The notes beneath the pieces were generated by a model. That model was given only the letters and a program-made list of their open reading frames with translations, searched no databases and was not told where the DNA came from. From assembly GCA_950097015.1 (NCBI GenBank), contig CATNEN010000008.1, forward strand, positions 372,001-436,000: a stretch of DNA of 64,000 bases, in the 5' to 3' direction. This stretch comes from Macrostomum hystrix. Lineage: Eukaryota; Animalia; Platyhelminthes. Shown piece after piece: positions 1-64,000 of the stretch. The number at the start of each line of letters is the position of its first letter. Position 1 is the stretch's first letter. Both the position numbers and the translations under genes were made by a program.

Positions 1-80
1 GCCTGTTAGACAGGAAGAACTCGCCTGTTAGACAGGAAGAACTCGCCTGTTAGACAGGAAGAACTCGCCTGTTAGACAGA
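1..80. repeat. 22-bp minisatellite (GCCTGTTAGACAGGAAGAACTC), about 3.6 copies, truncated by the window edge
   Basis: Direct tandem repetition; lies in an intron of the TTC6-like gene. Confidence 0.95.
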
Positions 81-149
81 GAGCTCTTTTACCGTATGGG
101 CAACATTTCACCCCATAGAAATCCTACGTTAATAATCAGCTCAAATCAC

Positions 150-3100
150 CTCTCGCAGGGCCATAAAAGCGTCGGCGCGGCAGCGCACAGCCCTGATGTA
201 GGTCGGGTCGACATTGATGGCGGCGCTGTAGTGTCGGATGGCCCTGCAAATCAACAAAGATGCCGCTCGCGTTTGTAAAACAGTCTACAGAAATTCTAGA
301 CACAAAAGAATAAGTCAAAGACTCACAGCGCGTGTCGATCAGTGTGATGGTAAACCAGTCCAAGGTTGACGTGAGCACATGGTATGTCCTGTCTGAGTCG
401 GACCAGGGTCTCAAAGTCCGGTATGGCGTCCTCCGGCCTGAGAGGCAGAGATTGCGTTGAATGTGAAGACAGGGGGGTGAGTGGCAGAGCGGTTAACGCG
501 TTTTCCTCTCGAACTAAGGTCCGTGAGCTCGATTCTGCGGCAAGACCACATTAAGTTAGGGCGCAGCCGCGAAAGAAGGTTGGGGGGCTTGTCGTGCAAT
601 TTATTTCGCCCTTGAGGGCTACGTGAGAGTTTACACTGGCCGACGGTGAGAAACTCAGGGCAGATGTACACACCTGAATATGCTGTGTGCATGTGTACAG
701 TATCAGTGTGCGTGTGAACATGGGTAAGATCAGGACCAATCAGAGCGATGCAAACCAGAAAATTCTGGAAGCTCAAATGTTTTGTAAAAAAATGAAGAAG
801 CTTTTGCCACCTGTCCATCTCGCAGTAAAGTATGCCTCGATACATGAAGGCCATGGCATTCTCAACGTCTTCATTAAGCATCACCGAGATTGACAAATCT
901 CGCAGTGCTTTCTCCGGCTGAGCTCGCCTGAGCAGTCGGCCGCGATGATAGAACGCGATCCAGTTGTACGGATTGAGGTGAATAGCCGATGAGAAGGCCT
1001 GTACAGCAGGGATCATCTGCTGCAGCTTGGCGTAGCACCGCCCGATGTAGGTGTACGCCCGGGAGTCCTTGGGATCTCGGCTGAGCAGCTCCGTGAAGTC
1101 GTTAATGGCGAACTGCCATTGTCTGCGAGGTATGTTCGTGCTTCAATTTCAACTGGCATGAAAGCGATTTCAAGCTTCTCATTATAAGCATTATAGAAAA
1201 CCCAGCAAGAAGTTTGCGAGAATTTCGCTACAAATTAAAATAACACTTTAAAGGCTCAGCTCGGTTTATCGAAGCGGCCAAAGGGGTTGAGTGGCAGAGT
1301 GGTTTAATACGTTTGCCTCACTCGCTCCAAGGTCCCTGAGTTCGATTCCGCGGCGAGGCCACATTCATTTGGGGCGCAGCCCCGGAGAGAAGGCTTGGGG
1401 GCTTGTCGTGCAATTTACGCCCTTGAGGGCCAACCTCCAAGGCAAGAGTGTACACTGCCTGACGATGAGAAAGTCAGGACAGATGTACAAACCAGTGCGA
1501 GTGTGTGCTCAGGAGGCAGCGGAATAGGCAGAATTTCCTGTTCGCTGGCTGTGGGTCTAGTGTCACCAAATGATGTGCCAGAGCCCTCAGACCTCCAGCA
1601 ATAATGATTACTAGCATCATGATCGAAGCGGCACCTACTCATTCTGGAAGTAGTACAATCCGTGTTTGAACAGAGCGTCAGTCTTGCCCGGACTCAGCTT
1701 GCTGGCCATGGAGTAGTCCTCCAGGGCTAGTCGCATCTCGCCGCGCTGTAATAGACATTTTTGCGGATAGAAACTTTCTTATAGATTCAAATTTCGGTCT
1801 GGCACAAGGTCCCTGAGTTCAAATCTGTGGCGAGACCACATTAATTTGGCACCCACTCCCTGCACAGGAGGAATGTGTCTGGGGAAGTGAAAACATCCCA
1901 CCTTCAAGTCTATCAATCTTACTCACTTTCTCATACAGCCCAGCCCGCTTATAATAGCAGTCAGCGTCGCCAGGGTTGAGCTTGATTGCCTGGCCATAGT
2001 TGATGATGGCCATGGTGACGTCATTCTTCTTGCGATAGATTTCAGCGCGAGCTTTGTAAGCGCTGGCATGATCCTTGGCCTGCTTTAGAAGTACATTCAG
2101 ATCGTCCAGGGCCTCAGAGAGGCGGTTCTCCAGCACCTTGACCAGGTGTCGGTGCCAGTAAGCGTCCAGGAACCTGGGCTCCTGCCGAATGCAGCGGTCC
2201 AGATCCTCGCGAGCGCCTCGCAGATAGCCAAGCTGGGGTGGAGGCGAGACAGGGGAGATTTTTGAGTCTAAGGGCTCGAGATGTTAAAAAATTGCCTGCC
2301 TAGATTATATAACCAGCAGTTTCAGAAACACATAAATAGCATTCGGAGTAATAAGTCTTCATAGAGAATGTTTCATTGACGTGTTGTATAGCCAAGTGCA
2401 TTACGATTCTATTTGATAACTTTGCGAGAAGGAAAGCGAAAAAGACATGACTCTGTTTCACTGTCCTGTCCGACAGGATTATAGAGAGGCGGCATCGGAA
2501 AAAAAACATGAAGGCGTGAAATATTGAATCACCGCGCCTAGCTTCATCCCTCCATTTAAGGATTTAGTCTTTGCCGAATAGCTGTCCGGAGCGCCTCAAA
2601 GCGACGGTGAAAGGCGCGGAGATTACGGGGTGTTAAGAGCATGAGGATTAGCGGATGAACTCGGGACACAGTCGGGACTGCTGCTGCTGCTGCTGCTGCT
2701 GTTCGACACGCAAACGGGACTTTGCTCAGATGGCCATCATCCTCATCTTCCTGGAACCTGACTCTGAGCACTTGGGAAAGCCGGGAGCCTTTTTAATTAA
2801 GCATTCTGAGTACAGGCCGCGGTGAAAGTGGGGAGGAGATCTCAGCGAAGAGTGAAGGCAGACTGAGAAGCGGCCGTGGAGACAAAGGCGAAACGCCAGA
2901 GGCGCTGTGACGAGACAGACAGGCAGGGAGCAAAGGAAAATGCAAGCTTCTAGGAGCGCATTGAATTGCGAATTAGCTTTCTGCAACAAATCGACATTAA
3001 AGCTGCTTTTTGCAACAACTGCATTTTCAGATTCCTGTTTGCTTTCAAATTTAGCTGATTTCACGCAAAAATCATTTGAAAAAGGCAATAGGAAATATAG

Positions 3101-6100
3101 AAGAACACGTTTAGCCTCTGAATTCGGATTGCATCGTACCGTCTTTGCTTCCTCCTTAGTTCCTGATTCCTGATCCGATTCTTTCTGATTCTAGCTTCGA
3201 TTCCTGATCCGATTCTTTCTGATTCTAGCTTAGATTCCTGATCCGATTCTTTCTGATTCTAGCTTCGATTCCTGATCCGATTCTTTCTGATTCTAGCTTC
3301 GATTCCTGATCCGATTCTTTCTGATTCTAGCTTCGATTCCTGATCCGATTCTTTCTGATTCTAGCTTCGATTCCTGATCCGATTCGTTCTGATTCTGATT
3401 CCAGTGACGATTCTTCCGCAGTTCTTGCTGCAATTCAATTCAACCTAATACTTTTTCTGCACTTTAACTACGCTCATGACAGGTGGTGCATACCCCAGAT
3501 TTATCATGCCTCGTCCTCATGCTCACTTGAACTAAAATCTTGTCTTTTACTTGCTCGAAGCTTGAAAAAAACTTTTGTTACAACGAATGTAATCTTATTG
3601 CGAGGCATCTTAAATCAAAAAAATATAATGAAGTTGAGCACGACATCATCTGAGATGCTCTCAGCCCTGATCAGAGCCAACCTTTGGTTGCAAGTATAGC
3701 TTAAGAATAAAAATTAAATACACAGATTTCGTTTAGATCTTCATCAAACATCAAAAGCACAGAAAACAGCAGTCAGTGCAAGGAAACTGCTCATTGCTCA
3801 CTTTAGCATTGAGAATAGCTACATTTCATTGAAGTAGGGCAGAGTCTACCACCACTGCTGACACCCTACCATCACTGCTGACACCCTACCATCACTGCTG
3901 ACACACTAACATCACTGCTGACACACTACCATCACTGCTGACACCCTACCATCACTGCTGACACCCTACCATAACTGCTGACACCCTACCATCACTGCTG
4001 ACACCCTACCATCACTGCTGACACCCTACCATCACTGCTGACACCCTACCATCACTGCTGACACCCTACCATCACTGCTGACACCCTAACATCACTGCTG
4101 ACACCCTACCATCACTGCTGACACCCTCATACCATCACTGCTGACACCCTAACATCACTGCTGACACCCTACCATCACTGCTGACACCCTACCATCACTG
4201 CTGACACACTACCATAACTGCTGACACCCTCCCTACCATCACTGCTGACACCCTCATACCATCACTGCTGACACCCTAACATCACTGCTGACACCCTACC
4301 ATCACTGCTGACACCCTACCATCACTGCTGACACACTACCATAACTGCTGACACCCTCCCTACCATCACTGCTGACACCCTACCATCACTGCTGACACCC
4401 TAACATCACTGCTGACACCCTACCATCACTGCTGACACCCTCATACCATCACTGCTGACACCCTACCATCACTGCTGACACCCTACCATCACTGCTGACA
4501 CCCTACCATCACTGCTGACACCCTACCATCACTGCTGACACCCTACCATCACTGCTGACACACTACCATAACTGCTGACACCCTACCATCACTGCTGACA
4601 CCCTACCATAACTGCTGACACCCTACCATCACTGCTGACACCCTACCATCACTGCTGACACACTACCATCACTGCTGACACACTACCATAACAGCTGACA
4701 CCCTCCCTACCATCACTGCTGACACCCTACCATCACTGCTGACACCCTACCATCACTGCTGACACACTACCATAACAGCTGACACCCTCCCTACCATCAC
4801 TGCTGACACCCTACCATCACTGCTGACACCCTACCATCACTGCTGACACCCTACCATCACTGCTGACACACTACCATCACTGCTGACACACTACCATAAC
4901 TGCTGACACCCTCCCTACCATCACTGCTGACACCCTACCATCACTGCTGACACCCTACCATCACTGCTGACACCCTCATACCATCACTGCTGACACCCTA
5001 ACATCACTGCTGACACCCTACCATCACTGCTGACACCCTACCATCACTGCTGACACACTACCATCACTGCTGACACCCTACCATAACTGCTGACACCCTA
5101 TCATCACTGCTGACACCCTATCATCACAGGCAAGGACTTCAAACGACCAAGATTCACGAGGCCACCACTGGGCCCTAGGAAAGCAACTCACTTTCCGTCT
5201 AAGAGCACCACGTCTGCATAACAGAAAGGCACTGGGAGTCTTCTGGTCGGCCTCGGCCGCCTCGATCGCCGCCGTGAGCTTTGCTACCTCCTGCTCCAGG
5301 ATGGCCGCAGCTGTTTCCCGATCAGCCTCGGGAATCTCGTCTAGTGCCGGTGGAATTCGCTCAGGCAGCTCAGCCGGGTGCTCGGACGGTGCTTCCTCGC
5401 TGCTGTCTGAATCGCGTCGCACCCGTGCGAACTCCGGGTCTTTCAACAGTGCGCGCTCGTCGGCGTTAATGTCAGACGCGTCCTCGTTGTCTGCCGCGGC
5501 TGCTCCCGACGACGTCGCTGCTGCCGCGGCCGCCGCCGCCCCAGCCAAACTACGGCGTGAGTCAGCGCCGACAACAGTGCCGCCAACGTCGACTTCGTCG
5601 TCATCGCGCGGAGTCGGCGGGTAGACTTCGTCAAACCAGCGGTCCCAGACGACTGTTACCCAGTCGCGGGGGTCCACATCGCGCCTGCGCAAATATTTTA
5701 GATGCGCATTTCGGCTGATTGCATCAGAGCTTGACCGGGAGGAGGGGTGACGCCCTGGTAGGGAAGGGAGGGAGGGAGGGAATGGGACCCGGGAAGGGAG
5801 GAGGTGTGGCGCCCTCGTAGACCCGGGGAAGGGAGGCGTGACGCCCTGGTAACCCGGGGAAGGGAAGCGTGACACCCTGGTAACCCGGGGAAGGGAGGCG
5901 TGACGCCCTGGTAACCCGGGGAAGGGAGGCGTGACGCCCTGGTAACCCGGGGAAGGGAGGCGTGACGCCCTGGTAACCCGGGGGAAGGGAGGCGTGACGC
6001 CCTAGTAACCCGGATAAGGGAGGAGGCGTAGCGCTCTGGTAGACCTTAGAAAGGGAGGAGGCATAGCGCCCTGGTAGACCCGGGGAAGGGAGAAGGCGTG

Positions 6101-9100
6101 GCGCCCTGGTAGACCCGGGGAAGGGAGGAGGCGTGGCGCCCTGGTAGACCCGGGGAAGGGAGGAGGCGTGGCGCCCTGGTAGACCCGGGGAAGGGAGGAG
6201 GCGTAGCGCCCTGGTAGACCCGGGGAAGGGAGGAGGCGTGGCGCCCTGGTAGACCCGGGGAAGGGAGGAGGCGTGGCGCCCTGGTAGACCCGGGGAAGGG
6301 GCGTCTCAGAAGACAGAGCGAAAATGTTCATCTTAGTAACTCGTAAATTAATTACTATAATGATCTCCCAGGAGTCTCAGTAAGGAAGTTAGCGTGACGT
6401 ATTGGAAAAATAATGGGTGTTATACTTGTTAGGAAGAAATTGTTACCTGTATCCTCGCTCGGCCGCCCAGGCTGGGAAGTCGTCTTTCAGATTCAACGGC
6501 AGGCTGCGCCGACGTCGAGACCGAATTCGCCTGAATTCATCGTGAAAATGAACTACTTAAAGTAGCGGATCATGTTATAATTTTATATAAAACATTTTAG
6601 TACTGGGAGTTTTAAGAAATTCACGAGCCACTACTTATAGTAGCTATGAACAGAAATTGCATCACAGCTGTGCGAACAGGCCGTCGAGAAATTTGGATCA
6701 CTCACTTTGGCACTCGCAGCTCCCATTCAGCCGGCTTCTTGATGGCATCGATGGATTCCCGTCGGTGCAGCTGATTGGCTGGCTCCTGAAGGAAGCGCTC
6801 GATGGCGTCGATGCGGGCCATGCTGACCAGACCCCGGCGCTGACGCATGAGCTGCTGCCGCTGCTGTGCCTGCTGCTTCCTGAGCGGCCACGGGTGGGAG
6901 ATGGAGAGAAGAGATAGAGGAGTGGAAAAGGTAGCGGAAACCAGACGAAACAATCAGGCTAAACCTTGGTAAATATTTGTTACTATGGTAAAGCTAATAT
7001 TTTACCTTTAATTGTATTGCCGATCATTAGGCGCAGTATAAGAGCCGACTATTTTAATCTTATAAGAAACTTATTTTTTTAACGCCCTTGAATGTCATTG
7101 AGGGAAACATTACTTTCTATATTGTGTCATATGATTCAATTTTGTATTAAATCATACAGGTAACCGTCTGCTTGTAATTAGTCTCGTTCCTGTAGAACTT
7201 ATGTAAGAGGTCGAAAGTTCAAAGTTCTATTTGTAAATTAATCGCCAAATAAAGCTTTCCACAATGCTTAATGCATGTATTTGTATCGTGGTTGAACTCC
7301 AATTAGCAATGGCACGCAGCCGCGTGATTCTCACGCTTGACCCTGGCTGGTGAAACTCGTATAGTTTCCCAGCGAACAATATTACTCAACATCGCTAAAC
7401 ATGCATCTGTCAATGCGAAATCCTTGAGAAATTAGTTACAATCGATATCCTTGTTGTCTTCTATAAGCTTTGTTTCGCTAACTAGACAGTCCAGAAAAGA
7501 CCAGCAAATTTCGGTTCTTTCTGACCTTCTTCTTCTAAAGGAGACGAGACTGAGTAAACGAAAAATAGGAAACGGAAAAGTTCCATTGAAAGTTGACAGA
7601 CCAGAGACTGCGCGATTGAGATAAGACCGACAGTGGAGTGAATCACTAGTGCAATGAGACATAAACATTTAAAGTAGGCCTAGAAATGTGGCCCTGTCCC
7701 CATACTGGCTAATCAGTCGAACCATCGCCCTTTGGAACTTTGTAGCTAAGGAAAAATTTTCCAGGTAGATATCACTGTAGACACACATGCGCGTCTCATG
7801 CGTCGCAGAGGTGACAATAATTTTCTACAGACGCTTTTATCATTAGGTTGCACTTTTCTTTCATTTGAAATGCCAGACAGTATAATTAAGACTCACTGTT
7901 TGGGTAGAATGACGTATCTCCTGCCAGCAGCCAGAGCCAATTCGGCTGGAGTCGGTTTGCGCTCTGAAATATTTAGTCGATGCAGTTTAAGATATTGGTT
8001 GCCGAGCAAGCTTGGCAACTGTTACGATAATTTCAACGAACCTTTTATTGATAACTGTCTCATTGTTCTGGATCGTTGTCCATCGGCCTTGTCTCCTGTC
8101 TCTCCACCGTCAGGACCCGAGTCGCCCGCCCGTGTGGCATCTTGGCCATGTTGGTCATGCTGTCCAGACTGGTCCAGCTGTTTCTGATGTCCAGTCGACT
8201 GATCCAGCTCCTGTAGTTTAGCTCGCTTTTCCTCCTCAGCCATGAGACGAGATTGGGCTTGAAGCTATGGGAGTTTGGTTGATAATACGAGCTAATACAT
8301 GTATACTGTCAACTTGACGCTAACCAACACCTTAAAAAACTGTTTCTTACGCACCTCCTTTTCTATGGCATTGTAGTCTAGATTTAGCACCAAATTATCT
8401 TCTTCGTCCAGATGAACACTGGGCAGTGATCTACTCGGTCTCAGACCTGGAATGAGTAACCATGGGAAAATGTTTTACGGTGAATCTTGGGCTTCTGAGT
8501 GATGCGTGATGATAGGGATGAGGTAGCACTTTTGACTGAGGCTAGAAGTGGAAAAGTGTCTGTTCTGACTGGGAGTTGGGGTAAGAAATAGGACCGTGTC
8601 ACTTCTGAATGGGTTAGGGGTCAGAAGGCGTTGCTTCTGAATGGGTTAGGGGTCAGAAGGCGTTGCTTCTGAATGGGTTAGGGGTCAGAAGGCGTTACTT
8701 CTGAATGGGTTAGGGTCAGAAGGTGGCACTTCTGAATGGGTTAGGGGTCAGAAGGCGTTGCTTCTGAATGGGTTAGGGGTCAGAAGGCGTTACTTCTGAA
8801 TGGGTTAGGGGTCAGAAGGTGGCACTTCTGAATGGGTTAGGGGTCAGAAGGCGTTGCTTCTGAATGGGTTAGGGGTCAGAAGGTGGCACTTCTGAATGGG
8901 GTTAGGGGTCAGAAGGCGTTGCTTCTGAATGGGTTAGGGGTCAGAAGGCGTTGCTTCTGAATGGGTTAGGGGTCAGAAGGCGTTACTTATGAATGGGGTT
9001 AGGGGTCAGAAGGTGGCACTTCTGAATGGGGTTAGGGGTCAGAAGGTGGCACTTCTGAATGGGGTTAGGGGTCAGAAGGCGTTGCTTCTGAATGGGTTAG

Positions 9101-12100
9101 GGGTCAGAAGGCGTTGCTTCTGAATGGGTTAGGGGTCAGAAGGCGTTACTTATGAATGGGGTTAGGGGTCAGAAGGTGGCACTTCTGAATGGGGTTAGGG
9201 GTCAGAAGGCGTTACTTCTGAATGGGTTAGGGGTCAGAAGGTGGCACTTCTGAATGGGGTTAGGGGTCAGAAGGCGTTACTTCTGAATGGGTTAGGGGTC
9301 AGAAGGTGGCACTTCTGAATGGGTTAGGGGTCAGAAGGCGTTGCTTCTGAATGGGTTAGGGGTCAGAAGGCGTTGCTTCTGAATGGGTTAGGGGTCAGAA
9401 GGCGTTGCTTCTGAATAGGTTAGGAGTCAGAAGGCGTTACTTATGAATGGGGTTAGGGGTCAGAAGGCGTTACTTCTGAATGGGGTTAGGGGTAGAAGCT
9501 ACAACTTATGAACGAGGGTAAAGGAGGGAAATTGTCACGACCTCAAGGAATATACTATCACGAACAGCATTAAAACGTTTAATATTCTCACCAAAAAAGC
9601 TCTCGACTCCGCCTTCATTTTTGTACTCTAAATTGAGCCTCTCAATGCTGCGACTAAGACGCTTTTGAAGTCTGTGAAAAAATAAAAAGAGGTATAGTTG
9701 AATCATGAAATATGATTCTGAACAATATAGCACTGGAAAAGTGTTTTATTTAACTACGAGCTAACTGTCAAAATGTGCAGGTCTCACCGCATCCGGGTCA
9801 GCTGCACGCATTCCTCAATCGCAACCGCATCGCCCATTGAGAGGCCACTGTCGGCTGCATCGCCGGTTCCACCAGGCGCAACGCCGGTGATGTCGGTAGA
9901 GTCGCGTTGACGCCTTTCACCAACAAAGATACCACCGCCGACGCCGGCACCCCCATTCGAATCTGATGCCATTCGACTCAATCGGACGGCGCTGCCCGAC
10001 GCAAACTCGTCGAACGGCACGGCACTCTGGTACTGTTTGAACAGAGCTGCGCGCACCTGCTCTGGTCCCGCCTGGGCGCGTGGCGGCGGAGGCTCTAACT
10101 GGTCGACACGGCGCGCAGTCTTGCCCAAAAATTCAACTCGAGTGCCGGCAAGCTGCAGCTCGGGCATCCGAATGATTGGCTCGCCAGTCGCAGCAGCTGC
10201 GGCCTCTTCGGTCTCGTCTGCCTGCAGCTGACGCAACGCCTCCACGGCTCGCTTCTGCCAGGCCTCGTAGCTCTCGATCTCGCGCATTATCCGATCGACG
10301 CCGGCTGTCTCGTCGCTGACAGCTGGCAGAGCTATCGCCGGTGTCGGCTCCGGCTGCAATGGCGCTGCTGGCAGTCGCATCAACAGATGATGCTCCTTCC
10401 GAGCCCGACGTTCGGCTGGCTCAGTGCGTCGCCAATTCGTGTCGTCCAACATGCAGAGCGAGTGAATGTCCGGCTTCGAAGTTGGCATCATCGGCTCAGC
10501 GATGGTGCCGGAGACTTCGCTCTGACTATCGTCGGCTTTATGGCGACGCTGAGGCGGCTGCGCCTTCTGCAACATCGCCACTTGATGGCCTTGAAGACTA
10601 ACCACATCCGTGATGGAGACCTCCGCAGGCAGTCGACTTAGCTCAAGAACCTGCGGTGTGCATAATGTTAACTTAGACGTTGTCTGGTATAAATCCATTC
10701 AAACGATCTAATCATTGATTATGAATTAAGACTACTATTCTGATTATGAGTGAGTAGTCTTTTTTACTATATAATAAAATGTGACATTGTTTTTTTGGAT
10801 GTTGAAATTTATTGTGCAATTTACGAGATTAAGTTATGCTCAAGCAAGTCGAAACTTCAAAAGTCTTCCCAAATCCCTCAGGTATTTTATTATCGTGTAA
10901 AACTGGAATTAACCACAGCACGACTCGTTCAATTGAGGCCTTTATATGGATAAACATGTTTTCTCCGATTCAATTCAGAAAAAAAAGCGCAATGCTAATC
11001 AATGTCATTTGTAAACGATAAATGAAAAAGTTCAAAAACATTTAGATTGAAATTAGAAAGCGATAGAAGTGCATCCAAGTGCGTCGTGGCAGTGGAGGGT
11101 GGGCGGGCGCGCTCAGTCAAAACACGCAAACTTTTTAAACAGCCCGCTGCACGGCCCAAAGCCCAGAGTCTATTCAAGGTCTGCCTCTCTCTCATTGGCT
11201 GGCTGGGCTTGGCCCACGAGTAGGCGAAATGAAATATAATTTTAAGGCCGGGGCTTGAAGGGGTTTCCCTCCTCGTCACGCGGGAAATCCATGACTAGTG
11301 CTCGCCTCCACAGACCAGGCCTTCCGCTCATTCCCTCTCCGACCAACCCAAGCACGTAGGTCACAAATGGAACACACGAGGCCCACGCATGACATAACGT
11401 TATAGATAGATAGGAGAAGTGAATGGAACAGGCTTAAGCTTCTACTATAAAAGGCTTCAGTTTTGACCCAGTCCAGGTTTTCTCTTTGTGATCCTCGCGC
11501 ACAGCAAGCAGTCTACAAATCTGCAACACGCTGATACCTGAGCATCGACTCGAGTTTTAGAAAGCAGGAAATAAGTCATGCTTGAAACACTATTGAATTC
11601 GCCGGCACTGACTAATAATGTGCCAACTGTGCCTTCGCCATTCACCGTGTTACATCGTGGCGAGGCTAAAAAACGTAGTAAGACTCTACAGTTAGCAGAA
11701 GACGAGTCCAGCAAGCATCAGCAACAGCAGCATCATGAGCATTCTTGCGAGCAAACAAGTAGAAAACGATCAGCTGGCGAGTACAATAATTTGGTCACGG
11801 CGGTCTACTCAGTCTGTTGCCTATACCAGTTCATCAGATACTTGCCGCTGCTAATACTCCGGGTCTGCTTTGGAGCGGGTGTAAGTTTTCTACCATTAAA
11901 TCGATGATTTTAAAGTAAATCACCATTTTAAATCAAACATTAATCTCATTATCTCTTGACCAAATTTTAGCAACAGCAACAGCAGCAGCGGCAACTACAA
12001 AGAGCCGGGTGTCAATCTCGCGGCTTGAGGAGCAGCCAATTAATGGCGCAGCAGCAGCAGCAGCAGCAGGACAGTGGACCCAATGTGCGCACAGTAACAG

Positions 12101-15100
12101 GACTGATGCTTCTCGGCCTGCCACTACTCCTGCTAGCCGGCCTACCCATTGTCGGCCGTCTAGTCGCGTCACCGCCATCTTCCACGTCTAGTCGGGCGTC
12201 GTCGCGCAGTCGCGCATCGTCGATTTCGTCGGTCGCATCACAGAGCCGCGCCGGACGAGTCTATTCGAGCTCAATGAGCTCAGTGGAGTCGACTTGAGCT
12301 ATTTAACCTTTTTTTAATAAGACTCAACTCAGTGCTTTGCAGTACCGCATTTCTCTTGTGCTCATGTTAGCTGCAATTTTCTCTGTAAAATTCTTTGATT
12401 ATTTGAAACGCGTCAATATTTTTGGTATAAATTTTGGTTTAACCTTTCCATTTGTTAACTATTAGTGTTACTTTAAAAGCCATTGCCACCATTCTTTATT
12501 CTCTTATTCAACTATCACATGACATGTGCATCATTGATTACACTGGACTCTTCCAATCATTTGAAAAGCTTTTTCAAGTCTTCCATTGTAATGAATGAAA
12601 ATAATAATAAACTATTTCTGACTAATTAATTAGCGCGTAGAATAAAATACTTGAAATAATTGAATTTCTTGTGTTGCAAAATAGTCACTCATTTAGTGCG
12701 TGAATTCGGCTTGATCACGCAGCAGAGGCGTGGCAGCAGCTCATTATTTCGATAGGGCTCTGTTTATAATGTACTTGGTTATAGATTATAGATAGGTCCC
12801 TCATTACTCAGGTCGAGGATTGAGGTCTTGTAAGGACAAAAGGGTTTCTGCTGAATTTCTTAGCTGCACCAGATAGCCCCGTCTGGCTCACTTGCCTTGA
12901 CACTTGCGGACTGAAATGATTCTTATTTTTAGCACTTGGCGCAGAAGAAAAGTACATTTTCATAAACAGAAAAACACCAAACACCAGCGCTAAACAAAGC
13001 GTCAAATGCACTTGACTGTTTTCCTTAACCATACTGACAGATAAGACAGCTATTTCTTAGACAATTTCTGGCTGTGAAAACAGACGGAAATTTCCATAAT
13101 ATTGTTTTTCTAATCAGGATTTTACCTTCAAATCTACCTGACTGTATCACCTAAACACACCCTCGCACGTACCGGACAGTCACTTACCTCTCTGTCGGTC
13201 ATGAACGGCGTTCGAGCTGACGCCGCAGTGGACCGACCCGACCGCAGGGCCGACCTCGCTGTCGATATCCGCTCCTCCAGACTCTCGAGCTTCAGGTCTG
13301 TCAGCTGATCGGCTTGGCGCGACTCCTGCACAATGTTTATTGATTTTGATACTTATTGCGGCATAATTTTTCTGCTCAAAAAATTTCATCATCTGACCAT
13401 GTCGACTATGTGATAATATTGTTAATTATTACAAGGGGTGCTAGCTGGGATAGTGATCGTTTGGGTACTACTTTCTACAACACCCTCTAAATTGCCTAAA
13501 GCAGCAGTTAGCTTATAGAAAAACTATCAATGGTCTAGATGAGTGTGTACTTTTTTCTCTAGCACTTTTATTAGCTGAGTTATGGCCCCTCACGCGGTGA
13601 TCTCTATGGACATAAATTGCAATTTTCACCAGCTGCTGAAAGAAAATTTTTTAAAGCCACTAGGATTGGAGGGTCAGGGGTCAAACGGGGACACAACCGT
13701 TGTTCAAAAATCTCAAGCAAAAGAATGAAATGTCATCACAATCATCGCAATCCTCCTCCTAAAGTACTTGTAATTGTAAAATTGTATTGTGTTTTCTAGA
13801 TAAAAAAGTCCGAGCATCATCAACTGATTCTATACCATATTATCCTACTCTACTCTCACTCCAACCTCTCATTCTCTACAGATTGGGAGTACCATGTCGT
13901 ATTTTTTCGATTAAGTACCTCGAGCAACTCGGCGAGCTGCAGTTCCGCCTGCTCCGACTTTGGCCCAGCAGCGGCGGCAGCGGCGGCGGCGAAGGCAGCT
14001 ACTTCAGCCTCTCTTTCGGCTTCTGCTGCCTCTCGCGCCGCGGCAGCAGCCACCGCCTCAGCAGCCGCCTCCGCAGCCGCAGCATCAGCCTGACTGTCCT
14101 CCTCGAAGCCGTGAAACTCTTCGCCGCGTCGTTCGGCAAATCGGCGCATCAGCTGCTCAATTTGACGATCGGCCGCGGTCGGTGGCAACTTGCCGCCAGT
14201 CTCCTTCATGCTGCTGAGAATCTGGTTGATGCTGCGTGGTGCCATAGAGTTCGATGGCTGCGGTAACTCAGCGTGCTCTATCGTTATCGCCATCGCTCCT
14301 GTCGCTGCAACCGCCGCCGCTTCCTCGGGTGATTGCAACGGAGGCGGTGGATCACGCCTCGTCAGCTGGGCCAACGCGCGAGCTTCATCCAAGAGCGCCT
14401 CTTCAGTCCGGCCTTCGACGTCGGTGGTGGCGGCCACCGCATCGACATCCAGTCCAGTAGCTAACGATTTCGACATAATACGGTTCTTCTTTTTGTTCTT
14501 CTTCTGCTTGATGACGGGTGGCGGAAGCGGCTGCCGCTCAGTTTTTAATGCAACCGGAGCCTGACGGACCGCGCCTTGGCTGGCGATGATTGCCGGCGGA
14601 CGCGGCGGTGACGCTGCCAACTGCGGCGACCGCGGCGGAGCTGGCCTTAGTTCAGCGTCGTCTTCGACCTCGTCCTCGTCCTCGTTCTCGCGATCAGCGG
14701 TTGTAGGCCGGGTCGTCAGTCGATTCGCATCGGCCAGTGCGGCGATGCTGGCCGCAGCTGAAGGCGGCTGTGGCGCAGCCGGAGCTCTGGGCGAGAGCGC
14801 CGCTTTGCCAGCCAGCAGCACCTGCAAGTTGCCAGGTTTCTGCTGTTGCTGATGGGGCTGCAGCACCTGCTTTGGCTTCTTCGGTGGAGCATAGCCGGGG
14901 GCGAGTTTGCGCTCGATGTCGGCCATGAGGTCGGCCCTGCGAGCCCGGCCAACCCGGTCGGCCAGGATGGCGCTGCGGCCGCGCCAGTTCACGTCACGCC
15001 AGTCCTGATCGATGTCGCGGCGTTGGCGCCGATTTAAATTCATACGCAGACCGCCGCCGCCGGCACCGCTGCCAACACCGCCGACTGTGTCCAAGGGGTC

Positions 15101-15109
15101 AGCGGACAT
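150..15109 (-). CDS. TTC6: Large tetratricopeptide-repeat protein, TTC6-like; 3' end continues beyond the window start
   Basis: Hand-spliced exons: 15109-13919, 13325-13188, 10650-9788, 9671-~9542 (donor uncertain), 8446-8355, 8264-8042, 7963-7897, 6879-6706, 6530-6447, 5729-5192, 2232-1927, ~1750-1639 (acceptor uncertain), 1122-811, 437-327, 243-150. All other junctions are GT-AG and phase-compatible. The C-terminal exons are serial TPRs (e.g. AYKARAEIYRKKNDVTMAIINYGQAIKLNP) preceded by a WVTVVWDRWFDEVYPP motif that I recall from TTC6. Confidence 0.78.
473..745 (+). mobile_element. tRNA-derived SINE, family 1, 3'-truncated
   Basis: Head GGGGGTGAGTGGCAGAGCGG (A box), B-box-like GAGCTCGATTC, and a body shared with the other copies. 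Confidence 0.85.
1283..1620 (+). mobile_element. tRNA-derived SINE, family 1, full length
   Basis: A box TGGCAGAGTGG, B box GAGTTCGATTCC, AT-rich tail; 11-bp target-site duplication ATCGAAGCGGC at 1268-1278 and 1622-1632. Confidence 0.9.
1800..1855 (+). mobile_element. SINE family 1 fragment
   Basis: AAGGTCCCTGAGTTCAAATCTGTGGCGAGACCACATT matches the B-box region of the other copies. Confidence 0.7.
3165..3400. repeat. 34-bp minisatellite (GATTCCTGATCCGATTCTTTCTGATTCTAGCTTC), about 6.5 copies
   Basis: Direct tandem repetition in a TTC6-like intron. Confidence 0.95.
3845..5125. repeat. 20-bp minisatellite (CCCTACCATCACTGCTGACA), about 60 copies with variant units
   Basis: Direct tandem repetition in a TTC6-like intron. 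Confidence 0.97.
5740..6300. repeat. 32-35-bp G-rich minisatellite (GGCGCCCTGGTAGACCCGGGGAAGGGAGGAGGCGT)
   Basis: Direct tandem repetition; abuts the 3' splice site at 5730. Confidence 0.95.
8603..9495. repeat. 32-bp minisatellite (GGTCAGAAGGCGTTGCTTCTGAATGGGTTAGG), about 28 copies
   Basis: Direct tandem repetition in a TTC6-like intron. Confidence 0.97.
11446..11454 (+). promoter_or_regulatory. Candidate TATA box (TATAAAAGG) of the nested antisense gene
   Basis: Canonical TATA about 130 nt upstream of the ATG at 11578. Confidence 0.4.
11578..12297 (+). CDS. Putative 209-aa two-exon membrane-associated protein nested antisense in TTC6-like intron 2
   Basis: Exons 11578-11880 and 11971-12297; donor GGT/GTAAGT and acceptor TTTTAG join two ORF-track ORFs in phase 0; poly-Q tracts and two hydrophobic segments. 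Confidence 0.55.
12808..13032 (-). CDS. Possible 74-aa signal-anchor microprotein
   Basis: ORF MVKENSQVHLTLCLALVFGVFLFMKMYF...; the ATG lies 1 nt after a 3' splice site (TCTGTCAG/TATG). Confidence 0.3.
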   Translation of the reverse strand: MVKENSQVHLTLCLALVFGVFLFMKMYFSSAPSAKNKNHFSPQVSRQVSQTGLSGAAKKFSRNPFVLTRPQSST

Positions 15110-15596
15110 GGCTGAAAGGTAAAAATATTAAATGCTTAGTTTTTACTCAAAACTTTTGCACTGGCTGCCTGTAGTAGCACCTAAGAATTTTGATCTATAG
15201 AATACGCGAGCAAAATTTTTTTTCATTTTGCTTGGCATTCTCTTAAACTCACATTTTGGAAAAATAAATTGGTTCAAAATTACAGTGATAGAAATTTAAG
15301 AAAAATGAATAATTGTTCCATTTATTTTCACATGCGAGTTTCAATGTTCATCAGCAACTATTTTACATGCACAAATGTACTTTAAAACAGCTTGTTGCTA
15401 GTTATTCTGTTATATTCTCAAAAACTATTTGGAAAAATTCTGAAATGTTTGTGTATACACGCAAGGACACCTTTTGTTTTAAGTACCTAAGATTAGGTTC
15501 CAATTTAGTCTATGGCCTAATCATACTATGACCTTCACTCTTGACCTTGACTTCAAACTAAGCCCTTTAAATTTCGGAATCCAGGCCTCGGCTGGC

Positions 15597-18500
15597 TAGC
15601 CAGTGTGAAACTTCAGCTTGTTGCAGGCTGCCGCGAGACGCTGACAGAATCTACTGACGAACGCGCACCGAAACGGACCGTCTCGACGCAGCCGATCGTC
15701 TAAGAAGGTCGCCTGCTGAGAGATCTCCGTCAGGTCGAAGATTGGCAGGTACCTTGGCGAGGACAGGTTTATGTGAACTGTGAGTTATTTACAAGTAGGA
15801 GAATCACAATTGACGATTTCTTTCAAGTAGGGGAATCCCAATCGACGGTATTTCCAAGTAGGAGAATCCCAATCGACTGTATTTTCAAGTAAGAGGATAT
15901 TTCTAGACACGATATTTCTAGGTTGGGGAATCCAAGGCCGATATTTCCAGGTAGGGGAATCCAAGGACGATATTTCCAGGTAGGGGAATCCAAGGACGAT
16001 ATTTTTTAAGTTGGGGAATCCAAAGACGATAATTCCAAGTAGGGGAATACCACAGCTATGCTATTTACTAACAGGGGAATCTTTTTACGTCTTATGCAAC
16101 TAGGGAGATCCCTAGGCGTACTAACGGAAATCCCTTGTTACGAAAGCTCAGCAATAGTCTATGACTTTTGATACATTACAACCAAGCTGGTCCAAAGCTA
16201 AGACAAACATAGTTTGGCTCACTCATCACTGGCGTCTAGGCCTCGAATGAGATCTCGCGGCTGTAGCAGCAGGGCAGCGGCCGCGGCTTCAGCTTCAGCA
16301 GCCGCAGCAGCGGCCGCCTCGTCCAGCTGCTCGTCCTCCTCTTCTCCTGCCGGCTTGGCCTGCTTGATGGCGCTCCGGACGCAGATGTGGTTAAGTATTC
16401 GCAGAGTTTCGTCAATCTTGTGCCGCTTCAGTGTGCACAGATTGGCCAGCGAGTAGATCCACAAAGTGGCTAGTTTTGAATCGGTGCGCAGAAATGCTCC
16501 GGGCTGTCAGTTTAGATGGATTCGATTTTAACAAACTCAAGGACACTAGACCCACAGCCAGCAAGGAGGCGATTCTGCCCATTCCGCTGACTCCTGAGCA
16601 CACAAGCACACCACACTTATACTGCACGCAGGCACACACTCACAGAGGAGACAGGGTGTACATCTGCCATGACTTTTTCATAGTCAGGCAGTGTCCACTC
16701 TGCCTTGGAGTTCGGCCCTCAAGGGCGTAAATTTCACGGAAAGCCCCTAAAACTAGCTTCTCTCCGCGGCTGCTCCAAAACGAAGGTGGCCTCACCGCGG
16801 AATCGAGCTCAGGCACTTCCCTGTCTTTGGGATCGCCACTTTCCTGTATTTGGGATCGCCACTTTCCTGTATTTGAGATCGCCACTTTCCTGTATTTGGG
16901 ATCGCCACTTTCCTGTCTTTGGGATCACCACTTTCCTGTCTTTGGGATCGCCCCTTTCCTGTATTTGGGATCGCCACTTTCCTGTCTTTGGGATCGCCAC
17001 TTTCCTGTATTTGGGATCGCCACTTTCCTGTATTTGAGATCGCCACTTTCCTGTATTTGGGATCGCCACTTCCCTGTCTTTGGGATCGCCACTTTCCTGT
17101 CTCTGGGATCGCCACTTCCCTGTCTTCGGGATCGCCACTTTCCTGTCTCTGGGATCGCCAATTCCCTGTCTTTGGGATCGCCACTTTCCTGTATTTGGGA
17201 TCGCCACTTTCCTGTCTCTGGGATCGCCACTTTCCTATCTTTGGGATCGCCACTTCCCTGTCTTTGGGATCGCGACTTCCCTGTCTTTGGGATCACCACT
17301 TCCCTGTCTTTGGGATCGCCACTTTCCTGTCTTTGGGATCGCCACTTTCCTGTCTCTGGGATCGCCACTTCCCTGTCTTTGGGATCACCACTTCCCTGTC
17401 TTTGGGATCGCCACTTTCCTGTATTTGGGATCGCCACTTTCCTGTCTCTGGGATCGCCACTTTCCTGTATTTGAGATCGCCACTTTCCTGTATTTGGGAT
17501 CGCCACTTTCCTGTCTTTGGGATCACCACTTTCCTGTCTTTGGGATCGCCCCTTTCCTGTATTTGGGATCGCCACTTTCCTGTCTTTGGGATCGCCACTT
17601 TCCTGTATTTGGGATCGCCACTTTCCTGTATTTGAGATCGCCACTTTCCTGTATTTGGGATCGCCACTTCCCTGTCTTTGGGATCGCCACTTTCCTGTCT
17701 CTGGGATCGCCACTTCCCTGTCTTTGGGGTCTCCACTCGTACTGAAGGTATTCAAGCCATACCTGGTCTTCAGTCTCGGTCGAGTCTCTGCTCTCATCAG
17801 CCAAGTCCGGACGAGTCACGGGGCAAGCGGCCTCGGCGGAGGCCGGGCGGCCCATCAGGTCGGCCATGTCGGCAGACATTGACCAGACATTGGCAAGAGC
17901 TGGGCGACAGCTGTATGCTGGACAAATCAATGCTTCGTGGTCCAGCAGCTGGCGAAGTTTCTTCTCTCTGAAACGAAAATTCTGGACTTTGTCTATTAGA
18001 TCCGCCACTCCCCGGTCAATTAGATCCGCCACTCCGGTCAATTAGATCCGCCACTCCGGTCAATTAGATCCTCCACTCCTTGGTCAATTAGATCCTCCAC
18101 TCCTTGGTCAAATAGATCCTCCACTCCTTGGTCAATTAGATCCGCCACTCCTGTCAATTAGATCCTCCACTCCTTGGTCAATTAGATCCTCCACTCCTTG
18201 GTCAATTAGATCCGCCACTCCGATCAATTAGATCCGCCACTCCGGTCAATTAGATCCTCCACTCCTTGGTCAATTAGATCCTCCACTCCTTGGTCAATTA
18301 GATCCGCCACTCCTGTCAATTAGATCCTCCACTCCTTGGTCAATCAGATCCTTCACTCCTTGGTCAATCAGATCCTCCACTCCTTGGTCAATCAGATCCT
18401 TCACTCCTTGGTCAATTAGATCCTCCACTCCTTGGTCAATCAGATCCGCCACTCCCCAGTCAATTAGATCCGCCACTCCCCAGTCAATTAGATCCGCCAC

Positions 18501-21073
18501 TCCGGTCAATTAGATCCGCCACTCCTTGGTCAATTAGATCCTCCACTCCTTGGTCAATTAGATCCTCCACTCCTTGGTCAATTAGATCCTCCACTCCTTG
18601 GTCAATTAGATCCGCCACTCCCCAGTCAATTAGATCCGCGAGTCCTCAGTCTCACCTGAACCCAGTCACGAAGGAATATACGATGGTTCTCGGAGACAGG
18701 TGATCGCGAATCTCATCCGCCACAGTTGGCAGAGCTGCGGGCGGGCAGCACAGAAACAGCAGGTGTACTGAAGAGGCCACCTTGGCATTGTCGAATACGC
18801 AGGTTGCACCCTTGACTGTCAGATCCGCTGAAGTGAATGTGGTGTTTGATAACTAATTAACTTGTACTTTTTCATTTTTCCTACTCCTATGCCCTCTGCA
18901 AGAAACACCACCTGTTGCTCTTACAAGCCAGCTCAGGCCTTCGCGTTGAAATCTTTAACTCCTGCGGCAGCAGACCGGAGCCACGAAGCAGAAAATTGGC
19001 AAGCCGAGAGCCAAGCCGGCCGAATCCGATGATGCCTACTAGCAGGGGCTCCTTTGCCTGCGATGAGAGCAAGGACTGATTCTATTGGAGAACGCCTCAC
19101 TCGAACTTGATTTTAATTGGCTGAGTTTAGTCACGTGCTTGGTTTCCAGGATGGCTGAAAAGGGGTTTACCCCCACTAGTTCTTCTAAAAATAGCAACAG
19201 TCAGCCATCCCAAATCAGGCCGCTTTGTATAGCTTGATTGTTACGTTCTAAGAGTTTAAGTAGTCCTGTTGTGTACTTTTGCATTTGCTGTCCTACTTAT
19301 TCTACTTAGCTAAGCATCTAAGTAGCTGCTAAGTAGCTCATATGGATTGGTAAGTCACAAATTCATTGTTTACCTGCAAGTCTTTCAATAGTTTGTTGGA
19401 CAGCTTCTTGTCATTTGGGTGCAGCACCAGTAGACGGTTCTCTCTACAGGTGGATTTTAAATTATTTTATCAAAAGGTGTCATTTCAGTTCCATCGGTGA
19501 AAACTCATTCAATCAGAGGTAGGTATTCGCAATTTGGATAAAATTGATACTCGAATTGAAGCGAGTCAGACCCATTATCAGACCCTTATCAGACCCATTC
19601 TGCTGGTCGAAACTCAACTATTGGTAATTGTCTTCGGGTGTCTCATTATAATAATAACAATAATTGCAGGAGCAGTGCGAGCAGTGGCACATCATTTGAT
19701 GACACTAGACCTGCAGCCAGCGAGGAGGCAGTTCTGCCCATTTCGCTGACTCCTGAGCACACATGCACAAAGATACCGTACGCGGGCACACGCTCACACA
19801 GGTGTGTACATCTGCCCTGACTTTCTCATCGTCAGGCATCGTACACTCTCACTGTGCCTTGGAGGTTGGCCCTCAAGGGTGTAAATTGCACGACAAGCCC
19901 CCAAGCCTTCTCTCCGCGGCTGCGCCCCAAATAAATGTGGCCTCGCCGTGGAATCGAACTAGAGACCGTGGTGCGAGAGGCAAACTCGTTAACCGCTCTG
20001 CCACCGACCCCCTCGGGTGTCCAATAATGGTTGACACTAGTGCTACTATGACAAAACAATAATCGAATAACAAGCAAGGAAAAAAGCGATTTTCAATTTC
20101 TGCTTTGCTTCTATTGATGCCATTTTACTACATTGCAGTGTGCTGAAATTTAGTTTGTGTCTTTACCATTCTTTTCTTTGCGACAAAGCCTGGCGCATTA
20201 AAATGCTTTAACAATGTGAAAATGTGTTAATGAGGGACTCTAAAAGAAGTATATAGATTTTTTTATTTTACTTGACTGAGAGCAGGGTGACTGATAAATT
20301 GCTAAATATAACTTTAATTCCTTAAGTATATCTGAAGAACTTGATCTGCTATCAAAGCCCTATAAAAAACTTTAGGAACACAAAAACTGTTAAGAAGCAA
20401 AAAACTGCGATGCACAATAGAAAAAATGCCATATGAGGATTAAAATTAGTTAACCAATAATGTCAGATTAATGATAAAAGCTAAAAAGTTCCTTTTAGAC
20501 TCGGCTTGATGTGCTACCTAAATAAATTAAGGAATACAAAAACTACTAAATACAAAAAAGCACAAACATACACACCACAAAACAATGCATGTACCCATTC
20601 TGGTTACTAAAAATAGCATTTTTAAAAAGAATTTATGACTTCTGTGTATAAGTTAGACTAAGAGTTAGAATCTGCATTACAATCTGCGGATTATTAATAG
20701 TCAACCAAAAATGTCATAAATATAGGAAAACATGTTTTAGATTTTGCAGATATATGTTGCTAAAAAAGAAAAAAAATGGTATGACTTGAAAATAGCTAAA
20801 CACTTAAGTGACGAGAGCAGACAATATTTAGTAAAAGATACTAAAAAAATCATATCAATGAAATCATTTTTTAGATATGCACTTATTGCGATCGGCTTAC
20901 CGAAATTCATTTAAAGATGTGACGAAATATAAGGACTGAGCACATGCATAGTATAAAAGTGCGTGACATTTATATCGAAGATAATTTTCAGCATATTGTT
21001 CTTCTGTTAGTGCACTTTCGAATTGTACAGAGGGCAGATTTGCAGTTATGTCTGTTAAGTCAATGGTAGCCAT
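15597..21073 (-). CDS. NOXRED1: NADP-dependent oxidoreductase domain-containing protein 1 (pyrroline-5-carboxylate reductase-like)
   Basis: Exons 21073-20901, 19443-19374, 19057-18925, 18827-18656, 17967-17763, 16503-16223, 15752-15597, all phase-compatible. Motifs: DITANLPSVQFES, VGIIGFGRLG (Rossmann), LKISTRRPE, LLFLCCPP, YLPIFDLTEIS. Confidence 0.88.
15790..16110. repeat. Degenerate ~30-bp tandem repeat (CAAGTAGGGGAATCCAAGGACGATATTTC)
   Basis: About 10 diverged units in the last NOXRED1 intron. Confidence 0.8.
16540..16812 (-). mobile_element. SINE family 1, 5' head truncated
   Basis: Reverse-complement match to the 1283-1620 copy from the B box to the tail. Confidence 0.85.
16815..17725. 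repeat. 23-bp minisatellite (GGGATCGCCACTTTCCTGTATTT/CTTT), about 40 copies
   Basis: Direct tandem repetition in a NOXRED1 intron; accounts for the many overlapping repeat ORFs. Confidence 0.97.
17990..18640. repeat. 21-24-bp minisatellite (GGTCAATTAGATCCTCCACTCCTT)
   Basis: Direct tandem repetition filling almost the whole NOXRED1 intron 4. Confidence 0.97.
19643..20012 (-). mobile_element. SINE family 1, full length
   Basis: Head, body and (ATT)n tail; 9-bp target-site duplication TCGGGTGTC at 19634-19642 and 20013-20021. Confidence 0.92.
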
Positions 21074-21699
21074 GGTGAAAAATGAATAAAAAATTATAAG
21101 TTAAATTTTCACTAAGCGTTACCCACAACCATTCATGTTAACAAACAATTACAGATTGTTCAGACTACATTTTAAGCGCTAATTCAAACGTGAATGCGCT
21201 GTTATTTACTCCAAAGTCGTCAATAAATTTAACGCCGCTCTCTGGATTGAGTAGCTAGGCCAGTTCAGACTACACAAATATTTTATAGTTACAAGTGCTG
21301 CGTAATGAATTGCAATATCATTTATAATGACTTGCTGTGTATAAATGTATTCATTCAGTATCGACACCCTTGGTTTGTTGGCTTTGCCAAATTGCCATTG
21401 GCATTGGCAGTTTAACTTTGACTAGCAATAGGGAATAGCTAGCTTGCTATGCTAAAACTTATATCATATTCATAGTCATAGCTAAACTCACAGCTAGCAA
21501 GTGTTTAGAAATAAATTTTATACAAGTCTTTGTCTGCTTAAAATTAAATAAAATGTTTCTGTACAATATAAATACATAAATTATATGATTTTTTAATGAA
21601 GTGAAAAAGCATGGCATATAAAAGTTTTAGTTAAATTAGTGCTTATTTGCCACAGTACTATGCAACGAATTTGCTGACTAGTGCTATGGTACCATAGGC

Positions 21700-24600
21700 A
21701 TAGAAATAATAATGCTGGGCATAAAAAACTTGTTGTCATAAATTTACTTTAGTTCGCAAAATTTTTTTCATCCTTTAAAATGGTGCCAATGACAAGGAAT
21801 GACAAATGGGACTTGTCTATGGCCCATAGTAGCCACATAGAGTTGTTTGGGGCACAAAAATTTGGCTGAGTTTTATTGAGCCCTCACTATAGTTTGGATT
21901 TTAGAGACTTTGAGACTCTTCTGATTTGTAAATGGCTGGATGGCCCCCCGTGGATTGTGCCACCAAATGAAGTTCTGCCAGCACAGGCACTGATGGAACT
22001 AAATATGAATTCAAGGGATCTGATGGAAGTGACAGCAAGTACTGACCAGACTATATGGTGGCTCGCTTGTCATGGACTATTGGCCAACCAATGGACCTGC
22101 TTGTGTGCCGCACTTTTGGCAGCATTCTATACTGGATTTGTCATTATTACCCAGTTTAGGAATATGAGACAGTTGACTGGATTGAACTGAACTGAGCAAT
22201 GCTCAGTACGTTTAAAAATGTTTCCCACTAGTTGTGTTACCAGTTGATGTTATCTGCTTCATCGTTTAACATTTTAAAAGAAGAAAATACTTTTGCAAAC
22301 AAAAGCAAATTTACGACAACTTGTCAAATAGGCTTCAGTGTCTTTCTACATTGCCCTTATAAGTACCTAATGACCTAATGTTGCAGTAGTAAGGTCTATT
22401 TAACGAAGCACTAAATAGGCTCCAAATACTAGAAACTCTTCAATTTATAAAATGTATTATTAATTAGCTAATGAACAGATATTATCCTTTTTTTAGACAT
22501 AAATGTTAATTTATACATTATTTCTATTAGAAGCATATGTAACCTTGGATGAAATAGAAACCTTAAAAATATCAACCGTAATGTTCTTGACTTTCCTGAA
22601 TCTAAGGCCCCCTATTCATATTTGTATAATCTTCTATGTTGATAATTAGGCTTTATTGTCATAATTGCTGTGAATTAATCCATTATAGTGTTGATTGACA
22701 ATGTCCTAGTTTCTTGCATTATTTTTTACTTTCTATTATAAGCAAACAAACAAAAGCAAGTTTATTAAAAGAGTAAAACTTTGGATCTAGAGAAAACTCG
22801 TAGCGGCCTAGCATTTGAGAATCAGTGTTATAGGCCCCTATCCTAAATGTTAATTTTCCCAGTTAGTGCCCCTTAGTACCACTAATGTCCACTTTAACAG
22901 GCCCCTCACAATGCCCTCAAGCTTCTCCTTTAAAGTGTCCCTTCATAGTATCCTATTAGCAAAATGTTGATCCTTAGTACATTAGGCTTCCATAGATATG
23001 AAAAGCCAGATCTGCCACTGGCTAACTAGTTTACAATCAAAGTGTCATAGAAACTTACTTAAAAAATCATTGCTTCAGTTAAAATTTCTTATGAGTTACT
23101 TGTGTTTTTTCTTACTTATCCAAATTTCCTACAAAAAGTTATAGATTTAGTTTTCATATGTACTAAATGCATTATTGCATTTAGTATAGCATTTAAGTAT
23201 AGCAACCAAAAAGATTAAAATAATCTTAAATCAGTTTTAGTATCAAGTTATTAGACAAATGTTGCCATAACTAAGATAAGGTCATATAAGTTAAAATCTA
23301 ATCTTAGAACTTAAGCCTGATGTTTATTATTTGTACTTTTTGTGACATGTTTTCTTACTTTTTAGATCTATATTTAGTCTATATTTAGACTTAGTTTATG
23401 CAAAAGAATTCCTAAACTTTCCTAAAATATTTGATCTGAGGAATTTTTATAGGAAATCTACATGTGCATTAAAATGCTAATGAAGCAATATAGGAAAATG
23501 TAAAAAGTATACATTAACTGTAGTTTATTTTTTGTATTAGCTTAGAAAATAGTTCAAGTGAATAGACAACAGTTTCCATAGAAATAATGTAGAATATTAA
23601 TAAGTGTATCTGTAAATTATCATATTTTATGCTCACTCTTAGGCTAAAATCTATCTTCTGACCTTTTGCTATGCTAGAATTTTGTAGCATTAGGGTGGTT
23701 CTCACAGAGTTGCCACTTTTAGTGTCCAAAGTGTTTTTTTTGCCAATTTTGATTGTTTTTCATCTATTACTGCAGTATATTATATAAGCTACAGTAAAAA
23801 GTGGTTTAAAGCAGTTTTTAACACTTCATTGACAAATTCATCATTCTTCATTCAAATTCTTCATTCATCACTCATCGGATCTACACTTTTGAGGGCTGTA
23901 GATCCGATGAGTAAAACTGCTATTAAATGCAAATATTAAGGAATCCATTGGGGCTAGAATAAAGTGCCATATGTCATTAGAGACGTCTATGTACCCTTCA
24001 TAATATGATATAGCATTTGCGGTTTTACAGAATACACATTCTGAGAATTTTACATTTCCCCGACGTAGATCTGATGAGTCAAACTGCTTACTCAAAAAAA
24101 TCTGTTTTTTTACATTTTAGTTTTTCGGTAGTTGAATAGAGATAGTATGTAGTGTGCCTATAGTTTTATGAAAGCACATAAATATATATTTCGTTTGCAA
24201 GAGGATTTAGCACTGAATATGCTACCACTAATTTTTTACTGACGAATTTAGGTCAAGAGGTCTGACGTAGATCCGATGAGTTAAGTTTTGTGAGACACTT
24301 ATAAAAGCCACAAAGTAAGTAGATATAGCTGAATTATAATAGAAATTATGTTTCCTAATGCTTATTTTAGTTATATATTGCCATATAAAAGAACAACGAC
24401 GTCTTGAACACAAACGCTTTTGACAAGGGAAAGTCTTAATCTTTGACTAACATGTGTGAGACATGGTGCTTTTACAGACTTTCATGATTTCTAGTGATTT
24501 AGAAATATGTAAACAAAAGGAATTTATAACAAAGCTTTAGTGCCCTACATAGGGAAACATCGATAGAACACAAATGGTTCAACAGGACAGCTTCAAATTA

Positions 24601-25420
24601 CATTATAAAATATATTTTTTGAAAAGACACGTTTTTTCAGTACTGTGGCAATCCCGTGAGAATCACCCATTAATGCTAGCTTCCTTACTATATAATGATA
24701 TCCTTTCCTGTGGGTTAACAATCAATGATGATTTGAAGTTATTAAATCACAAGTTCTTGACATTTCTTAGTCTATCTTTTTTCAAATATGTTCATTTTGT
24801 ATATAAGTCCATGACATAGCAATTAAACATGTTTTTTATTATTTAAAACTAAAAAGTAAAGTTATAACAACTAAGATTCATAGCTGGAAGAAAGGTGGCT
24901 GAACAAGCTCAAACTAAACAATGGCAGTTTGAAATGCTTTTGAAAAGGATTCCTAAGGACCATGCTTGTAAAGTGGCTGCAAAGAAGTAAGAGGCTCAGC
25001 TGTAGCAGCAGCAGGATTTAACTAAGTGGCAGCAAGGGTACAATAGTTAAAATGAGGATGAAAGCCCAATAAATTCTGATAGATTAAAAAAGGGAGCTGC
25101 TCAATGATTTAAAAATGTCAATTGTCTGCCTATAATTTTCCATCCATTTCTGTACCCAGCCCAATATATTAGTCAGATTCAGAAATGTTGGTGTTTATCT
25201 AGGTAAGATAAATCCAGTACATTGTTGGTAAAGCAGTATCTTTCCAAAGGATTTAGTAGTGCTCAGTATGTATTCCTGTTTTGATGCAAGCCATCCTTTT
25301 TCTCACCAGCCTACTGCTAGTGTGCTATTAGTCGCTTAAATCTATGCCTTCCTATTCTTTCTTAAGAGCGTAGTACCTGGTCCCTGGTCGTGTCCTGTTG
25401 GACTCTAGAAATATATCGTG
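21700..25420. pseudogene. Heavily decayed, CpG-depleted TE-derived block
   Basis: No CpG at 22806-23875 or 24657-25332 (hand count); stop-riddled, protein-like frames. Confidence 0.5.
22005..22110 (+). mobile_element. Possible Merlin/ISXO2-like transposase N-terminal remnant
   Basis: MNSRDLMEVTASTDQTIWWLACHGLLANQWTC resembles, from memory, the W..HGLL....C N-terminus of Merlin-type transposases; no DDE core or TIR found. Confidence 0.35.
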
Positions 25421-26660
25421 GGAGAGCCCCCCCCCCCAAAGGCTGAGCCAGAGGTGTTATAGGCAATCCTGTTAATCGCCAATCGTGACATCCTGTATGA
25501 AGTCACGCATCCTGTTACTTTTTTGGTAGATGGGTTCGGTTACAGGACTGTGACACTGAGTGGGTGGCTCTCACTTTTCGTTTTGATTTTATTACTTAAT
25601 ATAGACTTTTTGCACTAAATTATTTACTATACGCTGCCCTTTTTTCATCCCAGCACAAAATTTATTTTTGCTTTCCTGCTGCAACCTAGGTTAAGTGTTT
25701 ACTGTTTACAGGTTTGCACTCGCTTCGCTCATGAGGTGATCACCAATTTTTTGCATTTAGCTCCACCTGTCTGTTGTCTGCTTCATGTGATGTCAAGCTC
25801 TCTTGTTGTTTTCGCATCAGCTATTTTTAGAATTGTCACGCCAAATGGAGGTTATCCATATTTTTGTAAGACATTGTTTGCATATATTGTAATTGCCCTC
25901 TTGCAGATGCTTTGTATATACAAATGACTGCTTGTGGGATAGTTTTGTAGTTTGCACTCCGAAATAATTACTAGCCCCAGTGTATATTAGCTATCTTCCT
26001 GACTATTTCATGTAATTCGATATGTAAAAGACATTTCGGGTTTCAAGTAGTCACGATTGGCGATTTCGGGTTTCGAGTAGTAACTAAAAGGCACTTTCGG
26101 GTCATCTATACATGTAATAGCTAGATACGAAAAAAATCTATAAATTTCTTTAAACAGAGAAATGACCTAGTATGGCTTTTTATGTAACACCAATAAGCTA
26201 GGCTACATACGGTAGATAAGAGAAGTATCTGCATGAGCCCTAGAGCCCGAATTTTATACTATTAAATGAATTTGTATAAAAAAGTAAAACTCACGGTTTT
26301 CAACCTGTGTTTTGAAACCTAGCTAGCTGTCAGTTTTAATTTAGTTGCAGGATTTCGAAAAGTAAAAGCAACATATTTTCTGCTACTACAATGAAAGATA
26401 TATTGAAATTTATCAAGGTATCTACTTATGTAGAGCTATTCAAATATATTTTTATGAAGCTTTAGCTGTATATTAAGTTGGCTTTTTTGTCATTTTCCTC
26501 TTGCCCTTATGTATTGTATTAAACTATTTATATTAGCAAACATTTCTTCGAGTCCACTTGTCTTACAAACATGTCTGATTATGCTATTGAACTGAGTCCA
26601 TGGACAAAAATTTGGCTGAAACTATATTATTTGTCTGAATTTTCTAACCATTGCAGCAAA

Positions 26661-26738
26661 ATGCGTGCAAAGTGGCGTAAGAAGAGAATGCGCAGGCTAA
26701 AGCGTAAGCGCAGGAAGATGAGGGAAAGGAGCAAGTGA
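26661..26738 (+). CDS. RPL41: 60S ribosomal protein eL41, copy A
   Basis: MRAKWRKKRMRRLKRKRRKMRERSK*; acceptor TTGCAG 4 nt before the ATG; AATAAA at about 26932. Confidence 0.96.
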   Translation: MRAKWRKKRMRRLKRKRRKMRERSK

Positions 26739-27243
26739 GGCTAGAGCTGCGATCTGCTTTCAGAGCAGACCAGCTAGCCAGCTAATGCGTGCATCGGACA
26801 AGATTGCTTCATACCGCCTGCTCGGAGTGAGATGCGTCGCTACGTCAAAAGAGAAAGCCATCGACGCGACGATTTTATATTGTACTACATCCTCTACAGA
26901 TCCCATGTCTGTACAATGTTAGATAATGCGAAATAAATCGTATTCCGTCATTCTGATGGACTTGGATAAAAAGTGGTTACTTTGAGTTTATTATTTTTTG
27001 TTATAGAATGTAGTAAGGCTCGAGTATTAGTCTATTAAGATATGCATCGATATTTTTTTATTTTCAGCCCAATTATCAGTTTTTCCCACTTTCAACGGGT
27101 GTGTACTTTTACTTCTCTAATATGCAAATAAGGCAATATTATAAGTGTATTTTGTATGTCAAGAAATAAGAGGCAATTTTGTTTTCGGTATATAGTTTAT
27201 TTCAATAAGTTACATAATAAAGTTCAGGGCATTGTTCGGCTGC

Positions 27244-28433
27244 CTATAAAAAGCCAGTCTCATATTCGTAGCCTTCTGAATGTGCGAAAACTCTTCCAAA
27301 GGTGTGCGTAGCCGCTCTGCGTTTAGTTGCCATCCAAATTGCTAGCCCTGCAGCCAGAAAGAGAATTATCATAACAATGGTGATGCCCGCAACGCCAGTG
27401 AATAAAAAATTACGCTTTAATTGCCCTTGTCCATTGTCAACATTTATTATTCCCTTGGCTCTGCACTGACCAAGCGAGTCCAGTAGTTCCTTTGATAGAT
27501 TGTTGTAGAAGTCTAATCCTTCTGCTAGATTTTTCAATGTTGACTGGCTGGCATCATCTATCGAAGCGAATGTTTGCACCATTAAAATGTACTGTAGTGC
27601 AGCACTGTGAAGCTTAATGCAGATCGGTAGAAATAGCCTCGGTTCGCAGCTAGTCCATTGCAATATTTGCTTAAATGTAACATTTTTTACTTGCTGCCTA
27701 AAATAGTAGGAAAAGGGTTTAAGTTGAGAGATATATAAATAATTATACGCGTGTCTCTACTGTCAGTAGGAGCGTAGGAACTGCTCTACTCCCACAGATT
27801 CTTTTCATTTCAAACGCTAAGCTCTAAGTAGTTCGTTCATTAGGACTTTTATCTTCTCCTTTGTATTCCACACCATGGTCCTCCACACCATGAAGGAGCC
27901 AAATATTCGCTTAGAACTTACCTAACAGTGCCACTGACTCTCTGATCCACTGCCAGACACACAATTTCCATTGCTGTATGTAGTTTTGTTTGTTCATTCC
28001 AAAATTCAAACTTGAAGTCGCTACTACCAGTCTGAGGAGTGCCAGCCAAAGCTTTGATATAGTTTTCGAATCGGAAAAAAGTGGATTCAATCTCCCTAAC
28101 AGCGTCGCTTAGCCGAGGCAGGTGTTGCAGTACCGACCTGCTAGCTGAATTTTGTAGTTGCAGGTTAATAGCGATCAGGTCTCGTAGTGTGTTGGCATTG
28201 CAACTGCTAACACTGCAGCGTGAAAAAAAGTTGCTTTTGTTGCCATGCAACAATGCACGTATCTCTGTGAGGCCTTTAGTGACGCAACTGATCTTTTCAA
28301 AGTCTGATAAGCCAGGTGCTAGCATTCCGTCGAGTTGTTGCTTTAGTTCAGCAAAGATGCACTTACATAGTGCCTCTAAGCAATTTCCCGTAGTTAGTAG
28401 CAGTAATGTTGCACAGAGAACTACTAGCTTCAT
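27244..28433 (-). CDS. Uncharacterised 321-aa type I membrane protein (X1)
   Basis: Exons 28433-27922 and 27697-27244 (AG/GTAAGT...TTTTAG, phase 2, 966 nt in total); signal peptide, Cys-containing helical ectodomain, one TM helix, short Tyr-containing tail. Confidence 0.85.
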
Positions 28434-29522
28434 GCCTGCTAAGGCCGCCTAAAAGCAAAGCTCCAATTCGATTTTCTACCTGTTCTCGGTTCGTAGAAAT
28501 GGAATGATATTTTATCCATTTTAGCCTGTGCATTTGCCAAGCCCTTAAGGTGTTTATTTAGTTGGTTGCATGTATGATCGGATCTTAGCATAAAGGTGTA
28601 TTATTTCTGTTGCACAGGAAGAGCTAGTTACAACACCTAGGCAAGCTAGTTACAGAATTTCTCTCTTACACTTGTTCTCCTACCTTAACTTTTGTGTCTT
28701 GTTTGCATATACTTTGCCAATAGTTTGTGTGGTTTGGTGTACAATTTGTGCAATAGTTGCTTTCTTATTCTCGTTCAGTTTCGTTCGCAGATATATTAAA
28801 CAGCAATGAGGCTCACGCACCTTTGTCGTAACCAATAGATTGTGGTGGTCAAAATTTCTAATGCTAATAAGCGAGCAGAAAGTTTTAATGCAGATTTGGC
28901 AGTGTCTAGCTTAGTAACATGGAATGATAATGATAGTTTTTGCTTAGCAAAAAATGTATTTGTCATCTATCAAAGAATAGCTTGATATAGTCGGATCATA
29001 ATACTATATAATATGGGTCAAGGGACCTTGGGAGTGGGTTGATAAGCGTGCACGAAGTGCTGAATCCATTTGTTAAGATTTGTATATCGTACTAGACATT
29101 ATTTGTTAAAAAATATTTTTACAATTCTACAATTTTACAGGTTTCTTGGTCCAGACGTAAGAGTAAAAAGATCAAATTTCTAAAATGAATAAGATGGTGA
29201 CAAACCATTGTAAACTTTACATAGCTATTCTTCCAGAAAAATAGCCTCAACAAAATAATGAAAAGCTCAATTAGTTTTCAATAGCAGCATCACTAAAAAC
29301 AATGCACTTTTATCATTGCGTAGTACGGATCAATAGTTATCTATTCGGGTTTTAGGAATTAAGATATTTTTCGTAGTCTAGGAGTAAATGCTTCTACTAT
29401 TTCTAACACTTCCTCATTGTCCTTAAGTGTTTAAAATCACGCTTCTTCTGCTTTAAGAAGCTTTTGTTTTTTTACAAAATATAGAATATAGAAAAGAACG
29501 TAAGCAGATGCTTTACAGTATG

Positions 29523-30614
29523 TTACGCCTCAGTCTCGTAATACCGTTTCATTAGTGGATCTTGGCCGTGATGCTCATATGACCTGCCGACGGGCTCTTC
29601 ACGCATAGTTACAGCCGGCTCCTTCTTAGATCTCCAGGCAAAGAAAGCAGTCAAAGCAATCAGAAAAACTAGAACCAAAATGAAGCAGCTGAATACGATA
29701 GCTGAATTGCGTATCGCCGAATCTTTCTCCTTGATTTCCTGCGATCTGATGGCGTGAATCTCTTTGCTGCTGCAGACAACAATCTGCTTGGTCATGCTAT
29801 CCGACAGCTTTAAGTAGTGCTTCCACTCGATCTCGCTGCTGAACTGGCTGACCGGACTGCTACCCTGTGGCGCATGCAATTCCGAATGTAGCTCCCTCAT
29901 GAACAGGAATTGCAGCACAACTCCATAGACATTCAAGTAAAATGGCAGCACTTTTGTTGTGTCGCATTTGTAATAGTCAGCGAGTCGCTCAACTATAGAC
30001 TTCGTTCTGTTGTTGCCTTCCATTGTCAATGCAAATATTGTGTCCAGTGGCTTTCCTCGCTCCATGCGCTTGTAGAATGCAGAAAAATGTGCGATTTCAT
30101 TCTCAGCCCTTATCTTTCCAGTCTTTAGTGCCGTCATGTATTCAATGAAGGCCCCGGAAAATACGTTGACAACATCGAATGTTGCACTCTGATAGTCATT
30201 CAGAAACGTGATGTGCGAGTATGCTGTAAACGATTGTTTTACCTGGCCCTTCAAGGTTTGAACTCCTTTGTCCAGTGTGTCGAAAACTGTTTCTCGGCAG
30301 CAGGCGGTGTCTTTCATGCACGAACATTTAACATCGCACTGGGCCACATTGTCCAACCAGTGTCGGACGCACTCGCGAAAGTCAGTGAAGTAACTTGTCA
30401 GTTTGAAGTTAAGCGAAATGAGTGTGTGCACAAAGCTGAAAACTTGCTCTGCATGATTGCTATTCGGCTTGTTTAAATCCTGTAGCTCTCTCGCCATCTT
30501 GCCAAAGTCGCACCAACATCGCGCGTCGTCAAGCGGTCGCAGTCTATTCTTGCTCTCAGATGTTTGCAATGTTGCTGTAGCGCATAGCAGCCATACAATA
30601 ATTCGAAGCCACAT
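29523..30614 (-). CDS. Uncharacterised 363-aa type I membrane protein (X2), paralogue of X1
   Basis: Single long ORF; signal peptide MWLRIIVWLLCATATLQTS, TM AIVFSCFILVLVFLIALTAFFAW; conserved blocks shared with X1. Confidence 0.88.
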   Translation of the reverse strand: MWLRIIVWLLCATATLQTSESKNRLRPLDDARCWCDFGKMARELQDLNKPNSNHAEQVFSFVHTLISLNFKLTSYFTDFRECVRHWLDNVAQCDVKCSCMKDTACCRETVFDTLDKGVQTLKGQVKQSFTAYSHITFLNDYQSATFDVVNVFSGAFIEYMTALKTGKIRAENEIAHFSAFYKRMERGKPLDTIFALTMEGNNRTKSIVERLADYYKCDTTKVLPFYLNVYGVVLQFLFMRELHSELHAPQGSSPVSQFSSEIEWKHYLKLSDSMTKQIVVCSSKEIHAIRSQEIKEKDSAIRNSAIVFSCFILVLVFLIALTAFFAWRSKKEPAVTMREEPVGRSYEHHGQDPLMKRYYETEA

Positions 30615-31344
30615 TGTTTGGTATGCGGCGCTGGTATGAAAGCCTTTCTATTAGATCGGCTAGCAATTTTGCGTGAGTAGAAGGCTCATAGCACCTGATT
30701 TTTATCTAAATTGAAAAATCTGTTCTCGACCCTATCCGTCGTTATCTCTACTTAGCACTTAGTCATTATGTGGTGTACATTTTCGCAGGGTGTGCTCACT
30801 GCTCACTCGTGCGCTCGTTGGTTCAATCTAGAAAACAGCCAAGCCATTTTCTTCACTTCTTTCGCCTGTCTCCGCCTAGCTATGCATGGCCAATCTGCTT
30901 TTAGAATCATTTTTGAAGGAATAGAAGACAGCTAAAATTCGAATGGCCCCTGATTTTGCCCTTGAGACACACACCATTGCTATCTTTATTCTGCGTATAA
31001 TCTCCCGAATTCTCAGGCAGAGTTTTAGCTGCGTATTTTACTTGCGAATCTACTCACTATTCTTCAAAAATTTCAATTGCTTAGTCTGCTGACGTATCTG
31101 TAATGTAGTGCCGTTGTCATTTTCAATTTTCGCAAGTGTGATAGAAATTTTAGCAAATCAGCATATGCGTTTAGACGAGTTATTAGGAGATAAAAGTATA
31201 GGTAATAGCTGTTGCGTGCGACATAGAAACCGGTTTAATCCAAGATCCTGCAAAGACGGCAACAATCACCCAAATTTCTACCCCAAGCTAATGCCGGTTT
31301 TAATTTTACATCTGGGCGATTTTACATTAGGATGTTAATTACTT

Positions 31345-31412
31345 TGCTCAAGAACTCGAATTCGAACTCCAGACCTCGTTAGAAGTATGAAAGCTATAAC
31401 CACTAGACTACA
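31345..31412 (-). mobile_element. tRNA-like SINE head remnant
   Basis: Reverse complement GGAGACTGTAGTCTAGTGGTTATAG...GAGTTCGAATTC has A and B boxes but no paired acceptor stem. Confidence 0.5.
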
Positions 31413-31760
31413 GTCTCCATATGTATTCTGCCTGTGCTAAGTTTTGTAAAGTTTTCGCCACCCACATTCCCTTGACTTGAAATACTCGGAGGTGCGCATC
31501 CATTTCGCTGGCTTCCATAAAAAACTAATCACCGGTTCAAGACTTTCGGAGGTATCACGTTTCCCTGAACTTTTTCCCTGCTAACCAGCTTTATATGTTA
31601 GTTTTTATATAAAGCTTAGTTTATTCTTGTTTACTAAATGCTCTAAAATTTTAAACAATACTAAATCTATATATAGGTACACAGCAGGTGATAGCGCTTT
31701 ATGTTACAAATATTGTCTAAATTGCTTTGTTTTCTATCATGAAATTCCAGCACTAAAGCC

Positions 31761-31838
31761 ATGCGAGCCAAGTGGCGTAAGAAGCGAATGAGGCGACTAA
31801 AGCGCAAACGCAGGAAGATGAGGGAAAGGAGCAAGTAA
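31761..31838 (+). CDS. RPL41: 60S ribosomal protein eL41, copy B
   Basis: Same 25-aa protein as copy A; acceptor TTCCAG 10 nt before the ATG. Confidence 0.96.
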   Translation: MRAKWRKKRMRRLKRKRRKMRERSK

Positions 31839-33004
31839 AGATAGCGGACTTCACGGCTGGAGGGCGTCCGACAGCTTGCCCTGAACCGGTTCGACCTGAC
31901 GGCCATCGTCCAGCTGGAATAGTCTGCACTGCTCTACTTGCTAATCGCGCGCTGCTGCTTCGTTTCCAAAGCGGCTTCTAAGCTAGCTTTGATGCTCTAA
32001 TATGACGCGTTTGCTAAATTTAGTCTTTATTGTTTAGACCTGTGTGCATTTTTTAGGCCAGGGTGTGTGCAAGTCTTCGTGTTTTTAGTGATGGAACGCC
32101 TGGGCGTGTGTCATGACCGTCTGGTAAACCGCCCCTAAAGGGCCGTTTTTAGGACAATCTAATTGTTATTGAAACGTGACTCTTGTTACACATTTTGCCT
32201 TATCTGAACACTTTAGGATTCTAAACCGAAAAAAAAGATTAAAAAGCGCCGAACCTACTCGAATAGCAGCGCGTGCTTGCTGGTTTCAAGCTGATTGCAT
32301 CAGTTTTGTTCTATTTTGTTCTTGGAATTGTTGCTTGTTGACTTTCCTATTTTCTTTCCTTTTTATTTTATTAATTTAGCAGTTGTGTTTAGTGTGGGTT
32401 TTTTAAACCAACAGACTTGTTTAAAGTTAGAGAAGCCAATTAATTCTACACAAATATTAATCTTCATCCTGAATTCTCCCAATTCCTCGTTCTTGTCACG
32501 AACTCCGCGCTAATGATGCCTAATTAGTGTGTTTTCAATCCTAGGTTAGGATTGATTACAAAGCAAAATCATAAGGAAAATGGTTGAATTTGTATTCAGT
32601 GAAGTCACTAGCTAACACTGTTGTAGTTTTGTAACAAATGAATCATTGAAAAAACTCACACTGTTAAATTTCGTCATTAGGAAAAGTCAGTATAGCTTAA
32701 AATTCAGCATACCTTCAATAGAATTATCAGTTCATTGCATTTTGAATTTGTACTTGCGAGAATGGTTACATTTTTTTATCAAGTCGGATGCTCCAAATCG
32801 CATTACTCGCCTCCATTGCACTGGCTACATCGCGACCCATTATTAGTGCCTTATTTTCCGTTTTTAGAACCTTAATAAAAGGTAGATTAGATAGACCTAG
32901 CACATTCTCACATGTTGCGAAAACACTGGCACTCAATCAATAGAATATAAAAAAAACTCAGGCTAAATACTGTTCTAGATGGTAATAATACTAATCATAT
33001 TTGC

Positions 33005-33232
33005 AGTATGGCTGTAGGCAAAGGCTCATCATTTGGTGACAGGAGGCTCGCAGCCAGCGGGCAGGCAATTCTGTCCATTCCCATGATTTCTGAAAACACG
33101 CTCACACAGGTGTGTACATCCGCCTTGCCTTTTTCATCGTCAGGCAGTGTACAATCTCACTGTGCCTTGGAGTTTGGCCTTCAAGGGCGTAAATTGCACG
33201 CGTAGAGGCAAACGCGTTAACCGCTCTGCCAA
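33005..33232 (-). mobile_element. SINE family 1 with internal deletion
   Basis: Reverse-complement match to head, body and tail of the other copies. Confidence 0.85.
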
Positions 33233-33468
33233 ATCCCCATTCTATATGATATATTTATCTAGATTTTCTATAAATTACGCGTTAAGTCAGGGTGTAGCTA
33301 TTCAGGCATTAATATATATTATTCCCGCCGCAAACCTATTCCGCTGACCCAAAAACTATAGAGCCACCGAGACTCCGTTTTATAAGCTGCAACTGCCGTA
33401 CCGCAACAGAATCACTCGTATTACACTTGATTTCAGCTATCAACTCTTTCAATTGACACTCTGCCGCC

Positions 33469-36400
33469 ATGTCAGCCACTTGGGATGAGATTCGCGGCTT
33501 GGCCGCCGATTTACAGCGGGTGCAGCTGAGTAGCGCCAAGCAGCGCCTAACTGAGCGCAACTGCATTGAAATTGTTCAACGCCTCACCCAAATGGGCCTC
33601 ATTAAATTAGTTTACACCTGCGATGGCAAGGCTTTCCTAACTGAGGCCGAACTGGCCAAGGAGATCCTCGAAGAGCTGGAGCTGCGCCAGCATCGCGTCA
33701 ATGTTGTCGCCCTACAGGAGGCTCTGAACATTGATCTGGGTACTGTGGAGCAGCGAGTTCGCGATCTAGTCAAATCTGATCCCGAGCTGCATCTAGTCAA
33801 TGGCGAATTCATGCACGAAGCCTATTTTCGTCGAGTCGCGCACGAGGTTAACGAGGCCCTATACGAACGCGGTCACGTGACCCTCGGAGAGTTGACCAAA
33901 GCGCACGGCCTACCAACCCAGACTCTGCTCTCCATTGTTCGCCAGTATCTGGGCACCGTCATTCAGGGCAGCCTGGAGGAGGACGCTCTGTTCACCGATC
34001 GCTACCTGCGTAGGCATCGGGCCAGAGTGCGCGGCTGCTTCAACGCCGCCATAAAGCCAATCACTGTGCAGCAGGCGGCTGGCCAATTGAAAATGCCCGA
34101 GAGGCTGTTGCGCAATGTGCTGGACGAATTGCACACCGCCGGCGAGCTGCGGGGCGTCTTTCAGGTTAGCTGAATTTCGTTTGAAAATACTGTAAAGCGT
34201 GTAGAAAACGAAAGATAAGCCTTCGCAATCGACTGTCCGAGTATTGGAATTTAGGCATTAGAAAGCATTGGTTTAACACACGAAGTTTGTATGTAAATAG
34301 TAGAAATGTACACGATTTTTTTCAATTCCACTGTTGGTAGCACGAAAAAGAAAAACTATTTATTTAGCAAACTATTTAAACTGTTAAATAAAACACTGCA
34401 GGGCGGCAAGTCCACCTACGTGCCGGCCTCGTTCAGCGTGGCTCACGACGATTGGATTCGCCAATTCTACGCCCAGAATCAGTACATGGAGCTCGAGGCT
34501 GTGCGCCGCTGCGGCCTTGTTGCTGAACCCAAAGCCTATCTGCGGCGCCTGCTAGGCGAGAAAGGCAACGAGCCGCTGGTGCTCAAGACTTGCATAGTTA
34601 GTTCCGATGTTGCCGCCGGCTTGGAGGCTGCGCTCGATGGCGTGCGCTGGCTGGACATCAGCCAGGCCCTGACTGTCCCGCTGACAGATGCCGATATTGA
34701 TGCGCTGCTTAGTCCGATGCTAGGTGAGTGAGCAACTGATTAACAGTAGACAGACCACGCTATTTTCCTCTGGGGAAAGACAACGTGGGTATTTCGAAGG
34801 TCCACGATATGGATCAACTAAATTTTTAAGCCTTCCGAAGTCAGCATCGTCGAGATATTCAGCAATTCTTGTCGAAGACCCTACTGACAATGCCAACTTA
34901 AATAGCATATATCCATATATCCATAAATTATAAATATAATAAATACAGTATAATCAACAATAATAGCCGAATTGGATACATGATAAAAGCAGAAAAAAAT
35001 GACTATATATAGTATTGGTGATTTTTGCCACCAGAATTTTTAAATACCTTGACGATGCCGATGTTTTGTCGGAGACTCATAGCCAGAGTCTCCGCTGCTG
35101 AATTTATAGACCATCCAACTAGATCAGCATGTGTAATTCAGTTTGAACTCCAGCAGGCTTGAATGATGATTAGGATTAAAGTCCACCCGGTCCGCAGGTT
35201 CTCGCCCAGACCTGGCCCAGGTAGCCGGGCACTATTTAATCAGCCGGAAATGGCTAGCCGATCTGTGCCAATCGTTTGATCAGTTTTTAAACGAGCGCGC
35301 CGAATCACTAGTTAAAGCCGATCCTAGCCTACTGCAGCAGCATCAGCAGAGGCGTCAGCCGCATCCAGACGTTGGCAGCGCCGACGCCGCCGACGATGAC
35401 GCTGGGGGCGGCGCTTTTGGCGGCCCAGTTGGCAAGATCAAATCCGGCGGTGGCACGCAGGGACGCGAAATCAAATTAAAAAGCACGAAAAATAAATACG
35501 CTGCCGGTAGGTCGGCCAACAAGGCTAACAAAGCCACCGAGTCGGCCAAGGATGTCGACAAAGAAGCTTCTTTGACCTCAATCAGCCTGTCTGACGTGTC
35601 TAGCCGACTGCGGGAGGCCCTGGAAAAACAGGAGGAAGCCGCCGGTGGGGTCGGCTGCGGAGAATCGTCGGTCAATGACGATCTAATCGAAGCCGTGTTT
35701 GAACTCATGTCGCCTGCCCTCAATGCCAGTCTGCAGAATCGGCTGGGCAGCGCTCTGACAGCCGATTCGGCCAACAAGCGCCAAGCAACTAGCGCCTGTC
35801 AGGCCCGCGCCGCCTCTCTTGTCAAACAGATGCGCCTATTTGAACGCGGTGCCGCTGCTTTGGGCGACGCCGATCTGCAGTCTGCGTTAAATAAACACCT
35901 GGCTAAATCTTTGGGCGCCTCTCTGATGTGCACCCTGTTGGAATATGCCGCCCTGAGCTGCGGCCTCGACGACTGCGCTAAACTGGCCGCATCGGCTGCC
36001 ATCACCGGCGGTATGACTGGCGATCAGCGCCAAAGACTCGTTGAACAGCTGCCGCCTGGGCAAGATCGCGACTGGCTAACGCTTATTAATTTGGCTCTGA
36101 GTGGCGACTCCATGGAGAAGGTAAATATATGCTTATTCCTAACCCGGTTTTGTTAGACACTTTTGTACTAACTAGGGTGGAGATAACAGCTGATCATTCG
36201 AGGATGGGGATAACAGCCAATCATTCCAGTAGGGAAATAACACCCAAGCATTCCCGGGATATGAATAGCAGGTGATCTCTCCAGTAGGGAAATAACACCC
36301 AAGCATTCCCGGCATGGGGATAACAGGTGATCTCCTAAATAGGGAAAAACATCCAAGCATTCCCGGGATGGGGATAACAGTGATCTCTCTAATAGGGAAA

Positions 36401-37203
36401 TAACATCCAAGCATTCCCGGGATGGGGATAACAGGTGATCTCTCTAATAGGGAAATAACATCCAAGCATTCCCGGGATATGAATAGCAGGTGATCTCTCC
36501 AGTAGGGAAATAACACCCAAGCATTCCCGGCATGGGGATAACAGGTGATCTCTACAATAGGGAAAAACATCCAAGCATTCCCGGGATGGGGATGGCAGGT
36601 GATCTCTCCAGTAGGGAAATAACACCCAAGCATTCCCGGCATGGGGATAATAGGTGATCTCTACAATAGGGAAAAAACATCCAAGCATTCCCGGGATGGG
36701 GATAACAGCTAATCAACCACAAAGGTATTACAACTGCTGTCATTGATTATTGTGCATCAATCACGTTTAGCGAGCAATCGGTGCGAATGAAATTTCAGAT
36801 ACACTCCCACGTAGACGGCATGTGCAATCGCCTGGGCCTTCTATTAAAGCCAGCCGATAAGAAGGCCGAGAAGGTTCTTTGCGCTGAAACTGCAGCTCGC
36901 CTAGTTGACTCCCTGGACTCAGCCGAGCCTGAGCTAGCCCTCCTAGTGACCGTCTCCCTGCTAGTACAGGCCTGCACTGGCATCCCCATTCACGCTCCGG
37001 GTCGATCTGTGCCTCAGCTAATCAATTACCTGCGCAATAATCGGCTGCGCGATTCGTCCGCCTGCGAACTGCTGCAATCCGCCCAGGAGCTGGTGGTCCG
37101 GCGGGCCAAGCGAGACGAAACCGTTGGCGCCGAGATTGAGGCTGTTTTCCCGTGCATTGTGGAATTAGGCAAATCTTGGAAAGCTGCGGCCGCTAAAAAG
37201 TGA
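33469..37203 (+). CDS. UFL1: E3 UFM1-protein ligase 1
   Basis: Exons 33469-34164, 34402-34723, 35198-36120, 36799-37203. Motifs: MSATWDEIRGLAADLQRVQLS..QRLTERNCIEIV, GGGTQGREIK, IHAPGRSVPQLI. Confidence 0.95.
34760..34930 (+). mobile_element. Dispersed repeat family 3 fragment
   Basis: Similar to the reverse complement of 54270-54500 (e.g. AGTCAGCATCGTCGAGATATTCAGCAATTCTTGTCGAAGACCCT vs AGTCAGTATCGTCGAGACGTTCAGCGATTCTAGTCGAAGACCCT). Confidence 0.65.
36175..36712. repeat. ~55-bp minisatellite (GGGATAACAGGTGATCTCTCCAGTAGGGAAATAACACCCAAGCATTCCCGGGATG), about 10 copies
   Basis: Direct tandem repetition in UFL1 intron 3. Confidence 0.95.
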
Positions 37204-37825
37204 TTTTGGCTCGTACTCGTATTTATAAGAATTATCATTCCGAAACGCTGTGCGTAGCACTTATTTAATCGTATTTTAATCACTATTTATGCATTATTTG
37301 TTTGCAATAGAGGCTAAAAAGAACAGATCGGGGTAAATATTTACTTCTGTGTTATTAAGACTTTTTCGTTTTGGTGACAGTTCTGCTTAGTCTGTTTTTG
37401 TTTTTATTTCAACTGTTTACTGTGCTGTTTAAAGTAGTGTATTTTGAATGTTTTTGTTATTGTGATACATAATGTGAAAATCTATATAGCTCTTGATGGA
37501 CTCTGGAGTAAAAGTTTTGCTGTGTAGAAATGTTTTAACCAAATCATTAATAACTGACCTATCTTGCTGGCTTCTAAACATTATTTCATCTATGATCAGA
37601 TGAGGGTTTGAAATAGTTCAGTCTAATCTATTGATTAAAATGCCCCCCTAGTTACAATCTTTCCTGCATCTTAGAATAGGATTATGGGATCTTAAAAGCA
37701 CCAAGTTCTCCTATCATGTGTAATAATTTTATCGCCTCAATCTCTTCAGCTGCAATTCTAACTGACTATTCTACATCCAAGCTAAAGCTAAAGAAAAGTT
37801 TTACTAAAGCAAAATCCTAAACTAA

Positions 37826-39439
<1,614 letters not shown>

Positions 39440-40639
39440 ACCAAGAATTGATTGATCTAAATTTTATTAGGCACATTGTGTCCTATTTGTTGAAGCGCCC
39501 CTGTGACTCAACCTTCTATTTTTAACATCAATACAAAGTCAAAGAAGTGATTAGGTGAAAATTTAAATTGTTTAGATGAAAATGTATTTCGATAAATAAA
39601 TCTGGAATCGATCGAGCACTAAACTTTATATAATAAAATTGCAAGACATTTAACAACGACTAGCCACATAGCGCCTTCAAAATACTATTGATCAGTTGGT
39701 CCGCTTCTCCTATTATTTGACTATTAAAACTCATCCGCAAAAATCCCCGTCGAGATATATGTATCGGCATGTTTTGCTGACCCAAAATGATATTACTCCT
39801 ATTACTACTATTACTATTCATGATAAATTTTTACTACAGCAAAGTCGGGCAATATTATACTAGTCCGCAACCAGCAACCGGAAGCTCCGCATAGTTCTAA
39901 AGTACAGCAATGAAGTATTCGTTTCTATTGCCATAGTCGCGTGCGCTTCTTCCCGAGTGTTTATTATATTTTTGGCTTTTTATTTTTACTAAGACACTTT
40001 TTCGGTTAATGGTATTTTTATTATAATCAATTATTAGTATTCTCCTTTCAGTTGCTTTGCCACTAAGTCAAATTTTTGTTCAGTTATTATTTTGCCACCT
40101 TGGATTTTTTTCATGTATTTATTTACAGGTACGAGCAGGTTAATGAAAACTTAAAACTGCGTCTGTGATGCTGAGAAACTGATTTGTTGGTTGCAGCCTA
40201 GCAACAAAAGTTTCAATTCGATTAGTAGCTTATACAAGTACAGTGCAGGGGTATCCGATTAATGCTTACGTGCGGCCAGCAAATCTCTAATCCAATATTC
40301 TAATATCCAGAGCACTCGCTTGCCCGTCAATTTCCAATGTCTAAGTTTAAGAATTCTCATCTAAATAGTACTAACTAGCTACTGTAAGTAGCAAAACATT
40401 TTCTCGCTGTTTTCTATTATTTATATTCTGAACAAAGCAATTAGAAGTCGTAGGCCTAAAGCAATTGTTTTCTCTTAAGTAGAAAGCAAATCGCAAATAT
40501 AAAATAATGGAATCAATTTTTAATTTACTAAATCCGCTTTTTATATTTCAAAATCGTATGAAATAAAGCAAAATAAATTCGTAGTCGACGGCCGTCGTTA
40601 ATTATGACATAAACTAACAAGTGTGCAGACATGCCTTGT

Positions 40640-40905
40640 TTCTTTCAAGTTTTTCCTGCCGTCTATTTATCGATAGCAATGTCCCGGAACCCATTTGGGC
40701 CAGATATACATCTAGTGACACATCCACTACAGTTGCTGTTATGCCGCGTACAGCGATTCAGTCCATGGACTGGTGGGGCCGCCTATTAAGGAGTTAAGCG
40801 TCTTAGTCAAGGACAAATAATAATTATTTCACATGGACTGAGGTTCGAACCCCAGACGTCTCATTTTGGGAGTCCTAATATCTAACGACTGTGCTACAAC
40901 CTGTC
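40640..40905 (-). mobile_element. tRNA-derived SINE, family 2
   Basis: Reverse-complement head GGTTGTAGCACAGTCGTTAG...GGGTTCGAACC followed by GTCCTTGACTAAGACGCTTAAC; body shared with 54640-54830. Confidence 0.7.
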
Positions 40906-41050
40906 TGATAGGCATAAAGTGTGCTCTTGGCTTGCATGTGACGCGAATGCCTTTTACCTGAGCTTCGTTGTTTCTTTCAGATTGCTCAACGCAACAGTCC
41001 AGATACTTTCAGATGGGCTGAGATTGTACTCACGCTGATTAAGGAAAACG

Positions 41051-44000
41051 ATGTCCGAATCTACTAATAGTTGTTCCACTGTGGCGGCGGCAGATGTCGG
41101 CGCTTGTGAAACTCTCGAATACAGCATCGCCGATTGCAGCTCCTTCTCTGAGCAATATCCGCCGGAGAATATTCTCAATAATAGGCCGTCTGATCAGGTA
41201 TTAATTAATTCTTAAACGATTATTTTCTTGTTTGCTATGATTTGATATTAGTTCTGTACATTCGCTCTGGCTTTCTCATCATCTGACAATGTCTGAAGCC
41301 ACCAAGCCTTCTCTTCCCGGCTGCCCCCAGTAAGAGTCTGGCCTTGGGGTGTTGCGGATTTCGTGGTCGGGTGGTTTGAGGTTTTCAAACTTAAAATTGC
41401 TTCGCCGCCTTTTGAGAAAGTCTCGTTAAATGACGCTTTTAACGAATTTTATCCACGTGGACATATGGATTTGAGTATGGGGAATATACTAAGAAAAATA
41501 AGTGACCGTTCAAATCGATAATCAATACCTAGCTACAAGCTTGGAATACATAAATATTTCCAATAAAAAAGTAAGCAGGTAAAATACTCGTATTTACTCG
41601 TATAAAGCTCTCAAGAACCTGAAGTCGAATTTTGTTTCCTTCGAAACCTCTCAGTCCAGCCGCTGGTCGTCGGAGACCAACTCGCCGCCCCAGTACTTAC
41701 TGCTGAAGCTGGCTCGCCCAGCCCTGCTGCGTCGGGTCAGCTTCGGCAAATACGAGAAGCCGCATGTGTGCAATCCCAAGCGATTGCGCATCTCCGCCGG
41801 TCTCTGCCCAAGCCGGCTCTACAGCCTGGCCACCTGCCAGCTGGCTAATGACTCCAGCGCTGAGTCATTCTGCTTGAGTCTGCAGCTGCGCGGCCGCGAG
41901 ATGCCCTGCCTGTTTATCCGCCTGGAGCCACTAATTACCTGGGGCGGCACCTTTAACTTCTCCATCTGGTTTGTGCAGCTAGAGGGTGAGAGTTCTGTTC
42001 GACTGTCTGTTTGGAATGGGTGTCTGTCCGTTCGGAATGGGTGTCTGTCTGTTCGGATTGGGTGTCTGTTCGGAATGGGTGTCTGTCTGTTCGGATTGGG
42101 TGTCTGTCCGTTCGGAATGGGTGTCTGTCTGTTCGGAATGGGTGTCTGTCCGTTCAGAATGGGTGTATGTCCGATCAGAATGGGTGTATGTCCGTTCGGA
42201 ATGGGTGTCTGTCCGTTCAGAATGGGTGTATGTCCGATCAGAATGGGTGTATGTCTGTCCGTTCGGAATGGGTGTATGTCCGTTCGGAATGGGTGTCTGT
42301 CCGTTTCTGTCTGACTGCTGAAGATTATAATTTAGATTAATCGGAAAATCAGTTCTTCAAATTCCATAAATTCTTCGAAAATCCCCACCCAGGCGTAGCC
42401 AATTCGGACATTGTGGGCCAGAGTCTCGACTGGTTGCGCGATTTCCGCGAACGCGAAAGCATTCGATTGTGCATGAAGCACATGCGCCGACGCGGTCACA
42501 CTGAAGCATTTCGCGCGCTGTCCAGGGAGACTGGCGTCCAACTGGAACATCCGATACTGGCCGAGCTGTACAACTGTCTGGTTGATCTTGGCGACTTCGA
42601 CCGCTGCGAGGAGCTCATTCAGAGGGCCTACGATGAGCGTTTGTTTGACCAATCTGCTAGGTTTGTCAAGCCAAGTTTGTGTATCTTGGGCATAGCCAAT
42701 TTGTGTAGTGTGTCACTGTCAGTGGTATCTGAGTAGTGTGTCATTGTCAGCAGTATCTGAGTAGTGTGTCAGCGCCAATTAAAAGCTGTGTTATGTATTT
42801 ACAGCGCCCAGGCCTGTCGAGCGGTGTGGCAGCCAATCGAGCCTGTGGCGTCGGCTGACAGTCAGTCCACTGGCCAATCGTACAAGCCGGGCATGCGCGG
42901 CGGCCATCAGATGGCTATAGACCACTTGGCCAGACAGATCTACCTATTAGGCGGTTGGGATGGCTATCGCGACCTAGCCGACTTCTGGGCCTACGACATC
43001 GACGCCAACAGGTGGCGCTGCCTCTCTGCGGACACCAGCGCCGATGGCGGCCCAAGTCCGCGCTCCTGTCACAAGATCTGCTTCGACTACGAACGCAAGC
43101 GTCTGTATACGCTTGGCCGCTACGTGGACTCCTCGCTGCGGGACTGTCCAGAGAGTATGCGCAACGATTTCTACGTCTGGGACGCCGAAGCCGGCGCCTG
43201 GCTACTGATCTGCGACGACACCGCCTGCCAGCCTGGAGGGCCCTGCCTACTGTTCGATCACCAGATGTGCATTCACGTTGCTAGGCAGGTCAGATATCAT
43301 TGGGGTCTATTTGTTTTTTATTACACCTGCCACAATTGGGACATATGTGTAGTCTACAGCACAGACGCAGCTACTGCGCGGCGGATCAGAAGGCTGCATA
43401 CGGCTGTTTAGTCCCCCTAGTGTGTTGGACTAGGGGGACGCCACACACCCCAGCTAATGCCACAACCCCCACTAGGCTACAACCCCCACTAGGCATCAAC
43501 CCCCACTAGGCTACAACCCCCACTAGGCATCAACCCCCACTAGGCTACAACCCCCACTAGGCATCAACCCCCACTAGGCTACAACCCCCACTAGGCTACA
43601 ACCCCCACTAGGCTACAACCCCCACTAGGCTACAACCCCCACTAGGCATCAACCCCCACTAGGCTACAACCCCCACTAGGCTACAACCCCCACTAGGCTA
43701 CAACCCCCACTAGGCTACAACCCCAACTAGGCTACAATCCCCACTAGGCCACAACCCCCACTAGGCTACAACCCCCACTATGCTACAACCCCCACTAGGC
43801 TACAACCCCCAATAGGCTACAACCCCCAATAGGCTACAACCCCCACTAGGCTACAACCCCCACTAGGCTACAACCCCCACTAGGCATCAACCCCCACTAG
43901 GCTACAACCTCAACTAGGCTACAATCCCCACTAGGCTACAATCCCCACTAGGCTACAACCCCCACTAGGCTACAACCCCCACTAGGCTACAACCCCCACT

Positions 44001-45995
44001 AGGCATCAACCCCGACCAGGCTACAACCCCCACTAGGCTACAACCCCAACTAGGCTACAATCCCCACTAGGCATCAACCCCCACTAGGCTACAACCCCCA
44101 CTAGGCTACAACCCCCACTAGGCTACAACCCCCACTAGGCTACAACCCCCACTAGGCATCAACCCCCACTAGGCTACAACCTCAACTAGGCTACAATCCC
44201 CACTAGGCTACAATCCCCACTAGGCTACAACCCCCACTAGGCTACAACCCCCACTAGGCTACAACCCCCACTAGGCTACAACCCCCACTAGGCTACAACC
44301 CCCACTAGGCTGCAATCCCAATAGGCTACAACCCCCAATAGGCTACAACCCCCACTAGGCTACAACCCCCACTAGGCTGCAATCCCAATAGGCTACAACC
44401 CCCAATAGGCTACAACCCCCTAGCCTAGGTTACAGTGGCGTCTGTAATCAGTTGAGTAGTGCTTAAAAGATAATTTGAATAAAATCTAGTAATTAAGTTT
44501 TGCTATTACTCTCAGGTTATATACGTGTTCGGTGGTAGAGAGCTGCATCGATCGGATGTTCAACAAGGGGGCGGTAGCGGCAGCAGCGGCGGTGTCGGAG
44601 GACCTTCAAACCTGGACAGTGTAATGATGGAGCACTACTACTACTACCAACCGCAGCAAGGTTCTGTCCTGTCCTCGGCATCATCCGCATCATCGCAGCA
44701 TCACAGTCATCATCATCACAGGCGTCTCCTGCCTGCTCACACCTACTCAGGCCTGCACTCTTATCATATCGGCACTAACACCTGGACTCAGCTGCGCTGC
44801 GATGGTCGCATGCTGACACCTCGAATGGGTCACTCAATGCTGCTGCATCCCATTGCTGACTGTCTATACGTTCTGGCTGGTCAGCGAGTCAAAGAGCAGC
44901 TGACCGATTTTGTTCGCTTCGATTTGACCGCCAGCCGTGCTGTCTGCCTTGCCGATCACGCCTGCAAGCCATCTGGCTGCGGCCTGACACAGAGGGCCAC
45001 GCTGGATCCGGAATTGGACGAGATCTACGTGCTCACAGGTACAGACTACTGGCCCACTTTCCCATTAGTGCTATTGCATTTAGCACACCCCTGTGCAGCT
45101 TAACTTGACATACATTATTAAAAATACAGGCCCGCATCGAGATCGCACATCGACCGATGAGCACTCTCTGTGGGTGTACTCAATACGGCGCGACAGCTGG
45201 ACCTGTGTCTACCGTCGGGCCGTCAGCGGGCCACAGCAGCAGCACCAGCAGCACCACCTGCAGCCTCTGCAACCTGCGCCAAGATACGCTCACCAACTGC
45301 TGTACGATCCTGCCGAGAAGGTGCACTATCTATTTGGCGGCAAGACCGGTGCTCAGCATCACCAGCAACAGCAGCAGCAACAACAGGCTAGCAGCGGCCG
45401 AGCTACACCTGGCTTCGATGGCGGCAGCCGCCTCGACGATTTCTGGTCGCTGCGTCTTGTGCGCGACTCACCTGCCGACCTGGCCAGACGCTGCCGCCTC
45501 CTACTGCGCCGCCAGCTCTGCCTGGAGCTGCTGCATTCAGGCCAGCCGGCTCTGGCACTCGGACATCTCCGACAGCGAGTGGCCAAGCTGGCCGATCCAG
45601 CTAGTCCCGACGATGCCAGATTGCTGCGACGCCTGGCCGAACAGCTTGTGCGATGCAGCGGCGGCGATGCTGCTGACGTCGACGATGCTGACGACAATGA
45701 TGTTGGAAGCGCCAGCGATGAGGAGAGCGACGTCGAGTTGTTGACGGGGCCAGCTGGCCGGAGCGCCGTCAGCTCCGACCAGGCCCAGGCTGAGGCGGCC
45801 TCGGCTGCTCGTCGACTGCTGCTCAATCGGCGTCGAAAGTCCACTTCAATCGTCGCCGATCAACGCCGTCGTCTATTTGGCCGCCTGTCGCGCCTGTTCC
45901 CGGAGGCCGACTCGCAGCCGCGATCGCATCTGCCCGACCTGCTGGCCTGTCCCTGCTCTGGCGAGGCCGGCGGAAGCTGCGGCCTGCCGCTCTGA
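41051..45995 (+). CDS. MKLN1: Muskelin (discoidin-like, LisH, kelch repeats, CTLH)
   Basis: Exons 41051-41197, 41655-41985, 42393-42660, 42805-43288, 44516-45038, 45130-45995. Motifs: PENIL..RPSDQ/SSRWSSETNSPPQYLLLKL, IRLCMKH, PGMRGGHQM, GPSPRSCHKIC. Confidence 0.95.
41300..41370 (-). mobile_element. SINE family 1 remnant
   Basis: CCAAGCCTTCTCTTCCCGGCTGCCCCCA matches the SINE body. Confidence 0.5.
42005..42305. repeat. ~21-bp minisatellite (GTTCGGAATGGGTGTCTGTCC)
   Basis: Direct tandem repetition in MKLN1 intron 2. Confidence 0.95.
43455..44420. repeat. 17-bp minisatellite (CTAGGCTACAACCCCCA), about 56 copies
   Basis: Direct tandem repetition in MKLN1 intron 4. Confidence 0.97.
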
Positions 45996-46616
45996 CGCAT
46001 CGGATTGCATTTCCAATGTTAACATGTACCAGTATATAGAAAATATCATTAGAGTTGCTGCTTGATCATCTATCACACCTGTTTGACGCCTGACGGCCTG
46101 GCTTCTACTTAGCTAATTAATTTTCTTCCTCGGGGTTAAATGCAATGTGAGATTAGTTTTTTTATTGTTACACTTTAGTCTTTCTATACATTCTCAATGC
46201 ATTGGCAAAGGTCTACTTAATATTAGTAAGCTCTGTGCATTTTTTCTGAAACTTTCTCTGGCTCGATGTGATTCGCTTTAAGTGCGCATTCGCTCCAGCT
46301 GTTTAAATGATTGTTGAGATTGATCCTGATATATCAAGCTATAGCTACCAACTGGGTCCAACCTGCTTGTTATATGTATGTGCCACGATAATCTTATATC
46401 GATCTGTAAGATTATTACTTGTAACTAGACTGTTCTGATTCGATATTCTCTTTCAATTCAGTACTCAGTATATAGCATGCGCGCATTGCAATTTGTTGAT
46501 TGCTGATTAGGAATTTATCATTATTTTCCTGTTCATATTTAAGAGATCCTTATTTATTGCTGACCTTCCGTTGTTTGTGTTTAAAACTAATTTATTATCG
46601 AGTAATGTAGTACTTA

Positions 46617-47523
46617 AGGGAGTGTCCAGTCAGGTGCAGTCTAGGGAGTGTCCAGTCAGGTGCAGTCCAGGGAGTGTCCAGTCAGGTGCAGTCCAGGGAG
46701 TGACCAGTCAGGTGCAGTCCAGGGAGTGACCAGTCAGGTGCAGTCCAAGGAGTGACCAGTCAGGTGCAGTCCAGGGAGTGACCAGTCAGGTGCAGTTCAG
46801 GGAGTGACCAGTCAGGTGCAGTCCAGGGAGTGACCAGTCAGGTGCAGTCCAGGGAGTGACCAGTCAGGTGCAGTCCAGGTGGTGACCAGTCAGGTGCAGT
46901 CCAAGGAGTGGCCAGTCAGGTGCAGTCCAGGGAGTGACCAGTCAGGTGCAGTCCAGGTGGTGACCAGTCAGGTGCAGTCCAGGGAGTGACCAGTCATGTG
47001 CAGTCCAGGGAGTGACCAGTCAGGTGCAGTCCAGGTGGTGACCAGTCAGGTGCAGTCCAGGTGGTGACCAGTCAGGTGCAGTCCAGGGGGTGACCAGTCA
47101 GGTGCAGTCCAGGGAGTGACCAGTCAGGTGCAGTCCAGGGAGTGACCAGTCATGTGCAGTCCAGGGAGTGACCAGTCAGGTGCAGTCCAGGTGGTGACCA
47201 GTCAGGTGCAGTCCAGGGAGTGACCAGTCAGGTGCAGTTCAGGGAGTGACCAGTCAGGTGCAGTCCAGGTGGTGACCAGTCAGGTGCAGTCCAGGTGGTG
47301 ACCAGTCAGGTGCAGTCCAGGGGGTGACCAGTCAGGTGCAGTCCAGGGAGTGACCAGTCAGGTGCAGTCCAGGTGGTGACCAGTCAGGTGCAGTCCAGGT
47401 GGTGACCAGTCAGGTGCAGTCCAGGGGGTGACCAGTCAGGTGCAGTCCAGGGAGTGACCAGTCAGGTGCAGTCCAGGGAGTGACCAGTCAGGTGCAGTCC
47501 AGGGGGTGACCAGTCAGGTGCAG
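46617..47523. repeat. 26-bp minisatellite (GTCAGGTGCAGTCCAGGGAGTGACCA), about 35 copies
   Basis: Direct tandem repetition ending about 27 nt before the EMRE 3' splice site. Confidence 0.97.
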
Positions 47524-47562
47524 CCTCATTCGAATTCCGTGTCCCTGCAGTCTCGCCAAGTC

Positions 47563-47859
47563 ATGCGGCCCTCAGCCGGCCTATTCCTGGTGCTGCGCCG
47601 GGCTTTCTCCGCCGGAGGGCCGTTGCGCTCGTCCAGCGGCTACTCGCAGACCGGCCCCGTGCGCTGCTACGACGGCACAGCCGGCGCCTACATGGACTGC
47701 GGCGCCCTGCACGATCGGCCTCTGCGCATGCGATTCGGCGCCCTGCGCGCCGTCATTGTCATTGTCCCGTCGCTACTCATTGGAGCCACGCTGAGCAAGG
47801 AGGGCGCCGCCTTCCTTGAAGAAAACGACATCTTTGTGCCGGACGATGATGACGACTGA
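47563..47859 (+). CDS. SMDT1: Essential MCU regulator EMRE, 98 aa
   Basis: Arg-rich mitochondrial presequence, FGALRAVIVIVPSLLIGATLSK TM segment, acidic tail LEENDIFVPDDDDD; acceptor CCCTGCAG 12 nt before the ATG. Confidence 0.95.
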   Translation: MRPSAGLFLVLRRAFSAGGPLRSSSGYSQTGPVRCYDGTAGAYMDCGALHDRPLRMRFGALRAVIVIVPSLLIGATLSKEGAAFLEENDIFVPDDDDD

Positions 47860-48824
47860 AGAATAGCATGTGTTACCTTTGGTCACCTTTTTCATTTCAG
47901 ATATTGCTTTCGGCGGCTCCCTATTGGCAACAGCAACAACTCTACTATCTTTAATTTGAAGGAAGGACTTCCTTTGGTATTTTTTTAATTGCTCTAGAGA
48001 CACTGTACAGAACAAGCTCTTCCACACGGCTATTAACAGGCCTGTTTATTGGAATTGTCATGGCAACCTCAATTGTCTCAGCTAGCATGTACTCGTAGGT
48101 TTAATCAGATCTCGTCGATTTTTTTAGGTGAAGAAACTACTGGACAAAATTAAAAGTACATCAAAAGTACATTGACTTTTTCGGTCCAAGAAAAATCTAG
48201 TTTCTTCTCTTTATGCTTTAAAATATTTGTTTATCTGTTATAATAAAGCTGAGAATTGCACAATTTCATGTCGGCGAGTTTTTGTTTTCTCCAAAAGAAA
48301 AGTTTTTGTGATTATTTTGCCCTATTATTTACATAAAGATGGGTACACTTAACTTAGTAGTGCTTTTTGCATCAACGATACTACAAGTAGATGCTCTAGG
48401 TATCAATTTTCCTCATTAATTTTGTCTTTTCCTTTTTAACTGCAACGGTAATTACACCTGGCCCAACTCACATTAGTACACAACTGTACTTATTTCTACA
48501 TCTGTGTCATATCAGACTTTGTTAGTCTTTGTTTTAATATTTATAGTTGCTACCGGCAATTTTTTCGCTCTATAAACATGCTTTTGAATATAGATCACTA
48601 ACTAACATACAGAGAATAGCGCTCACCCTCTTTTGATTTTATTACCCGTATATTAGAGAAATATACACGAATACCCGTACATATATACATACGTACTTAG
48701 TAGCTATAATGCCACTTTCATTTTTCTTTTCTATCGAAATTTACTAATTAATCACAATATTTTCATTTTCAACTTTTTGTTCGTCTTTTTCATTTTAATA
48801 AGTTTGAGATTATTCACGCCATCC

Positions 48825-49432
48825 CCTCCCCTCAGGTTGGTCTAGAGTGACAGTCACCCATCCCCTCAGGTTGGTCCAGTGTGACAGTCACCCATCCCCT
48901 CAGGTTGGTCTAGTGTGACAGTCGCACATCCCCTCAGGTTGGTCTAGTGTGACAGTCACACATCCCCTCAGGTTGGTCTAGTGTGACAGTCACACATCCC
49001 CTCAGGTTGGTCTAGTGTCACAGTCACACATCCCCTCAGGTTGGTCTAGTGTGACAGTCGCACATCCCCTCAGGTTGGTCTAGTGTGACAGTCACACATC
49101 CCCTCAGGTTGGTCTAGAGTGACAGTCACCCCTCCCCTCAGGTTGGTCTAGAGTGACAGTCACCCATCCCCTCAGGTTGGTCTAGTGTGACAGTCACACA
49201 TCCCCTCAGGTTAGTCTAGTGTGACAGTCACACATCCCCTCAGGTTAGTCTAGTGTGACAGTCACACATCCCCTCAGGTTGGTCTAGTGTGACAGTCACA
49301 CATCCCCTAAGGTTGGTCTAGAGTGACAGTCACCCATCCCCTCAGGTTGGTCTAGTGTGACAGTCACACATCCCCTCAGGTTAGTCTAGTGTGACAGTCA
49401 CACATCCCCTCAGGTTGGTCTAGTGTGACAGT
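48825..49432. repeat. 34-bp minisatellite (ATCCCCTCAGGTTGGTCTAGTGTGACAGTCACAC), about 18 copies
   Basis: Direct tandem repetition upstream of SNM1A. Confidence 0.97.
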
Positions 49433-49542
49433 TGATTTGAAAGGCTTTTTCCGTCTACCTCCAATTCAGTGTACGATAAGAGATTCAATATATAGCAGGC
49501 TGCAGTAATTCAAAATTACAAAACTTAACACCTGCATGCGGC

Positions 49543-52500
49543 ATGGCACCTAGCAACCGCATAGCAACAAGTGGTATCGGTGTAAAAAGGCGCCAACAGC
49601 CGCCTACTAGTCATGCACGGGCTAAGAAGCGAGCCGATAATTATTCAGTTTCTGGAGCAGCACAGAGCTCCATTCTCAGCTTCCTGATCCCGAAGGTCAA
49701 GGAGGAGAGCAATGAAGAATCTGCGCTGGTTGCTCGATCTCCCGAGATTCCGCGTGTTGTCGTTCTAGACGACGAAGAAGCTGATGATGACGTTGAAGTG
49801 ACCGGCGTTACACCTGGAATTAGTGCTATGGTAATGAACTGAAAACTTCTACGAGCGTATTTTGAAGCAAAAAATCTCTCAATTTAATTCCGCTTTAAAT
49901 CTTTTGATCATTGCCGCTTTTGTTCTTTTCATCATTGCCGCTTGGATTATTTTGATCATTGCCGCTTTGATTCTTTTGATCATTGCCGCTTTTGTTCTTT
50001 TCATCATTGCCGCTTGGATTATTTTGATCATTGCCGCTTTGATTCCTTTGCTCATTGCCGCTTTTGTTCTTTTGATCATTGCCGTTTTTATTCATTTCCG
50101 CTTTCGCCATCCTTTGATCTTGTCGCCAGACTGAACCCGAGAAACATCTTGCATCGCCGCCGCCGCAGTCGTCGCTTTCTCCCCCTATAGCGGCCCCCTC
50201 TTCAACTGCTGTAAGACAAGCCAGCCTGTTGAGATTCTTCACTTCCAATGCTGACAAAGACACGAAAAGGCTGAAAGATCAGCCGCAGCAACAGCAGCAG
50301 CAATCGATGTCAACGCAGCTGTCTCCCAAGCCAGCCTGCGGCACCTGGCCCAGCGCCAGCGGTCGCACCAGCTGCCCGCCAGTGAAGTGGATCGACGGTA
50401 CTGACCTGACTGTCGACGCCTTTAACTATGGCGCCCAGGCCCGCTGCCGCGGCTACTTCCTCAGCCACTTCCACTCGGACCACTACTGCGGCCTGGGTCG
50501 CAAATTCGACGGCCAATTGCTTGCTAGCAAGCCGACAGCAGAGCTCGTGCGCCTCCGACTGGGCGTGAGGCCTGCCTTTCTACAACCTCTGGAACTTCAG
50601 GTTGGGCAATAAAATGTAATTCAGAACAATTCAGGCACTAGATTCAAAACAATCCAGGCAACAGATTCAAAACAATCCAGGCACCAGATTCAAAACAATC
50701 CAGGCACCAGATTCAAAACAATCCAGGCACCAGATTCAAAACAATCCAGGCACCAGATTCAGAACAATCCAGGCACCAGATTCAAAACAATCCAGGCACC
50801 AGATTCAAAACAATCCAGGCACCAGATTCAAAACAATCCAGGCACCAGATTCAGAACAATCCAGGCACCAGATTCAAAACGATCCAGGCACCAGATTCAA
50901 AACAATCTAGACAACAGATTTAGAACAATCCAGGCACCAGATTCAAAACAATCCAGGCACCAGATTCAAAACAATCCAGGCACCAGATTCAGAACAATCC
51001 AGGCACCAGATTCAAAACGATCTAGGCACCAGATTCAAAATGATCCAGGCACCAGATTCAGAAAAATCCAGGCACTAAAGTAGTATGAAAGGACTCATGC
51101 CATCTCTTCACGCCAAAATGCCGCCGCAGAAGTGGCACGATGTGCCAGGCGCTCAGGTGCTTCTGCTGGACGCCAATCATTGCCCCGGCTCGGTGGTGTT
51201 CCTGTTCCGCCTTCGGCCCACCGGTCGGCGCATTCTTCACACCGGCGACTTCCGCGCTTCGCCCGACCTGCTAAGCAGCATTCGCGGCTGGCTTGGCGAA
51301 TCACCTGAGATTGACAGCCTCTACCTGGACACTACCTACTGCAGTCCGCAGTACGATTTCCCGCCTCAGTCTGACATCATCGAGTCCGTTCTCCGGCTGG
51401 TCCGAGAATTCGTGGCCGAGCACCCTCGCAACTATCTGATAGCATGCGGCTCCTACACTCTAGGCAAGGAGCGAATGTACCTCAGCATCGCTCGCCTGCT
51501 GGGCTGCCGGGCCGCTGTTGACTCGGCCAAACTGCGCCTCCTCAACGCCCTGTCTGATCCGGAAATTTCCGAATTGATTGTCAAGGACGACGGGCGCAGC
51601 CGGCTGCAGGTAATTGTGGGGAGGGCATTCGCTCCTGGAGTTCCTGAGCTCGAATCCGCGGTGAAGCACCTATCATTTCGGTCGCAGCCGCGGAGAGAAG
51701 ACGTGAGAATGTCAGGGCAGATGAATACCTGTATACGCGTATTTGTGTGCCTGTGTGTGTGCTCTGGGGTATGCGGAACGGGTAGACGCCCATTTGACTG
51801 ACGCCAGACTAAGGCGTCAGTGACTACTCAGATTCTCACACAGTAGTAATAATAACAATTAGTTGGGCACTGGCACTTAAGATTAAGACCAGGAAATTCT
51901 GCCTCCGTTGACTCCTGAGCACACGCACACAGATACACGCATTGGTGTGTACATCTGCCCTGACTTTCTCATCGTCAGGCTGTGCGCACTCACTGTACCT
52001 TTTGAGGGTTGACCCTCATCGGTGTAAATTGCACGACAAGTCCCCAAGCCTTCTCTCTGCGGCTGCGCACCCCAAATGAATGTGGCCTCGCCGCGGAATC
52101 GAGCTCAGGTAGCTTGGTGCGAGAGGCAAACGCGTTAGACCACTCTGCCGCTCAGCCCAGCCCCTAGATTTTTCACACAGTCTGCGTTATCTGCCCCCGC
52201 CGTCCCCAGGTTCTGCCGCTGCACACGGTCAGCCACGCTGGCCTCCGCCGCTTGCTGGAGGCTTGGCGCCGTCGGCCCGACCGGCCGCGCGTGGACGCCT
52301 GCCTGGGCATCTCGCCCACCGGCTGGAGTTTGGGCGCCAGAGGCGTCCAAATCGCCCCCGGCGTCAAGCGAATCTTTCCTGGCAAAGCCGACCGACAACG
52401 CGACCTGGAACTCGGCGACTGCTGTCCGACAGTCACTGTGTACGCCGCTGCCTACTCTGAGCACAGCAGCTTCGGCGAGTTGCGCGACTTTGTTAGGGGA

Positions 52501-52596
52501 ATTCGGCCTCGCCGAATCCTGCCCACCGTCAACTGGCACAAGCGCGACGCGTGCCGCCTCATGCAGGCACACTTTGACAGCTGGCTGCGAAACTGA
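49543..52596 (+). CDS. DCLRE1A: DNA cross-link repair nuclease SNM1A (metallo-beta-lactamase/beta-CASP)
   Basis: Exons 49543-49830, 50130-50600, 51130-51609, 52210-52596. Motifs: YFLSHFHSDHY, DANHCPGS, LHTGDFR, LYLDTTY, YSEHSSFGEL. Confidence 0.92.
49900..50100. repeat. 24-bp minisatellite (TTTTGATCATTGCCGCTTTTGTTC)
   Basis: Direct tandem repetition in SNM1A intron 1. Confidence 0.93.
50612..51075. repeat. 23-bp minisatellite (AGGCACCAGATTCAAAACAATCC), about 20 copies
   Basis: Direct tandem repetition filling SNM1A intron 2. Confidence 0.97.
51625..51795 (+). mobile_element. SINE family 1, internally deleted
   Basis: CCTGAGCTCGAATCCGCGG...CGCAGCCGCGGAGAGAAG...GTCAGGGCAGATG. Confidence 0.8.
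51845..52165 (-). mobile_element. SINE family 1, full length
   Basis: Head, body and tail; flanking duplication TCACACAGT at 51836-51844 and 52173-52181. Confidence 0.9.
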
Positions 52597-52753
52597 CAAC
52601 CTGCTTAGGGTGTTTCCTGGAATCCTTGCGTCCGGGGTTGCCATGGTTTCCTCGAGCTTTTAAGTCCTAGGTCCAGTTTCCAGATGTTGGATGTGCTACG
52701 TGAAAGTATTTCTAAACATTAAAATTTTGGGTCTCTACAATTAGGGTAAGATA

Positions 52754-52892
52754 GGTTGGGTTTCCCCACAGCAAGGTTGGGTTTCCCCACAGCAAGGTTG
52801 GGTTTCCCCACAGCAAGGTTGGGTTTCCTCACAGCAAGGTTGGGTTTCCTCACTGCAAGGTTGGGTTTCCTCACAGCAAGGTTGGGTTTCCC
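52754..52892. repeat. 21-bp minisatellite (GGTTGGGTTTCCCCACAGCAA), about 6.5 copies
   Basis: Direct tandem repetition downstream of SNM1A. Confidence 0.95.
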
Positions 52893-53886
52893 ACTATTAG
52901 GAAGGTTTTGTTAGTAAGTGAAGACGTGGCATTCCGTGTTAAAATCAGGAATTTTGTACAGTAGCTCTAGCCTACAACCGAGTGGTGCTTGCTTTTGTCT
53001 TTCCCTTGAAACTAGATAGATTTTTGCTTTAACTCTTAGTTAATGTTAAATACATTTTAGGACGTAAAATAGTAAGCAATTTTCTATTGATTTTATTCTT
53101 TAATGTCCTGCTTATAATCTCGCTGCACTCTTAAAGTACATTGTTCTATTGTAACTTTCAACACAATGTTGTTGTATTGCATTTTATTAAACACGCGATT
53201 TCTAATGGCAGTAAATAAATTTTATTCTGTCCATGTAATTTCATATATAGTTTGTAAAACTACTGCCTATTTTATTGCAGTAGATATTTATATATCGAAT
53301 ATATAGTACAACTTTTTGAATTACTTATATCTAGTAGCTTACTGCTAGTAGCATATATCGACCAGGAGATAAAATCAGCTGAGTCCGAGGGTACATTAGT
53401 GCACATCTGAAGCATATATTTATTTAACCCTCAGAAGCTGATAAATTGTTAGTTATTTATATCCTAAACACAGGTGTGGCAATAATTTAAGTTCCTTTTT
53501 ACGAGATAAACTTGTTTTTCTGTCTAGAGGCCTAAATAAACTAGCTGAGTAGTTTGTTGAGTAGACTGCTCACAGCTGCGTCTCAGTTGCTGATATTAAT
53601 TCGATTGTATTCGTAGCTGAAATATTTTAAGCATGCGATTCTACTACGACTTGGCAGGCTTAAAAAATTCATTGTTTTCAATAAAACCCTTGCTAGCTCC
53701 TACATATATATACAAATCCTTGACTTGTGTAGCTAGAATCCTCACCCTAAGCACCTGAAACTGAAGCCATAAGCACAGCTGATTCAAGTCTGTTAACGTT
53801 CTATTTTTGTCGCAAGTTTTTCATTTTGGGATCAAACTTATTCTTAATATTGCTTTTAGCTTCGTTTTTAACAGTAGAAAGAATAC

Positions 53887-54500
53887 GGGGTCATTTCAAA
53901 TATCCAAACTATTCAACTAACCAAGCTAGCCGATAAAACTGCTTCCACGTCAGGGTGTCAAAAACCCCCAAGAGGCATCGTTATTCCGCTCACCATGTCG
54001 ACTCCACAAACAATGTCAATCAGTCGCAGGGACCTTTCCAGTCACCTCGGCCCCCTCATCACCGTCTGGGGCATCGATGTGCAGAAGATTCTTCAATTTC
54101 TGCTTTACGAACGCAGCAGTCTTTAAGACGCCGATCAAGTGCGTCTTTGTTGAAGGTCCCGACGTTCGACGCTGATGCTCCAGACGGCGGGACCGATGTG
54201 ACTTTGATGCTGAGAAAAAACGTCCCTACGACAGATGGACTCAGATTATTGAACCAATATGGATTCAATGTCATTTGTCCTTGTCACCAGGGTCTTCGAC
54301 TAGAATCGCTGAACGTCTCGACGATACTGACTTGGACGGCTTTGAAAGTGAGTTCATCGTAAAGGGTGGAAACTGTTGATCCATATGGTGGACTTTCACG
54401 CAAATCGGTCGTTCGGTTTGGGAGATATCGTGAAGTTAGCAGTGGGGATTTGAAATACCCCAGTGGTCTATTTCCAGATGGGGGAATTGCATGGTCTTTG
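53887..54500 (-). mobile_element. Dispersed repeat family 3 element with imperfect terminal inverted repeats and a decayed ORF
   Basis: GGGGTCATTTCAAATATCC (53887-53905) vs GGGGATTTGAAATACCCC (54444-54461); homology to 34760-34930 and 57360-57430. Confidence 0.55.
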
Positions 54501-54639
54501 CACTGTTAAACTTTCCGCTTTAAGTATCCCTATCGACTTCACAGTAAGTGACAGTTGAGTTACAAAAGTTACGGGCGCCTACTTGACCCCATGGTTAATA
54601 TGTATATTCGTGTTAACCCTAAACTCATCAAAATTATAC

Positions 54640-54830
54640 CGTAGCCTAGCGGCGCTTCGAAAGCCTGTGTACAACTGTTCAGTCCGTGGACTGGGGAGGC
54701 CGCCTCACCCACCCAAATGTCTACCCCAGCTAGTGCTGGTGCCTGTTTCACCGCTGGGTGAGCTAGAAAATGTAGTGTCTCGCTCAATGACTCGAATTAA
54801 TTCCCGTATGTTATTGGACCGATATTTATA
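54640..54830 (-). mobile_element. SINE family 2, degenerate
   Basis: TTCAGTCCGTGGACTGGGGAGGCCGCCT matches TTCAGTCCATGGACTGGTGGGGCCGCCT at about 40758. Confidence 0.55.
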
Positions 54831-55280
54831 ATAGAACTGTTTAGGACACAGACTAAAATGGGACAGATAATGTTAAAATGTCTGCTGCATTATCCATTGC
54901 ACCTACTTACTCTATGCCTATTTTTGGGAGGGCTAGCGGGTCGAGTTGAGAGAAGAGAAAAAAGAGAAAGGAAATAACAGGCGCATACGAAATGAGCCTT
55001 GAACAACAACAGTGAGGGAGGGGGCGGGGTTTCAAAGACCCACTGAGTCGCACACGCATTTCATGGCCCGGTAAAAGAAAATAAGTGTTCTCGTTCTTGC
55101 CATACGGGCACTGCAGAAAGGCAGTTTTTTGTGCCCGAATCTGGATGGTAGGGGAAGAGAGGACACGGTAGGGGGGAGCTATGGAATTGGTGGGGCTGAC
55201 TCAGTTAAAAGCTTGTGCAGGGCGTATTAGCGGACCGGAATTAGGCTATTCTGGCACCAAGCACAGAGACAGACAATTCA

Positions 55281-55784
55281 ATGCCAACCAAATTCGACGA
55301 CGGCCTCTCCGGCCTCGTGTCCAACGAGGTGCCGCCAGACGCTTCATTGCCGGCTTCTTCAACTTCGTCTGCATTTGCCGCGGTTCCCGTTCTCTACTAC
55401 ACCACCTCCGGTGGGCGCGCAGGAGCCGAGGTTGTCATAGTAACCGACCCAGTTGGCGCCCAGCGGGTGCTGACTCCCCGTTCGGCTAGGCCGGATGATT
55501 TCAACCCGAAGCTGAGCCCCGTGACACCGGAGCGCCTGCTGCGTCTCCGCTGCCTGACCATTCTGTCGCTGGCGCTGTCGCCCCCAGTCGGCCTGCTGGT
55601 GCTGCTGGCCTTCCTGCGCTGCCGCAGTGCCGCCCTGCTCGGCGGCGACGGCGCCGCTGCGGCCGCTCTATGGGCCACCCGGTTGGAGCGACTGTTCGTG
55701 CTGGCCCTGCTGTTTGCCGTGCTGGAACTGTTGGCCGTACTCCTGCTGGTGCAGTACTCGCTGAACACCAACGGAGGCCTTTGA
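55281..55784 (+). CDS. CD225/dispanin-like membrane protein, 167 aa, intronless
   Basis: Pro/Ser-rich N-terminus, then hydrophobic segment - (R..A...GD..AA...A.R) linker - TM helix, the layout of the dispanin family. Confidence 0.65.
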   Translation: MPTKFDDGLSGLVSNEVPPDASLPASSTSSAFAAVPVLYYTTSGGRAGAEVVIVTDPVGAQRVLTPRSARPDDFNPKLSPVTPERLLRLRCLTILSLALSPPVGLLVLLAFLRCRSAALLGGDGAAAAALWATRLERLFVLALLFAVLELLAVLLLVQYSLNTNGGL

Positions 55785-55869
55785 CTGCGAAGACACTCAG
55801 ACATAGCTCTCATTCCATCTGAGCACCCTGAAAGACCTCATTTTTATCTGATTAGTGAAAGTACTTTTA

Positions 55870-56705
55870 AATTTGAGGGTGGGATTTTGAGCCCAGCTGT
55901 TAAATCCTCTATCGAATCTAAAGGTGTGATTCTGAGCCCAGCTGTTAAATCCTCTGTGGTATCTAAGGGTGAGATTTTGAGCACAGCTGTTAAATCCTCT
56001 GTGGTATCTAAGGGTGAGATTTTGAGCACAGCTGTTAAATCCTCTGTCGAATCTAAAGGTGAGATTTAGAGCACAGCTGTTAAATCCTCTGTCGAATCTA
56101 AAGGTGAGATTTTGAGCCCAGCTGTTAAATCCTCTGTCGAATCTAAGGGTGAGATTTAGAGCACAGCTGTTAAATCCTCTGTGGTATCTAAGGGTGAGAT
56201 TTTGAGCACAGCTGTTAAATCCTCTGTCGAATCTAAAGGTGAGATTTAGAGCACAGCTGTTAAATCCTCTGTCGAATCTAAAGGTGAGATTTTGAGCCCA
56301 GCTGTTAAATCCTCTGTCGAATCTAAGGGTGAGATTTAGAGCTGCACAGCTGTTAAATTCTCTGTCGAATCTAAGGGTGAGATTTTGAGCCCAGCTGTTA
56401 AATTCTCTGTCGAATCTAAGGGTGAGATTTAGAGCACAGCTGTTAAATCCTCTGTCGAATCTAAGGGTGAGATTTTGAGCCCAGCTGTTAAATTCTCTGT
56501 GGTATCTAAGGGTGAGATTTTGAGCACAGCTGTTAAATCCTCTGTCGAATCTAAAGGTGAGATTTAGAGCACAGCTGTTAAATTCTCTGTCGAATCTAAA
56601 GGTGAGATTTAGAGCACAGCTGTTAAATTCTCTGTCGAATCTAAGGGTGAGATTTAGAGCACAGCTGTTAAATCCTCTGTCGTATCTAAAGGTGAGATTT
56701 TGAGC
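55870..56705. repeat. 45-bp minisatellite (GTTAAATCCTCTGTCGAATCTAAAGGTGAGATTTTGAGCACAGCT), about 18 copies
   Basis: Direct tandem repetition between two convergent genes. Confidence 0.97.
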
Positions 56706-57554
56706 CTTGGAGGTTCAATTCACACAAGCTATGAGGAGTTACACTCATCCGTCTTTCAGTTTCAAAATATTATCATTTCGTCTCTGCCTCAAAAGTACTA
56801 TTACAGTGAAGTAAAATTGCTATCATTCTCGAACCAGAATCTCAAAATTTTCGAATTTTTTTAACCAACTGAACTGGTATCTGTGACTATAAATGCTTCA
56901 TATTGCACATCTGTAACAGTTCGCAGTTGCTTGTTTCTCAGCTAAACGAATTCTTGAAATCATTCAGTCCTTTGTATATAATCTCATTTTAAACAACATC
57001 GAACATTGTTTTTAAAACATTTCATGTTTTTAACGATTGATTATGAAACTTTTAACAATATTTTTTATAAAAGGAGTGGTGGACTTAACCAATCGGGTCG
57101 TATTTATTTATCACTGAACTTCAAATAAAATGTTGTGCAACAAATGTGAAGATAAAACAGCCTTTACTTTAGTGCTTGCTTGCAAAGCAAGAAAGTAAGA
57201 TTAATATGCAAGTGAATAGGCATTAAATTAACAAAATGGCGCCGACAAAATGCCAAAATAGCTGGCAAATTGTATCCATCAACCAACGGACACACGTCTA
57301 GTAATATATGATCAGCATATGAGATACATTTACAGTAACAGCTAGTTTTTAGTTTTTAACAGCATAGAAAGACCAGGGGGCATTTAAAATACCCATTGGT
57401 CTTTCGCCAGGGGGCAAAAATAGCCTTGTCTTTCTTCCGTCAGTGTAAGTCGTCTAGTCGATAAATATGCCTAGCTTCAAATATTTTACTCGCTACTCAC
57501 AGCCATACCCAGCAGTAGTGCAGTGCGAACATTATCGCTTTAGCATGCCTCAAC

Positions 57555-60500
57555 TCACAAATGAGTGTCCGCGATGCTCATGCGCCAGTTGCGCTGGCTC
57601 TGCCGGTCGGACGCCGGGCCGCTGACAACGGTACCGCTGTCTTCGTCGCCGTCATCCCCGCCATCGCCTTCGCTGCTGTCGCCGGCAGTCTCGCTCTTCA
57701 ACGCGTAGATCAACTCGTCAAAGTCGCCGGCCTCGCCGTCATCTATGTCGCCCTCGTCCTCGTTATCTTCTTCGTCATCAACTTCGTCGCCGTCGATCTC
57801 GCCTTCGATGTCCATCTCGTCAACGTCAACGTCGGCTTCGCCCTCTAGATCGTCGGGCAGGTCGATGCGACCATAGCCGGGACTGGAGCGCCAGTCGGCT
57901 CCAAGGTTGTCGAAGGTCAGCATCTCGCCGTTAAAATGCGGCTGCTGATCCGACCACTGGTCCTGTACGCGAGGAATGGCAGTCAGTGGATAGAGTTTAG
58001 GTTTAGCCATAGACAGTTTTGAAACTTAATGGTTTGATTAATACACATGAGACGCAAAAATTACTTGCTTCAAGTTTTTTAAAGCAAATTTAGACTGAGC
58101 AAAAGTTGACTGTAAAATTTGTGGAAGATTCGGATAAGTTTGGTTGAAAATCTGGGTGCGAATTTGGGGTGGTGGGTTTGGTCGGAGGTAGTTTATGGTC
58201 GAGTGTACATCGGGGTACATTTGATCTACATTGTTGTTGAGAACAATAGCAATAAGTCAATTGTTATATTTTGTGTTTAAAAGTTAAAAAAAATTAACAG
58301 GCGAAATTTAATAACACGAAACATTGAAAATTTCGGGAAGAGAAAACACATTGAAGTTCAATTTGGAAAAAAACATGCCAGATTGTTGGCAACTCGCCTT
58401 GAAAGGCAAGCTGGGCAGACCCAGAGCCTGAAATTGTTTATCATTGGCCTTCTGCTCTTCTGCTACTAAACAAGCATGCTTATGATTGCTCTTTTATAAA
58501 TATCATTTATAAAGCTCATGTGTATATAATCGAAGGTACAGAGTTCGATTCTGACATTTCACTATTCGATTCCCCAGCCTGCAGACCCTCACACCACATT
58601 ACCTCGTTAATCTCCTTGACCAGCTGCAGGTGGTCCAGTGTCGACTGCCTCCTAGACGAGTCCTCGGCTCCGTTGGCTGCAGCGTCCTTCCCTGTCGGCG
58701 ACTTCTCTTTGAAGGTGCCCCTCTGGCCGCCGGAGCCCGCGATACCACCCCACTCCTCCTGAATCTCGTAGGTTTGCCCGGCGTTGCCGCCGGCTGCAGC
58801 TCGTAGAAGAGCGGCGGGTCCGCGCAGCGCAAAGAATGAAGCGAAAGCGAATGCGGCCTGGGGAGAAAATTGTCACGATCAAAAAGGGCTTTTTTATTGC
58901 TAGAAGATACTGTTAATTAGAAAAACGTTTATAGTGCTGAGATATGAAAGGGGGCGTGCTGAATTTCTTAGTAGCCAATTAAAAGTGTTTTAGGGATAGA
59001 GATCAGCGAGGGGGCAGGCTGAATGGCTTAGTAGCCAATCAGCGGCGTTTTAGGGATAGAGATTTGAGAAATTTGGCGGAACGGCTTAATAGCCTATCAG
59101 CAGTATTTTAGGGACAGAATGACAGAGGGGTAGACTCATGTTATAGCCAATCAATGAAAGCCAATGAAAACTCACCGTGATAATTTCCAGCACGGCGTAG
59201 ATAATGAGCCACCAGAGGTCCGAGTAGGCCATGTGCAGGCCGCCGAACAGGGTGCAGCCGAGCAGCAGAGCCCAGAAGATGAGCAGGTTGCGCACTTCTG
59301 CAAGTGTGAGTTGTTTGCCAGCTAGCTAAACACTGCCATATACTTTGGGTATTGATAAAAAGGCGATTAAATGTTTTATTTCGCTAAGATACTATAAAGC
59401 GGCAGTGTTCAAAGCGCAAATCAAAGCGCTCCCTGACCTTTGTGATTGGGTCGGCCCTTGCAGATATCGTCGTACATAGCCCACTGGGGCAGTACTTGGT
59501 AGGCGTTAACAAACACGAATAGCAGGCCAACTAAAACTACCAGAATTGGCAGCAAAACTACTATCAGCATCACGTACAGCTGTTTGATGTAGCATCTGCG
59601 AGAAGTTGTGGCGGGTAGTTAATTCTTGGAATTGATGTGAAGTTAAATCTGGCTTGTAACAAAGCTAGCAACCACACAGCTAGCAACTACACACCTGTAA
59701 CACACAGCTAGCAACCTACACACCTGCTACACACAGCGAGCAACCACACACCTGCAACACACAACTAGCAACCACAGACCTGCAACACACAGCTTAGCAA
59801 CCACACACCTGCAACACACAGCTAGCAACCACACACCTGCAACACACAGCTAGCAACCACAGACCTGTACTATACTGACACAGCTAGCAACCACACACCT
59901 GTACTATACTGACACAGCTAGCAACCACACACCTGTACTATACTGACACAGCTAGCAACCACACACCTGTACTATACTGACACAGCTAGCAACCACACAC
60001 CTGTACAATACTGACACAGCTAGCAACCACACACCTGTACAATACTGACACAGCTAGCAACCACACACCTGTACTATACTGACACAGCTAGCAACCACAC
60101 ACCTGTACTATACTGACACAGCTAGCAACCACACACCTGTACAATACTGACACAGCTAGCAACCACACACCTGTACAATACTGACACAGCTAGCAACCAC
60201 ACACCTGTACAATACTGACACAGCTAGCAACCACACACCTGTACTATACTGACACAGCTAGCAACCACACACCTGTACAATACTGACACAGCTGGCAACC
60301 ACACACCTGTACTATACTGACACAGCTAGCAACCACACACCTGTACTATACTGACACAGCTAGCAACCACACACCTGTACAATACTGACACAGCTGGCAA
60401 CCACACACCTGTACTATACTGACACAGCTAGCAACCACACACCTGTACTATACTGACTCAGCTAGCAACCACACACCTGTACAATACTGACACAGCTAGC

Positions 60501-63500
60501 AACCACACACCTGTACTATACTGACACAGCTAGCAACCACACACCTGTACAATACTGACACAGCTAGCAACCACACACCTGTACAATACTGACACAGCTA
60601 GCAACCACACACCTGTACTATACTGACTCAGCTAGCAACCACACACCTGTACTATACTGACACAGCTAGCAACCACACACCTGTACAATACTGACACAGC
60701 TAGCAACCACACACCTGTACTATACTGACACAGCTAGCAACCACACACCTGTACTATACTGACACAGCTAGCAACCACACACCTGTACTATACTTACACA
60801 GCTAGCAACCACACACCTGTACAATACTGACACAGCTAGCAACCACACACCTGTACCACACAGCTAGCAACCACACACCTGTACTATACTGACTCAGCTA
60901 GCAACCACACACCTGTACTATACTGACACAGCTAGCAACCACACACCTGTACAATACTGACACAGCTAGCAACCACACACCTGTACTATACTGACACAGC
61001 TAGCAACCACACACCTGTACTATACTGACACAGCTAGCAACCACACACCTGTACAATACTGACACAGCTAGCAACCACACACCTGTACTATACTGACACA
61101 GCTAGCAACCACACACCTGTACAATACTGACACAGCTGGCAACCACACACCTGTACTATACTGACACAGCTAGCAACCACACACCTGTACTATACTGACA
61201 CAGCTAGCAACCACACACCTGTACTATACTGACACAGCTAGCAACCACACACCTGTACCACACAGCTAGCAACCACACACCTGTACTATACTGACACAGC
61301 TAGCAACCACACACCTGTACTATACTGACACAGCTAGCAACCACACACCTGTACTATACTGACACAGCTAGCAACCACACACCTGTACCACACAGCTAGC
61401 AACCACACACCTGTACTATACTGACACAGCTAGCAACCACACACCTGTACTATACTGACACAGCTAGCAACCACACACCTGTACCACACAGCTAGCAACC
61501 ACACACCTGAACTATACTGACACAGCTAGCAACCACACACCTGAACAGCTGAAATAAAACCACGAGTCCCTGATTAATGAGTAGGGTCTCACAGGAATCC
61601 GTTGTTATTGACGCTACCAACTAGCTGTGCAGGAGCAATATCGGGAAATAAATTTTGAAAGATGGCATAGCTAACAATAGTGCACAGTAGCACCCAAATT
61701 GCCGGCACAACCCATCCAATGATGATGAAGATGTGATAGCTGCGGTTCGTGTGCTCATCGTTCATCACTAGGACTTTCCAGTAGTTTACGGCCTGAAATA
61801 TTGCAAATTGAAAATAGTAGAGCTTGGATAAGTGTCATGAATTGTTCTATGATTGGCTAGCAACTTTGACCAATCATAGAAAACAAGTTCTCCCTCACTT
61901 TCCCTGACCAATCAGGGCTTGCGGAGATCTCGCTCCTTCCACTCCCGCTTTTTCCCTCTGTGCATCTACCTGCGAGAGCATCCAGAAGAATTGGCAGAGA
62001 AAGAAGTAGGTCTGCAGCACACTGACTGCAATGCAGCGGTCATTGTTCTGCGACATGGAGTTCACCAGAATGCTGGACGGGCTGAGCGCCGCGTTCACTA
62101 TGTAGATGATCTGGCGGAATCGCATATGAAAAGCACCATGTGTCATTAGAAATTAGAAATTCATTATAATGATTAAGAAATTAAACTATACTTATTAACT
62201 GTATAGTACAACTCACATGAAATACAAACACAGCCACTAGCATGTGCAGTTGAAGGTGTGCCGAGAATTGAGATATATTCGACGCGAAGAAACAATTAGC
62301 CAATACGACAAATAAGTAGACGCACTGAAATGTAAGCGCGATTATATATAATGTGTTGAAGGGTAGGAATTTGGCTGAATCAGGCCGTGAGGTGGATGTA
62401 TTTGAGGGGTAGGAATTTGGCCGAGTCAGGGCGTGAGGTGGATCTAGTTGAGGGGTAGGAATTTGGACGAGTCAGGGCGTGAGGTGGATGTCGTTGAGGG
62501 GTAGGAATTTGGCCGAGTCAGGGCGTGAGTTGGATGTCGTTGAGGGGTAGGAATTTACCTGAGTCAGGGCGTGAGGTGGATGTCGTTGAGTGGTAGGAAT
62601 TTATCTGAGCCAGGGCGTGAGGTGGATGTAGTTGAGGGGTAAGAATCTGGCCGAGTCAGGGCGTGAGGTGGATGTCGTTGAAGGGTAGGAATTTGGCCGA
62701 GTCAGGGCGTGAGGTGGATGTATTTGAGGGGTAGGAATTTACCTGAGCCAGGGTGTGAGGTGGATGTAGTTGAGGGGTAGGAATTTGGCCGAGTCAGGGC
62801 GTGAGGTGGATGTCGTTGAGGGGTAGGAATTTGGACGAGTCAGGGCGTGAGGTGGATGTCGTTGAGGGGTAGGAATTTGGCCGAGTCAGGGCGTGAGGTG
62901 GATGTCGTTGAGGGGTAGGAATTTGGACGAGTCAGGGCGTGAGGTGGATGTCGTTGAGGGGTAGGAATTTACCTGAGTCAGGGCGTGAGGTGGATGTCGT
63001 TGAGGGGTAGGAATTTACCTGAGTCAGGGCGTGAGGTGGATGTCGTTGAGGGGTAGGAATTTACCTGAGTCAGGGCGTGAGGTGGATGTCGTTGAGGGGT
63101 AAGAATTTGGCCGAGTCAGGGCGTGAGGTGGGTGTCGTGGAAGGATAGGAATTTGGCCGAGTCAGGGCGTGAGGTGGGTGTTACGAAAGGGATCGACTCA
63201 GACGAAGACTCACAGCCGCAATGCCCATCGGTATATAGAACCACAAATTGTAGCCAACAAGACTGGCCGGATGCTTGTCGATCACTACAGCGTAAGCAGA
63301 CAGGTGGTTGCAGGAGCAGGACACAAAATCGTCCTGTCCAGCGTCCAGTCCTGCCTGATTGTCCACAGTGCACAGACCCGACTGCCAGTTCGTGCCACTC
63401 CAATAGGCGCATCTGGTTTTCATTTGTTTAAAAAAGGCATTTGTAGTTTTTTGCTTTTATTGTCTACTGACAGTAGAAATATAAGAGTAGAATTTTACCG

Positions 63501-63951
63501 TGCTCGACGATCGACCAACAGACGATTGTTATTGATAACCCTGAACTGAACAGGCGTACTAATCACTTCGTCCAGATTTTTGTTATCCAGGTTGAATGAA
63601 TAGATCTGCGAATCGTCGTGCCATAGTGTATAGGGATAATAAACAAAATCCTATAAATGAATATTTAAATTTACCGTGTTTGTGAGAATATCCAACGATG
63701 AAGCTTCGAACCACTGCGATGACTTGTAGACAGTAAACTGCACCTTCTGGCACTGCAATTTAAATGGGCTAATGAAACTTTATTCTACGAGAGGTTATAC
63801 GCTAAAATGGTAATACAAATTTTTAGGAAAAATGCTTCGAATCTACTTTAAGTAGTGCACGCGATAACTTACCGCACTGCTGTTGGAACCATCCGGCAGC
63901 AGTTTGCTGGGAAGCTTGAAGTAGGGCTCCCGGTTGCTGGCCAAATCGGTG
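57555..63951 (-). CDS. ADGRV1: Adhesion GPCR V1 (VLGR1/GPR98) orthologue, 3' part: GAIN/GPS, 7TM and tail; 5' part lies beyond the window end
   Basis: Exons 63951-63873, 63752-63675, 63605-63499, 63412-63214, 62324-62217, 62110-61970, 61792-61593, 59595-59438, 59297-59176, 58857-58603, 57962-57555. Motifs: GPS CSCNHL/SAY, VNYWKVLVMNDEHT, AYQVLPQWAMYDD, GGLHMAY, DFDELIYALK, C-terminal IADTHL. Confidence 0.93.
58940..59070. repeat. Two ~62-bp diverged tandem units with CCAAT motifs
   Basis: TTAGTAGCCAAT...GTTTTAGGGATAGAGAT occurs twice in an ADGRV1 intron. Confidence 0.8.
59660..61550. repeat. 34-bp minisatellite (CAGCTAGCAACCACACACCTGTACTATACTGACA), about 55 copies
   Basis: Direct tandem repetition filling an ADGRV1 intron; shorter ~23-bp units at the left edge. 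Confidence 0.97.
62355..63180. repeat. 46-bp G-rich minisatellite (GAGTCAGGGCGTGAGGTGGATGTCGTTGAGGGGTAGGAATTTGGCC), about 18 copies
   Basis: Direct tandem repetition in an ADGRV1 intron. Confidence 0.97.
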
Positions 63952-64000
63952 CTAAAAATAGATTTCATCCGACGTGCAAGTTTTGAAGCTATTTTAGAAA

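Follow-up and report, generated by a model that had tools for sequence, protein, structure and literature searches.

Two neighbouring reading frames in the genome of the flatworm Macrostomum hystrix, here called X1 and X2, raise the question of what kind of protein they encode. The original prediction, made from the DNA letters alone, described them as a tandem pair of type I membrane proteins with a helical ectodomain like that of rapunzel and SE-cephalotoxin (SE-CTX). We analyzed the whole stretch of 64,000 nucleotides in which they lie (the window), together with the rest of the genome, transcript data and the congener M. lignano.

Both X1 and X2 are genuine genes, each with a transcript of its own. 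The minus-strand reading frames that had been proposed for them (321 and 363 aa) are both found and are backed by transcripts. Their structure is as follows.

29523..30614, minus strand: X2 coding sequence including the stop codon; one exon, 363 aa, from the ORF, the identity to M. lignano and transcript contigs
28878..29522, minus strand: X2 3' UTR of ~650 nt, from transcript-contig coverage
27096..28509, minus strand: extent of the X1 mRNA, from the outermost ends of transcript contigs in three runs
27922..28433, minus strand: X1 coding exon 1, with the ATG at 28433, signal peptide, CKCIF motif and N-terminal helices
27698..27921, minus strand: X1 intron of 224 nt, GT..AG, phase 2, transcript-confirmed
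27244..27697, minus strand: X1 coding exon 2 including the stop codon, with an NVT sequon, the conserved hydrophobic helix CEPRLFLPICIKLHSAALQYILM, the motif Y..LS..C..K.I, the transmembrane (TM) helix and the tail

The two coding exons of X1 give a protein of 321 aa after splicing. The genomic sequence reads AG/GTAAGT at the donor and ttttag/G at the acceptor. Logan transcript contigs join 27696/27697 to 27921/27922 and skip exactly 224 nt; the skipped segment is CT..AC on the plus strand, i.e. GT..AG on the minus strand. This splice occurs in one contig from each of the runs X3, X4 and X5, all of them public and from a single study. X2 is covered by separate contigs, which extend from 28878 or 28897 to 30655-30680. 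Because the transcript contigs leave positions 28524-28770 uncovered, X1 and X2 are read as two separate mRNAs; transcripts of both are present in the same samples. A segment at 31751-31780 was considered as a 5' UTR exon of X2 and rejected, since it is part of the eL41 gene on the opposite strand.

A direct comparison of the two proteins gives a weak signal. X1 and X2 are 16-22% identical, the BLASTP matches have E values of 1e-4 (exon 2) and 0.05 (exon 1), and hhalign assigns a probability of 14%. It is the profile matches that settle the relationship. Profile A1 was built from five rows of X2-type proteins and of proteins from the genes on contigs 2 and 39 (C2- and C39-type), and it contains no X1-type sequence. 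In a search of 1.84e9 proteins its sole match beyond the X2/C2 cluster was P0003 (E 1.1e-5), the M. lignano orthologue of X1 (52% identity over exon 1 and 44% over exon 2; E 7e-44 and 4e-41). On six-frame ORFs the same profile matched the two exons of the M. lignano X1 orthologue collinearly, with E values of 4e-8 and 2e-3; in the window its best non-self match was X1 exon 2 (E 0.026). In the opposite direction, a profile made from X1-type sequences alone aligns with almost the full length of the C2 paralogue (E 3.7e-8). These reciprocal matches at the sequence level indicate that X1 and X2 are true but very distant paralogues, and they bear out the earlier description of a clear but highly diverged pair. 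The motifs listed at that time (CKCIF/CWCDF, C[ED]..LP..LQ[YF][IL][LF]M, Y..LS..C..K.I, the single TM helix and the short tail) are all present and collinear.

The genome of M. hystrix as a whole contains four family genes, namely X1 and X2 on contig 8 and one gene each on contigs 2 and 39; a genome-wide count of this kind had been called for with the original prediction. The profile search found three X2-type loci, the only other match being noise (E 7.4). Further copies of X1 were not found with each X1 exon as a query, which returned self matches only. Neither the contig 2 gene nor the contig 39 gene has an X1-like neighbour within ~10 kb, and a six-frame HMM scan of the window, of two M. 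lignano loci and of ~10 kb flanking the contig 2/39 paralogues revealed no extra members. Matches in public protein libraries were confined to hypothetical proteins of M. lignano, and an hmmsearch with A1 against 1.84e9 representatives returned P0002 and P0003 alone, both of which are family members. Word searches produced no additional relatives of P0003 or of the contig 39 paralogue. The family thus appears, as found so far, to be restricted to the genus Macrostomum. The order UFL1/X2-type/X1-type seen in the window also occurs on two contigs of M. lignano.

Comparison between the two species further indicates that purifying selection acts on both genes and that X1 is the faster evolving. 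The pN/pS values are 0.13/0.82 for X2 and 0.32/0.72 for X1, so that pN lies well below pS in both genes; the two M. lignano homeologues give a dN/dS of 0.11. Against a baseline of 83-91% identity for the neighbouring UFL1, X2 is 76% and X1 47% identical to its M. lignano orthologue. After the duplication X2 would have stayed fairly conserved and X1 would have diverged fast, and this fast divergence suggests that X1 has a different or co-evolving partner.

The members of the family are 320-410 residues long and have a common plan: a signal peptide, predicted to be cleavable, precedes a helical ectodomain with conserved cysteines and a conserved glycosylation site, and a single TM helix leads on to a short tail. 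The following elements are referred to below.

30504..30518, minus strand: X2 CWCDF motif, residues 33-37, just past the signal peptide
29877..29960, minus strand: X2 conserved hydrophobic helix, residues 219-246, TKVLPFYLNVYGVVLQFLFMRELHSELH; helix H219-246 of the AF2 model, also from hhalign and BLASTP alignments
29631..29699, minus strand: X2 TM helix, residues 306-328; KD19 peak 3.01, then RSKK
27328..27405, minus strand: X1 TM helix LFTGVAGITIVMIILFLAAGLAIWMA; KD19 peak 2.77, then TKRR

The proteins have the properties of a generic type I single-pass membrane glycoprotein, i.e. an N-terminal hydrophobic peak, one TM segment with a K/R flank, cysteines and sequons. Each member shows a single hydrophobicity peak of 2.8-3.4 (KD19; Kyte-Doolittle, 19-residue window) with K/R directly after it. 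The ectodomain of 260-285 residues is predicted to form about six long helices and carries 8-10 cysteines per member in conserved columns: in the post-signal CxC, in a Cys-rich loop, before the conserved hydrophobic helix and in the stalk. C35 and F37 of the X2 CWCDF motif are invariant in the five A1 rows and are present in X1-type sequences as well (alignment A2). The N202 sequon of X2, which is also invariant in these rows, is located in the loop preceding the conserved hydrophobic helix, and X1-type proteins have one in roughly this loop too. No other segment is as well conserved between X1- and X2-type proteins as this inner helix (X2 219-246). After the TM helix it is the first or second most hydrophobic segment of the mature protein, with KD19 values of 0.95-1.55 across members that stay under the TM threshold. 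A reading of it as a second TM segment was rejected on account of these values, of the K/H/Q/R/E residues in the X1- and C39-type versions and of the conserved flanking Cys. In the AF2 model of X2 the TM helix is continuous with the last helix of the ectodomain (H261-330). The tail of ~35 residues follows the basic stop-transfer stretch and ends in [YH]YE[TS][DEG] (YYET/YEYET) in X1-, X2- and C2-type proteins; the X1 end is YEYETGFL, and C39-type proteins lack the motif. It differs from the classical YxxPhi and NPxY signals.

The AF2 models are all-helical for both X2 (pLDDT 73.8, pTM 0.65) and the X1-type protein (pLDDT 61.6). The top VIA-align matches of the two models overlap and comprise delta-latroinsectotoxin, Killer B, Cry8Ea1, Cry8Ba2, Cry11Aa, Vip3Cb1 and FARP DH domains, an agreement that is not independent, as the input alignments of 8-9 sequences each have rows in common. 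The models suggest a weak likeness in shape to the helical bundles of toxins (latrotoxin, Cry domain I, Vip3 domain II). Foldseek searches of the PDB with the two models gave best E values of 0.05 and 0.18 with TM-scores ≤0.35; a shape search of the ESM Atlas stayed at TM<0.3, and feature searches there, with the whole protein and with residues 36-300 against named clusters, yielded nothing usable. A sequence profile search of the PDB produced no match and no Cry chain at E≤10. Pfam gave nothing at E≤10 beyond TM-driven sub-threshold noise for the window proteins (X2, the X1 exons) and all members, and hmmscan found no Endotoxin_N match, either among the window proteins (E≤10) or among the eight rows of alignment A3 (E≤1). 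Of the original statement, the almost all-helical ectodomain agrees with the models, but the proposed kinship to a toxin family is not supported by the sequence searches.

The same is true of rapunzel and SE-CTX in particular. The likeness first proposed was to a helical, Cys-bearing extracellular domain. No profile match to either was found in the worm's own genome or among 1.84e9 sequences, where the HMMER search with A1 returned P0002 and P0003 only. No rapunzel or SE-CTX chain is among the PDB matches, and we know of no solved structure of either protein. Rapunzel-like and SE-CTX-like sequences match each other by BLAST at ~1e-70 (PMC6315956), and the biochemical function of SE-cephalotoxin is itself unknown (PMC4986456). 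Taken as a whole, the first interpretation of this locus is partly supported.

We consider it somewhat more probable than not (roughly 55%) that X1 and X2 are ancient tandem duplicates in a small Macrostomum family of single-pass type I membrane glycoproteins, putative receptors or adhesion molecules of the cell surface or the secretory lumen. The helical bundle, whose stalk helix runs directly into the TM helix in the model, would serve as a binding module exposed at the cell surface or to the lumen of the secretory pathway, and the conserved acidic-tyrosine tail may couple the bundle to sorting or to phosphotyrosine signalling. The proteins would then be lineage-specific receptors or adhesion molecules rather than secreted toxins.

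Other explanations have to be weighed against this one. That the frames are chance ORFs or pseudogenes might be suggested by the lack of a known domain and of homologues beyond one genus; the spliced transcripts in three runs, intact M. lignano orthologues with conserved synteny, pN far below pS and a coherent architecture across four paralogues make it extremely improbable. It is unlikely, on present evidence, that the proteins act in reproduction or in self/non-self recognition, as surface molecules of gametes or reproductive tissue (sperm-egg, sperm-female tract, allorecognition) of which X1 evolves fast under sexual conflict. The identity of X1 to its M. lignano orthologue (47%, vs 76% for X2 and 83-91% for UFL1) and the restriction of the family to one genus are consistent with such a role, and a published study reports that reproduction-related genes of this genus evolve fast and elude homology searches (PMC10468722). 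However, pN lies well below pS in both X1 and X2, so neither gene shows signs of positive selection over its whole length. X1 and X2 could also be obligate partners, each supplying one chain of a heteromeric surface complex. Their adjacency and shared orientation have been kept since before the two Macrostomum species split, and on both homeologous contigs of M. lignano; transcripts of the two come from the same samples, and the tail motif is common to them. Yet adjacency alone is weak evidence, and the paralogues on contigs 2 and 39, which have no X1-like neighbour, indicate that an X2-type gene need not be linked to an X1-type one, so that we regard an obligate complex as quite unlikely. A complex prediction with the ectodomains plus TM of the M. 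lignano X2-type and X1-type proteins scored 0.00, which, given the uncertain fold of the partner, speaks neither for nor against binding.

A further explanation takes the shape likeness at face value. [quoted passage not shown] We regard this as distinctly improbable. Defence, cell killing, fusion and channel formation are the uses that come with it. In its boldest form, which we hold to be very doubtful, the family would be an animal-encoded, membrane-anchored bundle of the latrotoxin/Cry type with a shielded helix that is driven into an apposed membrane upon triggered opening. This would constitute a new class of tethered insertion or fusion device in which X1 and X2 may act as a pair. Prey, pathogens, gametes and neighbouring cells are candidate targets of such a device.

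In practical terms the analysis provides a clean gene model of X1 with a transcript-confirmed intron, shows homology for two genes that have almost no pairwise similarity, and removes an unsupported toxin-family label. It also defines a family of four genes with orthologues in M. lignano, which is tractable by RNAi (Mlig015559, Mlig025998, Mlig004256). As things stand, the family is a well supported but functionally blank orphan, of a kind often met in flatworm genomes. If the likeness to latrotoxin and Cry proteins were true, these would be the first membrane-tethered animal proteins made only of such a module, a result that would bear on the origin and reuse of pore-forming bundles.

The closest known proteins are those of M. 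lignano (BOX15_Mlig015559g2, BOX15_Mlig025998g3 and BOX15_Mlig004256g1), orthologues or paralogues with identities of 76% (X2), 57% (contig 2 type) and 44-52% (X1). They share the architecture and the UFL1-X2-X1 order of the M. hystrix genes, and unlike M. hystrix this species has duplicated (homeologous) copies; being uncharacterised and without a Pfam domain, they add no functional knowledge. Among the toxins, the bundle of Cry proteins is followed by the beta-rich domains II and III and that of latrotoxin by a plug domain and ankyrin repeats, whereas the X1 and X2 models contain no strands, the ectodomain ends in a TM helix, and the latrotoxin layout is not found. SE-CTX is a toxin secreted by the salivary gland and is soluble, in contrast to the X1/X2 family, all of whose members have a strong TM segment, basic residues and a cytoplasmic tail. 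Bcl-2 structures do not occur among the structural matches listed, and Bcl-2 proteins are cytosolic, tail-anchored and without signal peptide or disulfides. As a concept, however, the Bcl-2 family offers a precedent, in that its toxin-like helical bundle, which has hydrophobic helices at its centre, is held in a membrane by a C-terminal TM anchor.

X1 and X2, the neighbouring minus-strand genes under study, are two expressed, conserved and homologous genes. Their coding sequences and the adjoining features of the window are as follows.

27244..27697 and 27922..28433, minus strand: the two coding exons of X1 (read 28433..27922, then 27697..27244), 321 aa
27698-27921, minus strand: X1 intron, 224 nt, donor AG/GTAAGT, acceptor ttttag/G, phase 2
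29523..30614, minus strand: X2 coding sequence, single open frame, 363 aa
30673 (GTGAGT) to 31750 (..CCAG), plus strand: intron of the eL41 ribosomal protein gene, canonical
31761-31838, plus strand: eL41 coding exon, 25 protein letters
33469-34731, plus strand: UFL1 (E3 UFM1 ligase)
37841-39439, plus strand: beta-tubulin gene, in several exons

In three public runs of one study, X1 is represented by single contigs of 1.1 kb in which exactly 27698-27921 is skipped; this stretch is bounded by CT..AC on the plus strand, that is GT..AG on the minus strand. X2 has its own contigs of 1.5-1.8 kb with a 3' UTR of about 650 nt, and positions 28524-28770 between the genes are without contig coverage. 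The contigs carry neither strand nor expression level; they are transcript assemblies, because the spliced form is present and the intergenic DNA is uncovered in these runs. Therefore X1 and X2 are transcribed as separate mRNAs and the 224-nt intron is confirmed. The gene pair in the original prediction is thus confirmed by open reading frames, splice sites and transcript contigs, and we give almost no weight to the idea that the two frames are not genes.

The eL41 gene (30673-31838, plus strand) and X2 are arranged head to head. The non-coding first exon of eL41, with its end at 30672, runs antisense into the 5' end of X2 (ATG at 30614), and the overlapping eL41 and X2 mRNAs are merged in a single unstranded Logan contig. 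Both X1 and X2 are contained in an AT-rich block (20001-30000, 31-40% G+C) with flanks of 45-58% G+C. An ORF with repeated PGMLGCYFP.GEITC units (36172-36642, minus strand) and a run of 25-residue ORFs spaced by 34 nt (~48900-49320), which surfaced as noise in the HMM scan, are probably tandem repeats.

Pairwise evidence for a relationship between X1 and X2, which are 16-22% identical, is thin. X1 exon 2 matches the C-terminal half of X2 over 143 residues (BLASTP E 1e-4, 19% identity), the alignment of exon 1 is limited to the CxCxF stretch (E 0.05), and hhalign of the X2-family alignment against X1 exon 2 gave a probability of 14%. Profile searches were carried out with an alignment of X2, its two Macrostomum lignano relatives and two own-genome paralogues, from which X1-type sequences were left out. 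Among 1.84 billion representative proteins this HMM found its own cluster and one further protein only, P0003 (M. lignano BOX15_Mlig004256g1; E 1.1e-5, profile positions 194-334 on residues 166-304). With 52% identity to X1 exon 1 (E 7e-44) and 44% to exon 2 (E 4e-41), P0003 is identified by sequence as the orthologue of X1. On six-frame ORFs the HMM matched both exons of this orthologue (exon 1 in the N-terminal CxCxF region, E 0.002-0.005; exon 2, E 4e-8), and within the window X1 exon 2 was the top non-self match (E 0.026). In the reverse test an X1-type-only HMM matched the contig 2 paralogue of X2 from profile position 24 to 290 (E 3.7e-8, the database being small). Because profiles match in both directions, X1 and X2 are judged homologous along their full length, which bears out their description as highly diverged paralogues.

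A genome-wide count of members, proposed with the original prediction, was made in the own genome (220,453,370 bases, 42 contigs), where the window occupies 372001-436000 of contig 8. It gave three X2-type genes, namely X2 and the following two, and a single X1 in searches with each exon.

Contig 2, 1241053-1242156: X2-type gene, 56-57% identity
Contig 39, 2294818-2295948: X2-type gene, 26-29% identity

No X1-like gene was found within ~10 kb of these two paralogues, and the family profile found nothing in the own genome beyond the known family loci. Directly downstream of the contig 39 paralogue, a long near-perfect tandem repeat of an 11-codon unit (L003 512-1336; CLTASTVLQPV in one frame) has several open frames on each of the two strands and has the look of a minisatellite, not of a gene.

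The nearest database relatives of X2 are hypothetical proteins of M. lignano. That species has a separate orthologue for each of X2, the contig 2 type and X1, so the duplications are older than the species split; for the contig 39 type no orthologue was found in the protein libraries searched. The order UFL1, X2-type, X1-type occurs on two M. lignano contigs (L009 and L010), presumably homeologues, and agrees with the window order X1 - X2 - (eL41) - UFL1. For the X1 orthologue on L009 (10001-11272, plus strand) the annotation gives a 297-nt intron in phase 0, placed at much the same point of the protein as the phase-2 intron of X1; either sliding of the intron or a slight error in the M. lignano annotation would account for this. 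The X2 orthologue, P0001, is annotated 'partial', with 26 additional residues ahead of the likely start Met.

Between the two species, synonymous sites have reached saturation (pS 0.72-0.82). Since pN is far below pS (0.13 for X2, 0.32 for X1), the dN/dS check suggested earlier indicates purifying selection on both genes; between the two M. lignano X2-type copies dN/dS is 0.11. X1 changes about 2.5 times as fast as X2, and UFL1, taken as a baseline, is 83-91% identical to its M. lignano counterpart.

All members have a hydrophobic signal-like N-terminal segment and one very hydrophobic segment (Kyte-Doolittle 19-residue mean 2.8-3.4) with K/R directly after it. The ectodomain holds 8-10 cysteines per member; those conserved are the second of CxC, those of a Cys-rich loop, one just ahead of the conserved hydrophobic helix and one in the stalk. 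The loop preceding that helix carries an N-x-S/T sequon that is invariant in the X2, contig 2 and contig 39 types, and the X1 type has one in roughly the same loop. The segment best kept between subfamilies is X2 219-246, LPFYLNVYGVVLQFLFM. By hydrophobicity it comes first or second in all members among non-signal segments after the TM helix and stays below TM level, which would fit a buried core helix. The tail has about 35 residues in the X1, X2 and contig 2 types, where it ends in [YH]YE[TS][DEG] (KRYYETEA, YEYETGFL, KRYYETDETV); that of the contig 39 protein is far longer and different.

The AF2 model of X2 (9-row alignment; mean pLDDT 73.8, pTM 0.65) has long helices at 54-92, 107-131, 136-165, 167-197, 219-246 and 261-330, the last unbroken from the ectodomain through the membrane. 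Confidence is low in the Cys-rich loop (91-105), the signal peptide region and the tail. The model of P0003, used as a stand-in for X1, is all-helical and weaker (pLDDT 61.6, pTM 0.51).

As read from sequence and models, these are type I proteins with a glycosylated, cysteine-braced helical ectodomain whose last helix passes unbroken into the TM helix; the acidic-tyrosine end of the tail is conserved. We favour a receptor or adhesion molecule of this architecture at the surface or in the secretory pathway, with a probability of about 0.55; this figure combines high confidence in the architecture with low confidence in the function. The helical bundle would bind a partner there, and the tail may drive sorting or signalling. 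The fast evolution of X1 suggests a reproductive or recognition role, which we consider unlikely. Slightly less probable still are a tethered bundle that inserts into membranes and, to the same degree, an X1-X2 heteromer; the single prediction of an X1-X2 complex came out without a verdict and is given no weight.

Neither Pfam families nor PDB sequences gave a match, and libraries of 5.8 billion and 1.84 billion sequences held no relatives outside Macrostomum. Foldseek, run against the PDB with the X2 and P0003 models, gave no match at E<=0.001. In the ESM Atlas, the shape search stayed at TM<0.3 and feature searches were empty. By these sequence comparisons the family is an orphan restricted to the genus. 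The rapunzel/SE-cephalotoxin register of the original prediction found no support from HMM profiles in the own genome and 1.84 billion proteins. The original interpretation is borne out in part: a novel pair of type I proteins with helical ectodomains stands, and membership in the rapunzel/cephalotoxin family is not supported at the level of profiles. The toxin ranges that the models match, weakly in shape, are the helical-bundle domain of latrotoxin, domain I of Cry and domain II of Vip3. The latrotoxin bundle has been likened to Cry domain I, with a hydrophobic central helix shielded by amphipathic ones (PMC8630228).
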